From: a virus
Virus record (IMG/VR): IMGVR_UViG_3300027736_000034
Location: 23,101 to 87,100 of that record
Reading direction: 5' to 3' (one strand)
Length of the DNA stretch: 64,000 nt
Under the pieces are notes generated by a model. It had not been told where the DNA came from, ran no database searches, and worked only from the letters and a program-made list of their open reading frames with translations. This document shows, piece by piece, positions 1 to 64,000 of the stretch. Each line of letters starts with the position of its first letter. Position 1 is the stretch's first letter. Position numbers and translations under genes: made by a program.

Positions 1-1
1 G

Positions 2-223
2 CACCATCATGGAAATTCTAGGTGGTCTATAGTGTATTATGTAGAACTTGCCGATGATTCTCCGGGAACACAATTTAAAGATTGTATTACATCAAAATAT
101 ATCTCCCCAAATGTCAAAGAAGGTGATTTATTAATATTTCCTAGTTGGATGTTACATCGTTCTCCGCCGAATCTTTCTCAAAAAAGAAAAACAATAATTT
201 CTTGTAATTTTTCTATAAAGTAA
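2..223 (+). CDS. 2OG-Fe(II) oxygenase, C-terminal part (gene begins before window)
   Basis: Open frame from position 2 (HHHGNSRWSIVYYV...LLIFPSWMLH...RKTIISCN): HxH, FPS..H and R motifs of TIGR02466-like oxygenases. Confidence 0.75.
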   Translation, partial: HHHGNSRWSIVYYVELADDSPGTQFKDCITSKYISPNVKEGDLLIFPSWMLHRSPPNLSQKRKTIISCNFSIK

Positions 224-226
224 TAT

Positions 227-303
227 GGTAACCATAGTGTAAAGGTTTAGCACCTCACTCTGTGAAAGTGATAGAATGGGATCGTTCCCCATTGGTTACC
301 CCA
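227..303 (+). tRNA. tRNA-His(GTG), encoded G-1, atypical T-loop
   Basis: 8-bp acceptor GGTAACCA/TGGTTACC plus CCA; anticodon arm TCACT-CTGTGAA-AGTGA; T-loop ATCGTTC. Confidence 0.85.
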
Positions 304-307
304 AAAT

Positions 308-536
308 TTCAACATCCGACCTAACGCTGGCAACAGAGGAAGTTCGGGACTTGTGGCAAGTGCGAGTAGGAGAAATTTACTTTGGTATTATGTAAAAATT
401 TACTTTGGTATTTCGTTAAACTACCTAGATATAACAAGCAACACAAACAGAGTCAGGCAACACTTGCGCTATTGATTCGGGTTGTGGCAAAGATTAATGT
501 TAGGATAAAACAAAATCCCGGCTATGGGATGTTGAA
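308..536 (+). ncRNA. rnpB: Minimal RNase P RNA (catalytic domain, reduced S-domain)
   Basis: P1 TTCAACATCC/GGATGTTGAA; P2 CCTAACG/TGTTAGG; P3 CTG-GCAA-CAG; GAGGAAGTTCGGGA and ACAAAATCCCGGCTAT forming P4; P5 CTTGT/ACAAG+CAA; P6 GCAAGTG/CACTTGC; P15 CACAA/TTGTG; AGATTAATG before P2'. Confidence 0.85.
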
Positions 537-545
537 TACATATAT

Positions 546-622
546 GCCCTGGTAGCGCAATTGGTAGAGGCAATGGTCTAAGAAGCCATCAAGTGCGAGT
601 TCGAATCTCGCCTAGGGCACCA
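546..622 (+). tRNA. tRNA-Leu(AAG), short variable loop
   Basis: GCCCTGG/CTAGGGC+ACCA; ATGGT-CTAAGAA-GCCAT; TTCGAAT T-loop. Confidence 0.8.
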
Positions 623-691
623 AACTAGGATAGTGTGAAAGAAAACTATCGACAGCCCGTCTAGGGCCAATTGGGTGAAAAGCCCATTCCT

Positions 692-770
692 GCCCCGCTG
701 GACAAATCTGGCAAAGTCGCTTCTCTCAAAAGGAAGAGTGTTCTCGGTTCGACTCCGAGGCGGGGTACCA
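692..770 (+). tRNA. tRNA-Leu(CAA), short variable loop
   Basis: GCCCCGC/GCGGGGT+ACCA; CTTCT-CTCAAAA-GGAAG. Confidence 0.8.
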
Positions 771-818
771 AGTTACGGTTGGCATTGTAGAGCCTTGCTC
801 TATGGGTTGACCACCAAA

Positions 819-964
819 TTTCAAGCTAGACGGTAAGATTGAGTCCCAAATAATCTAACACAGTTTTGGTTGGCTGTGTGACACCGCACACGATTATAAG
901 GTAGTATAAACTCTCTTACACGAGACAACCCAATGAGTCTGAAAGGATAGTTGGTTGCTTGAAA
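819..964 (+). ncRNA. Unassigned structured RNA
   Basis: Closing helix TTTCAAGC/GCTTGAAA; internal hairpins; no ORF; lies between tRNAs. Confidence 0.5.
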
Positions 965-972
965 ACCTATTT

Positions 973-1048
973 GCAACTTTAGCTGATGTGGTCATAGCGG
1001 CGGTCTGAAGAACCGTTGAAAGAGGTTCGATTCCTCTAGGTTGCACCA
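973..1048 (+). tRNA. tRNA-Phe(GAA)
   Basis: GCAACTT/AGGTTGC+ACCA; GCGGT-CTGAAGA-ACCGT. Confidence 0.9.
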
Positions 1049-1156
1049 AATATACATACTTACTACACAATAAGTGTAGATTTACTGAGCAATAAGACAA
1101 CGGTCTTATGCCTTCCTAAACAGGCTAAATATTAGTTTGTGAAAGGAACAAAAAAT

Positions 1157-1396
1157 ATGGAAGCAATGAACAAAGGATTCGCTGTCGCAGGCGGTTTTCT
1201 AAGTAGCGTTTTAGACTTAGGTGTAAAACTTTTAGCGGTGGGCGTAATCCTACAAATCATCTTCGGAGCAGCAGTACCATTCATCGGATTGGATATTCTT
1301 GCTAATGTAATCAAATTCATTACAGCACTTGGTAGCCAAGGCTTAGTTGGATTGGTTGCAATTGGAGTTTTAGCCTGGGCATTTGACAGGAAGTAA
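1157..1396 (+). CDS. Small membrane protein
   Basis: AAAGGA RBS, hydrophobic helices, followed by terminator. Confidence 0.7.
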   Translation: MEAMNKGFAVAGGFLSSVLDLGVKLLAVGVILQIIFGAAVPFIGLDILANVIKFITALGSQGLVGLVAIGVLAWAFDRK

Positions 1397-1420
1397 AACT
1401 TTACCAAATACACACTCTCA

Positions 1421-1448
1421 CAAAAACCCGCTAGTCGGGTTTTGTTTT
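1421..1448 (+). terminator. Intrinsic terminator
   Basis: AAAAACCCG-CTAGT-CGGGTTTT followed by T-rich run. Confidence 0.7.
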
Positions 1449-1450
1449 GG

Positions 1451-1479
1451 TTGACAATAATTCAATAGTGTGTTATAGT
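1451..1479 (+). promoter_or_regulatory. sigma70-type promoter
   Basis: TTGACA-17-TATAGT, 7 nt upstream of tRNA-Arg. Confidence 0.8.
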
Positions 1480-1486
1480 TACACAT

Positions 1487-1561
1487 GAGCCTTTAGTGCA
1501 ATGGATAGCATACAAGTTTCCGATACTTGAGATGCAAGTTCGATTCTTGCAGGGCTCGCCA
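1487..1561 (+). tRNA. tRNA-Arg(CCG)
   Basis: GAGCCTT/AGGGCTC+GCCA; CAAGT-TTCCGAT-ACTTG. Confidence 0.85.
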
Positions 1562-1608
1562 AGCAAAGAGTAAATAGTTATAGTGACAATAGCAGAAAAG
1601 GAGACAAC

Positions 1609-2169
1609 ATGGCTGTTCTAGCACTAGATATTTCAGGAGTTCCAAGACAATGGATCTCGCACGATGACGCAATTACATACCACGCTAAAGATGCGGTAGC
1701 ATGGAGCATGGGTGAAATTGTAGCAAAGTATCGTGGGGGTATGCAAAACTCCGGCGATCAAAGTTATATTGAAACTTCTAGTATTATCGCTGTGAAAGGT
1801 CACGGATTCAACCCTTACAAACATGCTAATGTAGCATTGACTAACAGAACATTGTTTGGTCGGGACCGGCAAGTGTGTGCGTATTGTGGTAAACACCACG
1901 CTAACTACCATCACTTAAGCAGGGACCATATTGTCCCTAAATTTTTAGGTGGACAAAACACTTGGATGAACGTTGTTACTGCATGTAAAGATTGTAATAG
2001 TAAGAAGGGTCATAAGACATTGAAAGAAGCCCGCATGGAACTTCTGTACACACCTTATGTCCCAAACCATTACGAAAATATGATTTTACAACATCGTAAC
2101 ATTCTTGCTGACCAAATGGATTACTTGTTAGCAGGTGTTCCAAAGCACAGTAGAATTCTACTAAACTAG
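1609..2169 (+). CDS. HNH endonuclease (McrA/COG1403-like)
   Basis: RDRQVCAYCG...SRDHIVP..GG...WMNVVTACKDCNSKKG; AAGGAG RBS. Confidence 0.85.
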   Translation: MAVLALDISGVPRQWISHDDAITYHAKDAVAWSMGEIVAKYRGGMQNSGDQSYIETSSIIAVKGHGFNPYKHANVALTNRTLFGRDRQVCAYCGKHHANYHHLSRDHIVPKFLGGQNTWMNVVTACKDCNSKKGHKTLKEARMELLYTPYVPNHYENMILQHRNILADQMDYLLAGVPKHSRILLN

Positions 2170-2170
2170 G

Positions 2171-2199
2171 TTGACAACAAATTCAACCTAGTGTATAAT
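2171..2199 (+). promoter_or_regulatory. sigma70-type promoter
   Basis: TTGACA-17-TATAAT. Confidence 0.8.
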
Positions 2200-2247
2200 T
2201 CATATTAAATAAAGATAGTAGTGAGTAACATCACTACTATTGAAATT

Positions 2248-2321
2248 GCCCTTGTAGTATATTGGTATTACAATTGCCTTGTAAGCATTAGAAGAAGGTT
2301 CGATTCCTTACTGGGGCACCA
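2248..2321 (+). tRNA. tRNA-Thr(TGT)
   Basis: GCCCTTG/CTGGGGC+ACCA; ATTGC-CTTGTAA-GCATT; several stem mismatches. Confidence 0.75.
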
Positions 2322-2340
2322 GTTTTATTTTAGTTTTTAT

Positions 2341-2416
2341 TCCCCAGTAGCACAGCGGTAGTTGCAGTTGACTGTTAATCAACGTGTCGGAAGTTCGATC
2401 CTTTCCTGGGGAGCCA
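2341..2416 (+). tRNA. tRNA-Asn(GTT)
   Basis: TCCCCAG/CTGGGGA+GCCA; GTTGA-CTGTTAA-TCAAC. Confidence 0.92.
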
Positions 2417-2434
2417 ATTTTTAAGTGTTAATAT

Positions 2435-3058
2435 ATGGTTAATTTAATTGAGAATAACATAGAAATGAATTATAGAATATATAATTCAGAATTCATTGCT
2501 AAAAATATTAATATGATTAGGTATGAAGGTAATCTACATCATGCTAATTATAGAGAATTGTTTAAAGACAGCAAAAAAGGATCCACGTGGGATTATGGCA
2601 TGTATAATATTTTTTCTTTAGCTAGTGGTAGTGGTAGTGTTTTATTTTATCAAATTTATAAAGAGTTATTATTTGTAATTAAAGATTATTTAAAAGATCA
2701 ACACTCATCCGAAGATGATTATTCTTCTAATCTTTGGTTTCAATCCTGGTTAAATTATCATAAGCAAAATGAAGTACTAGATTGGCATGATCATAAGTTT
2801 CCCTTTCATGGATACATTAGTATAGACCCAAAAGACTCTACAACTGAATTTAAAAATTATTCTATTAAAAATAAAATAGGAAATATATATATCGGCCAAG
2901 GACATAGACAACATCGTGTCGTAGTTGATACTCCATACAACGGAACTCGCATAACATTGGGTTATGATATTGCAACTGTAAAAGCAATAGAAATGAGTAA
3001 AACATTCGATGTAAATAAGTTTAATTTGGGGTTTATTCCAATAATAATTGAAAGGTAA
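2435..3058 (+). CDS. Putative 2OG-Fe(II) oxygenase
   Basis: SWLNYH...WHDH...HGYI...HRV...RITLGYD pattern. Confidence 0.6.
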   Translation: MVNLIENNIEMNYRIYNSEFIAKNINMIRYEGNLHHANYRELFKDSKKGSTWDYGMYNIFSLASGSGSVLFYQIYKELLFVIKDYLKDQHSSEDDYSSNLWFQSWLNYHKQNEVLDWHDHKFPFHGYISIDPKDSTTEFKNYSIKNKIGNIYIGQGHRQHRVVVDTPYNGTRITLGYDIATVKAIEMSKTFDVNKFNLGFIPIIIER

Positions 3059-3060
3059 AT

Positions 3061-3255
3061 ATGTTAATTAATGATACTAGTGGATATAAATTGTATTGTG
3101 AAACTCGCAAATTAGATATACCTACGGGACATTATCATGTTCGTGTGTACACTACCTACGACTGGGCCAAAGATCCTGCGGCCGAACAGAACAAAATGGA
3201 ATTGATTCTATCCCAAGCTGAATTAGAAAAATTCAGACAATCCCTAATCGCCTAA
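3061..3255 (+). CDS. Hypothetical protein
   Basis: ORF directly after the preceding gene. Confidence 0.6.
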   Translation: MLINDTSGYKLYCETRKLDIPTGHYHVRVYTTYDWAKDPAAEQNKMELILSQAELEKFRQSLIA

Positions 3256-3257
3256 AC

Positions 3258-3286
3258 TTGACAATAAATCACTAGTGTGATATACT
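3258..3286 (+). promoter_or_regulatory. sigma70-type promoter
   Basis: TTGACA-17-TATACT. Confidence 0.75.
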
Positions 3287-3306
3287 GTCGGCAAGTTAAG
3301 AATTAT

Positions 3307-3381
3307 CTGTCGTTCGTATAATGGATAATACAGGGGATTTCTACTCCCTAAATAGCAGTTCGATTCTGTTACGACGGACCA
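3307..3381 (+). tRNA. tRNA-Arg(TCT)
   Basis: CTGTCGT/ACGACGG+ACCA; GGGGA-TTTCTAC-TCCCT. Confidence 0.85.
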
Positions 3382-3419
3382 AATACCAAAGTTGTTGTAA
3401 AAAATACAACAAAAATAGT

Positions 3420-3666
3420 TTGACATTAAATGGTCTTGGTGCTATAATCATAGCATGAGTTGAGAAAAGTGATCGTACTACTCAACTAGGTTCTTTAAAA
3501 AAATATTGTCAGATTGTTTAAAAATAGTTTGACAATAAATGGATGTTGTGTTATACTACATTCATTAGTTAAGAGGTTGTTTCAAAAAGCGAGACACGCT
3601 AGCAATAGCAAAAAGTCAAGCAGGAAACATTAAATGAGCAGGTCTCAGCCAAATGTTCTTTAAAAT
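3420..3666 (+). promoter_or_regulatory. Tandem sigma70 promoters, each followed by a boxA-like element
   Basis: TTGACA-17-TATAAT (3420-3448), TTGACA-17-TATACT (3529-3557); GTTCTTTAAAA at about 3490 and 3656. Confidence 0.65.
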
Positions 3667-3702
3667 TTAAGAATCATATATCCCTGTTTAAGTTACAGGG
3701 CT

Positions 3703-3963
3703 CTATATGTAAATGTATTAACAGGGTTACCCACTCCGTTAGGCTGAACGTGATTGTCTTTGGATTAATTTTCGGGTCACTAGTAGGCATGAAGCAGGGA
3801 TCTAGAGGATAGGTTGAGGCGACACCAAAGCCAACAGTACTGAAGGGATAGGCATCTCCCGGTTAGCGACGGATTAAACAGTGGGCTGTAATAAGAGTAA
3901 GTCAATTGTAAGCAAGTGGTGTTGCTAATTGCGTTTCTCCCCAGTTAATATATTTTCATATAG
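3703..3963 (+). ncRNA. Unassigned ~260-nt multibranch RNA
   Basis: 20-bp closing helix 3703-3722/3944-3963 with one mismatch; nested CCCACT/AGTGGG and TCCGTT/GACGGA; higher GC than flanks; no ORF. Confidence 0.6.
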
Positions 3964-4062
3964 TGAATTTGTGCAGGTTGGACAATCTTCCGGAGATTGT
4001 TATTTGGGTCTGTAGATAGAAATTTCGATAACTATCGTGACTAAGATACGCACAATTTTTAT

Positions 4063-4138
4063 GCTCGGTTCGTCTAGGGGCCTAGGACACCGCCCTTTCA
4101 CGGCGGGTACACGAGTTCGAATCTCGTACCGAGTACCA
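4063..4138 (+). tRNA. tRNA-Glu(TTC)
   Basis: GCTCGGT/ACCGAGT+ACCA; CCGCC-CTTTCAC-GGCGG. Confidence 0.92.
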
Positions 4139-4290
4139 AGTTTTTGTAGTCAGGTGAGAAGCGTGGGCAACTGTCGGAGATCAACTGACAGCTACATTTT
4201 TAATTTCGCATAGTTTAATACTAGAACAAAACGACACTGAGGTACCTTAGTGTAGATATCGGAGTACTGTTCCGATTGCGTCAAGAGTTT

Positions 4291-4374
4291 GGAGACATGG
4301 CAGAGTGGTCGATTGCGAAAGACTGTAAATCTTTTCTTAACAGCGCGGTGGTTCGAATCCATCTGTCTCCACCA
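4291..4374 (+). tRNA. tRNA-Tyr(GTA)
   Basis: GGAGACA/TGTCTCC+ACCA; AAAGA-CTGTAAA-TCTTT; long variable region. Confidence 0.9.
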
Positions 4375-4381
4375 TATAATT

Positions 4382-4459
4382 GCTTCGTTAGCATAGCTGG
4401 CCTAATGCGCTACCCTGTCACGGTAGAGATCAGGGGTTCAAATCCCCTACGAGGCGCCA
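4382..4459 (+). tRNA. tRNA-Asp(GTC)
   Basis: GCTTCGT/ACGAGGC+GCCA; CTACC-CTGTCAC-GGTAG. Confidence 0.92.
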
Positions 4460-4462
4460 AGT

Positions 4463-4641
4463 TTTGTAAGTGTAGATGTAGCGAAAGTAAGGCGTCGAAA
4501 ACCTTATGAGGCAACGGTTCGAGTCCGGCAACATGGCAACTGCTAAGTAACTACTAGTACTACGTACCTCTATCCTGTCCGCGGCTTAGAAGAAAATACA
4601 GGTAGAATGGTAGCAATGAGTGAGGTGCTACTACTTACAAA
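4463..4641 (+). ncRNA. Unassigned structured RNA with a T-loop hairpin
   Basis: Closing TTTGTAAGT/ACTTACAAA; internal CGG-TTCGAGT-CCG and TAAGG/CCTTA hairpins. Confidence 0.5.
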
Positions 4642-4675
4642 TTTAATAAACCCTACTCACTAGAGTAAATAAAGT

Positions 4676-5305
4676 ATGTTGCATAATATTTTTGGTCATG
4701 AAGTCTATATCAAAGAATTTGATAATTTGAATAAATTTGAACCTTATAAAAAACTTTTTACTAGGCAATTAATTAATTTAGGGCATGTGTATGTAGATGA
4801 TTCCACACATCACCCGGATATTCAGAAAAAGGGAAATTCGGTAAGTTCAGTAGCCAATGTTACAGATTTTCAAGGTCTTGTTGGATATTCCTTATTGAAA
4901 AAGGTACTTGAACCTGCAATTATAGAAGCTAGGTCATCCATGTTTAAAAACATAGAAATAAAAAAAATTAGTTTAACCAGGACCTGGCATAATATTAATT
5001 ATAAAAATTCTTATGTAGTATCACATTCACATATTAGACCATCTGATCAGGTAGCAAACCCTAATAGAAGGATGCAAGTTTGTATATTGTATCTTGAAGC
5101 ACCTGAGGGTTCAGGGAAACTTGCTATTATTGATGATGATCGTGAAAATTTACGTTGTACTGATTTTGATCAAGACAAAGTACATTATATAACAGTTAAA
5201 CCTAACATGTTAATTTGCCATGGTAGTGATGTAAATCATGCAGTTTCGGAACATCTTTCTGATGAAAGAAGAATATGTGTTATATTTGAATATATAATAG
5301 AATAA
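4676..5305 (+). CDS. 2OG-Fe(II) oxygenase (TIGR02466-like)
   Basis: TWHNIN...HSH...ILYL.APEGSG...NHAV...RICVIF. Confidence 0.75.
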   Translation: MLHNIFGHEVYIKEFDNLNKFEPYKKLFTRQLINLGHVYVDDSTHHPDIQKKGNSVSSVANVTDFQGLVGYSLLKKVLEPAIIEARSSMFKNIEIKKISLTRTWHNINYKNSYVVSHSHIRPSDQVANPNRRMQVCILYLEAPEGSGKLAIIDDDRENLRCTDFDQDKVHYITVKPNMLICHGSDVNHAVSEHLSDERRICVIFEYIIE

Positions 5306-5309
5306 ATTT

Positions 5310-5383
5310 GCGGGGTTCGTATAGTGGTAATACCTTAGCCTTCCAAGCTAAAGCTGACAGTTCGATTCTGTTACCCCGCTCCA
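5310..5383 (+). tRNA. tRNA-Gly(TCC)
   Basis: GCGGGGT/ACCCCGC+TCCA; TTAGC-CTTCCAA-GCTAA. Confidence 0.92.
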
Positions 5384-5649
5384 AGTTTGTTTAAAATGTT
5401 CATTGCTCGGGTTCTTAATCTGTTCATAAATTCAGATTCAGTTAACACCCCTTTAGCAAGATTACATTTTCTACAAGTCACTTGCAGGTTATCGTATGAT
5501 GTAGGTCCACCCTTTGATTCAGGTATAACATGATCCATGTGTATCTCAGCATCACGCAGGTCCTCGTCACAATACACGCAATAATAGCCATCACGTTCTA
5601 TTATTCTACGGCGTAGATTTAATGGAATACGGGCCTTGTTTTGTAACAT
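5371..5649 (-). CDS. Small HNH endonuclease
   Basis: RDGYYCVYC...MDHVIPESKGG...NLQVTCRKCNLAKG; 3' end overlaps tRNA-Gly antisense. Confidence 0.85.
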   Translation of the reverse strand: MLQNKARIPLNLRRRIIERDGYYCVYCDEDLRDAEIHMDHVIPESKGGPTSYDNLQVTCRKCNLAKGVLTESEFMNRLRTRAMNILNKLGAG

Positions 5650-5704
5650 ATTATTATTTAGCCTCAGGTTACCAAATATAGAAGTTTTTATTTAAGGTGC
5701 TGAT

Positions 5705-6196
5705 ATGTATGAATTTTTAAATGATAGTATTTTTTTAGAAAATAGAAAAAATAAAAAACATCATTTTTTTAAAAATGTTAATTTATGTCCGCCCACGTGG
5801 GATGATATAATAAAAGAACTAAACAACAGTGTTGTAGAGAAACGACACGTAAAGATATTATCTAATTCAGGATTTGTTTTCCACCAAGGAAAAAATGTTC
5901 CCGGGATTTCTGAATTATGTGAGAAAATATCGTGCTTAGATAAATCAGTATCCTGCACTGCACATTGTTATATTTCTTTCTTAGAAACAGCAGGCACGTT
6001 TGGTACACATAAAGATACAGCCGATGTTTTATTCTGGCAAATGATTGGAAAAACAAAATGGATCATTAATGATAATGTTACTGTAACGTATGAATTAGAA
6101 CCAAATGATTTTATATATGTACCAAGAAAAATGTATCATACAGTAATACCGCTAACACCTAGGGCAGGAATGTCATTTGGGTTAGATTATAACTGA
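5705..6196 (+). CDS. Cupin/JmjC-like oxygenase
   Basis: FGTHKDTADVLFWQMIGKTKW...LEPNDFIYVPRKMYH. Confidence 0.75.
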   Translation: MYEFLNDSIFLENRKNKKHHFFKNVNLCPPTWDDIIKELNNSVVEKRHVKILSNSGFVFHQGKNVPGISELCEKISCLDKSVSCTAHCYISFLETAGTFGTHKDTADVLFWQMIGKTKWIINDNVTVTYELEPNDFIYVPRKMYHTVIPLTPRAGMSFGLDYN

Positions 6197-6253
6197 TTAT
6201 AGCCTAAATAATTGACATATATCTATCTATGATATATAATAGTGAAATGAAAT

Positions 6254-6341
6254 GCGACTGTGGCGGAATTAGGTAGACGCCTCAGACTTAAAATCTGATG
6301 TCCGTAAGGGCGTACCGGTTCGATCCCGGTCAGTCGTACCA
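6254..6341 (+). tRNA. tRNA-Leu(TAA)
   Basis: GCGACTG/CAGTCGT+ACCA; TCAGA-CTTAAAA-TCTGA; long V-arm; TTGACA-17-TATAAT promoter at 6212-6240. Confidence 0.92.
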
Positions 6342-6363
6342 AATAATAAAAATAAAACATTAA

Positions 6364-6984
6364 ATGTCAGATTTTGTAGTAGTTGATAATTTTTTTCATA
6401 AGTTTGAAGTCCATGGACTGAGTAAACTTATATTTAACAACGGAGAAATAAATTGGAAATACGGCTATAAAACCACATATAATAGCGACACTAATGCATC
6501 CTTAAAGGAAATAGAAAGACTATTTATAAAAAATGATAGTAATATAAATGTAGAAAATGACAGAATGCTTACTCACCCGTTAATACTACACAACACTGTA
6601 GTTAGTGATATGTATAATAAATTTGCTAATATTAAGCCACTCATTGAGAGTAAATTTGAAGTGAATATAAAATACATTCAAGAAATGAAAATAAATTTTT
6701 CATTGCCCGGAGAAATAAAGCCTGATCAATATTTAATGCCTCATTATGATAATCATAAATTGGGTTCAAAAACTATGATTTTATATATGAATGATTGTGA
6801 AGGAGATACTATTTTGTTTAATGAGTATTATGAAGGTTATCATAATACAGATAAAAAAACAATCTATAAAAGATACTCTCCAAAAATAAATAAAGCAATT
6901 ATGTTTGATGCTAGAAGGTATCATTCTAATTCATTTTCTACTAAAAATATTAGAGCAGTAATTGTTGCTAATATTATAATATAG
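6364..6984 (+). CDS. 2OG-Fe(II) oxygenase
   Basis: PHYD...ILYMND..GDT...FDARRYH...RAVI. Confidence 0.75.
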   Translation: MSDFVVVDNFFHKFEVHGLSKLIFNNGEINWKYGYKTTYNSDTNASLKEIERLFIKNDSNINVENDRMLTHPLILHNTVVSDMYNKFANIKPLIESKFEVNIKYIQEMKINFSLPGEIKPDQYLMPHYDNHKLGSKTMILYMNDCEGDTILFNEYYEGYHNTDKKTIYKRYSPKINKAIMFDARRYHSNSFSTKNIRAVIVANIII

Positions 6985-7144
6985 TGTATTCTTGTCTATA
7001 TGTGGGGATATAGCCTACCCTGATATGATTATATAGATTATGAAGTGCTACATTGGTACTATCTTATCTGAAAAGATAGTACGAACGAAGGTGTACCACA
7101 TGGTTACGGTGCCTTAGACAAGCACCGGGAGTATACTATATTAT
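6976..7144 (+). ncRNA. Unassigned structured RNA
   Basis: 16-bp closing helix 6976-6991/7129-7144; GTACTATCTT/AAGATAGTAC and CGGTGC/GCACCG hairpins. Confidence 0.55.
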
Positions 7145-7151
7145 GGTAAAT

Positions 7152-7228
7152 GCCTTCATAGCACAATTGGTTAGTGCAAACGACTCATAATCGTTAGGTT
7201 ACTGGTTCGAGTCCAGTTGAAGGCACCA
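7152..7228 (+). tRNA. tRNA-CAT (elongator Met or lysidine-Ile2)
   Basis: GCCTTCA/TGAAGGC+ACCA; AACGA-CTCATAA-TCGTT. Confidence 0.88.
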
Positions 7229-7236
7229 AGTATTTC

Positions 7237-7323
7237 GGAGAGTGGGCTGGATGGTAAGGCATCGGATTGCTAATCCGACGCTCAGAAATGGGCGAGTGGG
7301 TTCGACTCCCACACTCTCCGCCA
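7237..7323 (+). tRNA. tRNA-Ser(GCT)
   Basis: GGAGAGT/ACTCTCC+GCCA; TCGGA-TTGCTAA-TCCGA; long V-arm. Confidence 0.9.
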
Positions 7324-7353
7324 AGAGTATGTAATTTTTAATAAGGAAATAAA

Positions 7354-7518
7354 ATGAAACCAGGTAAAACTTTTAAACTATCTAAACGTAACAAGACAAT
7401 GACAGCATTGTTTAGTTTTGTTGATAAGGATCAACGTAGTGCATTTAAGAATATGATGATCCAAGCACAACTTGCAGGTGAAGTTAAGGTAGTTAGAGAC
7501 AAATCTGATCGTAAGTAA
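7354..7518 (+). CDS. Small basic hypothetical protein (54 aa, MKPGKTFKLSKR...)
   Basis: AAGGA RBS; not in the ORF track; fills the gap between two tRNAs. Confidence 0.65.
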   Translation: MKPGKTFKLSKRNKTMTALFSFVDKDQRSAFKNMMIQAQLAGEVKVVRDKSDRK

Positions 7519-7522
7519 TAGT

Positions 7523-7600
7523 GTGGGGATGGCAGAGCGGCCCAATGCAACAGTCTGCAAAACTGTAAATCCGCGAGTTCAAATCTCGCTCCCCACTCCA
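7523..7600 (+). tRNA. tRNA-Cys(GCA)
   Basis: GTGGGGA/TCCCCAC+TCCA; ACAGT-CTGCAAA-ACTGT. Confidence 0.9.
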
Positions 7601-7608
7601 AATAAAGG

Positions 7609-7637
7609 TTGACAACAAACCTAAAATGTTGTATAAT
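7609..7637 (+). promoter_or_regulatory. sigma70-type promoter
   Basis: TTGACA-17-TATAAT. Confidence 0.8.
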
Positions 7638-7752
7638 AGATTTTTTAAACGAAAGAGGTAATGACATGAAACGTGCTAAACGATAGTGTCATTCTTAAAC
7701 CCCATGTATTGGTTTAGGGATGGCACATTAAAGAAAATTTAATACTGCTTAT

Positions 7753-7826
7753 CCCTCATAAACATTAAGGTGATGTAACCGGCTCTTAACCGGTAAAACA
7801 CGGATCGTTACCGTGATGTGGGACCA
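7753..7826 (+). tRNA. tRNA-Lys(CTT), atypical D and T loops
   Basis: CCCTCAT/ATGTGGG+ACCA; ACCGG-CTCTTAA-CCGGT; T-loop ATCGTTA. Confidence 0.75.
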
Positions 7827-7832
7827 ATATAT

Positions 7833-7906
7833 GGGGCTATAATTCAAAGGTAGAATAGTCGGCTTTTAACCGATCTATCCGAGTTCGAATCTCGGTGGCC
7901 CTACCA
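7833..7906 (+). tRNA. tRNA-Lys(TTT)
   Basis: GGGGCTA/TGGCCCT+ACCA; GTCGG-CTTTTAA-CCGAT. Confidence 0.9.
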
Positions 7907-7983
7907 TATAAAAACATATTGTCTGCGTAAACCGTGGATCCGTAGTAGATAGTGTGTTTCTATATGGTAATAAATAAAGAATA

Positions 7984-8328
7984 ATGGAAGAAATGTATAT
8001 GATTGAAAATAGACGAGGACGGCTAAGATACTATCTTAGAGATGCTAAACTAAGGGCTAAGAAAAAATCATTACCCTTTGACTTAGATTTAAATTTTTTA
8101 GATTCTATCGCCACTGACAAATGCCCAATTTTTGGGACGCCATTTATTTTTGGAGAAGCAAATAAGTTGTCGCCTACTTCTCCGTCTTTAGATAGAATTA
8201 TTCCATCTAAGGGTTATGTTAAGGACAATGTTGTTTTTATTAGTCATAGGGCAAATACAATAAAGCATAATGTAGTTGGGCCGGATGACTTATATAAAGT
8301 AGCCGATTGGTTACGTAGTAAAATATAG
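7984..8328 (+). CDS. HNH-like phage endonuclease
   Basis: CPIFG...SPSLDRIIPSKGYVKDNVVFISHRANTIK. Confidence 0.65.
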   Translation: MEEMYMIENRRGRLRYYLRDAKLRAKKKSLPFDLDLNFLDSIATDKCPIFGTPFIFGEANKLSPTSPSLDRIIPSKGYVKDNVVFISHRANTIKHNVVGPDDLYKVADWLRSKI

Positions 8329-8334
8329 AATAAT

Positions 8335-8421
8335 GGAAGATAGGCTGCATGGCGCGGACACGGTCTTGAAAACCGTCCCACTGTTTACACGGTGACAGTT
8401 CGATTCTGTTATCTTCCTCCA
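8335..8421 (+). tRNA. tRNA-Ser(TGA)
   Basis: GGAAGAT/ATCTTCC+TCCA; ACGGT-CTTGAAA-ACCGT; long V-arm. Confidence 0.85.
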
Positions 8422-8426
8422 AGTTA

Positions 8427-8489
8427 AGGATCGGTTCAGCAAATAAATACATTCAACTTTTAATTGAAACCGTAAAAAACGATCCTGTT
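8427..8489 (+). ncRNA. Y-RNA-like CAGCAA-motif RNA, copy A (Lys anticodon stem-loop cargo)
   Basis: AGGATCG/CGATCCT+GTT stem, CAGCAA, internal TTCAA-CTTTTAA-TTGAA. Confidence 0.7.
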
Positions 8490-8509
8490 ATATCTAGTGT
8501 AAATAGACA

Positions 8510-9121
8510 ATGAATCATATTGACAAATTAAAAAGTAAACTTGACTCTGTTAAAACAACAGAAAGAATTTTACCCACCCATGAAATAGAACAAAAATATA
8601 TAGATAAAATATATGAATTGGATTTATCTTCTGAAATAGATTCAGATACAATTGTAAATTTAATTTATAAGTTCAAAGAACAATATCCAATATCAAATAC
8701 ATCAAATCTTTTTTCTTGGCATAGTAATTATGATACTCATAGAAAAACATCAGATTTTAACACATTGATAAATGTAATAGAGAATAAATTAAAGTTAATT
8801 GAGACTAATGATAGAGATGGAGCTGTAAATAAAGTTTTAGATAGTTGGGTGGCAATATATAATAAAACAGAATATGCACAATGGCATAGCCATTCAGATA
8901 ATAGTGGTAGTAGATGGTCAGTGGTTTATTATGCAAAAGCAGAAGAAAATTGTGCTCCTATAGTTTTTAAAGATTTAGAAATAGTGCCTAAAACAAATAT
9001 GTTATTAGTATTTCCTTCCCGAGCCTATCATATGGTAAGAAAATCACAATCTGATATAGAAAGAATAATCTTTGCAGCAAACCTAGATATAGTTTATATA
9101 AAAAATAAAATATCTCCCTAA
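8510..9121 (+). CDS. 2OG-Fe(II) oxygenase (TIGR02466-like)
   Basis: SWVAIY...WHSH...WSVVYY...LVFPSRAYHMV...RIIFAAN. Confidence 0.8.
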   Translation: MNHIDKLKSKLDSVKTTERILPTHEIEQKYIDKIYELDLSSEIDSDTIVNLIYKFKEQYPISNTSNLFSWHSNYDTHRKTSDFNTLINVIENKLKLIETNDRDGAVNKVLDSWVAIYNKTEYAQWHSHSDNSGSRWSVVYYAKAEENCAPIVFKDLEIVPKTNMLLVFPSRAYHMVRKSQSDIERIIFAANLDIVYIKNKISP

Positions 9122-9185
9122 TGTAATGGCAGCATACCGGTCTCCAAAACCGTTAGTCAAGGTTCGAGTCCTTGGGGGGATGCCA
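9112..9185 (+). tRNA. tRNA-Trp(CCA)
   Basis: ATCTCCC/GGGGGAT+GCCA; CCGGT-CTCCAAA-ACCGT; overlaps the last codons of the upstream gene. Confidence 0.88.
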
Positions 9186-9199
9186 ACTAAATAGAATGT

Positions 9200-9820
9200 A
9201 TGTTCTACTATCAAACCAATTTTGATTTTTCACTTGCTTCTAAACAATATATAAAAAATATATATAAGCATAAGTTTAATCAAAATTACTATCATGACCT
9301 TGAATCAGAAAAACTGATATCACCTATCAGCCCGCCGGGTAGAGAAATAGTTAAGTTTCTATCAAAATATAATCTTAATATTATCTATCAAGGGATAATA
9401 GCATTCACTAGTAATAGTGATACTTGGTTTGAAGGTAATCCGCATGTTGATATAATGCGAATTAATAATGAACAAGTTCCAATAAGAACAAGATTCAATG
9501 TAATGATCGAGGGTAATATTGATGATACTATGTATTGGTGGAAAGATATTAGTTGGGGAAGCGAGCAATTAGTACAAAATAAATTTACACTTAAATCAGG
9601 TAGTACTTATGATTCATATAGTATCCCTGGTAATAGTACAAAAGAAAGATGGGATTATATGGGTGAGCCATCTGATAAAAAAGAAAGACTATTAAGCCCA
9701 AGTGCATTTGTAAGAACAGATTGCACACATACAGTAAATGTTTCCTCTGGTCCAAGACTAATAATCTCTGTAGCTTTTGCTGAAACATTTGATGATATAG
9801 TTAGTAGATTAAATAATTAA
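9200..9820 (+). CDS. Hypothetical protein, possible oxygenase fold
   Basis: PHVD...HTV...RLIIS pattern. Confidence 0.55.
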   Translation: MFYYQTNFDFSLASKQYIKNIYKHKFNQNYYHDLESEKLISPISPPGREIVKFLSKYNLNIIYQGIIAFTSNSDTWFEGNPHVDIMRINNEQVPIRTRFNVMIEGNIDDTMYWWKDISWGSEQLVQNKFTLKSGSTYDSYSIPGNSTKERWDYMGEPSDKKERLLSPSAFVRTDCTHTVNVSSGPRLIISVAFAETFDDIVSRLNN

Positions 9821-9822
9821 CT

Positions 9823-9907
9823 GCCCTGGTGGCGAAATTGGTAGACGCACCAGATTTAGGTTCTGGCGCCGAAAGGCGTGTCGGTTCGAGTCCGACCTAG
9901 GGCACCA
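9823..9907 (+). tRNA. tRNA-Leu(TAG)
   Basis: GCCCTGG/CTAGGGC+ACCA; CCAGA-TTTAGGT-TCTGG; long V-arm. Confidence 0.92.
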
Positions 9908-9965
9908 CAAAAACTCGCCTTGACTGATGGCGTATAATGAGATAAGTAATCAGTCAATAAATTTC

Positions 9966-10039
9966 GGGGGATTGATGTAATGGTAGCCTGGGACCTTTGC
10001 AAGGTTTTCGCAACAGTTCGATTCTGTTATCCTCCACCA
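9966..10039 (+). tRNA. tRNA-Ala(TGC)
   Basis: GGGGGAT/ATCCTCC+ACCA with G3.U70; GGACC-TTTGCAA-GGTTT. Confidence 0.88.
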
Positions 10040-10044
10040 ACTTT

Positions 10045-10159
10045 AGGATACTAACAGCAACATTTAACATTCCAAACTTTGGGTTGTGGGTTCAAGTCCC
10101 ATCAGTAGCAATACTGTAGATCAATGGTAGATCAAAAGTCGTTAAAAATGTATCCTGTT
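10045..10159 (+). ncRNA. Y-RNA-like CAGCAA-motif RNA, copy B (circularly permuted tRNA domain, YrlA-like)
   Basis: AGGATAC/GTATCCT+GTT, CAGCAA; then T-arm GTGGG-TTCAAGT-CCCAT, CAGTA-GCAA-TACTG, D-arm GATC-AATGGTA-GATC, closed by ACTTT/AAAGT. Confidence 0.8.
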
Positions 10160-10165
10160 AAATAT

Positions 10166-10242
10166 GCGTGATTAGTTCAGCATGGAAGAACGCTACCCCG
10201 ACACGGTAGAGGTCAAAAGTTCAAATCTTTTATCACGCACCA
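10166..10242 (+). tRNA. tRNA-Val(GAC) with C33
   Basis: GCGTGAT/ATCACGC+ACCA; CTACC-CCGACAC-GGTAG. Confidence 0.85.
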
Positions 10243-10261
10243 TGAATACGATAAATAATTA

Positions 10262-10337
10262 CGCGGGAAGGGCCCGGTCACCGGCGAGGTCTCATAAGCC
10301 TTTGCAATCCTTGGTTCAAATCCAAGTCCCGCATCCA
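10262..10337 (+). tRNA. Initiator-like tRNA-fMet(CAT), divergent
   Basis: CGCGGGA/TCCCGCA (C1xA72)+TCCA; GAGGT-CTCATAA-GCCTT; irregular D-arm. Confidence 0.7.
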
Positions 10338-10352
10338 ATAACTAGTGTAAAT

Positions 10353-10589
10353 ATGAATCCATTAGATTTTAAAACCCAGCAAGTAGCAAACTCTATATTA
10401 GATTTATTGGAGTTAGCCTACACGCAAGATAAAAAAATCACATGGAGAACAATATTTACATTTTTACAATATCCTCCCGAATCATGGGAAGATGATGAAG
10501 ATATTGATGATGTAATTGAAATTAAATCAGAAAGTGATTTAGTTTTATTAAAAGCAATGGTTAGCAGTAAATTTGCAACCAAACATTAA
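10353..10589 (+). CDS. Hypothetical protein
   Basis: Start moved to the ATG after the tRNAs. Confidence 0.55.
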   Translation: MNPLDFKTQQVANSILDLLELAYTQDKKITWRTIFTFLQYPPESWEDDEDIDDVIEIKSESDLVLLKAMVSSKFATKH

Positions 10590-10826
10590 ATGATTGAATA
10601 CATAACTACATTTCTTGCCCTGTTCTTTACTGATGTGTTTTACACATATTATCTAAGAGCAATTCAAAATGATGAGGCATTAAAATCAAGTGTATGGGCA
10701 GTGGTAGTTTTTTTCATTGCAAGTATTGCAGTAATTAACTATACTAGTGATCATATGTTATTGATTCCAGCATGTCTTGGCGCTTTCTGCGGCACGTTTG
10801 TTGGAATGAAAATTAGAAAGAAATAA
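10590..10826 (+). CDS. Small membrane protein
   Basis: Three hydrophobic segments. Confidence 0.65.
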   Translation: MIEYITTFLALFFTDVFYTYYLRAIQNDEALKSSVWAVVVFFIASIAVINYTSDHMLLIPACLGAFCGTFVGMKIRKK

Positions 10827-10828
10827 TT

Positions 10829-10902
10829 CTCGGTATGGTGAAATGGTATCACTCTGCGTTTGGGACGCAGGAGCGGAAGTTCGATTCTTCCTACCGAGAC
10901 CA
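10829..10902 (+). tRNA. tRNA-Pro(TGG)
   Basis: CTCGGTA/TACCGAG+ACCA; CTGCG-TTTGGGA-CGCAG. Confidence 0.92.
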
Positions 10903-10918
10903 TTGAAAGGAAATTGTT

Positions 10919-11104
10919 ATGAGTAAAGGTAGTAGCCCAAGACCGTATAGTGTAAGTCAAAATGAATTTGGATCTAACTTTGATAAGATATTTCGTAAGC
11001 CCTCAAGAAAAGATATTGAGGATGCCCAAAATGAGCAAGAAGCATTTGACTATATAGTGAGAACATTGTATAATACTGAAGAAGGAGATAAACAATGCAA
11101 GTAA
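10919..11104 (+). CDS. Small hypothetical phage protein
   Basis: AAAGGA RBS; MSKGSSPRP N-terminus. Confidence 0.6.
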   Translation: MSKGSSPRPYSVSQNEFGSNFDKIFRKPSRKDIEDAQNEQEAFDYIVRTLYNTEEGDKQCK

Positions 11105-11364
11105 GAGCAAAACATATTTTAGTTCAATCATTGAACGAAGCGGTTACATTAAAAGAAAAGATTTCAATGGGTGAGGATTTTTCAGCCTTAGCAAAGATTC
11201 ACAGCAAGTGTCCTAGTGGACAGAATGGTGGAGATTTAGGAAGTTTTCAGCGTGGACAAATGGTAAAGCCTTTTGAAGATGTTGCGTTTGGTATTGATGT
11301 TGGTCAAATTAGTGGCCCGGTACAAACACAATTCGGCTATCATTTGATTCAACGTACTGCTTAA
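11095..11364 (+). CDS. ppiC: Parvulin-type peptidyl-prolyl isomerase
   Basis: HILV...F..LAKIHSKCPSG..GGDLG.F.RGQMVKPFE..AF...GPVQTQFGYHLI. Confidence 0.92.
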   Translation: MQVRAKHILVQSLNEAVTLKEKISMGEDFSALAKIHSKCPSGQNGGDLGSFQRGQMVKPFEDVAFGIDVGQISGPVQTQFGYHLIQRTA

Positions 11365-11888
11365 TGAATACGGTTATACCAATTGTTTCAGCAGAAAGAA
11401 ATTGTGATGGATGCACAGTTTGTTGTGACGGTTGGTTAGCAGGCAAAGCAAACGAACATTATTTTTATCCTGGACAAAAATGTCACTATGTTAGTGATAA
11501 AGGTTGTACTATCTATGAAAATAGACCGGAAATACCTTGCAAGACATTTAGTTGTGGTTGGCTATTAGATAAGGAAATTCCTGAATGGATGAAACCTTCT
11601 AGTATACAAGCAGTTATAATCTCAGCGAAAGATGGTTCGTTTAAAATCCAACATGAAACAGTATCCTTAAAGGTATTTTCTTGGCTCAAACGATTATATC
11701 GACAAGGGAAAATTAAAACGACCCAATCAGAAGAAGAATTTTTATTAGAAATAAATCAAGCTATTATTAAATACGGGAAATATTTAATGTTGCTAGATAT
11801 AGAAGAATTAAACAATGAGACTCCGAAAAATTTTGAAATAATGATTGATTCATTGCACAGATTAAGTATGAAAGATAAGCCTCGTTAA
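11364..11888 (+). CDS. Cys-cluster (YkgJ-like) protein
   Basis: CDGCTVCC...C...GCTIYENRP..C..F.C. Confidence 0.55.
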   Translation: MNTVIPIVSAERNCDGCTVCCDGWLAGKANEHYFYPGQKCHYVSDKGCTIYENRPEIPCKTFSCGWLLDKEIPEWMKPSSIQAVIISAKDGSFKIQHETVSLKVFSWLKRLYRQGKIKTTQSEEEFLLEINQAIIKYGKYLMLLDIEELNNETPKNFEIMIDSLHRLSMKDKPR

Positions 11889-11906
11889 CTCAGTGGTAGA
11901 GTGTCT
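11879..11906 (+). pseudogene. Orphan 5' half of tRNA-Val
   Basis: GCCTCGT-TA-ACTC-AGTGGTA-GAGT-G; acceptor strand complementary to ACGAGGT of the tRNA at 12471. Confidence 0.7.
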
Positions 11907-11948
11907 TTTTTGTTCAACTATGATAAATACTTGAGCAAGGAGATAATT

Positions 11949-12485
11949 ATGTACAACTGTAGTCAATGTGATAAAGAGTTTAGTAACCATAGAGCATTAA
12001 ATGCACACCAAATAGCGCATAAAGATAGAGCAAGTAGATATTCAATTGATAGAAAACAACCGGACTCTAAGTATAATACAATATTTAAATGTTTATGCTG
12101 TGAGAAAGAAATGAGATACAATCACGGAACAACAAATAAATTTTGTTCCATAGCATGTAATTCTAAATATCAATGGGAAAAGATATCAATTCCTAAAATT
12201 GAAAGCGGACAAGGTGGAAATTTAAAAAGGTATTTAAAAGAATTATTTGGGGATAAATGTTCTGAATGTGGACAAGAAGGTAATTGGAATAACAAGCCAC
12301 TTGTGTTACAATTAGATCATATAGACGGTGATAGTGATAATAACTACCCAAATAATGTAAGATTACTTTGTCCTAACTGCCACACTCAAACAGAGAATTT
12401 TGGTAGTAAAGGAAAAGGTAGTAGGTATAAGAAGGTAACTAAAAGAAATAGTTATTTAAGAGAATATAAGGCCTCGGTAGTTTAA
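11949..12485 (+). CDS. C2H2 zinc finger plus HNH homing endonuclease
   Basis: CSQCDKEF..HRALNAHQIAH; CSECG...LQLDHIDGD..NN...NVRLLCPNCH; AAGGAG RBS. Confidence 0.85.
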   Translation: MYNCSQCDKEFSNHRALNAHQIAHKDRASRYSIDRKQPDSKYNTIFKCLCCEKEMRYNHGTTNKFCSIACNSKYQWEKISIPKIESGQGGNLKRYLKELFGDKCSECGQEGNWNNKPLVLQLDHIDGDSDNNYPNNVRLLCPNCHTQTENFGSKGKGSRYKKVTKRNSYLREYKASVV

Positions 12486-12544
12486 TGGTAGAACGCCATC
12501 CTTACACGGTGGATACGGGAGTTCAATTCTCCAACGAGGTACCA
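12471..12544 (+). tRNA. tRNA-Val(TAC)
   Basis: GCCTCGG/ACGAGGT+ACCA; CCATC-CTTACAC-GGTGG; mismatches at 7:66 and 49:65. Confidence 0.85.
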
Positions 12545-12545
12545 A

Positions 12546-12689
12546 GAGACAGCGGATAAGTTACATTATCCAGTATGAGTCGCTAAGGTAGCTAGCTAAT
12601 CCTTAGGGCAGGTAATAGTACACGATTGTGATGTAACAGGTGAGTAGTGATCTACTTCACAGGGGATACCTCAAGAATGGCCTCCACCA
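12546..12689 (+). ncRNA. Unassigned structured RNA ending in CCACCA
   Basis: Hairpins GGATAA/TTATCC, CTAAGG/CCTTAG, GTGAGTAG/CTACTTCAC; possible GTTACAT/ATGTAAC pseudoknot. Confidence 0.45.
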
Positions 12690-12693
12690 ATAA

Positions 12694-12767
12694 GCGGGAT
12701 TAGTTAAATGGTAGAACGGGACCTTGCCAAGGTTCGGACAGGAGTTCGATTCTCCTATCCCGCTCCA
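12694..12767 (+). tRNA. tRNA-Gly(GCC)
   Basis: GCGGGAT/ATCCCGC+TCCA; GGACC-TTGCCAA-GGTTC. Confidence 0.92.
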
Positions 12768-12783
12768 AAGATAAAGTAAAAAT

Positions 12784-13320
12784 ATGGCCCATCAACAACA
12801 ATTCAACTATATACAAAAATTGAAATTAAAATACCCAACTCAATTCTTTAATAAAAAAGTATTAGAAGTTGGAAGTCTTAATATCAATGGATCAATAAGA
12901 ATGTTCTTTACTGAATGTGATTATTTGGGCATTGATGTTGGGCCCGGTAAAGATGTTGATTTAGTCTGTGAAGGTCAAAATTTAGATCATCCAAACGAAA
13001 CATACGATACTGTAGGTAGTTGTGAATGTTTTGAACATAATCCTCATTGGGTAGAGACATTTAATAATATGCATAGAATGACTAAGCCCAAAGGTTTAAT
13101 TTTTATGACTTGTGCCACTACAGGTAGACCAGAACATGGCACCACTCGTACTAGTCCACAAGATAGTCCATTGACCACAGGCATAGGATGGGAATATTAC
13201 AAAAACTTAACAGTAGAAGATTTTGTACAGAACATGGACCTTGACAACATGTTTTTAGCATATGAATTTGAAATAGGCGCCCCACATCAGGATTTGTACT
13301 TCTACGGCATCAAACGATAA
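12784..13320 (+). CDS. SAM-dependent methyltransferase
   Basis: VLEVGS...YLGIDV..G..VD...CECFEH..W...TKPKG. Confidence 0.8.
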   Translation: MAHQQQFNYIQKLKLKYPTQFFNKKVLEVGSLNINGSIRMFFTECDYLGIDVGPGKDVDLVCEGQNLDHPNETYDTVGSCECFEHNPHWVETFNNMHRMTKPKGLIFMTCATTGRPEHGTTRTSPQDSPLTTGIGWEYYKNLTVEDFVQNMDLDNMFLAYEFEIGAPHQDLYFYGIKR

Positions 13321-13750
13321 GTTTGCAATAGGCATTAACATCTAATTCACTAGTTTCCCACAATGAGGCAAGACTAAATCCTGCACTTTCATACGTGGGC
13401 CAACTAGACCTTTTGGGGTAACTCCAAATATAGTTAGCACCCTCATTTATTCCTTTATCAATAGTAGCAACTAATAGTATTTTTCCTATGCCTTGTTTTC
13501 TATATTCCGGAAATACAAACAATCCCCTAGATCGATAAGAATTGTCGTGGCACAAGTGACCACTATTGACACCTACTATTTTGTTATCTAATTTGTAACC
13601 AAAAAAGGTAGGAGTAGATATCATATTTTGCATATCATATCCCCCTAAAAAATTCATAGCACTATGAGTTTCTATGGTACTTTCTCTAGTGGGCCAAAGA
13701 TGAATATTCCAAATTTGGTAAATTTCTCCAAAGGTGATGTTAAGTATCAT
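13310..13750 (-). CDS. GNAT acetyltransferase
   Basis: RGLFVFPEYRKQGIG acetyl-CoA motif; start reassigned to 13750. Confidence 0.8.
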   Translation of the reverse strand: MILNITFGEIYQIWNIHLWPTRESTIETHSAMNFLGGYDMQNMISTPTFFGYKLDNKIVGVNSGHLCHDNSYRSRGLFVFPEYRKQGIGKILLVATIDKGINEGANYIWSYPKRSSWPTYESAGFSLASLWETSELDVNAYCKLIV

Positions 13751-13805
13751 TGATGTATTTAATATAGCTAAATATAAATGACATAAATATATAAGAGGTA
13801 ATATT

Positions 13806-14042
13806 ATGCAGTTTTTAGACAAAATTAAACAACGAATGAAATTATTAGTTGATAAATCAATCGCAAGTGAAGAAATACAAAAACAACGAATAGAGATGTG
13901 TAATTCATGCGAACACCTGTTACATTTTACTAGACAATGTAAGAAATGTGGATGTGCAGTGGATGCCAAAACAAAATTATCAAGCAGCAGCTGTCCAGTA
14001 AACAAATGGCAGGTAGTTATATTCCCTAGTAGGATTGAGTAA
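13806..14042 (+). CDS. Small Cys-rich protein
   Basis: R..MCNSCEH...CKKCGC....K......CPVNKW. Confidence 0.7.
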   Translation: MQFLDKIKQRMKLLVDKSIASEEIQKQRIEMCNSCEHLLHFTRQCKKCGCAVDAKTKLSSSSCPVNKWQVVIFPSRIE

Positions 14043-15000
14043 TTATATGTGGCAGCTTGGTGAAAATGATTGGATAAAATATGGTTGGGGGAAAAACTTA
14101 TCTTCAACTTGGTCACCGGGTGAATATTTGTATATAGATTTGAGTAATCACTCAGTCAGTGATTTGCCGGTAGCAGAATGTGCAAAAATAGCAGTAGAAA
14201 ATATTGAAAAAACTTATCCCGGGCCATATACATTGATGTGTAGTGGCGGACAAGATAGTCAGGCAATGATTTCATGCTGGCTACAAGCAAATGTTCCATT
14301 TAACATTGTTTCTATTCGTTATATATCAGAAGGTATATTTTTTAATGAACATGATTTAAAAACTTTGGAAACTTTTGCAAAAAATCAAAATCTAACAGTT
14401 GAATATAAAGACTTTGATGTAATCAATTTTTTGGAAAATGAGTTAGATTTTTACGCAAATGAATATGATTGCTCTAGTCCGCAAATTTGTACCCATATGA
14501 AAATGTCAGAATTAATAGAATCTGGTACAGTGTTATTCAGCGGAAATTATATATCAAAACCAGAAATTAATAATGGTAATATTTATGGAAAAGGTTGGGC
14601 TGTAAATTATACATTGTTTGGGATGCATAGATACTCATTAAAAATTTCAACCAAAAATAAGACAATTATTCCTTTTTTTCTAGCGCATAATTCAAATTTA
14701 GCCTTTTCTTTTCCTGCACCAGACAATACTACACCCGCTATATCCGTGACGGTTACTAATATAATAAACAAATATCATAGAAGTGACTTTCCAATAATAT
14801 TACCCCCTCTTAAATACACCGGATTTGAGGAATTAAAAAATTATTATGATAAATACTATAGTAGAATAAATACAATTACAAGATTGACATTTGCTCATAA
14901 ACCTAGCAAAAGAATTTTTGATTTGTTGTTTAGGTACCCGTACGAAAAAGCAGGTAAATGGTGCAAAACACATTTACATTTACAAAAATTTATATTTTAA
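14035..15000 (+). CDS. PP-loop (SGGxDS) nucleotide-binding protein
   Basis: LMCSGGQDSQ motif. Confidence 0.5.
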   Translation: MSNYMWQLGENDWIKYGWGKNLSSTWSPGEYLYIDLSNHSVSDLPVAECAKIAVENIEKTYPGPYTLMCSGGQDSQAMISCWLQANVPFNIVSIRYISEGIFFNEHDLKTLETFAKNQNLTVEYKDFDVINFLENELDFYANEYDCSSPQICTHMKMSELIESGTVLFSGNYISKPEINNGNIYGKGWAVNYTLFGMHRYSLKISTKNKTIIPFFLAHNSNLAFSFPAPDNTTPAISVTVTNIINKYHRSDFPIILPPLKYTGFEELKNYYDKYYSRINTITRLTFAHKPSKRIFDLLFRYPYEKAGKWCKTHLHLQKFIF

Positions 15001-15011
15001 AGAGATAAAAC

Positions 15012-16703
15012 ATGACACATTATTTGATAGATTTTAAAGACGATGCTTCAGATGAAGATATTCAGGAGTATTTAATCTCCTACCATTGCACGGTACTAGG
15101 GAAATTTGATAACCTTAATAAGGTGTATCATGTAGAAGCCAGTACGGAACCCCCTTCGTTTGAATCTATAGTTGAATTGGTACAAAATGATGATGAAACG
15201 GCAATTAACTTATTAGAAATTAAACCATTGTATAATTTTATGACTTCAACTGAATCAACTACAACAGTACATTCGGATGAAAAAAATTGGTGGAAAGTGT
15301 ATTCTATTGAAAACATAGATTTGTCAACAGATTCGTCAACTGTCCCTGTTTTTGGGGAAAGCATTGATGTTTATGTTGTTGATTCCGGCATAGATATTTC
15401 ACATGAAGAATTTGTCGGCAAAGATATAACGTTGTTGCATTCAATAATTCCAAATGATTTTAATGATTATACTGGACACGGTACTGCTCTTTCAAGTGTG
15501 ATATTAGGAAATACATGCGGAATTACAGATTGTAGTATTAAAGTTGTAAAAGTACTTAATGATGAGGGTACACCTACTAAACATAGTGATTTGCTATATG
15601 CGTTTGATGCAATAATAAATTCTATAGGTGAATCAGGGGCAAATCTTTCGGTTATCAATATAAGTTGGGCTATTCCTAAAAACACATATGTTGAAAATAA
15701 AATAAAACATTTATTAACTGCCGGTGCTGCTGTAGTAGTCGCAGCAGGTAACTCCGGTGTTCCCATAGAAAATGTAACACCTGCTTCAATGCCAAACGTG
15801 ATTACCGTTGGTGCATATCAAGAAGATTTTATGCCTTGTGATTTTTCTGATTATACTGATCCCGGTATCACAAGTCTAACATCAAATGTAGTTAATAGTG
15901 GGGCGTTAGATATTTGGGCACCAGGAAATAAAATTTATGCTGCCAAAGCAGGTGGAGGATATGGATTTGTAAGTGGTACTAGTATAGCAGCAGCAATACA
16001 GTCCGCATCAATTGCGTACTATGTCGGCCAACTACAACAGCAACATGCTAATATGTTAGATATTTATTCTAATCCGGATAATGGAATGTTTATTCCAGCC
16101 ATGGTAAATTTTGGTAGAGCAGGATTACTTGATTTGTCTGATTCTAAATATAGTAGTTCAGTTAATGCAATCACTACTTTTAGAAATTGGGAAAATTACA
16201 ATAAATCTATGACTAGTTATATTAATGGAAATTTTGATCAACTACAAAAACCTCAGAGTTTTGTACAAGTTACCAATCAACCTGAGGCTTTCTATTTTGC
16301 AAAACCTTTAGCCAGAGCATACGAATTGAAATCTCCTTTACCCGAAGGAGTATCTATAAATGGACATTTAATTCATATGAATATGAAAACTGAACCAGCA
16401 TCAGATCACGATACATATGAAATACCAGTTACCTTTTATCCTGCAGATGAATCACTATCCCCAATAGAAACAACTTTTACAATTGTACATTTACCGTCAA
16501 CTTTTGACGCTACGCTGCTAACAGCAGATGATCCAATATTAAAATTGATGTCATTCACAACCTGCTATCAACAACTAGTTCGTGAATGTGTTACAAGTTG
16601 TGGAAAATATAGGCTTCCCTGTGACACAGCCGCAGGCAGCAAATCCTGCTGGTGTCCGCCGATTCCGCCCCAATACTTTACTTATTTTTTCAATACTTTT
16701 TAG
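15012..16703 (+). CDS. Subtilisin-like S8 serine protease
   Basis: VVDSG, HGT, AAGN and GTS catalytic motifs; prodomain; Cys-rich tail. Confidence 0.9.
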   Translation: MTHYLIDFKDDASDEDIQEYLISYHCTVLGKFDNLNKVYHVEASTEPPSFESIVELVQNDDETAINLLEIKPLYNFMTSTESTTTVHSDEKNWWKVYSIENIDLSTDSSTVPVFGESIDVYVVDSGIDISHEEFVGKDITLLHSIIPNDFNDYTGHGTALSSVILGNTCGITDCSIKVVKVLNDEGTPTKHSDLLYAFDAIINSIGESGANLSVINISWAIPKNTYVENKIKHLLTAGAAVVVAAGNSGVPIENVTPASMPNVITVGAYQEDFMPCDFSDYTDPGITSLTSNVVNSGALDIWAPGNKIYAAKAGGGYGFVSGTSIAAAIQSASIAYYVGQLQQQHANMLDIYSNPDNGMFIPAMVNFGRAGLLDLSDSKYSSSVNAITTFRNWENYNKSMTSYINGNFDQLQKPQSFVQVTNQPEAFYFAKPLARAYELKSPLPEGVSINGHLIHMNMKTEPASDHDTYEIPVTFYPADESLSPIETTFTIVHLPSTFDATLLTADDPILKLMSFTTCYQQLVRECVTSCGKYRLPCDTAAGSKSCWCPPIPPQYFTYFFNTF

Positions 16704-16707
16704 TAAA

Positions 16708-17568
16708 ATGATAGAAATAAAAAATAACAAGCATCTTTGTATAATTTTTCAACCAAGATCAGGATCACATGTATTACGTTATTACTTGAGCAATATATTA
16801 AATCGACATAATTTAACCGAGTGGTTCAATCCCGGGATAATTCCCCCGGATGTAATAGTTGATATTGAACATGCAATAGTACATAAAAATGGAACTCCGG
16901 CTATAGCTTCCGAATTAATTTATAAAAAGGATAACCTTGAGGAACAAAAATCTATATTTTTAAGTCGTATAGATACCTTAAATAATCTCTCTAAAATCAA
17001 TCAATATTCGGTAATGTCTATGTATACAGAACCATATGTAGTATTGGATAAAACTTGGTTGAAAATAGCAGCCGAACAAGAAAACATACAATTTATTTCT
17101 TTAGAAAGAGCCGACGTGCTATATTCTATGATTTCGTTAATAGTTGCTGTGCGTAGTAAAGTTTGGCATAACCATGAAACTGTTTTATTTAGTAGAAATT
17201 TGAATAAATTTAATATTGATATTAATAAAATGAAACACGCCTTGGATATGTATATCAAAAAAACAGATATACAGAATGAATATTTTGGTGATTTGAAAAC
17301 AATATATTATGAACAATTTCAATATAAAATTACTAATATTTCCAAACTATTCAACGTACCAAACAAGATAATATCTATTCCGTATAGCAAATTTCAAGGT
17401 AATCATAAAAATTTGATATCTAATATAGATGAAATAGAAGATTATTATGAAGAATTTGTTAACAAACATCCAGATTACTTCCCGCAATATTTTGATAAAC
17501 TTACTCACATAAACATACCCGCCAATCAAGGTAGGCAACCAGAAATACTGTTACCCGAATACAGTTGA
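16708..17568 (+). CDS. Sulfotransferase-like protein (Stf0-like)
   Basis: QPRSGS PAPS-binding loop; LER...S; IYYE. Confidence 0.6.
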   Translation: MIEIKNNKHLCIIFQPRSGSHVLRYYLSNILNRHNLTEWFNPGIIPPDVIVDIEHAIVHKNGTPAIASELIYKKDNLEEQKSIFLSRIDTLNNLSKINQYSVMSMYTEPYVVLDKTWLKIAAEQENIQFISLERADVLYSMISLIVAVRSKVWHNHETVLFSRNLNKFNIDINKMKHALDMYIKKTDIQNEYFGDLKTIYYEQFQYKITNISKLFNVPNKIISIPYSKFQGNHKNLISNIDEIEDYYEEFVNKHPDYFPQYFDKLTHINIPANQGRQPEILLPEYS

Positions 17569-17593
17569 CTTATAACCAATTCTGCTGTATAAT
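17565..17593 (+). promoter_or_regulatory. sigma70-type promoter for rpoZ
   Basis: TTGACT-17-TATAAT. Confidence 0.7.
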
Positions 17594-17616
17594 AACATCT
17601 TTAACTAGGAGATATT

Positions 17617-17835
17617 ATGTCTGAAAGCAGAGCAAGATACACTAGCCAAGAGGCTGTAGAGATGATTGGTAATCGTTTTGAAATGGTTCTAATCGCTTGT
17701 GCTAGGGTTAGGGAACTCAAGCGCGGACACAAGTCTAAACTAGATAAACCTACTAGTGCAGGACCATCAGTAGTTGCATTAATGGAAATTGAAAAGGGCC
17801 TAGTCGGCCGTGAATATCTTAAACAATTAAGATAA
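17617..17835 (+). CDS. rpoZ: RNA polymerase omega subunit
   Basis: ARYT...[20 protein letters not shown]...[10 protein letters not shown]; AGGAG RBS. Confidence 0.85.
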
Positions 17836-17898
17836 TTTACCCAAAATACATATACAACAACTGGATGTTGTTGTATAATACACGTATTGAAAGATTAA

Positions 17899-18011
17899 AG
17901 GATCGGTTCAGCAATTTAACCATTACTGGATGATGGGCAAAGATAACTTCAAGCCTATCAAGGTGAGTTTGGATTTCTCACTTGAATAAAAAAGTACAAA
18001 ACGATCCTGTT
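17899..18011 (+). ncRNA. Y-RNA-like CAGCAA-motif RNA, copy C
   Basis: AGGATCGGTTCAGCAA...AAAACGATCCTGTT, ends identical to copy A; three internal hairpins. Confidence 0.7.
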
Positions 18012-18020
18012 TTTTATATT

Positions 18021-18079
18021 AGGGTGCTTCCAGCAAATTTAAAAACTTTACTTGAAATCAAGCAAAACAGCACCCTGTT
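18021..18079 (+). ncRNA. Y-RNA-like CAGCAA-motif RNA, copy D
   Basis: AGGGTGCT/AGCACCCT+GTT, CAGCAA; compensatory stem changes relative to A-C. Confidence 0.7.
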
Positions 18080-18109
18080 GCAAACAATACTCACAGAAAG
18101 GAGAAAACT

Positions 18110-19525
18110 ATGCAATTCGCAAACGCAATACTAAACCAAGAGGCTCGTACCACTAATGGTATGAAGGCTCGTGAATCAACCGCTAACGCATGTGTTGATT
18201 TGTTCTATAACATCGGTGCAAGCCGTGGTAAGAACATCATCCCGCAATTCACAGCGGCTTATGTAGAAAATGCAGACCTAGCATTACGTATCGTCCAATG
18301 GGCACGTGATGTTCGTGGTGGTGCGGGTGAACGTGAATTGTTCCGTCAAGTCATGTTGCACTTGGAAAAGACTAACCCAGCTGATGCTGCTCGTCTTATG
18401 TCTAAGGTACCAGAACTTGGTCGTTTTGACGATTTGCTAGTTTTTCAAACTAAGGATATGAAGGCTAAGGCTTACACATTGCTTGGTGACTACTTGCGTC
18501 AAAATAACGGACTCGCTGCTAAGTGGACTCCGCGTAAGGGCAAGATCGCGGCTGAAATTCGTGACTTCTACGGTATGACTCCAAAGCAATATCGTAAGAC
18601 TCTTGTTGGTATGACTACTGTTGTTGAAACACAAATGTGTTCTAATGACTGGGATAACATCAACTACAGTCACGTTCCATCTGTAGCGCATAGTCGTTAC
18701 AAGAAGGCTTTCGGTCGTCATGGTACAACTTATGCTGAGTACATCACTAAGTTGGTTAAGGGTGAAGCAGGTGTGAAGATCAATGCTAACGCAATCTTCC
18801 CGCACGATGTGTTGAAGGGTCGTATCAGTGGATACGGTGCTACAACTTGGTCTAAGACTGAGTTGGATGCTATTGAAGCACAATGGAATGCATTGCCTAA
18901 CTACGTTGGTGACTCAAGCGTGTTGCCTCTAGTTGACGTTAGTGGCTCTATGACCTGCATTGCAGGGAAGAAGGGTTCTACTACTTGCCTAGAAATCGCA
19001 GTTAGCTTGGGATTGTATTTTGCTGATAAGAACAAGGGTAAGTTCAAGGACTGCTTCTTGACTTTCAGCGACAAGCCAAAGTTGTTGAACCTTAAGGGTT
19101 CAATCAACCAAAAGATTGACCAAATGGTCAGTTCTGATTGGGGTATGAGTACAAACCTACATGGTGCGTTCAATCAAATCCTTGACACTGCTGTTAAGAA
19201 CAAGGTATCACAAGCAGAAATGCCTGAAACTTTGATGATTTTCAGCGACATGCAATTTAACGCCTGCGTTAAGTATGATGACAGTGCAATGGAAATGATC
19301 GCACGTAAGTACGCCGAAGCAGGTTACGATTTGCCTAAGGTAGTTTTCTGGAACTTGAATGCTAGCGGAAACGCTCCAGTTGAGTTTGACAAGGGTGGTA
19401 CCGCTCTTGTGTCAGGATTCAGCCCAGCAATCGCTGCTAGCGTATTGGGTGCAGACCCAGATGCATTCTCGCCTGAAGCAATTATGCTTAAGGCCGTGAT
19501 GAATAGTCGCTACGATTTGGCGTAA
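18110..19525 (+). CDS. Ro60/TROVE-like protein with C-terminal vWA domain (DUF2828-like)
   Basis: T.NG, RDVRGGAGER, GRFDDL, AAKW.PR in the helical part; MIDAS DVSGSM; FSDMQF; FWNL; SGFS. Confidence 0.8.
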   Translation: MQFANAILNQEARTTNGMKARESTANACVDLFYNIGASRGKNIIPQFTAAYVENADLALRIVQWARDVRGGAGERELFRQVMLHLEKTNPADAARLMSKVPELGRFDDLLVFQTKDMKAKAYTLLGDYLRQNNGLAAKWTPRKGKIAAEIRDFYGMTPKQYRKTLVGMTTVVETQMCSNDWDNINYSHVPSVAHSRYKKAFGRHGTTYAEYITKLVKGEAGVKINANAIFPHDVLKGRISGYGATTWSKTELDAIEAQWNALPNYVGDSSVLPLVDVSGSMTCIAGKKGSTTCLEIAVSLGLYFADKNKGKFKDCFLTFSDKPKLLNLKGSINQKIDQMVSSDWGMSTNLHGAFNQILDTAVKNKVSQAEMPETLMIFSDMQFNACVKYDDSAMEMIARKYAEAGYDLPKVVFWNLNASGNAPVEFDKGGTALVSGFSPAIAASVLGADPDAFSPEAIMLKAVMNSRYDLA

Positions 19526-19578
19526 GCTAAATAGAGTAACACGGCAGGTGCCTCTGCGAAAGTACGCACTTGTTCTCT

Positions 19579-19602
19579 AAATGCCCGGTTCATCCGGGCA
19601 TT
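19579..19602 (+). terminator. GC-rich hairpin, probable terminator
   Basis: AATGCCCGG-TTCAT-CCGGGCATT. Confidence 0.5.
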
Positions 19603-19645
19603 GCCATAACTTGACAAATAATGGTGAAGGTGATATACTATGACT

Positions 19646-19954
19646 ATGCGTAAATTAATTAAAAACGGAAAAGTAGCGGTACTATACAGCCCTGACTTTG
19701 GTGCTGGATGGTACACATGGAATCAAGACCATCCAGAGATATTATTTGACCCTGCAATGGTAAAACTTGTAGAGAAGGGACAGTATGATGAATTGGCTAC
19801 TTATGTAGAATTGAAGTATCCAGGCATATATACACTTGGATTGATTAGTTTACAGGTAGAATGGATAGAAGAAGGTAAAAAATTTCGTGTAGTAGAATAC
19901 GACGGTGATGAAAGTATACAAGTAGAAGATGACATGGATTGGATGATAGCATAG
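19646..19954 (+). CDS. Hypothetical phage protein, probably leaderless
   Basis: TTGACA-17-TATACT at 19611-19639, ATG 6 nt downstream; VAVLYSPDFGAGW...EYDG.E. Confidence 0.7.
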   Translation: MRKLIKNGKVAVLYSPDFGAGWYTWNQDHPEILFDPAMVKLVEKGQYDELATYVELKYPGIYTLGLISLQVEWIEEGKKFRVVEYDGDESIQVEDDMDWMIA

Positions 19955-20187
19955 TGTATAAAGTAATAACAAAAGAAGGGTTTCCCCTTGCTAGTTGTTT
20001 GTCGTTGAATAGTGCAATGGACACAGCAAAGGCGTACGGGCAGTTTGTAACTATTCGTGGCCCAGACGGAATGGAATTTGTAGGACGATTCGGTGTTGAT
20101 AGTGTAGTTGATGGAAAGACTCCTGATGGAGTAGCATACACTTGGAACAAGGCAAGTAGAATCGGCCGAGTAAAGAAGGAGAAATAA
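19954..20187 (+). CDS. Hypothetical protein
   Basis: Fills the operon gap; GTG start inferred. Confidence 0.55.
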   Translation: MYKVITKEGFPLASCLSLNSAMDTAKAYGQFVTIRGPDGMEFVGRFGVDSVVDGKTPDGVAYTWNKASRIGRVKKEK

Positions 20188-20188
20188 T

Positions 20189-20791
20189 ATGCCAGCAGTA
20201 TTTTTAGTATCGGACACACACTTTGGGCATGCCGGAGTATGTAGATTTACAGAGAGTGACGGAGTAACAAAGATTCGCCCATGGACTGATCCACATGAAA
20301 TGGATGAGGAAATGATTAAACGTTGGAACGATACAGTTCGTCCAAACGACAAAGTATATCACTTGGGTGATGTGGTTATCAATCGCAAAGCATTACCAAC
20401 GATGGCTCGCTTAAACGGTGATAAAGTTTTAATTCGTGGCAATCACGATATCTTCCCTGATGTGGAATATAGTAGGTACTTCCGTGAATTAAGAGCATAT
20501 CATGTTATGAACGGAATGATTTTAAGTCATATTCCGTTGCATAGTGATAGCTTGGGTAGATTTGGTACCAACATTCACGGACATTTACATTCTAATCGTG
20601 TAAAGAAAGCACGTGGGGTTGATGCTAGAACCGGAGAAGTTCTGTATAGTGATGAACCAGACGTTCGCTATCATTGTGTTTGTGTTGAGCAAACTGACTT
20701 TACTCCTATCTTATTCGAAGATGTTATTAAACGGATCGAGGCAGAAGGTGGGTCAGTTGGCTTCAAAAACGGCAATGGCCCAACTATGTGA
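20189..20791 (+). CDS. Calcineurin-like metallophosphoesterase
   Basis: SDTHFGH, HLGD, GNHD, SH.P, HGHLH. Confidence 0.9.
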   Translation: MPAVFLVSDTHFGHAGVCRFTESDGVTKIRPWTDPHEMDEEMIKRWNDTVRPNDKVYHLGDVVINRKALPTMARLNGDKVLIRGNHDIFPDVEYSRYFRELRAYHVMNGMILSHIPLHSDSLGRFGTNIHGHLHSNRVKKARGVDARTGEVLYSDEPDVRYHCVCVEQTDFTPILFEDVIKRIEAEGGSVGFKNGNGPTM

Positions 20792-20813
20792 TAAATAAAA
20801 GAAAAGGCAACCT

Positions 20814-21011
20814 ATGACATTCAATAAAGTAACATTAGCAGCATCAGCAATTCAGCAACATACTGCATTGGTTCGTAATGAAGAACGTCATAGGGAAATG
20901 ATTGTTAATGACCGTCATATTAAAGAACGCCTTATTGATAATGAAATACATAGAATAGAGGCAAACCGCAGAATGATGCGGGCAGGACAAAATATAGATA
21001 AGTTAGCATAG
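20814..21011 (+). CDS. Hypothetical protein
   Basis: ORF followed by terminator. Confidence 0.55.
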   Translation: MTFNKVTLAASAIQQHTALVRNEERHREMIVNDRHIKERLIDNEIHRIEANRRMMRAGQNIDKLA

Positions 21012-21037
21012 TGGGGTCTTAGGGCCCTACTTTTTTG
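21011..21037 (+). terminator. Intrinsic terminator
   Basis: AGTGGGGTC-TTAG-GGCCCTACT followed by T run. Confidence 0.75.
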
Positions 21038-21080
21038 GATTTAATTTAATAATTATAATATACGTATAAATAAGAATATC

Positions 21081-21551
21081 ATGTTTCAATTCATCACAGA
21101 CCTTTCACACACATTATTAAGTTTTATAAAAGACGATCCTGTACGCCCTGAAATCTCTAAAGATTTTAGAGTTAGCGATGGTAGGGTTGTAGCAGCATTA
21201 ACTGATGAAGAACAAAATCCAGAAGCAATGGTTTGTGTTAGCTTCCATGATTTTGTTCCTGAAGATGTTGAAGGGTTAAGTAAAACCTCAAGTGTTCCTA
21301 CTACCGCCATATTTTATACCATATGGAGTTACAAAAGTGGCAAAGGTAGAGATTTGCTTTATCAAGCGGTAAAAGGAATTCAAGCACAATATCCTAGTGT
21401 TACAAGATTTGTGACACTAAGCCCTAAGACAAACGTGGCCCGTAGATTTCATCTAAAGAACGGGGCTATTGTTTTGCGTGAGAACATAGATACTACCAAT
21501 TATGAGTATCTGACAGAAATCCCTAAAGAATCCCCCGAAAATAACGGTTGA
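21081..21551 (+). CDS. Hypothetical protein, possible GNAT-like fold
   Basis: FYTIWSY..G.G..L; TLSPKT..A.RFHLKNGA. Confidence 0.55.
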   Translation: MFQFITDLSHTLLSFIKDDPVRPEISKDFRVSDGRVVAALTDEEQNPEAMVCVSFHDFVPEDVEGLSKTSSVPTTAIFYTIWSYKSGKGRDLLYQAVKGIQAQYPSVTRFVTLSPKTNVARRFHLKNGAIVLRENIDTTNYEYLTEIPKESPENNG

Positions 21552-21582
21552 CAATAAATGGTTTTGGGTGTATACTGTGAGT

Positions 21583-22098
21583 ATGCTGAGAGAACACCTA
21601 AAATCTCGTCACTTAGACTTAGAACTTCACAGGCCCGTGCTTGATGAAGTTGAAGGTGTTGCTACATTCTATTTGTGGAATCTAAGCGGCCAATTAATCG
21701 GATATCAGCAATATCGCCCCTTGGGCGAGAAAAAACCACAGAATAATCCCAAACAGGGCAAGTATTTCACATACCGAAATCAGCCCACCCAGACAGTCTG
21801 GGGCGTAGAAAGTCTACATTTAAGCCCCGGAGTCGTGTTTGTGTGTGAGGGGGTGTTTGATGCGGCCAGGTTGACTGAGCGTGGATTTAGTGCGTTGGCC
21901 GTGCTATCTAACAACCCCAATCAAGACTTGGGAAACTGGTTAACCTGTCTTAACCGCAAAGTTATCACAGTTTGCGACAATGACGATGCAGGCCGCAAGT
22001 TGGCCAAGTTTGGAAACTGTTGCGTTTTTACAACAGATAAGGACCTAGGGGATAGCGACACGGAATTCGTCTCGGCCTTACTAGAAACCCACGGTTGA
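21583..22098 (+). CDS. Toprim-domain (primase-like) protein
   Basis: VFVCEGVFDA...VCDNDDAG...DKDLGD. Confidence 0.75.
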   Translation: MLREHLKSRHLDLELHRPVLDEVEGVATFYLWNLSGQLIGYQQYRPLGEKKPQNNPKQGKYFTYRNQPTQTVWGVESLHLSPGVVFVCEGVFDAARLTERGFSALAVLSNNPNQDLGNWLTCLNRKVITVCDNDDAGRKLAKFGNCCVFTTDKDLGDSDTEFVSALLETHG

Positions 22099-22129
22099 CA
22101 TTAAATGGTTTTGGGTATATAATACACTT

Positions 22130-22468
22130 ATGAACTCGAAAATCGCCCGTAAGCGTAGAACAGACCGTAATCAAGTGATATACTACATACAAGATGTAGT
22201 TACACAAGAATATTATATTGGTCTTACTGCGTTGTCATTCAAGGGTAATGTGTTTCGCACACTACGCCGTCGTATGCAAAAGCATATGCAACGGGCCTTG
22301 ACTGAGCGTAAGAATTGGGGTCTGTCTTGTGCATTGCGTGAACGTGGTGCCGAGCGTTTTATATTCGGTGTTATTGAAGTTGTTCGTGGCAAGCGTCCTG
22401 CTCATGCCCGTGAAACAGAATTGATTAACACATTGCGTCCCGAATTGAACACATTCGGGATTAAGTAA
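22130..22468 (+). CDS. GIY-YIG-like nuclease
   Basis: VIYYI......YYIGLT...R...H...E...I....LN. Confidence 0.65.
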   Translation: MNSKIARKRRTDRNQVIYYIQDVVTQEYYIGLTALSFKGNVFRTLRRRMQKHMQRALTERKNWGLSCALRERGAERFIFGVIEVVRGKRPAHARETELINTLRPELNTFGIK

Positions 22469-22478
22469 GGAGAACATT

Positions 22479-22685
22479 ATGAAATACTTTTGGGATAAAG
22501 CAAAAGGTCTCAATGCTGACATTGAGCGTCACCGCGCCAAGGAAAAGGAATTAGAATCTAAGATTGCTGAACTTGAAGGTAAAGAAGATCCAATGAGTAT
22601 TGCCGCATTGCGAGTGTATCGTAGGTTTCTTTATCAATTACAAGTAAGCAAGGTAGAAGTTGTTTCTAAGATTGGAAAAAAGTAA
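22479..22685 (+). CDS. Hypothetical protein (second copy at window end)
   Basis: AAGGAG RBS; 22552-22678 is identical to the reverse complement of 63874-64000. Confidence 0.75.
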   Translation: MKYFWDKAKGLNADIERHRAKEKELESKIAELEGKEDPMSIAALRVYRRFLYQLQVSKVEVVSKIGKK

Positions 22686-22867
22686 TGAACGAACGAATTG
22701 ATAAACTGCTGGTTAAGGCTGGAGCATACTTTGGTGGCGAAGGTGTTGTTTATGATGCCTTTGATCCTGAAAAGTTCGCCGAGTTGATTGTGCAGGAATG
22801 TGCTGAGATTTGTTTGGAAGCAAATAACCATAAAAATATCTTACGATATTTCGGAGTTGAAGAATGA
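22685..22867 (+). CDS. MNERI/EKFAELIV family microprotein
   Basis: Paralog motifs; translationally coupled. Confidence 0.7.
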   Translation: MNERIDKLLVKAGAYFGGEGVVYDAFDPEKFAELIVQECAEICLEANNHKNILRYFGVEE

Positions 22868-23082
22868 ACACACCAATCGTACCTGATAATGTAATCAAGA
22901 TGTGGGCGGATCCTCGCTTTCAAATTCTAGCAGAAGTTGATAAATTATTGACAGGTAGCAAGACATGGGCGGGTATGGAATACACCTATCATCCTATACA
23001 TCCTGACAAGTATAAACCAGTTGCAGTAAAGGTACGTAAAGCATTGTATGACCTTCAAGCAGAATATGGAGTTTTAGAATGA
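22864..23082 (+). CDS. Hypothetical protein
   Basis: ATGA overlaps on both sides. Confidence 0.6.
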   Translation: MNTPIVPDNVIKMWADPRFQILAEVDKLLTGSKTWAGMEYTYHPIHPDKYKPVAVKVRKALYDLQAEYGVLE

Positions 23083-23342
23083 ACGAACAAATTGAAAAAC
23101 TTGCTGAACAGTGCCGAATTGAAACTTACGGGGTAAATGGTGAGTTACTAGAGTTTGGGTTTGACCAAGAAAAGTTCGCCGAGTTGATTATAGAGGAGTG
23201 TGCTAGGGAGGTTGAAGAATTTGCACGAAAGTGGTGGTCTATTCATTGTCATAGCAACAAACACGCAGAGACAACCCGTAAAGCACATGACGATTTTTGT
23301 TCGTTGCAAGCAGCAATCAGAAGAAGAGGAAAAACGGAATGA
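23079..23342 (+). CDS. EKFAELI family microprotein
   Basis: MNEQIEKLAEQ...EKFAELIIEEC. Confidence 0.7.
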   Translation: MNEQIEKLAEQCRIETYGVNGELLEFGFDQEKFAELIIEECAREVEEFARKWWSIHCHSNKHAETTRKAHDDFCSLQAAIRRRGKTE

Positions 23343-23563
23343 ACAAACGAATTAAAGAACTTGAACCCCAATGTTGGGAACACAATGAATTTGGTCTTAA
23401 TTTCAATTACGAAAAGTTCGCCGAGTTGATTGTGCGGGAATGTGCTTTAGTTGCTAAAACTCTACCGCATACCCCAGAAAGACATTGGGTTCAAGATTCA
23501 GTAACGTACATACCTGTTCATTGTGAGCAGAATATACTAAAACATTTCGGAGTTAAAGAATGA
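23339..23563 (+). CDS. EKFAELIV family microprotein
   Basis: MNKRIKEL...EKFAELIVREC...HFGVKE. Confidence 0.7.
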   Translation: MNKRIKELEPQCWEHNEFGLNFNYEKFAELIVRECALVAKTLPHTPERHWVQDSVTYIPVHCEQNILKHFGVKE

Positions 23564-23928
23564 GCAACGAAATCACTATTGAAATGCTTGACCGAAAGAT
23601 TGCATGGTGTGAGCAAAATATATTTTGGGGTAAAGGTTCCAACATACATCGTATGCAAGATTTCTATTATGAAAAGACTAGGTCTAGTGTAAAAGAAGAT
23701 TGGCCTGAAAGTTTTACATTTCAGGAACTTGCTAAGATCCTGAATGAGGAACAAGTTAGGTATAGAGTTTACTATAGCAAAGATAACCTTACTTTGCGAC
23801 TGTTTATATACCGTCCTCGCTGTACTCATGCTGAAGAAAAAAAGATGTTAGATTTGGGATTTGTTTTTGCTAGTGAAGGTGATACAGAAAACATCCCTGA
23901 TCAACCGATAGAGGAAGTTGAACAATGA
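23560..23928 (+). CDS. Hypothetical protein
   Basis: Translationally coupled ORF. Confidence 0.6.
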   Translation: MSNEITIEMLDRKIAWCEQNIFWGKGSNIHRMQDFYYEKTRSSVKEDWPESFTFQELAKILNEEQVRYRVYYSKDNLTLRLFIYRPRCTHAEEKKMLDLGFVFASEGDTENIPDQPIEEVEQ

Positions 23929-24221
23929 TTGACTACAAATTCATTGGCTGGAACAATAAAGATGGTGCAGACAAAGTTTGGGGTGCTATCTATATAGAAG
24001 ATAGAACAAACAGTCGGCCTAAAGTATTAATCTTCTGGGGACGCCGTGGCCATAAACTTCAAACCAAAATGGATCGTGAAGGATGGGACCTAGATAAATT
24101 GGTTAGGTCAAAAATAGAAAAAGGTTATAAAACAATCTATGATTATCAACTGGACAATGTTTATCCAGAATTTCTAAGTGATTTAGAAAAAACTACAATG
24201 TGGGCATTGCTTAAACTATGA
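23925..24221 (+). CDS. WGR-domain-like protein
   Basis: DKVW...FWGRRG...K..KGY. Confidence 0.55.
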   Translation: MIDYKFIGWNNKDGADKVWGAIYIEDRTNSRPKVLIFWGRRGHKLQTKMDREGWDLDKLVRSKIEKGYKTIYDYQLDNVYPEFLSDLEKTTMWALLKL

Positions 24222-24291
24222 ATGATACCCAATTCAATTGACTATATACCAAACTTAGTGTACAATAACATATCTTAACTGGAGCTATAAC

Positions 24292-24813
24292 ATGAATCTT
24301 GAACAAGTAAACAATATCTTTCAACATAAAATCACCGACGGTGGTGATTATCTTTGGGATTGCTATGGATCTAATACCCGTAGTATTGACTACACTAGCG
24401 AATATGCGTGTGGATATGTAGTATTTGATACTGACACACAAACAGTATATGAGGTGAGTGTTAGCCCAGTGGTTGGTTCTTGGAATGTTGAACCAAAGCC
24501 CTATCGTTACATTAATCCAGAACATCAGGAAGCATACAAACAAGAAGCAACCAATCGTGGCATTGATCCTAATGAAGCATGGGATGATATCAAGTGGGTT
24601 GATTTGGAAACAGAAGAAGATTTCATTGAAAAGGCAACAGCTATGTTTAATGGTGAAAAGTTTGATACTCGCATTCAAGTGCCAATTGATTTAGACAATG
24701 ATACTATGCTAAAATTAGCAATGGAAGCACATAAGCGTGATATCACATTGAACAAAATGGTTGAGGAAGTATTGCGTAATGTAATTGCTGAACATGAACT
24801 TAATATTGCTTAA
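24292..24813 (+). CDS. Hypothetical protein with C-terminal ribbon-helix-helix-like segment
   Basis: GGAG RBS; LAMEAHKRDITLNKMVEEVL. Confidence 0.6.
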   Translation: MNLEQVNNIFQHKITDGGDYLWDCYGSNTRSIDYTSEYACGYVVFDTDTQTVYEVSVSPVVGSWNVEPKPYRYINPEHQEAYKQEATNRGIDPNEAWDDIKWVDLETEEDFIEKATAMFNGEKFDTRIQVPIDLDNDTMLKLAMEAHKRDITLNKMVEEVLRNVIAEHELNIA

Positions 24814-25084
24814 CATTTACAATTACATCAAAGATGACTATTCAACAAACCCTCTTCGTTTTGTCGTTGAAGTTATGGCTTGGATTATTAGTGTCGGGTG
24901 TTCGGTCACAATGGCGCTCACGGTACCACAACCACCCCTTCTCATTCTTTATCCTATATGGATCACTGGTTGCGCTATGTATGCTTGGGCTAGTTATACT
25001 CGCAAGTCGTTTGGTATGATTGCCAATTATATGTTGTTAGTGACTATTGATAGTGTTGGTCTTGTTCGTATGTTAATTAATTAA
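24794..25084 (+). CDS. Small membrane protein
   Basis: Three hydrophobic segments. Confidence 0.6.
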   Translation: MNLILLNIYNYIKDDYSTNPLRFVVEVMAWIISVGCSVTMALTVPQPPLLILYPIWITGCAMYAWASYTRKSFGMIANYMLLVTIDSVGLVRMLIN

Positions 25085-25093
25085 GGAAATATC

Positions 25094-25636
25094 ATGGGTA
25101 AAAAGAAAATTGAATCTAAAATTGAACCAAGTAAACTTGATCCTGGATGGGTTAAGACAGGTGATAACTCTTGGGTAGCAACATTACAGGAAGATCCAGA
25201 GACAGGTGATTTGATTCTTCCACTTCCGGATGACCTGATGAAATCTCAAGGATTTGAAATTGGTGATATCCTTAAATGGAAAGATAATAAAGACGGGTCA
25301 TTTAGTCTTAGAAAGAAAGCATCCGAGGAGAAACAATGGGTGTTAGTTGAAGCGGTAAGCACATTTCGTACCCGTTACATGGTTGAAGTTCCAGTTGGTA
25401 TTGATGACTATGGTAATGATAAGGTTAAATGGGCGTTGGATACTGTAACGATGGGTGAAGCAAAAGAGTTTAGTCAGGAACATCTTGGGGAACAAATTGT
25501 TAGCCATCGTGTAGTGACTAGGAAGGAAGCATTTGCCTTGTGTGATGTAGATAATGATTACGCCGATGAGTGGGAAAAAGAACTAAAAATGAAAAACTTT
25601 TTTACTACATGGGAAGAACAAAATGGAAACGATTGA
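25094..25636 (+). CDS. Protein with AbrB/MazE-like N-terminal domain
   Basis: GDLILPLPDDLMKSQGFEIGDIL. Confidence 0.55.
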   Translation: MGKKKIESKIEPSKLDPGWVKTGDNSWVATLQEDPETGDLILPLPDDLMKSQGFEIGDILKWKDNKDGSFSLRKKASEEKQWVLVEAVSTFRTRYMVEVPVGIDDYGNDKVKWALDTVTMGEAKEFSQEHLGEQIVSHRVVTRKEAFALCDVDNDYADEWEKELKMKNFFTTWEEQNGND

Positions 25637-25946
25637 TGTACTAGAGAAACCTTATCACCCAACAAAAGATTGGTCTGAAAAAGAATGGGATAAGTTTAGT
25701 AACTGGTTAACTGGAATGCTTAAAATTAATGAAAGTGTTACAGTTACTTTTACTAAACAGGATGGTACTGAGCGTGTAATGAATTGTACATTGAAACCAG
25801 AATTATTACCCGAAGCAAAACCATTACAAGAAGGTAAAACACCTCGTAAAGAATCAACAACTAGTATTCGGGTGTACGATTTAGAGAAACAAGAATGGCG
25901 CAGTTTCACTACAAAAAACGTCACTAGAGTGGAATTTAGTATTTGA
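25623..25946 (+). CDS. SH3/Sm-like (WYL_2-type) phage protein
   Basis: VTFTKQDGTERVMNCTL...VYDLEKQEWRSF. Confidence 0.7.
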   Translation: METIDVLEKPYHPTKDWSEKEWDKFSNWLTGMLKINESVTVTFTKQDGTERVMNCTLKPELLPEAKPLQEGKTPRKESTTSIRVYDLEKQEWRSFTTKNVTRVEFSI

Positions 25947-25978
25947 CAATAAATGGAGTATCTGCTATACTATGGGTT

Positions 25979-26131
25979 ATGAAAAAGCAAATACTCTCAT
26001 TCAAAATTGAACAGCCCAAACATCGGGCTCACCATGTGTTGTTTCAAAACAACACTCCGTTCAAGCCAAAATCCGTACAATCCAAAGTATTGTACAAACG
26101 CAAACCTAAGCATTCCAAACAGGAGTTTTGA
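25979..26131 (+). CDS. Small basic protein, ArfA-like
   Basis: PFKPKSVQSKVLYKRKPKH resembles the ArfA Y.RK.KH motif; ATG 7 nt after the -10 box. Confidence 0.4.
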   Translation: MKKQILSFKIEQPKHRAHHVLFQNNTPFKPKSVQSKVLYKRKPKHSKQEF

Positions 26132-26132
26132 T

Positions 26133-26336
26133 ATGAACGAATCTCTCGCCATCTTGGAAAAACTATTAAAGTCCCATGATTGGTATTTTGACTATAGTGA
26201 TGACCACTCTGTTTGGAAGAAGGGCATGACTGAACGGTCTGCTATCAATCAGGAACAGAAAAGATTGATTGATTTGGGGCTAGCCACAGTAGAAGAAGTC
26301 CAAGAATTGACACAAAAATACGCCCCCAAAACTTGA
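26133..26336 (+). CDS. Hypothetical protein
   Basis: AGGAG RBS; HDWYFDYSDD..VW..G. Confidence 0.65.
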   Translation: MNESLAILEKLLKSHDWYFDYSDDHSVWKKGMTERSAINQEQKRLIDLGLATVEEVQELTQKYAPKT

Positions 26337-26391
26337 CATTAAATGGTCTTGGGTGTATACTACATATATTAACTTAAAAAGGAAAACAAAA

Positions 26392-26622
26392 ATGTCTCTT
26401 AAACTTAAAGCACTATTACAGTTGGTTGGTCTTGTAGCGTTTGCAGCAGGAGTCTCGTTGTCCATTGATTGGATCTTTGCTCATGTTCCGCGTGAAACAA
26501 TCGGCACCGCAATTGGTCTCGGGGCTATTGGTTTTATATTTTATTTGGGTTACAGTCTTTTGCTAACCCGTCTGGAATCTTTGGAAACTCTCAATAAAAT
26601 TGAGCAAGACCTGAAAAAATAA
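26392..26622 (+). CDS. Two-TM membrane protein
   Basis: AAGGA RBS after promoter. Confidence 0.6.
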   Translation: MSLKLKALLQLVGLVAFAAGVSLSIDWIFAHVPRETIGTAIGLGAIGFIFYLGYSLLLTRLESLETLNKIEQDLKK

Positions 26623-26684
26623 TTTGACATTAAATGGATTTGGATATATAATAGAGTCTTAATCAGTTAACTAAAGGAGTTTTT

Positions 26685-26963
26685 ATGACTGACATTTCTG
26701 AAATCAACCGTGCTATTCTAGCAGGTAACTTTACCAATGACCAACTGACTAGCATCAGTGATGCAATTCGTTTTGCTCGTGCCCAAATCGCACAGAAAAA
26801 CAAGTACACCCTGACTGTCGGTACCAAAGTGAAATTCACTAACAGCCGCAGTGGTCAGGTAATCACAGGTGATGTACAAAAAATCAATCGCAAATTTGTT
26901 ATTGTTAAGACTGGTCCATTGAATACATGGCGTGTCCCGGCTAACATGTTGTCTGCCGCTTAA
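26685..26963 (+). CDS. Hypothetical protein (SH3-like C-terminus)
   Basis: AAGGAG RBS. Confidence 0.65.
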   Translation: MTDISEINRAILAGNFTNDQLTSISDAIRFARAQIAQKNKYTLTVGTKVKFTNSRSGQVITGDVQKINRKFVIVKTGPLNTWRVPANMLSAA

Positions 26964-26973
26964 GGAGTAAATC

Positions 26974-27189
26974 ATGGATAACGTTTTTGTTGTTATTGGT
27001 GCCGCAATCGCAGGTATTGCTGGTATTGTATTTCTTAGTTTTCTATTAAGTTGGCCCGTGATGTGGCTCTGGAATAACGCACTAGTTGGAGCCGTTGTCG
27101 GTGTCAACGAAGTGTCTTGGGTTCAGGCTTGGGGTATTTCTACATTGTCTGGAATCTTGTTTAAAACTAGTGTGAGTAATTCAAAATGA
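26974..27189 (+). CDS. Membrane protein
   Basis: AAGGAG RBS; hydrophobic. Confidence 0.65.
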   Translation: MDNVFVVIGAAIAGIAGIVFLSFLLSWPVMWLWNNALVGAVVGVNEVSWVQAWGISTLSGILFKTSVSNSK

Positions 27190-27356
27190 GCAAAATGGCT
27201 GACTTGGATCTAAGTATCCGTGATATGTTGGAAGAGGGCTATAGCCCGGTCACAGTATCTGTACGATTGGGCATCCCACTGCACTTTGTGTATGACATTC
27301 TGGAAGATGACCAATATGGGGAAGATTTGAGTCCCTATAGTACAGTTAATTCATAG
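27186..27356 (+). CDS. Small hypothetical protein (MSKMADLD...)
   Basis: ATGA-coupled 56-aa ORF, not in the ORF track. Confidence 0.55.
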   Translation: MSKMADLDLSIRDMLEEGYSPVTVSVRLGIPLHFVYDILEDDQYGEDLSPYSTVNS

Positions 27357-27379
27357 TCAGATTATTAATGGGGTTTTAG

Positions 27380-28186
27380 ATGAGTGCAATGCCTCTTGAT
27401 TTCATAGTGTTTAAATCTTTTTGTGATAAGCACGGATATGAAGCAGTAGACCAGCGTTTGGATAAAATCCCATCTAATATCTACGCTATGCGTACCCGCA
27501 ACAAAGTAAAAGTAGAAATTAAAAAATCAAAGTCTATCACTAGTTATGTTGCTGGACAAGGTCTCAATTCTGAAAAACTTGAATTGCTTAAAACAGAATT
27601 AGAGTCGTGTGGAATGCTTATTATTAAAGCAAATGCCAAACACCTCTTGATTGAATTGCAAGATAATATACTTCAAGGATTTTTGACACTTGTAAAATAT
27701 ATTGAAGATATTGATGGAATTGTACAACGCCAAGCATACGCTAGATTGGGTGTTCAATTTAAGCCCAATGAAACTTATATTTTTATTGCTGAGACATTAC
27801 AAAATGCAATCACAAGGGGTCAGCCATGGGCTATATCACGCGGGTATGGCGGGTTCGATGCATTGGATAATGAGGTTACTATCGGATATAGTATTAAGGG
27901 ACGGCAGCAAGAATTAAATGGTAAAAATGCTTACCGTGAACATATGGTGCCGTGTGATTTGATGATGCGTGAGGCTATTAAAATGTTTAACGCAGGTTCT
28001 ACAGTAACGGAAGTGGCACTGCTTTTTCAAACTAATAATAAAATTCTCAAAATAAGTGATGATGAAGCTAATACTTTAGATAATATTTTAAGATTGCGAA
28101 CTACTATGCCGCCCGGATGGGAATTTGGAAATGATGTGTACGCTAGGATACACCATGCAGGAATTTTATTAGAAAATAACGGTTGA
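27380..28186 (+). CDS. Hypothetical protein (REHMVP motif, possible nuclease)
   Basis: Long ORF; stop codon lies within the next -35 box. Confidence 0.6.
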   Translation: MSAMPLDFIVFKSFCDKHGYEAVDQRLDKIPSNIYAMRTRNKVKVEIKKSKSITSYVAGQGLNSEKLELLKTELESCGMLIIKANAKHLLIELQDNILQGFLTLVKYIEDIDGIVQRQAYARLGVQFKPNETYIFIAETLQNAITRGQPWAISRGYGGFDALDNEVTIGYSIKGRQQELNGKNAYREHMVPCDLMMREAIKMFNAGSTVTEVALLFQTNNKILKISDDEANTLDNILRLRTTMPPGWEFGNDVYARIHHAGILLENNG

Positions 28187-28245
28187 CAATAAATGGTTTT
28201 GGCTATATAATAGAGTCTTATTCAGTTAGTTAAAGGATTTTTAAA

Positions 28246-28530
28246 ATGTTCGCATCTACAATAGAAGCCCGTAAATTGTTGAAACTTGCTTTCAAAGCAT
28301 CCGGTGCTAATCTACCAGGAAATACTTACACCGATAAGACCACTGAGAATGACCCAACTCGCCGCACAGTTGTGTTTCCGGTTCACCCGGATCATGCTGA
28401 TGAAGTGATTCATCAAGCCCGTGATTTCTTCCAAGAAGCAGGTTTCACCAAGTCTGTTCCCAAACTTTATACTACTTTTTCTCTCTATACACACCAAACT
28501 TATGTCCGTGTCATCGCCTACAAAGGTTGA
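28246..28530 (+). CDS. Early hypothetical protein
   Basis: Own promoter and AAGGA RBS. Confidence 0.65.
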   Translation: MFASTIEARKLLKLAFKASGANLPGNTYTDKTTENDPTRRTVVFPVHPDHADEVIHQARDFFQEAGFTKSVPKLYTTFSLYTHQTYVRVIAYKG

Positions 28531-28586
28531 CATTAAATGGTTTTGGGTATATAATACACTTATCAACTCGCAAAACGGAGCAAAAA

Positions 28587-28871
28587 ATGAGCAAATTTGA
28601 CACACTCGCAGCTAAGATTAAAGCAACCAGTGTTAAGCTGGAGTCTTTGAAGGCAGAATATGCGGAAGCACGGTTGGATGCATTACGGAAAGTTGAAATG
28701 ACCAAAGTGGGTGAAACGATTACATTGACTTTCAAGGGCCGTGTGTTGAAAACTACGAAGAACAAGCGTTATGGTCGCTATCGGGTTAAGGAAGGCAAGA
28801 CTACGCTGATTGACGAATACATGTTTGGTATACATGACCTGCGTTTTTTGGTCGCAACCGGCGGCATTTAA
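28587..28871 (+). CDS. Early hypothetical protein
   Basis: Own promoter, GGAG RBS. Confidence 0.65.
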   Translation: MSKFDTLAAKIKATSVKLESLKAEYAEARLDALRKVEMTKVGETITLTFKGRVLKTTKNKRYGRYRVKEGKTTLIDEYMFGIHDLRFLVATGGI

Positions 28872-28936
28872 CGGTTGACATTAAATGGTTTTGGGTATAT
28901 AATAGAGTCTTAGACAGTCAACAAACGGACTATATT

Positions 28937-29164
28937 ATGAAAGCAAAAATCCTGATTACTTCCATTGAGAACATGAGATTGTTTCAGGGTAAGTTTCCAA
29001 CAAAGCGTTGGGGCTTTTGCGAGATCGTCCGCAATGTCACTATTGAGTCCTGCCCGTTTGGCATCTATCAAGATGGCAATTATGGCTACATCAAGATCGA
29101 CGGCAAAAAAGTCCGTGTGATCAACGGTAATGGTGGTGAAACATTGTTTGAAATCAACCGTTAA
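28937..29164 (+). CDS. Early hypothetical protein
   Basis: Own promoter. Confidence 0.65.
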   Translation: MKAKILITSIENMRLFQGKFPTKRWGFCEIVRNVTIESCPFGIYQDGNYGYIKIDGKKVRVINGNGGETLFEINR

Positions 29165-29231
29165 ACGGTTGACATTAAATGGTTTTGGGTATATAATAGA
29201 GTCTTAATCAGTTAATTACAGGAGTTTACAA

Positions 29232-29645
29232 ATGGCTTATATGTCTCAGGAAAAGAAAGCAAAAATCGCCCCTAAAATCAAGGCTGTTCTCGCTAAGTAC
29301 AAGGTCAAAGGTTCGCTTGCTGTACGCAATCATAGCACCCTGGTATTGAATCTCAAGTCGGGCGCTATTGACTTTATCGCAAATTCTAATACAGTTTGTG
29401 GTAATGACTACTATCAAGCGGCTCGCGGTTTTACTCCTAATACTCGCGGCTATGATGATGTTAACCCCTATCATTTCCAAAATCATTATGACGGTGTAGC
29501 ACTGAAATTTATGAAAGAAATTTTTGTTGCAATGAACGATGGCAACTGGGACAAAAGTGACATTCAATCCGACTACTTTAACGTAGGATGGTATGTTGAT
29601 GTTAACGTAGGCAAGTGGGACAAACATTACGTGGTTGAGGCTTAA
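29232..29645 (+). CDS. Early hypothetical protein
   Basis: Own promoter, AGGAG RBS; SDIQSDYFNVGWY. Confidence 0.7.
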   Translation: MAYMSQEKKAKIAPKIKAVLAKYKVKGSLAVRNHSTLVLNLKSGAIDFIANSNTVCGNDYYQAARGFTPNTRGYDDVNPYHFQNHYDGVALKFMKEIFVAMNDGNWDKSDIQSDYFNVGWYVDVNVGKWDKHYVVEA

Positions 29646-29646
29646 T

Positions 29647-30062
29647 ATGGACATCACAATGAAAGTTATCCCCAGCGTAGGAGAGGCTGGTCTTGATACA
29701 GAGGCTTCTCCGGGCAATGGTCAATACTATATCCGCCTCTATGATGGATCTGTTGATGAGTGTGGTTATGATACTATTGAAGATGCAATTTCAGAATTGG
29801 AATATATTGCAGGAGTAGAAGCATGAATATTGATAATGAACAACTATTGTTTTTTGATTTCTTGTCATCATTATCCGAGGACCAATTGAAAAAGTATTTT
29901 GCTATGCTTGGACCTGAAGAATCGGAATATGTTCGCCGTGTCGTGCGGAATGTTGGAACGCAATTGAATTTGGCTATTGCCGAATTACATGATGAGGTTG
30001 AGGACCTTGCTGAAGCAGGAAGTGTCCTTGATGGTTTTACTCTTTCGGGTAAAACAAAATGA
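29647..30062 (+). CDS. Two small hypothetical proteins (29647-29826, 29823-30062)
   Basis: Coupled ORFs. Confidence 0.55.
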
Positions 30063-30173
30063 TTTTGGTAACAATAATGGTTGACAATAATGCCAATCTG
30101 TGTTATCATTATAACAGTGCTGAGTGATATCAGTACATTTTTAAAAACTTAGCTTTATCTTAAAGGAAACAAA

Positions 30174-30563
30174 ATGGCTAAACAAACTTTCAAAGTCGCT
30201 GGTATGACTACTAACAATGGTAATACTAAGGTTCGTTTTACTGATGATATGGTTCGCCGTATCAAGCAATTCACTAAAGGCGGACACACCCGTGTTGACT
30301 TTGTTGACTTGCCCAGTGAGATGACAAAAATTGAGGCTCTCAACTATTTGGCTACACATGCCAACTTTCAATCACCCGCTGATCAGGCAACTATCGCAGA
30401 TACTCTTGCTGACAAAATGAAGGAAGCAAACAAGGGTACAGTAAAGGTTAAGGTCTCAAAGACTAAGCCTAGCATTGATGCTATCAAGTCTCGTGCTAAG
30501 AAGGCTACTAAAGAAGTTTCGGTAGAACAAGTTCTTGCCGAAGCTGGTGTAGCTGCTAAATAA
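30174..30563 (+). CDS. Basic hypothetical protein
   Basis: AAGGA RBS; biased codon usage. Confidence 0.7.
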   Translation: MAKQTFKVAGMTTNNGNTKVRFTDDMVRRIKQFTKGGHTRVDFVDLPSEMTKIEALNYLATHANFQSPADQATIADTLADKMKEANKGTVKVKVSKTKPSIDAIKSRAKKATKEVSVEQVLAEAGVAAK

Positions 30564-30604
30564 AAAGAGGGGCTATATGCCCCTACTCTCAACAAAGGAA
30601 TAAT

Positions 30605-31037
30605 ATGAAACTCGCCGATAAACTTGCAAAATGTAGTGATAGCCTAACCGTCAATATGTATGACAATGGTTATATGGTTGAAGTGTCCGGAAATGATTCA
30701 GACAACGATTGGAAAACTGCAAAGATTATGTGCCAAACATTGGATCAAGTCTATGCTGTAATCGCTGAAGCCGCTGCAATGGAACGTAATTAAGGATTAA
30801 TATATGTCAGTATTACACACATTCGCTCGTAAATTCAATCCTCGCAGAAACTTTGATCCATCTAAGATTGAGGACTTACGTGAATTGAAATATTTCAAAG
30901 AAAACTTGACATGGAAATCAGGTTGTCCTTTCTATCTAGAGGATCCGTTCTTGGAGATTCCTGCAATGTGTATGTCAAAGTATACTGATTATATGCTTAT
31001 GAATTTAAGTAGCCTGTCTTACGAAATTGTAGAGTAA
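30605..31037 (+). CDS. Two hypothetical proteins (30605-30793, 30804-31037)
   Basis: AAGGA RBS before each. Confidence 0.6.
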
Positions 31038-31053
31038 GACATTAAACACAAAG

Positions 31054-31076
31054 AAGCCCCGAAAGGGGCTTTTTTT
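31054..31076. terminator. Terminator between convergent transcription blocks
   Basis: AAGCCCC-GAAA-GGGGCTT followed by T run. Confidence 0.85.
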
Positions 31077-31971
31077 AACTTAAAATTTCAACCCACTTAT
31101 CAATCACAAATTTCCAATCATAGGATTGTGCATGATCTTGTATCTCTAAACATCTTTGACGATATTTTTCAGGGTTGTCTTTGTAGTAACTTAATATCTC
31201 TACAGTCTTTTCTATAAATTCAGCATCTGGTATTGGTACCGCATGTCCGCCACTTTCCCCTACCCTGTTCCAGTGCCCAACTGGAGTACTGATAACTAAC
31301 TTACCAGCAGCACCGGCTTCTAGTACAGGTAGTCCTGCACCTTCTTGTGTACTAGCAACTAACATAGCATCTACTGATTTATAAAATCCAGGCATGGTAA
31401 TAAAAGAATTATGATATGATGCAGCCGCTTTAAGTGTCAAGCCCGCTTGCTCAACTGCAGGACCTAATAACCATGGGCGTTTTATATTTTGATGAACGCC
31501 ATAATTATTCAAACTTGTGCATCCAACTACTCTTAATGAGTCACTCGGTTTACTATTAAAACTATCAGTGTTAATTCCCAATGGTGTTACAAACGCCGGT
31601 CTAGTAATTCCTAGCTGTAAACTAACATCACTTAACCAATCACTTATAGCACCATACTTGTAAAACTTATCAAAATCATCACGACCATGATGTTCTATTA
31701 ATTCATCCATGTCTAATTGTGCATGGCTGATAATTACACATTGTCTAGGATCAAATATCTTATAATCATATCCTAACAATCTCCAACCATGCGGAGTGGT
31801 AACAATTAAATCTGTAGTATCAATTAACTCTTGCATCTCCGGCAAGGTGTAACTTTGATTCCAGGGTAGCAATTGACAGTTGAATCCATATCCCCAAAGA
31901 TACTTACATAATTCATAATGTATGGCACCAAATGCCCATTTGGGTTCTATGTAGAATACAACTTTTTTCAT
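31075..31971 (-). CDS. GT-B (GT4-like) glycosyltransferase
   Basis: [22 protein letters not shown]. Confidence 0.85.
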
Positions 31972-34265
31972 TTTTTCAATAAACCAACTATGTCATCACC
32001 TATGCGTCTAACATCATACTCGGACAATGTATTAGTTAATTCATCTATTTCTTCTGTAGAAATATTTACTACTTCAATCTTTACGATTGTGGGTCTGAAT
32101 CCCTCACTCCATACTTGTTTGAATATATCATAATCATATCCTTCACAATCTATTTGTAGTAAGTCTATTTTGTTGATACTGTATTTGTCTTTTAAATCTT
32201 TAAACGTTATACAGTTTACTGGTTCTTTGACCATAAAGTTTTGATATTGATCAATGAGTAATCCATCTTTCAATGTACTGATACCATCTGCCCAATCAGG
32301 AACTTCTTTGCCAATGTATTGTAGTGGGATTCTTTTTATCTCCATTGTTCCGGCTTCATTAGTGATTGCTGAATTTTCAAATTGTAGATTAGTATACCCT
32401 GCAAAGTTTTCTTTTAATCGTTCAAACTGATCACTAACTGGTTCTACTAATAGACCACTCCATTCTTTATGTTCTCTTACATAAGGGGTTGTGCCATCAT
32501 GTTTAACACCGTCCATTGCACCAATGATTAAAAAGTTTGTATCACTGGGTAGTTTGCTTATAGCATGTGATAAGAAGAATTTATCAGATGGGCTGTAATT
32601 CTTTTCAAAATACAATAAATTGTTTGTGAACCAGCCCATATGACTACCTTTTTTCATATCGGCTATTAGTTGTTGTTCTTTTTCTATGTTTCTTATTAAA
32701 CCTGCACTAGTAATCTTTTTAGCCCAATCGCTTTTGTTTTTGCAATTGATGTGACCAATGCCACCTTGACCGATTGCTGCTGCTGTCCATATCAATGTAT
32801 TACCAACTGTTGATACTACTTTGGCAACTACTTCATCTTCCAATGCTTGTTCAATGTGTTCTGCTACTTCCATGCATACAACTACATCGGCGTTTTCATT
32901 TGTGATATCAAATAGACTTTGATAAGTTAAATGTTCTTTTCCGTTAACTCTATCATCTACATCTATGCCTTTAGCATCAATTCCCTGATCTCTAAAGCTA
33001 TCTACAAAGTGTCCAGGTCCGCATCCTATGTCTAATAATGTTGACGGATTTAATTCTTGTTTAACCCATGCTGCTAATCTATTAGCAAACGGCTTTTCTT
33101 CTGCTTGCATATGATTATAGTTTAATCGTTCAGGATGTTTAGGGTATTCTTTTTTCAACCAATCAAGTTCTGCACGATTATGTTTGCGTTCATACCAGCC
33201 TTTACCTGTATGTACATTTAATACCATTTGAAAGTATTCTTCATACATAAGTGCTACTTTATCTAACGTAAAGTTTTCAGCATATGCTCTGCAATTTTTA
33301 GGATCAATTCTATCTATGTTCTGTGCTGCCCAAACAAAATGATCAAATGTTCTACAACGATATCCAGTGACACCATGAATGTTATTCTCTGTAAAACTAC
33401 CCCAATCAGTTGTGATAGTAGGAGTACCGCTGAATAGTAATTCCATTTGTACACCACCAAACGGTTCTACATACATAGAAGCAACAAATGCACCTTTAGC
33501 GTTACTCATTAACTCTTTGCGTTTTGCTACATCAGCATAACCAACAAACTCTACATGAGGTGGGAATTTTAAGTTGTCTGGGTTTTGTCCTGCAATGACT
33601 AGTTTAGCACCAATCGCTTCTGTTGCTTGTATTGCTACTTGAATACCTTTACCATCATATACTCTTCCCAAGAACAAGAAATAATCTTGTTTCTTTTCTT
33701 TGAATTCAAAATCATCTGGATCAAAGTAGTTTGGAATTACAACATCATACCAATCTTGTTTACATGTACCAACAGCAGTAAGGCCATAGTAAGCATGATA
33801 GATAGCGTAAGATTCAAATATCTTCCAACGTGCCCAATGTCCACCTGCATAGCCTATGCCTGGTTCTACTACAATCATATCTGGGTGAGCATCACATATT
33901 GGTCGTACACCTGACCCCCAAAAGGGTAATATGAAGTCATTCTTTTGTTTACGTTTACCAACTTCTCTTATAGCATTCTTGTAAAATGTTTGATAAGCAT
34001 GGTCATCTGTGCTGAATTTGAAAAAGTTTTTACGCCAATCATAATCGCCGTAAGCTATTTTCCAATCTTCATTTGTGATTACTGTAACATGTTCATCGCA
34101 AACTAAATCGCTATCTTCATGTCCATAATGAATGATTGTATGCCCACGGGCTTTCATCATTTTACCAAATTTTACAACTTTTTGTGTGTAAGCACACGCA
34201 TTGTAGGTCTTACTGGATACCGTATGCGGTAAACCTAGTATATGGAATCTAAATTTGTTATTCAT
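31968..34265 (-). CDS. Glycosyltransferase + methyltransferase + FkbM-methyltransferase fusion
   Basis: GRV...KG and EPFGGV (GT4); LDIGCGPG...EVAEH; IGAMDG...VEP...LQIDCEGYD. Confidence 0.85.
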
Positions 34266-34325
34266 TTAGATATTTAATCTAGGCCTTCTGTTGCCGAAAA
34301 ATAATTATTATTTAATTAATCTCAA

Positions 34326-34973
34326 TTATTGCCAAGCCCCGCCGGCAACTCTATACCACATCTTGTAGTTCACGGTATCTACTGCCACATCAATAATTTG
34401 ACCGTTGGTTTGAAATACCGCATATCCAGAATCTATTTCGGCGCTGTTGGTCCAGACACTGCCATCATCGTATATGCTAACGGCCTGATTGTCAACTCCT
34501 AAATATTTTCCAGAGCCTGTATAGTCAGTGGTGCTACTGCCTACACCAACTCCGTCATCGACTGCTAGGCCCGACCATGCGGTGTGAGTCACGCTGAACA
34601 TACGTTTGGTACCAGGTGCAATTGCATATGAGCCCAAGACAGCATTGTTGGCGTTAGTGAGAGCAATGGCAGTATCATTTGTATTGGTTGTGGTAGTCAC
34701 ACTGACATAAGTTGGATCAAACCCTGTCCAGTCCCAGTTGTTTAAAAAAGTAAATCCTGCAGGTGTACCATAGGTACTGGCTGGGTTGATTATAAACTCG
34801 GCATTATAAGTTCCATCGAATAAGCTAACAGCAGGATATAGATTTTGTGGCAACCCAGCAATTACTGCTAGACTGATACCACCTGTGTTTGTGGCCGGAT
34901 CAGGAGGTCCGCCGCCGGCGCCAAATACTATCCCGCCACCTATATCTATTCCTGGTCCTATTTCCATTGTCAT
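34326..34973 (-). CDS. Putative virion protein with SPRY-like C-terminus
   Basis: IGPGIDIGGG N-terminus; GQIIDVAVD....KMWYR..GG.W. Confidence 0.5.
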   Translation of the reverse strand: MTMEIGPGIDIGGGIVFGAGGGPPDPATNTGGISLAVIAGLPQNLYPAVSLFDGTYNAEFIINPASTYGTPAGFTFLNNWDWTGFDPTYVSVTTTTNTNDTAIALTNANNAVLGSYAIAPGTKRMFSVTHTAWSGLAVDDGVGVGSSTTDYTGSGKYLGVDNQAVSIYDDGSVWTNSAEIDSGYAVFQTNGQIIDVAVDTVNYKMWYRVAGGAWQ

Positions 34974-35005
34974 GATTTTTCCTTTATATCTATATATTTA
35001 TCTTA

Positions 35006-35851
35006 TTAAGGATTACTGATTGATTTTATAACCCAGAAATCACCACTCATTGTGTTGTTTTTTATTACTTGAAAGGGCATGTAGAAATAACCGTTGTCAC
35101 CCCAATCTGTTCCCCAACTGTTTCTAGCTATGAATGTATTGTCATTTTTATTATAACCAACTAATAATACAGCATGTCCGCCTAGTAATCTTTCTTTTTT
35201 AGTATCAGGATATGGCATAATACCTGTTTTTGCTACTGTTTTCGTATCAAAACTTGAATACACACTAAATCCAATTGTCACTGGATATCCACTAGTGATA
35301 GCATCTATTACTTGGTTAAAGTCTGCTGCACGTTGATATGATGTAACTTTTCTTTTTGCTGCATCAGTCAATGCTGTTTTTGATGGGGCAGTTCTAAACT
35401 TACTGATATTATATGGCCATAAGTTTTCCGTTGGGGCACCATATGTATAACATGCTTTGATACCATCACGTATATATGCACCACTATCATAATTCACTTT
35501 ACCAATGAACAATCTTTCATAGTAATAGATGAACAAGCGGCTTATATCAAGTGTCCTATTTTGTCTTTTGTGTAGTAACTCTATTGCACCTGCTATTGCG
35601 TTACCCGTACAACTGCCTAGATTACCTTGATTCTCAATTGTTGAACAGTATTGTCTTAAGTCTACAATGTTAGATTGTGTTGTGTTAGTTAATTGATACG
35701 GATGATCTCTACTATCTATTTTATCTCTGACCCAATGATATTTAGGGATACTAAATGATGGTATAACCTTAGTTACTTTCTGAACTATAAGTCTACGATG
35801 TAGTCCTGAATCCTGTTCAATATCAATTATTGTACTTGGGTCTTGTTTCAT
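35006..35851 (-). CDS. Papain-like C1A cysteine protease
   Basis: QGNLGSC, GGHAVLLVGY, RNSWG..WG..GY. Confidence 0.92.
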   Translation of the reverse strand: MKQDPSTIIDIEQDSGLHRRLIVQKVTKVIPSFSIPKYHWVRDKIDSRDHPYQLTNTTQSNIVDLRQYCSTIENQGNLGSCTGNAIAGAIELLHKRQNRTLDISRLFIYYYERLFIGKVNYDSGAYIRDGIKACYTYGAPTENLWPYNISKFRTAPSKTALTDAAKRKVTSYQRAADFNQVIDAITSGYPVTIGFSVYSSFDTKTVAKTGIMPYPDTKKERLLGGHAVLLVGYNKNDNTFIARNSWGTDWGDNGYFYMPFQVIKNNTMSGDFWVIKSISNP

Positions 35852-35852
35852 A

Positions 35853-38800
35853 TTATGCTATCTTAATTCCAAATACTGCCCAGTTGTAACCATCACTCCA
35901 CACATCCCAATATTGTGTAGTAGCCTGTGCTAGAACTACTGTGCTTGTGGTACTACCACTTGGGCCATAGAAAGCGCCAGCCGGAGTGCTTAGAGTAATA
36001 TTATCTGTGGTGTTCTGCCAGAATCTATAACCAATACCTGAATTAGCAGCTAATGTAGGATCAGGTAATGTAATTGTGTATGGGCCAGTTCCCGGCGAAA
36101 ACTCAATAAAGCCACTAGCATCTGCTACTGTCAATGTAGTGGTTGTAGTAAGCACTCTAGCACTCTTGCGAATACCACCAGTTGCCGTCAAGTTGCCACC
36201 AACAGTAACATTACCAGACATATTTAATCCAACGCCTGCAATATTGCCACTAGCACTAATATTATTACCTGCAATATTACCACTACTTGGTTCAACAGTA
36301 GCATAGTTTACATATTTTAGATTACCATCATATGTCATTATACTCATAGCACCGTTAGAGGTGATATCTTGTGCTACAGTCGGAGCCGGTAAACTAGTTA
36401 ACCCACTACCGTTACCTAAAATATATGCTCCAGTAATATTACCAGCAACACTTAATGTATTGCCATATGTAACTTCTTTGCTAGTGGCATTATAGAACAT
36501 AACTTCAGCAATATTTGAAGTATCATTACGAACTGGTGATACTGTGAATGTATTTGCTGTAGTTTGATTTAAGTTTGCGCCAGTTGCATTCAATATGATT
36601 GAGTTGTTACCTTGTGAAGTGCGACCAGCATACTCACCAATGGCCACAGCATTGACACCTTGATCAGTTTGACCAGCATACTCACCAATGGCCACAGCCG
36701 AGTTGCCTTGTGAGGTTTCGCCAGCACCGGCGCCAATGGCCACTGCGAAGTTGCCTTGAGTATTGCCACCAGCATAGTTACCAACGGCCACTGCACCACT
36801 ACCTTGAGTGGTTAGACCAGCACTTTCACCAACAGCCACTGCGTCGCCTCCTTGGTCTGTAGCACCAGCATCGGTGCCAATGGCTGTGGCGTCGATACCT
36901 TGACCTGTTGCTCCAGCACCTTTGCCAACGGCCACTCCCCCGTAGCCTTGATTATTTGAGCCAGCATCGGCTCCAACGGCCACAGAATATGCACCTTGTG
37001 AGGTCAGTCCAGCATTGGCGCCAATGGCTATTTCTGTTGGGCCATTAACATTGTTGATATTACCAATGTTGGCCCAGTCAGTGTTACCACCACCACCATA
37101 TGGACTACCGTTAGCATAGTTAATACTTGAGTAATTATTTGGTAATGTTATGTTACCGTCAACGCCGAATGTCCAATCAGTCGGAGCAGTATTATTATTA
37201 CCGGCATTGGCAGCAGTATTATATTTGGTTATTACAAATGTTGCCCCACCATTACCAGCAGTCATAGTCAATACATCACCTTCGGAATAACCTGTGCCCG
37301 GATCAGTTACACCAACGTTAACAACCTGACCACTTAAACCATAACCGTAACCTACTATCATACCTGTACCTGTGCCTCCGGAAATAGCAGAAGAACTTCC
37401 GCCACCACCGTAACCACTGCCACCAGTTAGTAATGTACAGATATTATATTGACCTGTTACTCGTAGTGTCAAGTCGTTTACATTCGGTGCAATGATAGTA
37501 GCACTGTTAGGTAGTGTTAAGTTACCATTTACACCAAAGGCCCATGTATTAGCATTGGCTGTGATATTAACACTAGTATTACTAGTTTCACTTATTTGAC
37601 TACCTTGAGGCAATGTCAATGCACCACTAGCATTAAAATCCCATAGACTAGGACCACTGTTACCACCATTTTGTCCTACTGCTATTCTAACAATACCTGA
37701 CCCTGGAGTAGGATTAGCATATACTGCCGCTATATTACTAGTGCCTATATTGCCTATATCTTCTACCCAAAGACTTGATGCACCACCGTTATTACCACTT
37801 GATATTGATAGTAATGGTAAATCAGGATTTGATTCTAATAATGCAACATTTGATCCAAACACATTTGTAAGACCATTGATTACTAGATTACCCGGCAATG
37901 TTAGATTACCATCTATGCCAAATTTCCACTCATTATCGGTTGATGTGCTGGCATTCTCATGCTGTACCGTAAATCCGGCGTTGCCGACATATGCCCAAGT
38001 ATAATAATCACCACCAGTGTCGGGATTACCATTTCCTATGTTGCCATTCCAATATAATTGTGCATATTTGCCGCTTCCATCAACATTCAAACTTGCGGTG
38101 TCACCAAAGTCTGAAATAGTGGCATCATTTGGTAATGTTAAGTTACCATCAGTACTGAATTTCCATTGTGCTGTATTACCAGCATCGTCATTGCTATTGA
38201 TAACAATATTACCTGTGTTTGCTAACTTAACATATAAGTTATCGCTACCCAAGAACAACTCTGTTTCATACAAGTTGCCACTAGTCATATGAATGTGGTC
38301 ACCGTCACCCGCTGTAGGATAAACTAACAACTTCTGATTAGTAGTAATTCCTGAACCGGCTGGTTGAAGAGTAATAGTATTACCCGGTGCACCACTTGGT
38401 GTAGAACCTACACTGTAGATAGAACCACCTGATGGTAATGATAAGTTACCAGTTGTATCAAATGTCCATGTTGGAGTAGTATTGCCACTGTCAGTTATTA
38501 TAGTCACATTGCCATGTGCAAATAAATTTGCAATAGAATCACCATTAATACTTAATCCTGTGATATTTCCAGTCGAGTTTGCTACAAGATTTATTTCTGC
38601 ATTAGCAGTAATAGTAGTAGTATCAGGTAATGTTAGATTACCGGTTGTATCAAATTGCCAATCATAAGTAGTACCATCAGCACTTATTGATTCCAATACA
38701 ATACCACCACCTATGCCACCTATCAATCCTGGGCCACTAGTAGTAAATGTTGAACCAACATTAGTAATTGTTGTGTTGTATGAACTACTATCATTAAATG

Positions 38801-40085
38801 CTGTGCCACTACTTAACATACCCATTAGTAATACTACACTTGCAGTAGTTGGGATAGCAGCAATATTAGTACCAGCCGGTTGTGTAACTGTTAATACACT
38901 AGTAGGAACTGTAAAGTTGCCGGTGTATACTGCTATACCACTAGTGATTCTTATATCAGATAACTTGCCAGGGAAATATTGAAAATCACTACCCGGGAAT
39001 CTACCTATAGTAATAGCATTGCTACTTCCATAATTAGCGGGTCCACCGTAGCCACTATCACGAGTTTGTCTTACCCCGTTGTAATATACATATAAATATG
39101 TATCAGCGGAATTGTTATTGACAATCGCTACATGAGTCCATACACCTGGTGTAGGCTCTGTATAAAATACTGCATTATTTTGAGTACATAAAATACCAAG
39201 TAATCCATCAGATACATTTATATCTATATAAGAAAGTACTCCTGTGTCTTGCTCTTGTGTTATTATTCGTTGAAGAAATCCTGTAGAAGGTGCATCAGCA
39301 TTAATCCAAAATTCTATAGTCCATGTTGTACCTAAAATCCATTGGCTGCTTGATGGTAATGTTAGATAATTACTACTACCATTTAATGATAACGCACCTG
39401 AAGTTGTAGTAGATTCAGATACTGCTACTTTAGCATTGTATGGTAATGTTAGATTACCATCACTGCCAAAGTTCCATGTATTGGTATTGACACCAATTTG
39501 TAGATTGCTATTTGCTGAAGCAATATTAGCATAGCTTGTGCCGTTGTAAATCTTGTTAGCAGTACCTGTGCCTGAACCAGTTGCTCCAGTATTACCAGTT
39601 GGACCCGTTGCTCCAGTAGCGCCATCTGCTCCGTTAGCACCACTTGCACCTGTAGCGCCATCTGCTCCGTTAGCACCACTTGCACCTGTAGCGCCATCTG
39701 CTCCGTTAGCACCACTTGCACCTGTAGCGCCATCTGCTCCGTTAGCACCACTTGCACCTGTTGCTCCGTCTGCGCCATTGGCACCACTTGCACCTGTTGC
39801 ACCATCTGCTCCGTTAGCACCACTTGCACCTGTAGCGCCATCTGCTCCATTAGCACCACTTGCACCTGTTGCGCCATCTGCTCCATTAGCACCACTTGCA
39901 CCTGTTGCGCCATCTGCTCCATTAGCACCACTTGCACCTGTTGCGCCATCTGCTCCGTTGGCACCACTTGCACCGGTTGCGCCATCTGCACCTGATGCAC
40001 CTTGTGCCCCAGTTGCACCCTCTGCGCCAACAATAGCAACTTGCCATGATGATGTTCCTGTGTCCCAATATTTTAATACTGACAT
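35853..40085 (-). CDS. Tail-fibre-like protein: collagen repeats, LamG domain, YadA-head-like repeats
   Basis: ([12 protein letters not shown])n; WTIEFW/WTHVAIV; repeated W.F...GNLTLP; AVAIG..AG...QG repeats. Confidence 0.8.
39621..39980 (-). repeat. ~10 tandem 36-bp collagen-coding units
   Basis: GCCATCTGCTCCGTTAGCACCACTTGCACCTGTAGC repeated with few changes. Confidence 0.9.
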
Positions 40086-40109
40086 TCTATAATCCTATCT
40101 ATTTAACTG

Positions 40110-42170
<2,061 letters not shown>

Positions 42171-42192
42171 TTACTATTCCTTATTATTATTT

Positions 42193-43269
42193 TTATCCGA
42201 ATGTTACCCCATTTTGACCTATGCAAAACCATTTACTATTAATATATTGTAATGTACATCCGTCACCAATGTCGTTAAATGTTATTGTTCCTGTGCCTGA
42301 TGCTTTCCAGCCTGCATTACTTACTGTGATAACCATATCTCCACCGTCTGCTACCATCATAAAAGTTTTGATTAGTCCCGCAGTACCTGCTGCTAATGTT
42401 GCAGTACTTGATGCTACTGTAGTAAAATAACTTGCTGTTACACTTAAGTTAGCTGCTCCGCCAGATGCTAGATTTTCGCTACTACTGCCGATTGGCGATT
42501 CAATATTGATAGTTCCAGTGGTTGTTATTGTAGGATTTGTAACAGTTAATGTATTACTAGATACTCCAACACTAGTTACTGTTCCGCCTGTGGTAGTAGA
42601 ACTGATAGTGATATTGCCAGTGCTCCCGCTTAAACTGATGCCAGTACCTGCACTTAATCTAGTAACACCGGTATTAGTTATAGTTATATTACCTGCACTA
42701 GTTATTGGTCCACCGGATATTAACAATCCTGTGCCAGATGCAACTAACCCTACACTAGTAACTGTACCCACTGATGCAGCATTTGATATAGTGACTACAC
42801 GACCATACTGGTCAACTTGCATGGTTGGATAAGTGTAATTTCCCGGCGTGACTCCGGTATTAGCTAATGTAATTGCAATATTACCGGCACTAGTTATTGG
42901 ACTATTAGTAACTAAAATTACATTAGAATTTGCAGTTACCCCAATGCTTGTTACTGTTCCTCCGGCACCACTTCCACCGCCGGTTGAATTGATTGTTACA
43001 TTACCATTTGCGTCTTTGTCACTGACTGTAATATTAGTTCCTGCAACAATATTAACTACCCCGGCATTGTCAAAACTTACAATATTTGTTGTTGAATTAG
43101 CATTTGCTGTTGTTCCTAACCCGTTAACAAATGTAATTGTTGGACTAGCACAAGCAAATAAATTAGCAAAGTTGTTTGCTGTTTTGTTAAATGCGGTGAA
43201 TAATGAATCACTGTTAGCTGATCCGTTAGGTAGTCCAATTCTTATAACCTGTTGTCCTGAAATTGCCAT
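42193..43269 (-). CDS. Virion fibre/baseplate-associated protein
   Basis: DSLFTAFNK..NF N-terminus; GTVTSV repeats. Confidence 0.65.
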   Translation of the reverse strand: MAISGQQVIRIGLPNGSANSDSLFTAFNKTANNFANLFACASPTITFVNGLGTTANANSTTNIVSFDNAGVVNIVAGTNITVSDKDANGNVTINSTGGGSGAGGTVTSIGVTANSNVILVTNSPITSAGNIAITLANTGVTPGNYTYPTMQVDQYGRVVTISNAASVGTVTSVGLVASGTGLLISGGPITSAGNITITNTGVTRLSAGTGISLSGSTGNITISSTTTGGTVTSVGVSSNTLTVTNPTITTTGTINIESPIGSSSENLASGGAANLSVTASYFTTVASSTATLAAGTAGLIKTFMMVADGGDMVITVSNAGWKASGTGTITFNDIGDGCTLQYINSKWFCIGQNGVTFG

Positions 43270-43315
43270 GATTTAATCCTTATTATGTATTTATCAATAA
43301 GGACTAAATCGTCAT

Positions 43316-43642
43316 TTACCCTGGACTAAAGCTACTCCCGCACCCGCAAGTTGTCTGGGCATTAGGGTTTTTTATCACAAATTGACTGCCAGATAAGTCA
43401 TCTTTGTAGTCAATTACCGCACCAGATACGTATTGCATTGACATTGCATCAACTAATACACTAGATGATTCCAATGTAATCTCAAAATCATCCTCATTTT
43501 GTTCTTCATCTAATGTGAATCCATAACTCATTCCTGAACATCCGCCACCTTGTACATACATACGTAGTCTGATTGCGGGGTTGTTTTCCTCTAGTAAAAT
43601 GTCTGTTATCTTTGCTTGCGCTGCTTCTGTTACTGTTAACAT
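43316..43642 (-). CDS. erpA: A-type Fe-S carrier (ErpA/IscA/HesB)
   Basis: [17 protein letters not shown]...[13 protein letters not shown]. Confidence 0.9.
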
Positions 43643-44691
43643 TATGATGTTCCTTCGCTAAACCACGGGTCAATAATTACTGGTTGTCCGTTACTTCTTT
43701 GCATGACATTTGCCGTATGCAAATCCCATCCAAATTTGTTAATTGTTCCTGTGTTATATAATAACTTCATTACATTATATAGCTGTCTGTACATGGAGTA
43801 TGATTTTTTATCATACATTAAATCTTGCCATTGTCTAATATAAATATTAGCAATAGACTTTGAACTCTTAGCATACGGATACCATTCCCATGTATCTGAT
43901 AATCCCATGGCATGGTCTACTTTATCCCATGACTCCTGCGCCTGACAAAAATCGCTGAAGAACCAGATAACACCTTCCATAAAAGTGCCTTTTTCTATGG
44001 GATTTAATCTTTCCATCTCAATCTGTGTATAATCTTTGCCGTTGATATCAACTGTGTTTACTTCATTAAATCTTGGCATGCAAGCTAAGTCTTGATGTGA
44101 CATAGCAAATTCATAAAACTTACGAAATACTTGTTCTGCTTTAGTGCCCAAATCTTCTGGCATCAATATCTTAATGATATGACTATCATCCTTGGCCCAT
44201 ACAGTAGAATCAGCACCGGTGCCTATGTTTGAGTATCCTGCTGCTTTTAATTGATTAGTAATTGCTTTAGCATTTGTTGTGCCTACTTCTGCTTCATCAA
44301 TTGGTTCTTCATCTAATTCTGCTAAATCAACATAATTGATTGGTACACCCTTAATCGCTGCTGCTAACGCACGATGATTTCCGTCAATGATTTTGTTATT
44401 AGCAACAACTATTGTTTTACTTGATAGTGCTGGATCATTAACATATGATTGAACAATTTCTTGCTGGTCATCATCAAGCATATCAGTTATGTCATCAATG
44501 TGTTCCGCACGATATTGACTGAGTAACATAATCAATATTTTGTGCTTCTGCATTGTTTCAACTGTCAATGCTTGCCCAAGTTCACGCGGAGTAACATAGT
44601 CCCAAAATTCTTCATCACGGTCAGGGAAATGTCCACCGTACATGTTATTCAATGTAGTCTTACTCTCGTTGATGAATTCTTTTGCTCTCAT
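43642..44691 (-). CDS. ParB-like domain plus kinase-like domain; putative internal head protein
   Basis: IIDGNHRA; IG.G....V...K...DLH..NVM...IIDP; [10 protein letters not shown]-terminus. Confidence 0.6.
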
Positions 44692-45560
44692 TACATTACA
44701 AAAATTTGCCCCACTGAACTTGATAATACATCATCAAACATATAGTGCATGTCATTTGCTAGTGTTTGCGTAGCCTCTGCTCTTTCGCTTTCATCACTAT
44801 ATTCAGGTTTGATGTTCATATACTTACTAGGATTGCCCCAGTTTTTACGACCGTACCCTAAGTTGCTTGGCAATGGATTGAATGAAACCTCACCAGTACC
44901 TAAATATTGAGCAAATATTTCATACATAAATTCATATGGACGTTTAATTTCTCCACTGCGACTACTACGCTGTGTACCAATCGCATTAAACAATGCGTTG
45001 TATTCTGGTGTTAGATTTGATGAGATACCACTTCGTGCTGGTCTACCATATTGATCTTTGGCTGCTTTTCCATAATATTCTTCAAACATAGTGTGGACTG
45101 TATTAAAAAAATGTTTTTCTGCTTCTCCCCATGTACTCCAGCCACCTGACTTACGCATACCAGACTGAATAGCATGTCCAAATCTATGAGCCATTATCCA
45201 AGGTGTCATCATTACTTTGCTATCACCACTGTTGCCAACAAAGACTACTGTGATAGCATCTTCACTACCTTCGATGATTGGTTGTGCTTGTTCTCCAAAC
45301 ATCTTTTCTAGTTGTTGAGCATTTACAGGACCAGTCTCACTATACTTACCTGTGCCGGGAATATTACTAAAGAACAATCTAAAATCATAGGGAGTTTTCT
45401 CAAAGAACTTTTGTGTTTTAAGTTGATTAGTAGGATGAGGTACTAATCGCTTGTCAACTCCCTTGAATGGTCCAGGCTTATCAAAGTCACCCATTGGGGT
45501 GAATTGTTTAAGTGCCATTTCATCAACGGTATTCTCAACTATAAATTCAATTGCTCTCAT
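44691..45560 (-). CDS. Putative internal head protein
   Basis: MRAIEFIVE N-terminus; HRFGH motif. Confidence 0.55.
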   Translation of the reverse strand: MRAIEFIVENTVDEMALKQFTPMGDFDKPGPFKGVDKRLVPHPTNQLKTQKFFEKTPYDFRLFFSNIPGTGKYSETGPVNAQQLEKMFGEQAQPIIEGSEDAITVVFVGNSGDSKVMMTPWIMAHRFGHAIQSGMRKSGGWSTWGEAEKHFFNTVHTMFEEYYGKAAKDQYGRPARSGISSNLTPEYNALFNAIGTQRSSRSGEIKRPYEFMYEIFAQYLGTGEVSFNPLPSNLGYGRKNWGNPSKYMNIKPEYSDESERAEATQTLANDMHYMFDDVLSSSVGQIFVM

Positions 45561-46351
45561 TAGTTTTGCCCAACTACTGAATATTGACCTGCTGGGGCAG
45601 GGGCAAACTCACCATGTGTATCTTTTGCTAGGTCCCAGTGTCTACCTCTGTCAAGCCCCCAACGTTCGCCCAATCTCGCTGAGTTTTGTTCTATCCATTC
45701 ACGGGCAAACTGTAGTGCTTTATCTTGTGACGGTGCATCTAATCTATGAAATACTTTACCTCTATATTTGTTCAGGCCATAAATTACATACTGGCCTTTT
45801 ACTTCTGGTGGTTTTATATTATCAGCACCTTCTGTTCTTTGTAACATCACCATCTCATCAGCAAACCCAGCAAGTCTAGGTCCAATTTGATTAGTAAGTT
45901 CCTTGTCAGTTGCTATAAGTTTATTGTAATCATCCAAACTTTGTACAATAGTTTGATATCCCGGAAATACTTGTCTACGCACCATTGCTTTGTACATGCT
46001 TAACTTTTTAGGATCCTCTGTTTCAAACACAATGTATTTGGGCTTGTATATTCTACAATATCTATTAACTGCTTTTACCACTGCACCTAAAATTTTGAAT
46101 TGATCACCTAATCCCGATGTATCAGTACTGCCTTCAATATTAAACTCTACAAAGATTAAATCTACATTGGCATCTTTGATTTGTTTGATTACTACTTCAC
46201 CTTGACGTCCATATTCATTTTTATCATCAGGATCGGTAACAAAGACGTATTTAAGCTGTCCGTTCTGTACTGTATCACCATATGGCACTGAATTTATTTC
46301 ATATCCGCTGTGGCTTTGAAATAATTCAGTTAAAAATTCTTTTGCTCTCAT
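45560..46351 (-). CDS. Putative internal head protein
   Basis: MRAKEFLTE N-terminus. Confidence 0.55.
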   Translation of the reverse strand: MRAKEFLTELFQSHSGYEINSVPYGDTVQNGQLKYVFVTDPDDKNEYGRQGEVVIKQIKDANVDLIFVEFNIEGSTDTSGLGDQFKILGAVVKAVNRYCRIYKPKYIVFETEDPKKLSMYKAMVRRQVFPGYQTIVQSLDDYNKLIATDKELTNQIGPRLAGFADEMVMLQRTEGADNIKPPEVKGQYVIYGLNKYRGKVFHRLDAPSQDKALQFAREWIEQNSARLGERWGLDRGRHWDLAKDTHGEFAPAPAGQYSVVGQN

Positions 46352-46360
46352 GGTAATACC

Positions 46361-47242
46361 TTAGATAGTACCCTCAGCATCTACTTGAATGTTGTAAACT
46401 TTAAAGTATGATGATGTGCCAGTGGTACATAGATTACCATACGGACAAGTCCAATTATAGAAACCTTGCGGTGCTCCCGGTGACCATGAGAAACTTTGCC
46501 ACATGCTAAGATTCAACCAATATCCCTGCGCTCTGCTTTGTTGCCAGCGTTGTAATTGCTCAGTAGTAAATGTTGTTGAACCTGAATATCCAGAACCCAT
46601 CTTGTAAACAACAGTTTTGATTGTGCCCTGTGAGAATGTTACAGTCATCCCATTTGCATCCATATCAATAATGATATCAACTGGTTTAGATTTATCAATA
46701 CCATTCCATGATACTAATCCTGTTGTTGGAGTTAGATTTACAAAGCATTGGTCATCAGTTGTTGAATAACTAAACTGAAAGTTTTGCGGAGCACTACTGC
46801 TACCATCACCAATATGCATTGTATGTTGGAATACTACATTCTTATTGCCTTCAAAGAAATCAATTTCTTGGCAATTCCAGCTTGCGTTGTTCCCACCAGC
46901 ATCACAATAGTTTGAGCCCTTTGGTTGTAATCCAGGATTATTAGGATTGTTTATCATATAGAATGTGTTAGTAACAAAGTTGCTTGTTAACTTACTGAAG
47001 TCTGCCGTAGCACGAATCTGCGTAATGTTCTTGTATCCTTGTGTAGATACAACTCTGCCGCCACAACTTGTGGTGTCATTACCAAATGTAACACCATTGC
47101 CACTGATGATAGGTGCCGTGGTACAAGTTTTGTCATCATTATCAAACCCCGGGGTAAATGTTGATGATCCTAGTGTAGCTTGTTTGCTGCATCCGCCTAA
47201 TAATAATAGTGCTATAAATCCTGCTGTAAGTAGTTTTTTCAT
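46361..47242 (-). CDS. Lipoprotein with GH7/GH16-like glycoside hydrolase motifs
   Basis: Lipobox LLGGC; YCDAG, CQEIDFFEGN (ExDxxE), LSMW. Confidence 0.6.
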   Translation of the reverse strand: MKKLLTAGFIALLLLGGCSKQATLGSSTFTPGFDNDDKTCTTAPIISGNGVTFGNDTTSCGGRVVSTQGYKNITQIRATADFSKLTSNFVTNTFYMINNPNNPGLQPKGSNYCDAGGNNASWNCQEIDFFEGNKNVVFQHTMHIGDGSSSAPQNFQFSYSTTDDQCFVNLTPTTGLVSWNGIDKSKPVDIIIDMDANGMTVTFSQGTIKTVVYKMGSGYSGSTTFTTEQLQRWQQSRAQGYWLNLSMWQSFSWSPGAPQGFYNWTCPYGNLCTTGTSSYFKVYNIQVDAEGTI

Positions 47243-47253
47243 GTTTTCCTCTT

Positions 47254-47808
47254 TTATAAACTCTTTCCCCACCTAGTATTGATCACATTCCAATTAATGA
47301 TCTTCCACTGTTCTTTGATGTATTTCTTTTTATCACTGCCGTAATCTAATAAAAACGCATGTTCCCACCAGTCAATCAATAACAATATGTCATTGCGTAC
47401 TTGATGATTATGTATTATCTTTATCTTCCCGTCCGTTGCTAAGTAAATCCAACCACTACCTTGTATTGTCATGGCTTCAGTCTCAAACTCAGACTTCATG
47501 TTGTCATAGTCACCGTAATGTTTATTGATGAATCCATACATAGGGCCGTTGGGCTTGTTGTTGTTTCTTACTTCACGGAACTGCGGGAATAATGTGTTAT
47601 GCAGGAAAGCGCCTGCATAGTTGAAATCTCTGTCACCCTCTTTATTGTTATAGCGTTCAGCGTAACCGTGGGCCAATTTCCCGTAATGTAAATCCAGTGT
47701 ATCTTTGGATAATACGGGGCTAACCTCATTTGGGGTGAAGTTTAGGGGTATAATTTCTATGTCTTGAGGCTTACTCTTTTCCTCAAGCAATGTAATAATG
47801 TCACGCAT
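47254..47808 (-). CDS. Fe/Mn superoxide dismutase
   Basis: LHYGK.AHGY, HNTLF, GSGW, DWWEHAF.LDY, INW. Confidence 0.88.
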   Translation of the reverse strand: MRDIITLLEEKSKPQDIEIIPLNFTPNEVSPVLSKDTLDLHYGKLAHGYAERYNNKEGDRDFNYAGAFLHNTLFPQFREVRNNNKPNGPMYGFINKHYGDYDNMKSEFETEAMTIQGSGWIYLATDGKIKIIHNHQVRNDILLLIDWWEHAFLLDYGSDKKKYIKEQWKIINWNVINTRWGKSL

Positions 47809-47829
47809 AATATGTATTTATGCGTAAAC

Positions 47830-48045
47830 TTATCTGCGCCGAGTAATGCGTCCTTTAGTCAAATCATATGGAGAAAACTCTACTTCTACTGTATCGCCAA
47901 GCAATATTTTAATGTCGTTCTTACGCATACGACCACTGATGTATCCAGTAATTATACTAGTTGTATTCATCTGTACTTTAAAAACGGCATTGGGTAATAC
48001 ATCAATTACCTTACCGTCCATCTTAATTCCCTCTTCTTTTGCCAT
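47830..48045 (-). CDS. infA: Translation initiation factor IF-1
   Basis: MAKEE.I...G.V..VLPNA.F.V...ISGRMR...I.IL.GD.V.VE.SPYDLTKGRI..R. Confidence 0.95.
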   Translation of the reverse strand: MAKEEGIKMDGKVIDVLPNAVFKVQMNTTSIITGYISGRMRKNDIKILLGDTVEVEFSPYDLTKGRITRRR

Positions 48046-48068
48046 TTTAGTTTATTAAACTCCTTTAA

Positions 48069-48464
48069 TTATCTACGCATTCTGGCTATTTCAATAATAT
48101 GCTCATTATTAAAAACCGGCACTGCATTAGATTTAGCCATTTGCGAAATACCTTTTATTTTTGTTCCTGTATATACTGGGTTGGGTTTGCTTGATACAGG
48201 ACCAGAATGACCAGTATCTAAACTCTTAATGTGATGTGTATTTGTACGACCAATCGGCGTACTAAGCGAATAGACCAATGGCTCTGCGTCCATTAATCGT
48301 TTGCGTTTCTTTTGTTCCTGTTCAACGCCCCACTTTTTCTGTAGGTCGTGCCAATCTGATTCTAGTTCCCGATGTTTACGGGCTTCTTCAGCATTGCGAA
48401 ACTTAATTTTGCCTTTGCGTTTGCCGGTCATTGTTAGAGCCGGCCCTACAAGATGCATGGTCAT
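48069..48464 (-). CDS. Hypothetical phage protein
   Basis: VYTG...KGI..MAKSNAVPVF; sigma70 promoter on the minus strand near 48494-48522. Confidence 0.7.
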   Translation of the reverse strand: MTMHLVGPALTMTGKRKGKIKFRNAEEARKHRELESDWHDLQKKWGVEQEQKKRKRLMDAEPLVYSLSTPIGRTNTHHIKSLDTGHSGPVSSKPNPVYTGTKIKGISQMAKSNAVPVFNNEHIIEIARMRR

Positions 48465-48525
48465 ATAGATAGAAACATAGTTAATATGACCATATTATAG
48501 CAGAGAAACCATTTATTGTCAACCG

Positions 48526-49124
48526 TCATCTTTTGAGGATTTCCATAATCTTTTCTTTTTCCAGAATATCAGTTTCTAATTCCATATACTGTTTACGCAA
48601 TTCTTTTAGTTTTACCCATTTTTCTTCTAATCTTTCGTTGGGATGTAGTATTGCTAACCGTTCTTCTAGTTTGTCTAATGTATCACTTAAGTTTATACCC
48701 TTGATTTTAACCTCACCTTCAAACTCAGCATCACCCTTAACATGCAAAGTATGTGGTGTTGAAATAGTTGATAGGGTAATAGTATCATTCCAAGCAGGAC
48801 CGGTGCCATTAGAATATAAAAATTGTCCGCTACTTCCAGAAGTTATATTATTAACATAAACTCCTGAGGTATTGTTTGTAGTAACAACAGTTGGACTGGC
48901 CATTGTGTTCATTGTGTTTTGTGGTATTGGATAACTCATGTTTTCTTTAATGTATAACGGCCTTCTGTATCAAACCCAATTTCAATGTTATCACCCTCTT
49001 TCCATCCCAGTTGAGCCAGTAATGCAGGTGGGATGGGTAACAATAAATCATCATCATTGTCAGGACTTGGTTGCGTTATTACTTCATAACGTACTCTATC
49101 TTGTCCGGGATTATTTGTGGCCAT
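48526..49124 (-). CDS. Two hypothetical proteins (48526-48939; AbrB-like 48936-49124)
   Basis: Coupled ORFs; LLLPIPPALLAQLGWKEGD. Confidence 0.55.
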
Positions 49125-49155
49125 GTGTTAGTATACTATATTAGTATAGTGATTA

Positions 49156-49731
49156 TCAACTCTTATGGATAAACGGGGCATAAATCTTTTCAAGTTCACT
49201 AATAGTTTGGGCTGCATTACTATCCTCATGCTTGACAGCAATACCGCCTGCGTTACTCCACGCATCTAAATACTTACCGTAATCGTCTACTAAGACATTT
49301 GGTTCACCGTCTTGAGTGGCATATTTAAATTTAGCAGCAGTGAAAATGGCATCACCACTGGTTCCTGTATTAAACTCGTCCAACCAATCTTTTTTAGCCT
49401 TTACGCTAGCACTAGAAAAGGGCCCACGCAATGGGGCAGATAATACAGTATATGGAATTTTGTTGTCATTCAACCACATAACGATACGCATACCACCTGT
49501 TAAGGGTTTCAAATCTTTAAAGAATTGATATACATTTTCTGCGCTAGATGTTGCTAATGCTTGTATATCATCTTCCCGTCTAGGGATCTCTTTATATGTA
49601 GAAACACCGTGTTTTTGTGCCCATGCACCAAAGAAATCAGCCTGTACGCCGTCCATATCTAGGTATAGATGTGGCATCTTTTGTTCTGGTTGATCTTCAA
49701 TTTCTTCAAATAATTCACTTATACGCATCAT
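49156..49731 (-). CDS. 5'(3')-deoxyribonucleotidase (HAD/NT5C)
   Basis: YLDMDGV.ADF...K..W...LVDD...W..AGG. Confidence 0.85.
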   Translation of the reverse strand: MMRISELFEEIEDQPEQKMPHLYLDMDGVQADFFGAWAQKHGVSTYKEIPRREDDIQALATSSAENVYQFFKDLKPLTGGMRIVMWLNDNKIPYTVLSAPLRGPFSSASVKAKKDWLDEFNTGTSGDAIFTAAKFKYATQDGEPNVLVDDYGKYLDAWSNAGGIAVKHEDSNAAQTISELEKIYAPFIHKS

Positions 49732-49817
49732 AATATTTATCTGTAACTGGATTGAAACGAATTTATCGCTAAATACATAGTACATTATAACATATAATAA
49801 CAATAAGGAGTACATAA

Positions 49818-49982
49818 ATGGTAACAAAACGGGTTACTACTAGACGAAAAGTAGTTGCACCACCACCCCCATCAGCCAAAAGTTTCCCCACTGCCGCCCT
49901 AGGTGTGGGTATGGTTATCCTTACCAATTATCAAGCAGAAGTAAAACAGATACTGGGATTAATAATGAAAGCATTAACATGA
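49818..49982 (+). CDS. Small membrane-associated protein
   Basis: AAGGAG RBS; coupled to the next gene. Confidence 0.5.
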   Translation: MVTKRVTTRRKVVAPPPPSAKSFPTAALGVGMVILTNYQAEVKQILGLIMKALT

Positions 49983-50743
49983 AAATATTAGATAAGATTT
50001 TAGAATTTAAAAGAACACCGTACGTTATTGCAGGGGTTATATTCTTAAGCAGTTTGATCGTACTTAGCTGCTTTAAAAGCGCAGAAACTCAATTAACTAC
50101 ACTTAATCACGCTGCGTCACTTAGCCGCACTATGGCTAAATCATCTGATGATTTAACTAATTATGCTAGATTTTTTGTAACAACTAAGAACGAACAATGG
50201 AGAACAGAGTTTAACAATGTGCTTAAAATACGCAACGGTGAGGTAGCGGATGAAAAGGGAGTTACAAAATCATTTAAAGTTAGGGTAAAAGAAGTACCGT
50301 TTTTACAAACTGAATTGGATAAGTTATTGAAGGCAGAAGAATTAAGTAACAATCTTGCTAAACTAGAAGTTCAAGCGTTTGCCCTGATTGACAAAGGCAA
50401 ACCTGAACTAAATTTTGAAATACAAACGTATCACTATACAGCAGCACAGATGTTGATGTTTGGGGATGATTACAAAAAATATAAGAAAGAAATTGTAAAC
50501 ACCACTGATGAATTCTATGTTATGGTAGTACACAGGTTGCAATCAGACTATTTGTTTTATATGACAGCAGCATGGACAATGATTATTGTTATAAATTTAA
50601 GTTTAATTTTACTAGTAATGGTTATCAAACATAAAGAAATAGTTGATAATAAACCAGTTAGAACGGTTGCTAAAAAAGTACCAATAAAGAAGCCGGTAGT
50701 AAAAAAAGTTAATAAGGAGATTAAAAATGGCAGAAGAATCTAA
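49979..50743 (+). CDS. Membrane protein with chemoreceptor/sensor-like periplasmic domain
   Basis: Two TM helices flanking SSDDLT.YAR...IRNG...SNNL..LE. Confidence 0.55.
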   Translation: MKILDKILEFKRTPYVIAGVIFLSSLIVLSCFKSAETQLTTLNHAASLSRTMAKSSDDLTNYARFFVTTKNEQWRTEFNNVLKIRNGEVADEKGVTKSFKVRVKEVPFLQTELDKLLKAEELSNNLAKLEVQAFALIDKGKPELNFEIQTYHYTAAQMLMFGDDYKKYKKEIVNTTDEFYVMVVHRLQSDYLFYMTAAWTMIIVINLSLILLVMVIKHKEIVDNKPVRTVAKKVPIKKPVVKKVNKEIKNGRRI

Positions 50744-51269
50744 ACCACTATCACGCAGCGAACGTGAAGCACATATCAAAGATAGAGCCGGATGGACTAT
50801 TACCGTAATAGCAGCATTATTAGCGGTTAACACATATATTGCCAATGGCATTAGCAGTAATATATTAACTAATACAATTAAGGCTAATGATACATGGAAC
50901 TTTTATCAAGCAAAAAGTATCAAACAAACTATAGCAGAAAATGCTAGAGATGATGCACTTGCTCGTAAGGATAACAAAAAAGCACAAGAGTTAACCGCTA
51001 AAATTGATAGATACGAAAGTGATCCTGTTAAGAATGAGGGCAAGAAAGAATTAATGGCTAAAGCCAAGAGTTTAGAAGCCGAAAGAGATGAAGCAAAAAA
51101 GCATAGTCCTTGGTTAACATTTTCTGGTTCAGTATTACAACTTAGTATCGTATTATTATCTGCTAGTATTTTAGCAGTTAGTATGGGCATGTTCTATTCA
51201 AGTATCCTAGTTGGCTTAATTGGGGCTATATTAATGAGCCAAGGAATTTGGCTATGGGTACCTTTATAA
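50727..51269 (+). CDS. DUF4337-like membrane protein
   Basis: A.D.WNFYQAKSIK; LQLSIVL.S.SIL. Confidence 0.7.
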   Translation: MAEESKPLSRSEREAHIKDRAGWTITVIAALLAVNTYIANGISSNILTNTIKANDTWNFYQAKSIKQTIAENARDDALARKDNKKAQELTAKIDRYESDPVKNEGKKELMAKAKSLEAERDEAKKHSPWLTFSGSVLQLSIVLLSASILAVSMGMFYSSILVGLIGAILMSQGIWLWVPL

Positions 51270-52093
51270 AGATATTTGCTAGTTTATTACTAGTATTAAC
51301 AATGGTAGTATCTAGTGAAGAAACTTTTAACGGATTAAAAAAGGATGAGGTGTGGTTGTGCGTTCGTTGGCAATGGACAACTACCCCAGTTGAAGGGAAA
51401 GTTAATTGTGTTGAGTGGGCTAAAAAAGATTGTTCCAACAGATTGTATCCAGAAATATGTAAAAGAGGCGGGTAAATAATGGATCCGATTACTATAGGAC
51501 TTGCCTTCACCGCAGCACAATCAGCAATTGGACATATCAAACAAGCCATAGCCTTGGGCAAGGATGTCAATAGTATCATCGGGCAAGTGGGGCATTTCTT
51601 TGAAGCAGCAGACCAGGTTCATTTAGCTAGCATTAAAGCCAAGCATGGTGCTATGGGAAAAACTGATGCTCAACTTGGGCGTCAAGCACTTGAGTTTGCA
51701 ATGCGTAGTAATCAATTACGTGAAGATGAGAGAGAATTGAAGGATATGATTTATTGGCAACTTGGTAAGCCTCAAATCTGGGAAGAGATGATTGCTGAAC
51801 GTACTAGATTAATAAAAGAAAAGCGTGAAGGTGAAGAAGCAATAGCAAAAGCCAAGCAAGCACATAAAGAAAAGATGGCTCAGTACTTTATGATTACTAT
51901 GTATACTATAGCATTTGGTCTTGTTATTTCTGCGTTTGTGATGTTAGGAGTTCAGTTTTATAGTATGGCTGAACAACAAAAAGAATTTGAGGCTGCACAA
52001 GCAAAAGCATTGAGAATTCGCAGAGAGCAACAATATATGAGAGAACAAGAACAAAAGAAACAAATTGAAACAGCCGCAAAAAACGGTGCTTAA
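51248..52093 (+). CDS. Two hypothetical proteins (51248-51475, 51479-52093)
   Basis: Operon continuity; MDPIT N-terminus and TM helix in the second. Confidence 0.55.
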
Positions 52094-52292
52094 TGTCTAT
52101 TTCTATCGTTAGCCCAATCTTTAAACATTACCCAAAATATCATAATTAAAGGTACGCACCCAAGTAGGAATATCAAGTCGTTAAGTGTAATAATAATATT
52201 AAAATACATTTATTATTTATTGGGTGAAACACAGTTTTATATACAGACAAAACACCAGTTGATAAATACTACTATATAAAGAGGAATAGTAA

Positions 52293-55200
52293 ATGGCAGA
52301 TCGTTATTGGAGAGGTGGAACAGGTACTTGGAATACAACTAGTACTACTAACTGGTCTGACACCTCTGGCGGCGCTGGTGGATTCAGTGTTCCAACTGCT
52401 AGTGATAACGTTATCTTTGACCAAGCTGCTACTTATTCTGTAACAATGACGGGTGCATTAGCCTGTTTAAGTATTACGGTATCCGCAGGTACAGTTTCGT
52501 TCTTAACTGGTACTACACCCACACTTCAAGTCAATGGTTCAATGTCATTGATAGCTATGACTTGGACTAGTACCGGTGCCATAACATTCAATGCTACAAC
52601 TACTGGTCAAACAATTACTACTGGTGGCACAACAATAAATGCTCCTATTACGTTCAATGGAGTTGGCGGTGGATGGAGTTTGGGTAGCACATTAACAACT
52701 GGCGCAACTCAGACTACAACACTAACGAATGGTGCGCTTATTCTTAATGGATACGATTTAACTACTGGTATATTCAGTTCAAGTAATGCTAACACTCGTT
52801 CAATTGCGTTTGGTGCAACCAATATCAATCTAACACATACCACTGCTGGACAAACTGTATTGAGTATGGCAATTGCTACTAACTTTACATGGACTACTAC
52901 TACGTCCGGTGCCCTAGGCACAAGTACAGGTTGTTTCCAAGCAGTAATGGACAGAACTAGAACATTTGTATTTGGTACAACAAGTGGTTCAATAACCAAT
53001 GCCCCAACTCTTTACTTATCCAGCGGCGCATCCATCGCTACTATAACAACTGGTAGTTATTTCAATGAACTTAATTTAGGGACTTGTTCTTTTACTATTG
53101 CTGCAACCAGTCTTAACGTAAATCAATTATATACTGCTAGTAGTACATGTGTTCTTACTAACATGACTGTAACTATGCGTGGCACTGGTTATATGCAGAC
53201 TAATACTAGTATAGGTCCATTAATTATCAATACTAGTGGTACAGTTTATATGCCTACGGGAGGGTCAACGGTTGCGTGTACTACATTTACATTAACAGCA
53301 GGTTCATTAAATATGTACACCAATGGTACAGTAACTTGCTCAAGTACATTTACTTTCTCAGGCGGGTCAATAGATTATATGGGTACAATTACTTGTACTA
53401 CTTTCACTGTTGCTGGTGCAAATTTTGCAATGGTTGCGGGAAGTCTTACCCCATCTGTGAGTTTTGTTATAACTAGTGGCACATTTACATATAGTGGAGG
53501 CACATTAGCAGCAGTTCCTACATTTACACATACTGCTGGTACAGTTAATTTTAATAAAGATTATGCTTTAACTACTACTGGAACTTATACATTTACTGCC
53601 GGCGCATTAAATTTACTTACTAATATTACATTGTCAACTGGTATATTCAGTTCAGCAAATATAAACACTCGTTCAATCGCTTTTGGTACACCATCTGTTG
53701 CTTCTTATATTAATCTTACACATACTACAGCAGCAACTACTGTATTGAGTATGGCAACACTTACTGGTTTTAGTTTTACGGGCGTAGGAGGATTTACGGT
53801 TGCTGATATGGCTAATACTAGAACATTCTCTGTGGGTAATACTGCGGGCGGTTCAGCAACTACTGCGCCTAGTCTTACTTTTACAACAGGTGCAAGTGTT
53901 GCCACATTAACTACTGGTAGTTGGTTTAAGGATCTTAGTTTTTTTGACACTACTTTTAACCCAGGCACAACAGCACTTAACATTGCTGGTAATTTAACTA
54001 TGGGTAACGGTTTGTATACTACTGTTACTATAGCAATGCGAGGTAGTGGATATTTGTGGAATCGTTATAACACGGTAACACAGACGATTGGGCCACTGTC
54101 AATTAACACTACTGGAACAGTAAGTATATACCCAGGGGGATATAACTTGTGGTGTACAACTCTTACAATAACAGCCGGCACGTTAGATTTTACGGGTTCC
54201 AGCGGTACTATCACATGTTCTAGCACAGTTACATATACCGCGGGAACATTAACTCTTAATGACGGAGCAATGTCTTGTACAACATTTACAGTAAACGGTG
54301 CAGCATTTACTTTCAATGCAGGAACATTAACCCCTTCAATAAGTTTTGTATTGACAAGCGGTTCATTTACACTTGGCGGCACAGCTAACTTAAACGACGG
54401 GGTATTACCTTTATTCACACATACAGCAGGAACAGTAACATTAAATAAATCATGGGCAATAGGTAGTGCTGGTACTAGCGGGACTTATACATTTACTGCG
54501 GGCACATTAACAATAAGTGAAGGGTATTATTTACAATGTGCTATATTCAGTTCAAGTGGCGCCGGTGTACGTACAATTAACTTTGGTACTACTAGATATA
54601 CCCCAACATATTATAATTATCCAAGCGTTGGGACTAATGGTGTGCCACCATCATACATATATCTTTATAATACTACCGCAGCACAAACTGTATTGAATAT
54701 GGCAATTGCTACTAACTTTACCTGGACCGGGTCTGGTTTATTCAATTTTCCAGGTGCTAATACAGCAACAATGGTATTTGGTACAACCGGCGGTTCAACA
54801 ACAAATGCTCCTAATCTATATGCAGGAGGTGCTAATGCTCTTACAGTTACCACTGGTAGTTGGTTCAATGTGTTTAACCTTATCAACGCAGGATACACGA
54901 CCCCTGCTACATCAGTAAACGTAGTTGAAGCATTTTTATTATGGTCTAGTGGTGTTCATACAGGGGTAACAATCGTACCTAAACTTACTACAACTAGTAT
55001 TATCAATAACGGGTATACATTTGGTGGTTTAACTGTTAACGTTGCTGATGCTAATATACAACTTACTAGTGAGTTAGTATTAGCAGGAGCATTGACACTA
55101 ACACAAGGCACAATAAACACAAACAACTCTAATGTAACAAGTGCGTCATTTGCTAGTACAGGGCCATACTCTCGCTCAATTATAGGAACAAACACTACAT

Positions 55201-56411
55201 ATACTATTTCGGGCGCCGGCGCAACAGCATGGAATTTTGGATCAACTGGTAGTGCGTTGTTTAATGGCAGTACTCAAAACTTCAGCGTGGCCACAAACGC
55301 AGCGTTTGATTTTGCTTCTAGTAGTTTTACAATTGAAGCGTGGGTATATTTAAATTCAATAGGAACTGCTCAATGCATACAAAGCACATACCCAGCAACA
55401 TTTGCCGGTACTACTGGTTATGAATTCTTAACAAACACAAGTAATTTTTTAGTGTTTGACACTTTTTTAACCGGGGTTAACCAAACAATAACTGCTACTA
55501 ACCAAGCATTGACTTCGGGGGTATGGACTCATGTAGCGGTAGTAAACAATGCCGGTACCTATAATCTTTATGTTAACGGAACTCAATGTACATATACTTC
55601 TAATATAACACAAGCAGTCAACTCCGGTGGTGCCGCGGTTACTTTTGGTAGATCACTTTATACTTCTTTTACACACCCATTGAATGGGTACATGACTAAT
55701 ATTCGTGTAATAAAGGGTGTAGGAGTTTATACTGGCAATTTCACTGTACCAACTGCACCTTTGTTACCAACGCAAAGTGCAGGAACAAATATAAGTGCTA
55801 TCACAGGAACGCAAACGTCTTTATTGTTGTCAACCCCTGTTAACAGTTTTTTAACAGATTACTCAAACAATAACTTTACAGTAACTAATACCGGTACAGC
55901 AACAGCCAACACTCTTTCACCGTTTGCTGTAATGTCACCGGGGATAACATTTACTGGCTTCACTATAAGTATGACTAGTGCATCAGCAAAAACTTTTGTG
56001 GGTAGTGGTGGAACTTATCCGATAATCAATCAAGGTGGCGCCGGTGCATTAACTATAACCGGTAATAATATATTTTACAATATAACAAATACTACACAAC
56101 CAGCATCAGTAACATTTACAGCAGCAACTACAACTACTTTTAAGTATTTTAGTTTATCTGGAAATGCTGGTAACTTGGTTACTATCACTTCAGCAACCGC
56201 AGCCAATCACACACTATCAATGAGTAGCGGTATTGCTAATACACAATACATGTCAATTAGTCGTAGCCAAGCAACAGGTGGAGCAGGATGGATTGCTGCT
56301 ACATCAACCAATGGTGGTACAAATTCAGGTTGGGTATTTGCTGTACCTAGATTTGTTGAAATGGGTGATATCTCGTTTGACACCACAGATGGTGGAATAA
56401 CCTTTACTTAA
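52293..56411 (+). CDS. Large Thr/Gly-rich virion protein with LamG domain
   Basis: MADRYW.GG.G.W; beta-helix-like repeats; FTIEAWVY/WTHVAVV. Confidence 0.75.
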   Translation: MADRYWRGGTGTWNTTSTTNWSDTSGGAGGFSVPTASDNVIFDQAATYSVTMTGALACLSITVSAGTVSFLTGTTPTLQVNGSMSLIAMTWTSTGAITFNATTTGQTITTGGTTINAPITFNGVGGGWSLGSTLTTGATQTTTLTNGALILNGYDLTTGIFSSSNANTRSIAFGATNINLTHTTAGQTVLSMAIATNFTWTTTTSGALGTSTGCFQAVMDRTRTFVFGTTSGSITNAPTLYLSSGASIATITTGSYFNELNLGTCSFTIAATSLNVNQLYTASSTCVLTNMTVTMRGTGYMQTNTSIGPLIINTSGTVYMPTGGSTVACTTFTLTAGSLNMYTNGTVTCSSTFTFSGGSIDYMGTITCTTFTVAGANFAMVAGSLTPSVSFVITSGTFTYSGGTLAAVPTFTHTAGTVNFNKDYALTTTGTYTFTAGALNLLTNITLSTGIFSSANINTRSIAFGTPSVASYINLTHTTAATTVLSMATLTGFSFTGVGGFTVADMANTRTFSVGNTAGGSATTAPSLTFTTGASVATLTTGSWFKDLSFFDTTFNPGTTALNIAGNLTMGNGLYTTVTIAMRGSGYLWNRYNTVTQTIGPLSINTTGTVSIYPGGYNLWCTTLTITAGTLDFTGSSGTITCSSTVTYTAGTLTLNDGAMSCTTFTVNGAAFTFNAGTLTPSISFVLTSGSFTLGGTANLNDGVLPLFTHTAGTVTLNKSWAIGSAGTSGTYTFTAGTLTISEGYYLQCAIFSSSGAGVRTINFGTTRYTPTYYNYPSVGTNGVPPSYIYLYNTTAAQTVLNMAIATNFTWTGSGLFNFPGANTATMVFGTTGGSTTNAPNLYAGGANALTVTTGSWFNVFNLINAGYTTPATSVNVVEAFLLWSSGVHTGVTIVPKLTTTSIINNGYTFGGLTVNVADANIQLTSELVLAGALTLTQGTINTNNSNVTSASFASTGPYSRSIIGTNTTYTISGAGATAWNFGSTGSALFNGSTQNFSVATNAAFDFASSSFTIEAWVYLNSIGTAQCIQSTYPATFAGTTGYEFLTNTSNFLVFDTFLTGVNQTITATNQALTSGVWTHVAVVNNAGTYNLYVNGTQCTYTSNITQAVNSGGAAVTFGRSLYTSFTHPLNGYMTNIRVIKGVGVYTGNFTVPTAPLLPTQSAGTNISAITGTQTSLLLSTPVNSFLTDYSNNNFTVTNTGTATANTLSPFAVMSPGITFTGFTISMTSASAKTFVGSGGTYPIINQGGAGALTITGNNIFYNITNTTQPASVTFTAATTTTFKYFSLSGNAGNLVTITSATAANHTLSMSSGIANTQYMSISRSQATGGAGWIAATSTNGGTNSGWVFAVPRFVEMGDISFDTTDGGITFT

Positions 56412-56412
56412 T

Positions 56413-56727
56413 ATGAAATACTTAACAACACTTTTACTAAGTTTAACTTTACTTACCGCACAGGCAAAAAGTCCCGAAGAGGTTGTAACTACAGAGATAA
56501 CCTGTTATGATAGTGAAACACTATTCAAAACTCTTAAAGAAACATATAAGGAATATCCAATTGCTTTGGGAATGACTAATGATAAGGCCCATTCTACTAC
56601 TACAGTTTGGGTCAGTCCAAGAAATAAATCTTGGACAATAGTTGCTACAAAACAGTCTATAAGCTGTATCATTGGAGCAGGAACAGAGTTTGAATTAGTG
56701 CCATATAAAAAAGAAACAATGCTTTGA
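56413..56727 (+). CDS. Secreted hypothetical protein
   Basis: Signal peptide. Confidence 0.6.
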   Translation: MKYLTTLLLSLTLLTAQAKSPEEVVTTEITCYDSETLFKTLKETYKEYPIALGMTNDKAHSTTTVWVSPRNKSWTIVATKQSISCIIGAGTEFELVPYKKETML

Positions 56728-57458
56728 AAAAAACTATACTAGCCCTTCTACTATCTACTTCTCTATGTGCTATCGCACAACCTTCATTAACGGCTCAATC
56801 TTGGTTAGTCGCCGATGATAATGGAATTATACTAGAAGGATCACATACCACTGATGTTCGTTCTATTGCTAGTATCACAAAACTAATGACAAGTATGGTT
56901 GTATTAGATAGTGGGCAATCATTATCTGAAAAAATTCCAAAGAAACTTTATAACAGAACATTTACTAGACAAGAATTACTCAATCTAGCCATAGTTAAAT
57001 CAGATAACAATGCTGCTAAAATGTTATGCGAATACTATCCAGGTGGTATACTTAGATGTGTTGAAGCCATGAACAATAAGGCTAATACATTGGGGATGTA
57101 TAGTAGTAATTTTACTGACCCAACTGGGCTATACAACACTAATGTAAGTACCGCAGAAGATTTAATTAAGTTAGTAATGGCTGCACGTAATTATCCAACA
57201 ATCGTTAATGCTAGCAATACATCAACCATTCAATGGCAAATCAATAAAAAGAAATCTGCTATCTTTCATAATACTAATACCTTAGTTGGTAAGGGTGTTG
57301 ATTTCATTGTAAGTAAAACAGGATGGATCCGCGACAGCGGTGGCTGTATCGTTATGATGTTAAACGGAGATCAGGGAGTTAGAACCGTAGTTCTATTGGG
57401 TAGCAAGAATACTAAAACACGTATACCAGAAGCATATATGGTATCTAAACTACATTAA
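56724..57458 (+). CDS. S11 D-Ala-D-Ala peptidase (PbpG-like)
   Basis: ASITK (SxxK), SDN, KTG motifs; signal peptide. Confidence 0.88.
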   Translation: MKKTILALLLSTSLCAIAQPSLTAQSWLVADDNGIILEGSHTTDVRSIASITKLMTSMVVLDSGQSLSEKIPKKLYNRTFTRQELLNLAIVKSDNNAAKMLCEYYPGGILRCVEAMNNKANTLGMYSSNFTDPTGLYNTNVSTAEDLIKLVMAARNYPTIVNASNTSTIQWQINKKKSAIFHNTNTLVGKGVDFIVSKTGWIRDSGGCIVMMLNGDQGVRTVVLLGSKNTKTRIPEAYMVSKLH

Positions 57459-57906
57459 CGCTTCTTGGGGATATAGTCTACCCCTGCAACGGGAGTAAAA
57501 TCTTTAGTTAGATTGTTGACCATATCTTCACCGTACTTCAATGTAAGCATACTGAAGTTCTGATCGTTGCCGTCTTTACGCATACCAATCATAAAATATT
57601 GATACCATTTGATTTTAGTTTGAGCAAACTTCTTAACGATATTATCGGATATAATATCGTCAAAGTTATTATTTTCACGGTAAAAAGTATAGTATTTCAT
57701 TGTTTCCAAACTACAAAAGCCATGTAGTCTCGTTCTTCTTCAAAGTAAAATTCATACATGCCACCATCACGTCCTGCAGGTACTAAGCAAGTATAACCCC
57801 ATTCACCAACACAATTTCTCTCTAACCAACCTATCATTGGTCTTAGTTTGCCATAATCAATAATGATTTCAGACCTTAGTTTCGTATTTAGTAACACTAA
57901 CACCAC
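57455..57906 (-). CDS. Two hypothetical proteins (57455-57700, 57697-about 57900)
   Basis: Coupled ORFs. Confidence 0.5.
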
Positions 57907-58396
57907 TACTTTCTAGGAATTCTATTCCTGATGTATCTCTATAAGTATTGCGATAGTACAAACTATTGATACCACTTTGATAAATCAGTTTAGCACAATT
58001 AATACATGGCGCATGAGTACAAAACATTGTTGCACCCTCGCTAGATTCTGTGCTTGCGGACACTTTAGCGATGGCGTTTGTTTCCGCATGTAATACTTCA
58101 TCTTTAGTTTTCAAACGATATCGTCTAGCATAACCTAAATCAGGGTCTAGATCATCTTCAACGAAGGGCCATTGTTCATAAATTTCTTCAGGAGATAACC
58201 AGCCACCAGCATCTATGCTCATGTATTCAAAACTTTCGCAATTATTATCCCATCCACTTGGCATACCATTGTATCCGGTGGCAAGGATTTTATTACCATT
58301 AACAATTACTGCACCAACTTGTAATCGTTTGGCATAACTTAATGTGCTGGTTAATTCAGCCACCTTCATGTAATAGTTAATGAATTTTTGTTTCAT
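57869..58396 (-). CDS. dCMP deaminase
   Basis: VGAVIV...GYNG.P...HAETNAI...PCINC. Confidence 0.92.
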   Translation of the reverse strand: MKQKFINYYMKVAELTSTLSYAKRLQVGAVIVNGNKILATGYNGMPSGWDNNCESFEYMSIDAGGWLSPEEIYEQWPFVEDDLDPDLGYARRYRLKTKDEVLHAETNAIAKVSASTESSEGATMFCTHAPCINCAKLIYQSGINSLYYRNTYRDTSGIEFLESSGVSVTKYETKV

Positions 58397-59061
58397 GTTT
58401 TGTTTTCTTCAACCATTTCCCGAACACTTTTTGCTTTTAAATTTAAATAAACCGAATGATTATTTTCCCCTAGAACACCGGACACAAATGTATTAAATGA
58501 TATTGTATATCTATCTTCATTGGAAGTTAATGGTAAAACTTTATGTTTAACATGACTAGGGAACAATACTAATTTACCAGAAACTGGTTTATTTTTACCT
58601 GAAAGTTGCGGTAAAGTTTCATCGTGCGATGCACCGTTATTTATGGAACATGCCATAAATCCGGGTTGCGAATTTATATCCTTGTACCATGGATCGGGTA
58701 TTGCAAAAACAGTATTGCCACTCTCATGTGTAGTTAGATAAAATATAGCACTAACTATTGAATTTGGATGTAAGTGATAGTGATGATATTGAAGTTTAGA
58801 ATTTTTGTTTGCCCAACAAGATACAATGGTTAATTCTAATTTTTCTTCAAGTTTTAATATAGTTTTTAATTCCAATAAACATTTATCAAAAAACTCAAAT
58901 AGTTTGGGATGATAATAAAAATCATTACCATATGAAATTTTATTACCTACGTTATGTTTTTCAAAATTTAGTTTTTTTACATCTTCCAAAACATCATTTG
59001 TCAATTCTTGATCGGCAGTAAATTCATAAAATGGAATAGAAATTGGTGATATTGTGTTCAT
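58393..59061 (-). CDS. 2OG-Fe(II) oxygenase (TIGR02466-like)
   Basis: WAN...HLHPNS.VSAIFY...LFPSHVKH.V...RYTISFN. Confidence 0.85.
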   Translation of the reverse strand: MNTISPISIPFYEFTADQELTNDVLEDVKKLNFEKHNVGNKISYGNDFYYHPKLFEFFDKCLLELKTILKLEEKLELTIVSCWANKNSKLQYHHYHLHPNSIVSAIFYLTTHESGNTVFAIPDPWYKDINSQPGFMACSINNGASHDETLPQLSGKNKPVSGKLVLFPSHVKHKVLPLTSNEDRYTISFNTFVSGVLGENNHSVYLNLKAKSVREMVEENKT

Positions 59062-60194
59062 TTTATATAGAATTTTTTAATATGTTCTTTTGCTGATTTA
59101 TTACTCAATAGAGTACTTAGCACATAATTTGATTGACCGTACTTTTTGCAAAATGCTCCACCTATATCATCGTTACCTTTTAGTTCTTCAAATAGAAACT
59201 CTTTGCAAAAATCATCAAATTCTTGTTCGGTGATATAGAAGTCTTTCTCGCTCTTTGGATCTACTACTATTGCTTCTAATTCTTTTGCTATTCTATCAAA
59301 CATATCAATCCCACAAGCTACGATAATACTTACCGAACAATTCAAGCCCTTCTTGTATTCGTTCCTCGTGTTTTAAATGACCAACACCATCATACCAATG
59401 CTCATTGGGATTTTTGTCAACCATTTGAAATGTATCTTCTACTTTACCTGTAATAGGATTGGGGAATATTTTGTCAGTCTTGACCCAATCATATTCGGCA
59501 TCGCCGTGATGATATTGATCATCATATTCACCTTTAAGCAATTGCTCAAAAGACCAAATCATCTTGTCTAATGCGTCATCCCAGCGTTCTAGTCCGTCTT
59601 TCCAGGCATCTTCATGTGTTTCTTGGTAGAAATCAAAACTATCTTGCGTCCCATTACTCTCGCCGCCAACATCGGCAAATTCACTTGGCACCCCTTGTTT
59701 AGTTGCTTTAAGTTGAAGCAAGGCTGGATAGATAATCAATGCTAGAGTGTGGTCTAGATTCCAAGTATCATGGTTTTCAATTTGAATATCAATTTTTCGT
59801 CTCCCACTAGATTTCTTTGGAAACTTGCCAATATTTAATTTCATATTGTAGTCCTAACTTTCCCGTCAACAAACCAAAGTACTTCTTCATTATAACTTAC
59901 CCCTACAACTCTGGCCTGATCCTTGGCAAGAATAGCAAGTTCATCTAATGATTTAGCTTGACCAATAAAGCTATTTGTAGTATGTTCGTAAAGGTATAAT
60001 GATCCGTTAATTTTCTCTACAAAACATTTCTTAACTTTAATTACTTCTACTTTATCTTCTTCATCATCTTCAAAATCTACTCCGGCTTCTTCTAATGTTT
60101 TACGTATTTTGTAAAAAATAATCTTATCAGTTATCCACGCTCCTAATAAGAAGGCAAAAACAAGATCCAAGAAATAAGTAAGAGAGTAATCCAT
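59058..60194 (-). CDS. Three hypothetical proteins (59058-59303, 59305-59844, 59841-60194)
   Basis: Coupled ORFs; DTWNLDHTLA...GL.LFGKYY..LWD in the middle one. Confidence 0.6.
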
Positions 60195-60198
60195 AATG

Positions 60199-60480
60199 TT
60201 ATTTATTAATTTTCAAGTTAGACCATTGTTTCAATTTTTCAAATTTCTGTTTCTTTGCTTTACTGATACCGTTTTGGGTTACCCCAATCTTTAAATCAAC
60301 AAGCAATTCAACCATAGCGAACAAATCGCCAATTTCTTCTTCAAGCATATTGACGTTTGTTCTATCTTTTCCTGGCTTCATTTGATCAGGTCCAAAACGA
60401 AAACATTTGCTAATTGCTTGAGTTACCTCAGCACATTCCTCTTGTAGGATTAGCAATACTTCTCTAGTTTGGTCGTTCAT
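60199..60480 (-). CDS. MazG-like NTP pyrophosphohydrolase
   Basis: EECAEV.QAISK..RFG...LEEEIGD. Confidence 0.75.
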   Translation of the reverse strand: MNDQTREVLLILQEECAEVTQAISKCFRFGPDQMKPGKDRTNVNMLEEEIGDLFAMVELLVDLKIGVTQNGISKAKKQKFEKLKQWSNLKINK

Positions 60481-60701
60481 TTGCGATTCCAAATGTCATT
60501 GTTAAGTTCAGCAACTACTTCTTCCAATGTTTCAACTACTTCCCAAGTACCATGTGGTGGACAAAAAATAAATGTAACATTTTCTGTTTCACCGGTCTCA
60601 CGGGTAATAGTTGAATTATGAATTGTAGCAATCAATTTACTATCAATTGCTAGTTTGTTTCCGCGGTGTGCGGGTGTTGCGTTTGTTAGTGTAATATACA
60701 T
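60477..60701 (-). CDS. Small protein, FlbD-like
   Basis: I.LT....G....I....I..I...V.ET.EEV pattern. Confidence 0.4.
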   Translation of the reverse strand: MYITLTNATPAHRGNKLAIDSKLIATIHNSTITRETGETENVTFIFCPPHGTWEVVETLEEVVAELNNDIWNRK

Positions 60702-60794
60702 ATTATTTCCTTTATTAATTATAACACAAAATTGATTTTTGTACAAGTAAATAAAGGGTGCAATGCACCCTTTATTGCTCATCTCATCCCGAGA

Positions 60795-61052
60795 TTAGAC
60801 TAGACCAAGAGCCATTGCTTTGTAGCCAGCAGCTACGATTTCACGGCTTGGACGACCCAAACGGTACTTGGTAGAAGTACGACCTTTGGTGTCGGTGTGC
60901 TTGTTTGCATAAACTGCATAACCAGCGAAACGCAAGTCACTAACAGTAGCGGTTGGGTTCTTTACGCCAAAACGTGCGGCGATTTGTTTTGCGGTAAGTT
61001 GCTCACCGGCTTGTAGTGCTTCTAGTACACGGGCTTGTTTAGTTAAAGTCAT
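60795..61052 (-). CDS. Winged-helix DNA-binding protein
   Basis: LT.KQIAARFGVKNP.ATVSDLR..GY. Confidence 0.7.
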   Translation of the reverse strand: MTLTKQARVLEALQAGEQLTAKQIAARFGVKNPTATVSDLRFAGYAVYANKHTDTKGRTSTKYRLGRPSREIVAAGYKAMALGLV

Positions 61053-61151
61053 TTTGTTTTCCTTATTAAATGATTCATCGTTCGCACGATGTACAACAAT
61101 TATACTATGTTTCTAACTGTCGTACAACATATATTGGGCAACTAATTGTAA

Positions 61152-61994
61152 TTAGATGTCCAAAAACTTTACTTCAAACACATCGGCTTGTGCATCATGT
61201 CCTGCATAACCACGAGGATTGCAAACCACGCGGGTTTCACCAACCATGTAGTCAAAAGGATCATGCATATGTCCATGCGTCCAAAGTTTAATTTGTGGAT
61301 GATCCAAGATTAATTCGCTCAGGTCACTTGCATAACCTCCGTTCATCAATTGATCATTACGATAGCGTTCATGTATGCTATTCAATGTAGGTGCATGATG
61401 ACCGACAACAACAACCTTACTATCTTTTCTATCAGACAATACTGTTTTCAAATAACCAACAGTTCTTTGATGGCGATGCATAGTATGAGCAGGACGTAAC
61501 TTAGTAAATCCAAGTTCATCATTGCGAATGATTCTAAAATCATTCATCATATCACCCAATGCATGAAGCGTAAGAGGGTCACCTTTGTTACAGTCAGTCC
61601 ACAATGTTGCACCAATGAATGTTACATCATCAATCACCTTAAGTTCTTGCTCAAGGAAATAGATGTTCGGAAACTTACTATATTCATCACGTAGGTACTG
61701 GATACTGGCTTTCCAATTACCATGATAGAATTCATGATTGCCTGCAATTACCACAACATGCGGGAATTGAAAACTACAACGCTTGATGAAGTCACGGAAA
61801 CGTAATGCAGTTGATTGTCTGCGACCCAAGTTAGGAATGTTTGTAGGGTCCATAGGATGCACTTCAGGATGATTGTGCAGGTCCTCGGCGACAAGAATAT
61901 CGCCGGACAAGATTAATACATCTGCATTCTCTGTGTTCTGGATGTTGATGTCCATGAATTCTAAGTGTAAATCACTACATATTGCTATTTTCAT
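61152..61994 (-). CDS. Metallophosphoesterase
   Basis: SDLHLEF, GD, GNHE, HHAP, HGHMH, NPRGY. Confidence 0.9.
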   Translation of the reverse strand: MKIAICSDLHLEFMDINIQNTENADVLILSGDILVAEDLHNHPEVHPMDPTNIPNLGRRQSTALRFRDFIKRCSFQFPHVVVIAGNHEFYHGNWKASIQYLRDEYSKFPNIYFLEQELKVIDDVTFIGATLWTDCNKGDPLTLHALGDMMNDFRIIRNDELGFTKLRPAHTMHRHQRTVGYLKTVLSDRKDSKVVVVGHHAPTLNSIHERYRNDQLMNGGYASDLSELILDHPQIKLWTHGHMHDPFDYMVGETRVVCNPRGYAGHDAQADVFEVKFLDI

Positions 61995-61996
61995 TT

Positions 61997-62827
61997 TTAA
62001 AATCCTAATACTAAACGATCCGGAGCAGTAAAACAAAAAAATCTTTTGTTAGTTGCCCGACCAATGGCACATAAATTAAGTTTTTGTGCAATATAATATC
62101 CCATTTCCGTAATGCCGCTTCGTGATATAACAATGGGTACTCCCATTTGTGCAGCCTTAATTATCATCTCGCTCGTTAATCTACCTGTCGTGTAAAACAC
62201 TTTATTATGTATTACTTCAGGATGAATAGCCATCCATCCGGCTATTGAATCTAATGCATTATGCCTTCCCACATCCTCAATAAACACACGCATACTTTCA
62301 CCTTCAAATAAAGCACAACCGTGTACCGAACCGGCACTTTTATAAACGCTATCATTTATACGTATAGTATTTACTATAGAATATAATTGACTTTGATTAA
62401 TAGTTGACTCTGGTAATTGTATATCTGCTATGTTGTCCATTAAATTTCCAAACATACTTCCTTGCCCGCACCCTGTAGTGACAATATGTTTAGCAGTTTT
62501 TTTCTTTAGATTAACGATTCCATTATAAGTTTTTACTGCGGCAGCATTTACTTCCCAATCTACAGTTATAGATTCTAACTCTAATACCGAGTTTATTAAA
62601 CGCTGATTAAGCAAATACCCTAATACTAACCATTCGGGATATGCTCCTAATGTCATTAGTGTAACAATTTCTTTTTTATCTACATAAACCGTTAACGCAC
62701 GTTCAGTGGGAATTTCTAATGATTGTTTTTCTCCAAAATTATTTATTACTTCAATAATTTTAGTTAATGAGGCTTGTGCATTAGTTAACTTTGGTAGTTG
62801 ATTACCTTCCCATTGGGATGTTTTCAT
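61997..62827 (-). CDS. fdhD: Formate dehydrogenase accessory sulfurtransferase FdhD
   Basis: TTGCGQG, GSVHGCAL, EDVGRHNALD, TTGRLTSEM..KAAQMG. Confidence 0.9.
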   Translation of the reverse strand: MKTSQWEGNQLPKLTNAQASLTKIIEVINNFGEKQSLEIPTERALTVYVDKKEIVTLMTLGAYPEWLVLGYLLNQRLINSVLELESITVDWEVNAAAVKTYNGIVNLKKKTAKHIVTTGCGQGSMFGNLMDNIADIQLPESTINQSQLYSIVNTIRINDSVYKSAGSVHGCALFEGESMRVFIEDVGRHNALDSIAGWMAIHPEVIHNKVFYTTGRLTSEMIIKAAQMGVPIVISRSGITEMGYYIAQKLNLCAIGRATNKRFFCFTAPDRLVLGF

Positions 62828-63153
62828 TTTACTAATTCTGTTAAATGTTTACATGCTCCGCGAAAAGTATATCCGGGACATGTACATGTTTTATCTAGTG
62901 TGTCAATAGAATAGACCTGACCTTTGCTACCGGACACTTTGATAACTGTAACCTTTTCTTTCACTTTGAAAGGATTAACCTTAAGTGGGGCAAACTTACG
63001 ACCACGCTTGTCAATTGTCAATGGTGTTTTGAAATAGAATGGCGTAGTAGAACCTTGCTTGATGTATGCAAGTACCTTTGCACCATCAAGCAAGTATTTA
63101 TGATTGGGCTGAATATCACCAGACCATTCTGTTGTTTCTACTACTGCTTCCAT
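62824..63153 (-). CDS. SWIM zinc-finger protein
   Basis: GSKG..Y.I....CTCPG...R..CKH. Confidence 0.75.
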   Translation of the reverse strand: MEAVVETTEWSGDIQPNHKYLLDGAKVLAYIKQGSTTPFYFKTPLTIDKRGRKFAPLKVNPFKVKEKVTVIKVSGSKGQVYSIDTLDKTCTCPGYTFRGACKHLTELVK

Positions 63154-63356
63154 TATTCTTCAACTCCGAAATGTTGTTTAATCAAATCATTAGCCTTGTA
63201 CGGTTCTGCTTTGTCAGCAATGTCAATACATTCCTTAACAATCAACTCGGCGAACTTTTCGTATAGTTTGCTCTCAAAATTCTTATACTCCATAATCATA
63301 AGTAGTTGCGTGTCTTCCACAGCCTGTTCGGCAAGTTCATGAATTCGTTCGTTCAT
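63153..63356 (-). CDS. MNERI/EKFAELIV family microprotein
   Basis: MNERIHELAEQA...EKFAELIVKEC...HFGVEE. Confidence 0.7.
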   Translation of the reverse strand: MNERIHELAEQAVEDTQLLMIMEYKNFESKLYEKFAELIVKECIDIADKAEPYKANDLIKQHFGVEE

Positions 63357-63524
63357 CTTTTGTTTTCTTAATGAATAGTTGCGTACCAGCAGGAAGATTC
63401 TTAAACATCATAGGCACAGTTCGTTCGTCAGATTGATCGGTATGGACTGTATGCCCGTCCCATAATTGTCTAACTTGGGGAAACTTTTCTGTTCCTATCA
63501 CTCCTGCTATTTCAAATTCTTCGT

Positions 63525-63746
63525 TCATTCTTCAACTCCGAAATGTTCTTTAAGATGATTGCCTTCTTCAATTGTCATATCAAATGCATCACGCAATTCA
63601 CTAATACATTCCCGCACAATCAACTCGGCGAACTTTTCGTTATACAAAACAAACCATTCAGGATCATATTTTACAAAGGATCCTGGACGATTTTCGTCTG
63701 CGTATTTTCGTGCCTGTTCAACAAGTGCTTTAATTCGTTCGTTCAT
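63525..63746 (-). CDS. MNERI/EKFAELIV family microprotein
   Basis: MNERIKALVEQA...EKFAELIVREC...HFGVEE. Confidence 0.7.
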   Translation of the reverse strand: MNERIKALVEQARKYADENRPGSFVKYDPEWFVLYNEKFAELIVRECISELRDAFDMTIEEGNHLKEHFGVEE

Positions 63747-63866
63747 TTTTTTCTTCCTTGAAGGGCGCGGGCTGTACAGGCTGTGCGTTCTTACGCTCAC
63801 GCTTTAATTTTTTAACTAGCCTATTAAACCCGCGCTTTTCTGATAATGGTTTCTATGCTTTAGTCA

Positions 63867-64000
63867 TCACTTCTTTCCAATCTTAGAAACAACTTCTACC
63901 TTGCTTACTTGTAATTGATAAAGAAACCTACGATACACTCGCAATGCGGCAATACTCATTGGATCTTCTTTACCTTCAAGTTCAGCAATCTTAGATTCTA
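63867..64000 (-). CDS. 3' part of a duplicate of gene 22479-22685
   Basis: 127-nt identity in inverted orientation. Confidence 0.8.
   Translation of the reverse strand, partial: ESKIAELEGKEDPMSIAALRVYRRFLYQLQVSKVEVVSKIGKK

What the first reader, a model, noticed from the sequence alone, without database searches (positions are those of the whole stretch)
8427..8489. Free tRNA-Lys(UUU) anticodon stem-loop displayed on CAGCAA RNA copy A: possible anticodon-nuclease decoy
Seen: the only internal hairpin is a perfect 5-bp stem with a 7-nt loop, TTCAA-CTTTTAA-TTGAA. The loop is identical to the anticodon loop of tRNA-Lys(TTT) at 7833. Copy D can be drawn as CTTTA-CTTGAAA-TCAAG (one mismatch), whose loop matches tRNA-Ser(TGA) at 8335, though an alternative fold is possible. 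Known: tRNA-Lys(UUU) is the target of the anti-phage anticodon nuclease PrrC. Inference: these RNAs are anticodon decoys or baits held by the Ro-like protein.
Basis: partly seen in the sequence, partly recalled or inferred. Interest (0 to 1): 0.78.

Follow-up and report, generated by a model that had tools for sequence, protein, structure and literature searches.

The report
Anticodon-arm mimic on phage Y-like RNA
A giant lake phage encodes a small RNA that carries only the anticodon hairpin of lysine tRNA on a conserved handle shared with partner RNAs of the phage's Ro60-like protein; it is probably a bait for proteins that read or cut tRNA anticodons, but that role is untested.

Summary
Window 8427-8489 is a 63-nt RNA gene 5 nt after tRNA-Ser. 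It has a 7-bp closing stem, an unpaired CAGCAA box and one inner hairpin (5 bp, 7-nt loop CTTTTAA). The loop equals the anticodon loop of the phage's own tRNA-Lys(UUU).

It is not a chance AT-rich hairpin. An IMG/VR scan that left the loop and two stem pairs free gave 87 unique homologs. All 87 keep the two free pairs Watson-Crick, in four stem versions. All 87 loops read C-U-N-N-U-A-A: UUU 55, UCU 26, UGU 4, GCU 2. Covariation supports both helices.

Across the wider handle family, anticodon-like 5-6 bp/7-nt hairpins far exceed shuffles. About a third of those loops are not anticodon-like.

ORF 18110-19525 (DUF2828+DUF7788) folds as Ro60. Copy B scores as YrlA.

So this is a Y-RNA-like partner RNA with an anticodon-arm cargo: a new variant of a known kind. 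I found no paper describing it. The decoy role against anticodon nucleases is plausible but untested.

This scan has noted the same design on other DNA (70 notes, at least 57 genomes).

The parts
7609..7637 (+). Sigma-70-type promoter-like site (TTGACA-17-TATAAT, 12 of 12) upstream of tRNA-Lys(ctt), tRNA-Lys(ttt), tRNA-Ser and copy A. No terminator-like site lies in 7300-10300.
   Evidence: a consensus match only, not evidence of function
7833..7906 (+). tRNA-Lys(ttt). Its anticodon loop CTTTTAA at 7863-7869 is the loop copied by the RNA.
8335..8421 (+). tRNA-Ser(tga), ending 5 nt before copy A. Its loop CTTGAAA is the one on copy D.
8427..8433 (+). 5' strand of the closing (handle) stem, AGGATCG
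   Evidence: Five of 7 pairs show double changes in 77 homologs.
8437..8442 (+). Unpaired CAGCAA box. It is the presumed docking motif for the Ro-like protein and sits where the YrlA model has its conserved CgaAUGC.
   Evidence: C, G, C and last A invariant in A2. Binding is inferred.
8448..8450 (+). UAC, which pairs with GUA 8472-8474 (short helix under the hairpin)
   Evidence: It never varies, partly because the search pattern fixed it.
8452..8468 (+). Anticodon-arm mimic: 5-bp stem TTCAA/TTGAA and 7-nt loop CTTTTAA (8457-8463). The 'anticodon' UUU lies at 8459-8461.
8472..8474 (+). GUA, partner of UAC 8448-8450
8480..8486 (+). 3' strand of the closing stem, CGATCCT
8487..8489 (+). Conserved single-stranded GTT tail
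10045..10159 (+). Copy B: same handle (AGGATAC/GTATCCT), cargo is a tRNA-like T-arm plus D-arm domain (YrlA type)
   Evidence: RF02553 43.7 bits, E 3.9e-7 over 12 kb, full model, below the gathering score of 69
17899..18011 (+). Copy C: same handle as A, 87-nt cargo of unknown kind
18021..18079 (+). Copy D: handle AGGGTGC/GCACCCT, cargo hairpin with the Ser(UGA)-type loop CTTGAAA. It ends 30 nt before the Ro-like gene.
18110..19525 (+). Ro60-like protein gene (471 aa): DUF2828 + DUF7788, a HEAT-repeat ring plus a vWA domain with a MIDAS DxSxS motif

Best explanation
Window 8427-8489 encodes a short Y-RNA-like noncoding RNA.

Shown:
- It is one of five RNAs in this phage fragment that share a handle: a covarying closing stem, an unpaired CAGCAA box, an A-rich 3' side and a GUU tail.
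- Two of the five lie directly in front of the gene for a protein that folds like Ro60.
- One of the five has a YrlA-type tRNA-elbow cargo.
- The cargo of this copy is built and conserved like a tRNA anticodon arm. It has a 5-bp stem and a 7-nt loop with C32, U33, U36, A37 and A38 fixed. Only 'anticodon' positions 34-35 vary among homologs.

Inferred:
- The RNA is cut out of the tRNA-array transcript by the tRNA-processing enzymes.
- Its handle docks on the Ro-like ring, which stabilises it.
- The exposed anticodon arm acts as a bait for proteins that recognise anticodon loops.
- The most likely targets are host anticodon nucleases of anti-phage defence. These would be soaked up or competitively inhibited, sparing the real tRNA-Lys.
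- Related phages carry panels of such baits: Lys, Arg, Thr, Ser, Tyr, Asn and Met types.
For: Handle family:
- Five copies with compensatory stems AGGATCG/CGATCCT, AGGATAC/GTATCCT, AGGATAGC/GCTATCCT and GGGTGC/GCACCC.
- In 80 loci oriented on the Ro-like gene, plus the own record, 200 of 202 pattern hits lie on the gene's strand.

Ro-like protein:
- The AF2 model has pLDDT 91.4. The 12 PDB matches listed at E below 0.001 (13 counted) are all Ro60/TROVE structures over the full length, with E 6e-9 to 5.5e-6 and TM 0.42-0.60. They include the Ro60 of Thermus phage phiLo.
- Copy B matches Rfam YrlA end to end.

Anticodon-arm cargo:
- A scan with loop and stem positions left free gave 87 unique contexts. 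Loops were CTTTTAA 55, CTTCTAA 26, CTTGTAA 4 and CTGCTAA 2. The free stem pairs were TG/CA 45, AG/CT 30, GA/TC 7 and CA/TG 5, all 87 Watson-Crick.
- On 77 aligned homologs, 98.2% of cells pair and 7 of 12 pairs show double changes. The covariation score is 0.371 against 0.092 in shuffles (0 of 500 reach it). Slid registers give 25-48% paired.
- RNAalifold finds the same helices unprompted.

Family-wide:
- Enrichment over shuffles is as given under the observation check.
- Over 55 distinct stem+loop combinations, position 33 is T in 49. Position 34 is A in only 1, although the unpaired flanks are 60% A. This resembles real anticodons.
- Where a locus also holds the tRNA with that anticodon, the two 7-nt loops are identical in 87 of 100 comparisons.
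- 19 of 155 loci carry two or three different anticodon-type loops.

Portability:
- The same module sits on a different, CGAAUGC-type handle in L157 and L175.

Processing context:
- 297 of 648 family instances start within 10 nt of a same-strand tRNA 3' end. 246 are followed by a tRNA within 10 nt.
- There is a consensus promoter and no terminator-like site nearby.

Literature context (passages seen):
- Phage Ro60 binds phage Y-like RNAs (PMC12135203).
- A Ro60-like protein of phage Bas63, next to its tRNA genes, counters a defence system (PMC11482910).
- Highly abundant RNAs lie upstream of an Rsr-like gene in a Listeria phage (PMC12282133).
- Anticodon-loop cleavage is described as a widespread defence (PMC7824862).
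Against: - There is no direct evidence of binding to the Ro-like protein, of the RNA's ends, of modification, or of any contact with a nuclease.
- Copy A lies 9.6 kb from the Ro-like gene. Its link to the protein rests on the shared handle.
- The hairpin is thermodynamically weak.
- The stem (all A-U but one pair) is unlike the tRNA-Lys anticodon stem. A nuclease that reads the stem, the elbow or base modifications might ignore it.
- The mimicry is not universal. In the unbiased set, 22 of 67 5-6 bp/7-nt loops are not Y-U-NNN-R. The other 97 of 164 short members have other loop sizes or stems.
- FelixO1 has the handle, but by eye no anticodon-like cargo.
- In the copy-A lineage the four anticodons all end in U36-A37. 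By recalled knowledge this is the class that receives t6A37, so a modification enzyme would fit as target at least as well as a nuclease.
- RNA-ligase repair genes, a usual mark of conflict over tRNA, are nearly absent: RtcB 0 of 5 records, PF09414 0 of 5, Rnl1 1 of 5.
- Expression evidence is weak. One contig of an RNA library covers 8417-8493 of a relative, and DNA carry-over cannot be excluded.
Confidence: 0.42

Rival explanations
1. Adaptor, not decoy. The anticodon-arm mimic recruits a host or phage protein that handles anticodon loops, such as a modification enzyme (t6A37 or U34 pathways) or a synthetase anticodon-binding domain. It brings that protein to the Ro-like ring. This would parallel the way Y RNA tethers Ro60 to PNPase, and would serve tRNA quality control, decay or remodelling of the tRNA pool.
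For: - Known Y RNAs act as tethers, and YrlA is itself modified by tRNA enzymes (PMC4201824, abstract and passages).
- Phage phiLo Ro60 and its Yrl RNAs bind host PNPase (PMC12135203).
- The copy-A lineage fixes U36-A37-A38 and frees positions 34-35. This fits the recalled determinants of t6A37 formation better than a single-tRNA nuclease.
- Ser-type loops are common.
Against: - No candidate partner is encoded nearby. The neighbours are an HNH-type endonuclease and a 2OG-Fe(II) oxygenase.
- Panels of different anticodons in one phage and quick turnover of loops between close relatives look more like an arms race than a housekeeping tether.
Confidence: 0.25
2. Half of a split tRNA mimic. Copy A supplies the anticodon arm and a YrlA-type copy such as B supplies the elbow. 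Two handles on a Ro-like dimer would assemble a whole tRNA look-alike.
For: - B has T and D arms but no anticodon arm. A has only the anticodon arm.
- Both use the same handle.
- PDB 9l5y is titled a Ro60 dimer from a Thermus phage (PMC12135203 abstract).
Against: - Nothing in the sequences pairs A with B.
- Several anticodon-type RNAs can accompany one elbow-type RNA in a locus.
- This is pure inference.
Confidence: 0.07
3. A U-turn loop used for fast RNA-RNA pairing (antisense-style kissing loop) with some phage or host RNA. In this reading the likeness to anticodon loops follows from the shared U-turn geometry.
For: - T at loop position 2 is the strongest family-wide feature: 49 of 55.
- That includes loops that are otherwise not anticodon-like.
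Against: - Avoidance of A at position 34 (1 of 55).
- Loops exactly equal to real tRNA loops: 42 of 67 against 0.09 expected.
- Identity with the phage's own tRNA loop in 87 of 100 comparisons.
- None of these is needed for kissing.
- No complementary target was sought or seen.
Confidence: 0.08
4. No loop-specific function: a chance AT-rich hairpin or an inert relic of a tRNA ancestor that merely spaces the handle.
For: - AT-rich context, a weak fold and z = -0.85.
- Some relatives have other loop lengths and sequences.
Against: - Five of 7 loop positions are invariant in 87 unique homologs, while two stem pairs changed by double substitution into four versions.
- There is a large excess over shuffles.
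Confidence: 0.04

Closest known systems
YrlA / YrlB Y RNAs bound by bacterial and phage Ro60 (Rsr); Rfam RF02553; Chen et al. 2014, PMC4201824 (abstract and passages seen)
   Same: - Small RNAs encoded near, and on the strand of, a Ro60-type gene.
- The 5' and 3' ends form a closing stem with a short conserved motif on the 5' side.
- A variable distal module mimics part of a tRNA.
- There are several different RNAs per genome.
- Copy B of this phage aligns to the YrlA model end to end.
   Different: - The motif is CAGCAA, not GNCGAAN0-1G.
- The protein is the DUF2828/DUF7788 form, which Pfam TROVE does not detect.
- Copy A has no T or D arm and no Rfam match.
- Its cargo is the anticodon arm, the one tRNA part that YrlA replaces with the Ro-binding stem.
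Deinococcus radiodurans Yrn1 modelled with a potential 'anticodon arm' (PMC4201824, passage seen)
   Same: A Y RNA with a 5-bp stem placed like an anticodon arm.
   Different: In the paper's words, that loop has 6 nt rather than 7, and no anticodon-loop sequence is reported. Here the loop has 7 nt, is identical to real anticodon loops and is conserved as such.
Thermus phage phiLo Ro60 with Yrl1/Yrl2 (PMC12135203, abstract and passages seen; PDB 9kop, 9l5y among the best fold matches)
   Same: A phage Ro60-fold protein with phage-encoded Y-like RNAs next to its gene, proposed to counter host defence.
   Different: - Those RNAs carry a CGAA motif and are reported to bind PNPase.
- The word 'anticodon' does not occur in that paper.
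Bas63 gp130, a Ro60-like protein that counters the ppl defence system (PhageMaP preprint, PMC11482910, passage seen)
   Same: - A Ro60-like phage protein sits beside a tRNA gene array.
- The authors guess that some neighbouring 'tRNA genes' are Y RNAs.
- FelixO1, of genus Felixounavirus, has four CAGCAA-handle RNAs in that position. That Bas63 belongs to the same genus is recalled, not checked here.
   Different: - No RNA partner was identified there.
- By eye, the FelixO1 cargoes are not anticodon-like.
Phage-encoded tRNAs that escape or replace tRNAs cut by anticodon nucleases (title of van den Berg et al. 2023 seen in a reference list; T5 tRNA-Lys against PARIS is recalled, not checked)
   Same: A phage RNA answer to attack on anticodon loops. 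Lys(UUU) is prominent.
   Different: Those are working tRNAs. This RNA has no acceptor end and cannot decode.

Membership tests
Y RNA / YrlA-type Ro60 partner RNA | Encoded close to, and on the same strand as, a Ro60-type protein gene | tested here: met
   Copies C and D end 99 and 31 nt before ORF 18110-19525. Copy A is 9.6 kb upstream on the same strand. The ORF has the Ro60 fold. 200 of 202 family hits are on the gene's strand.
Y RNA / YrlA-type Ro60 partner RNA | The 5' and 3' ends pair into a closing stem supported by covariation | tested here: met
   In the outer helix, 5 of 7 pairs show double changes and 96.8% of cells pair. RNAalifold agrees.
Y RNA / YrlA-type Ro60 partner RNA | Conserved GNCGAAN0-1G / CGAA motif on the 5' side (PMC4201824; PMC12135203) | tested here: not met
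   The motif here is CAGCAA (C-N-G-C-A-A in A2). It occupies the same model positions as CgaAUGC in the YrlA alignment of copy B, so it is analogous rather than identical.
Y RNA / YrlA-type Ro60 partner RNA | tRNA-like T-arm/D-arm domain (YrlA) and a score above the Rfam gathering threshold | tested here: not met
   Copy A has no Rfam match at E up to 10. Copy B scores 43.7 bits against a gathering score of 69.
Y RNA / YrlA-type Ro60 partner RNA | Physically bound and stabilised by the Ro60-type protein | not testable with these tools
   Needs immunoprecipitation or in vitro binding.
tRNA anticodon stem-loop (as a mimic, not a tRNA) | 5-bp stem closing a 7-nt loop | tested here: met
   The inner helix pairs in 100% of cells in 77 homologs.
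tRNA anticodon stem-loop (as a mimic, not a tRNA) | Loop frame of pyrimidine-32, U33, purine-37 and A/C-38, with the variable positions confined to the anticodon | tested here: met
   All 87 unique homologs read C-U-N-N-U-A-A.
tRNA anticodon stem-loop (as a mimic, not a tRNA) | Loop sequence equals that of a real tRNA of the same phage | tested here: met
   It is identical to tRNA-Lys(ttt) of the window. Across loci, 87 of 100 comparisons are identical.
tRNA anticodon stem-loop (as a mimic, not a tRNA) | Anticodon-loop base modifications (position 34, position 37) | not testable with these tools
   Needs mass spectrometry or modification-sensitive sequencing.
tRNA gene | Cloverleaf with acceptor stem, D and T arms | tested here: not met
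   ARAGORN and Rfam find no tRNA at 8427-8489.
Anti-defence decoy of anticodon nucleases | Is bound or cut by, or inhibits, an anticodon nuclease, and protects the phage | not testable with these tools

The most novel reading that the evidence does not exclude
Large phages keep exchangeable panels of bare anticodon arms (Lys, Arg, Thr, Ser, Tyr, Asn, Met types). The arms are mounted on a common handle and held by a Ro60-like ring. This would be an RNA-based anti-defence system that baits and neutralises tRNA-cutting immune nucleases. The 'anticodon' positions would evolve in an arms race with host nuclease specificity.
Probability: 0.33. Interest if true: 0.9.

Novelty: new variant of a known kind. 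Interest (0 to 1): 0.7.

Why it matters
Ro60 and Y RNAs are conserved from bacteria to humans, yet what the variable Y RNA modules do is still largely open.

Here the module has a readable meaning. It is an anticodon arm whose identity changes between related phages. That gives a concrete, testable handle on Ro/Y function in phages. It also points to a possible RNA-decoy layer in the conflict over tRNAs between phages and bacterial defence nucleases.

The same handle occurs in culturable systems, so experiments are feasible:
- Synechococcus phage BUCT-ZZ01 on S. elongatus PCC 7942, which has a Lys-type hairpin.
- FelixO1-type phages of Salmonella and E. coli.

It also shows that the DUF2828/DUF7788 proteins, which number 6040 representative clusters and occur in 702 phage records, have a recognisable RNA partner signature.

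Tried and rejected
- Pfam TROVE (PF05731) against the whole 87-kb record found nothing. A sequence search of the ORF against PDB chains gave only a chance hit at E 0.3. The Ro relationship appeared only at the fold level.
- Rfam at E up to 10 found nothing on copies A and C. It gave only a chance-level hit (Dicty_Class_I_RNA, E 0.56) on copy D.
- The first loose pattern scan listed many false stems inside genes. I replaced it with a stricter rule.
- The 10-mer scan with 2 mismatches was uninformative.
- BLASTN of copy A against cultured phages gave two weak hits. One, BUCT-ZZ01, proved real on inspection. The other (phage NatCom_17901, inside a gene) was not followed.
- L157 and L175, which carry the module on another handle, contain no TROVE or DUF2828 gene in their partial records (52% and 21% complete), so nothing can be said about their protein partner.
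- RNA repair genes: RtcB 0 of 5 records, PF09414 0 of 5, PF09511 1 of 5. This gives no general link to ligase-based tRNA repair.
- Sequencing runs: DNA holders are freshwater and lake metagenomes. Four RNA-library runs were laid. Only contigs were available, so no ends, strand or level can be read. Parts without cover say nothing. Only one contig (X21) spans copy A of a relative, and two (X21, X23) span copy B.
- The DUF2828 literature search returned five papers, none on phages or RNA by their titles and abstract openings.
- Rows dropped: from alignment A2, 4 of the 87 unique contexts were skipped by name (L092 and L130 truncated; L157 and L175 on the other handle), and 6 more dropped out as duplicates after trimming, leaving 77. 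The 'unbiased' set leaves out the 106 of 270 short sequences that occur only in loci fetched by the loop-targeted scan.
- Paper supplements were not opened. Supplemental tables of PMC4201824 (phage YrlA list) and supplementary figures of PMC11482910 might show whether CAGCAA-type RNAs were already listed.
Full report
**What the window is.** The window is bases 23101-87100 of an 87.1-kb IMG/VR virus record that CheckV rates 24% complete. Relatives of its Ro-like gene lie on complete or near-complete 338-364 kb phage records. DNA runs that hold the stretch are freshwater and lake metagenomes. The first 13 kb of the window is a tRNA array. It has 26 tRNA genes in the window and 34 in the record.

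**The observation.** tRNA-Ser(tga) ends at 8421. From 8427, AGGATCG pairs with CGATCCT at 8480-8486. An unpaired CAGCAA follows at 8437-8442. The interior holds one hairpin: TTCAA (8452-8456), loop CTTTTAA (8457-8463) and TTGAA (8464-8468). The RNA ends in GTT. The loop is letter for letter the anticodon loop of tRNA-Lys(ttt) at 7863-7869. Folding energy alone is not remarkable (z = -0.85), so the case rests on comparison with relatives.

**A family with a shared handle.** The same frame occurs at 10045-10159 (B), 17899-18011 (C) and 18021-18079 (D). A fifth copy lies 1.2 kb before the window's start. The frame is a closing stem, 2-3 nt, CAGCAA, a variable interior, an A-rich stretch, the complementary strand, then GTT. 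The stems differ by compensatory changes. Copy B aligns over the whole Rfam YrlA model (43.7 bits, below the gathering score of 69), with a T arm and a D arm. In that alignment CAGCAAC sits where the model has its conserved CgaAUGC. Copies C and D stand directly before ORF 18110-19525.

**The protein.**
- Pfam gives DUF2828 + DUF7788 and PHROGs gives 'RNA-binding protein'. Pfam TROVE does not hit.
- An alignment of 74 family members shows an invariant D-x-S-x-S, a vWA MIDAS motif.
- The AlphaFold model (pLDDT 91.4, pTM 0.91) matches Ro60/TROVE structures over its full length in all 12 PDB matches listed at E below 0.001 (13 counted). These are Xenopus Ro, Deinococcus Rsr, human Ro60 and Thermus phage phiLo Ro60, with E from 6e-9 to 5.5e-6. 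Plain vWA domains follow only after these.
- The family is large: 6040 representative clusters at E up to 0.001 and 702 cultured-phage records. The latter include mycobacteriophage genes annotated 'Ro-like RNA binding protein', FelixO1, and Listeria, Staphylococcus and Vibrio phages.

**Is the hairpin conserved as an anticodon arm?** I scanned IMG/VR with the flanks of the module fixed but the 7 loop letters and two stem pairs left free.
- This gave 127 hits and 87 unique contexts.
- The loops were CTTTTAA (55), CTTCTAA (26), CTTGTAA (4) and CTGCTAA (2). Positions 32, 33, 36, 37 and 38 never change, and only 'anticodon' positions 34-35 vary (UUU, UCU, UGU, GCU).
- The two free stem pairs occur in four versions (TG/CA 45, AG/CT 30, GA/TC 7, CA/TG 5). 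All 87 are Watson-Crick.
- On an alignment of 77 of these, 98.2% of cells pair and 7 of 12 pairs show changes on both sides. The covariation score is 0.371 against 0.092 for shuffled partners (0 of 500 reach it). Sliding the partners by 1-3 columns drops pairing to 25-48%.
- RNAalifold predicts the same two helices plus a 3-bp UAC/GUA helix.
- Caveat: three of the five inner pairs, the 3-bp helix and the flanks were fixed by my search pattern. Only the outer stem, two inner pairs and the loop were free to vary.

**The wider family.** My finder recovered 648 family instances and 463 unique sequences from 295 sources. Of the unique sequences, 270 are short, with interiors of at most 45 nt.
- To avoid circularity I took the 164 short sequences that also occur outside the loop-scan loci.
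- Of these, 67 have a 5-6 bp stem with a 7-nt loop as their best hairpin (shuffles: mean 4.9, max 11).
- 45 of those loops are Y-U-NNN-R (shuffles: 0.31).
- 42 equal one of the 193 distinct anticodon loops of 3767 tRNAs predicted in the same DNA (shuffles: 0.09).
- Counting distinct loops only, 11 of 35 equal a real tRNA loop.
- Over 55 distinct stem+loop combinations, position 33 is T in 49. Position 34 is A in 1, although the unpaired flanks are 60% A. Position 38 is A or C in 50. This profile resembles that of the phages' real tRNAs.
- The types seen include Lys, Arg, Thr, Ser (UGA, GGA, GCU), Tyr, Asn, Met, Ile and Pro.
- Where the same locus holds the tRNA with that anticodon, the two loops are identical in 87 of 100 comparisons. 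In 61 cases the partial locus held no such tRNA.
- 19 of 155 loci have two or three different anticodon-type loops.
- These sequences are related, so the counts overstate the number of independent events.

**Results against a uniform picture.**
- 22 of the 67 hairpins have loops that are not anticodon-like, and 97 of the 164 short members have other geometries (4-, 8- and 9-nt loops are frequent).
- In the copy-D lineage, close relatives carry loops such as ATAATTC, ATCATTC and TTAAGTC.
- The fifth copy of this phage has ACGTTTA.
- FelixO1 has four CAGCAA-handle RNAs right after its Ro-like gene, but by eye no anticodon-like cargo.

Anticodon arms are thus one common cargo among several. The others include tRNA elbows and larger inserts of 90-250 nt.

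**Context and processing.**
- 297 of 648 instances begin within 10 nt of a same-strand tRNA 3' end, and 246 are followed by a tRNA within 10 nt.
- A perfect sigma-70 consensus lies at 7609-7637, and no terminator-like site lies between 7300 and 10300.
- I infer that the RNAs are released from tRNA-array transcripts by tRNA-processing enzymes.
- In one metatranscriptome-labelled run, a contig of a relative spans 8417-8493 and then joins to tRNA-Trp, skipping the oxygenase ORF. Contigs in two runs span copy B together with the flanking tRNAs. This shows presence in RNA libraries, not proven transcription.

**Portability.** In L157 and L175 the same extended module, with loop CTGCTAA, is mounted on another handle (closing stem, CGAAUGC, UGGG, UACAU). 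That handle is shared there with sub-threshold YrlA-type RNAs. The cargo therefore moves between handle types.

**Mechanism.**
- Shown: the RNA's architecture, its conservation as an anticodon-arm look-alike, its membership of a handle family linked to a Ro60-fold protein gene, and its embedding in tRNA arrays.
- Inferred: docking on the Ro-like ring, and the target of the bait.
- I rank the anticodon-nuclease decoy first (0.42). Three things favour it. Anticodon-loop cleavage is a widespread anti-phage measure (PMC7824862, passage). A Ro60-like phage protein has been reported to counter a defence system (PMC11482910, passage). And panels with fast-changing 'anticodons' suggest conflict.
- The adaptor reading, recruitment of anticodon-loop enzymes, is a serious rival (0.25). 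In the copy-A lineage all four anticodons end in U36 followed by A37-A38. By recalled knowledge this is the t6A37 class.

**Comparison with what is known.** Papers consulted by passages:
- PMC4201824 describes YrlA, phage YrlA and the GNCGAA motif. It models Yrn1 with a 6-nt 'anticodon' loop.
- PMC12135203 describes phiLo Ro60 with Yrl1/2. The word 'anticodon' occurs 0 times in it.
- PMC11482910 covers Bas63 gp130.
- PMC12282133 reports abundant RNAs upstream of an Rsr-like gene in a Listeria phage. The word 'anticodon' occurs 0 times in it.
- PMC7824862 mentions ROT/TROVE proteins in jumbo phages.

Full-text searches for YrlA with phage terms, for Ro60 with phage and anticodon, and for anticodon stem-loop with decoy found no description of anticodon-arm cargo or of the CAGCAA handle. 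The library lacks most subscription journals, and supplements were closed.

**Earlier notes of this scan.** Notes on this genome and on other genomes describe the same design and reach similar readings. I read them after forming my view. They are not independent evidence.

**Verdict.** This is a new variant of the Ro/Y-RNA kind, namely an anticodon-arm cargo on a CAGCAA handle for a DUF2828-type Ro-like protein. Its function is untested. Interest 0.7.

Noticed in passing
L157:7630-7735 (- strand); L175:1714-1810 (+): The same extended anticodon-arm module (loop CTGCTAA) sits on a different handle (stem + CGAATGC ... TGGG ... TACAT). L157 also has three sub-threshold YrlA hits. One further RNA on that handle (5861-6020, - strand) has a CTGTAAA loop ahead of a T/D-arm domain. 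Neither partial record holds a Ro-type gene.
   Followed up: partly
L296 (Salmonella phage FelixO1) about 5712-5782, 5876-5945, 6336-6405, 6418-6552: Four CAGCAA-handle RNAs (stem AGACCNN/NNGGTCT, tail GGT) lie inside the tRNA array just downstream of the Ro-like gene. The last has T and D arms. None is annotated in the record.
   Followed up: partly
L295 (Synechococcus phage BUCT-ZZ01) about 2308-2490, 2491-2556, 2558-2640: Three handle RNAs lie upstream of the Ro-like gene of a cultured cyanophage of S. elongatus PCC 7942. The middle one has TTCAA-CTTTTAC-TTGAA, and the third uses CAGCAT with a GC-rich tetraloop hairpin.
   Followed up: partly
window 8493-9128: A contig in an RNA-library run joins 8493 to 9128. 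A relative therefore lacks the 2OG-Fe(II) oxygenase ORF (8510-9121), and copy A there is followed almost directly by tRNA-Trp.
   Followed up: no
window 7984-8328: An HNH / endonuclease VII-like ORF (PHROG endonuclease families) sits between tRNA-Lys(ttt) and tRNA-Ser. It is likely a free-standing homing endonuclease in the tRNA array.
   Followed up: no
window 17617-17835: A 72-aa ORF with an RNA_pol_Rpb6 (omega-like) domain (E 2.5e-9) lies just upstream of copy C. TTGACT-17-TATAAT-like sites at about 17566-17594, and a TATAAT at 17874-17879, precede it and copy C.
   Followed up: no
G004 (record of L042) 112748-113308: An Rnl1-type RNA ligase (PF09511, E 3.6e-14) lies about 2.4 kb upstream of the Ro-like gene on the same strand. 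It is present in only 1 of 5 records searched.
   Followed up: no
L016:4748-4976; also L058, L060, L067, L070, L074: A recurring element of about 220 nt begins TTTGTAAG..CAGCAAGAG, holds a T-arm-like GGGTTCGA and ends CTTACAAATTCA. My loose pattern scan picked it up. It is probably another structured RNA of these phages and is unidentified.
   Followed up: no
window 15012-16703: A 563-aa ORF has a subtilase (Peptidase_S8) domain, plus a weak match to the T4 y05I-like N-terminal domain.
   Followed up: no
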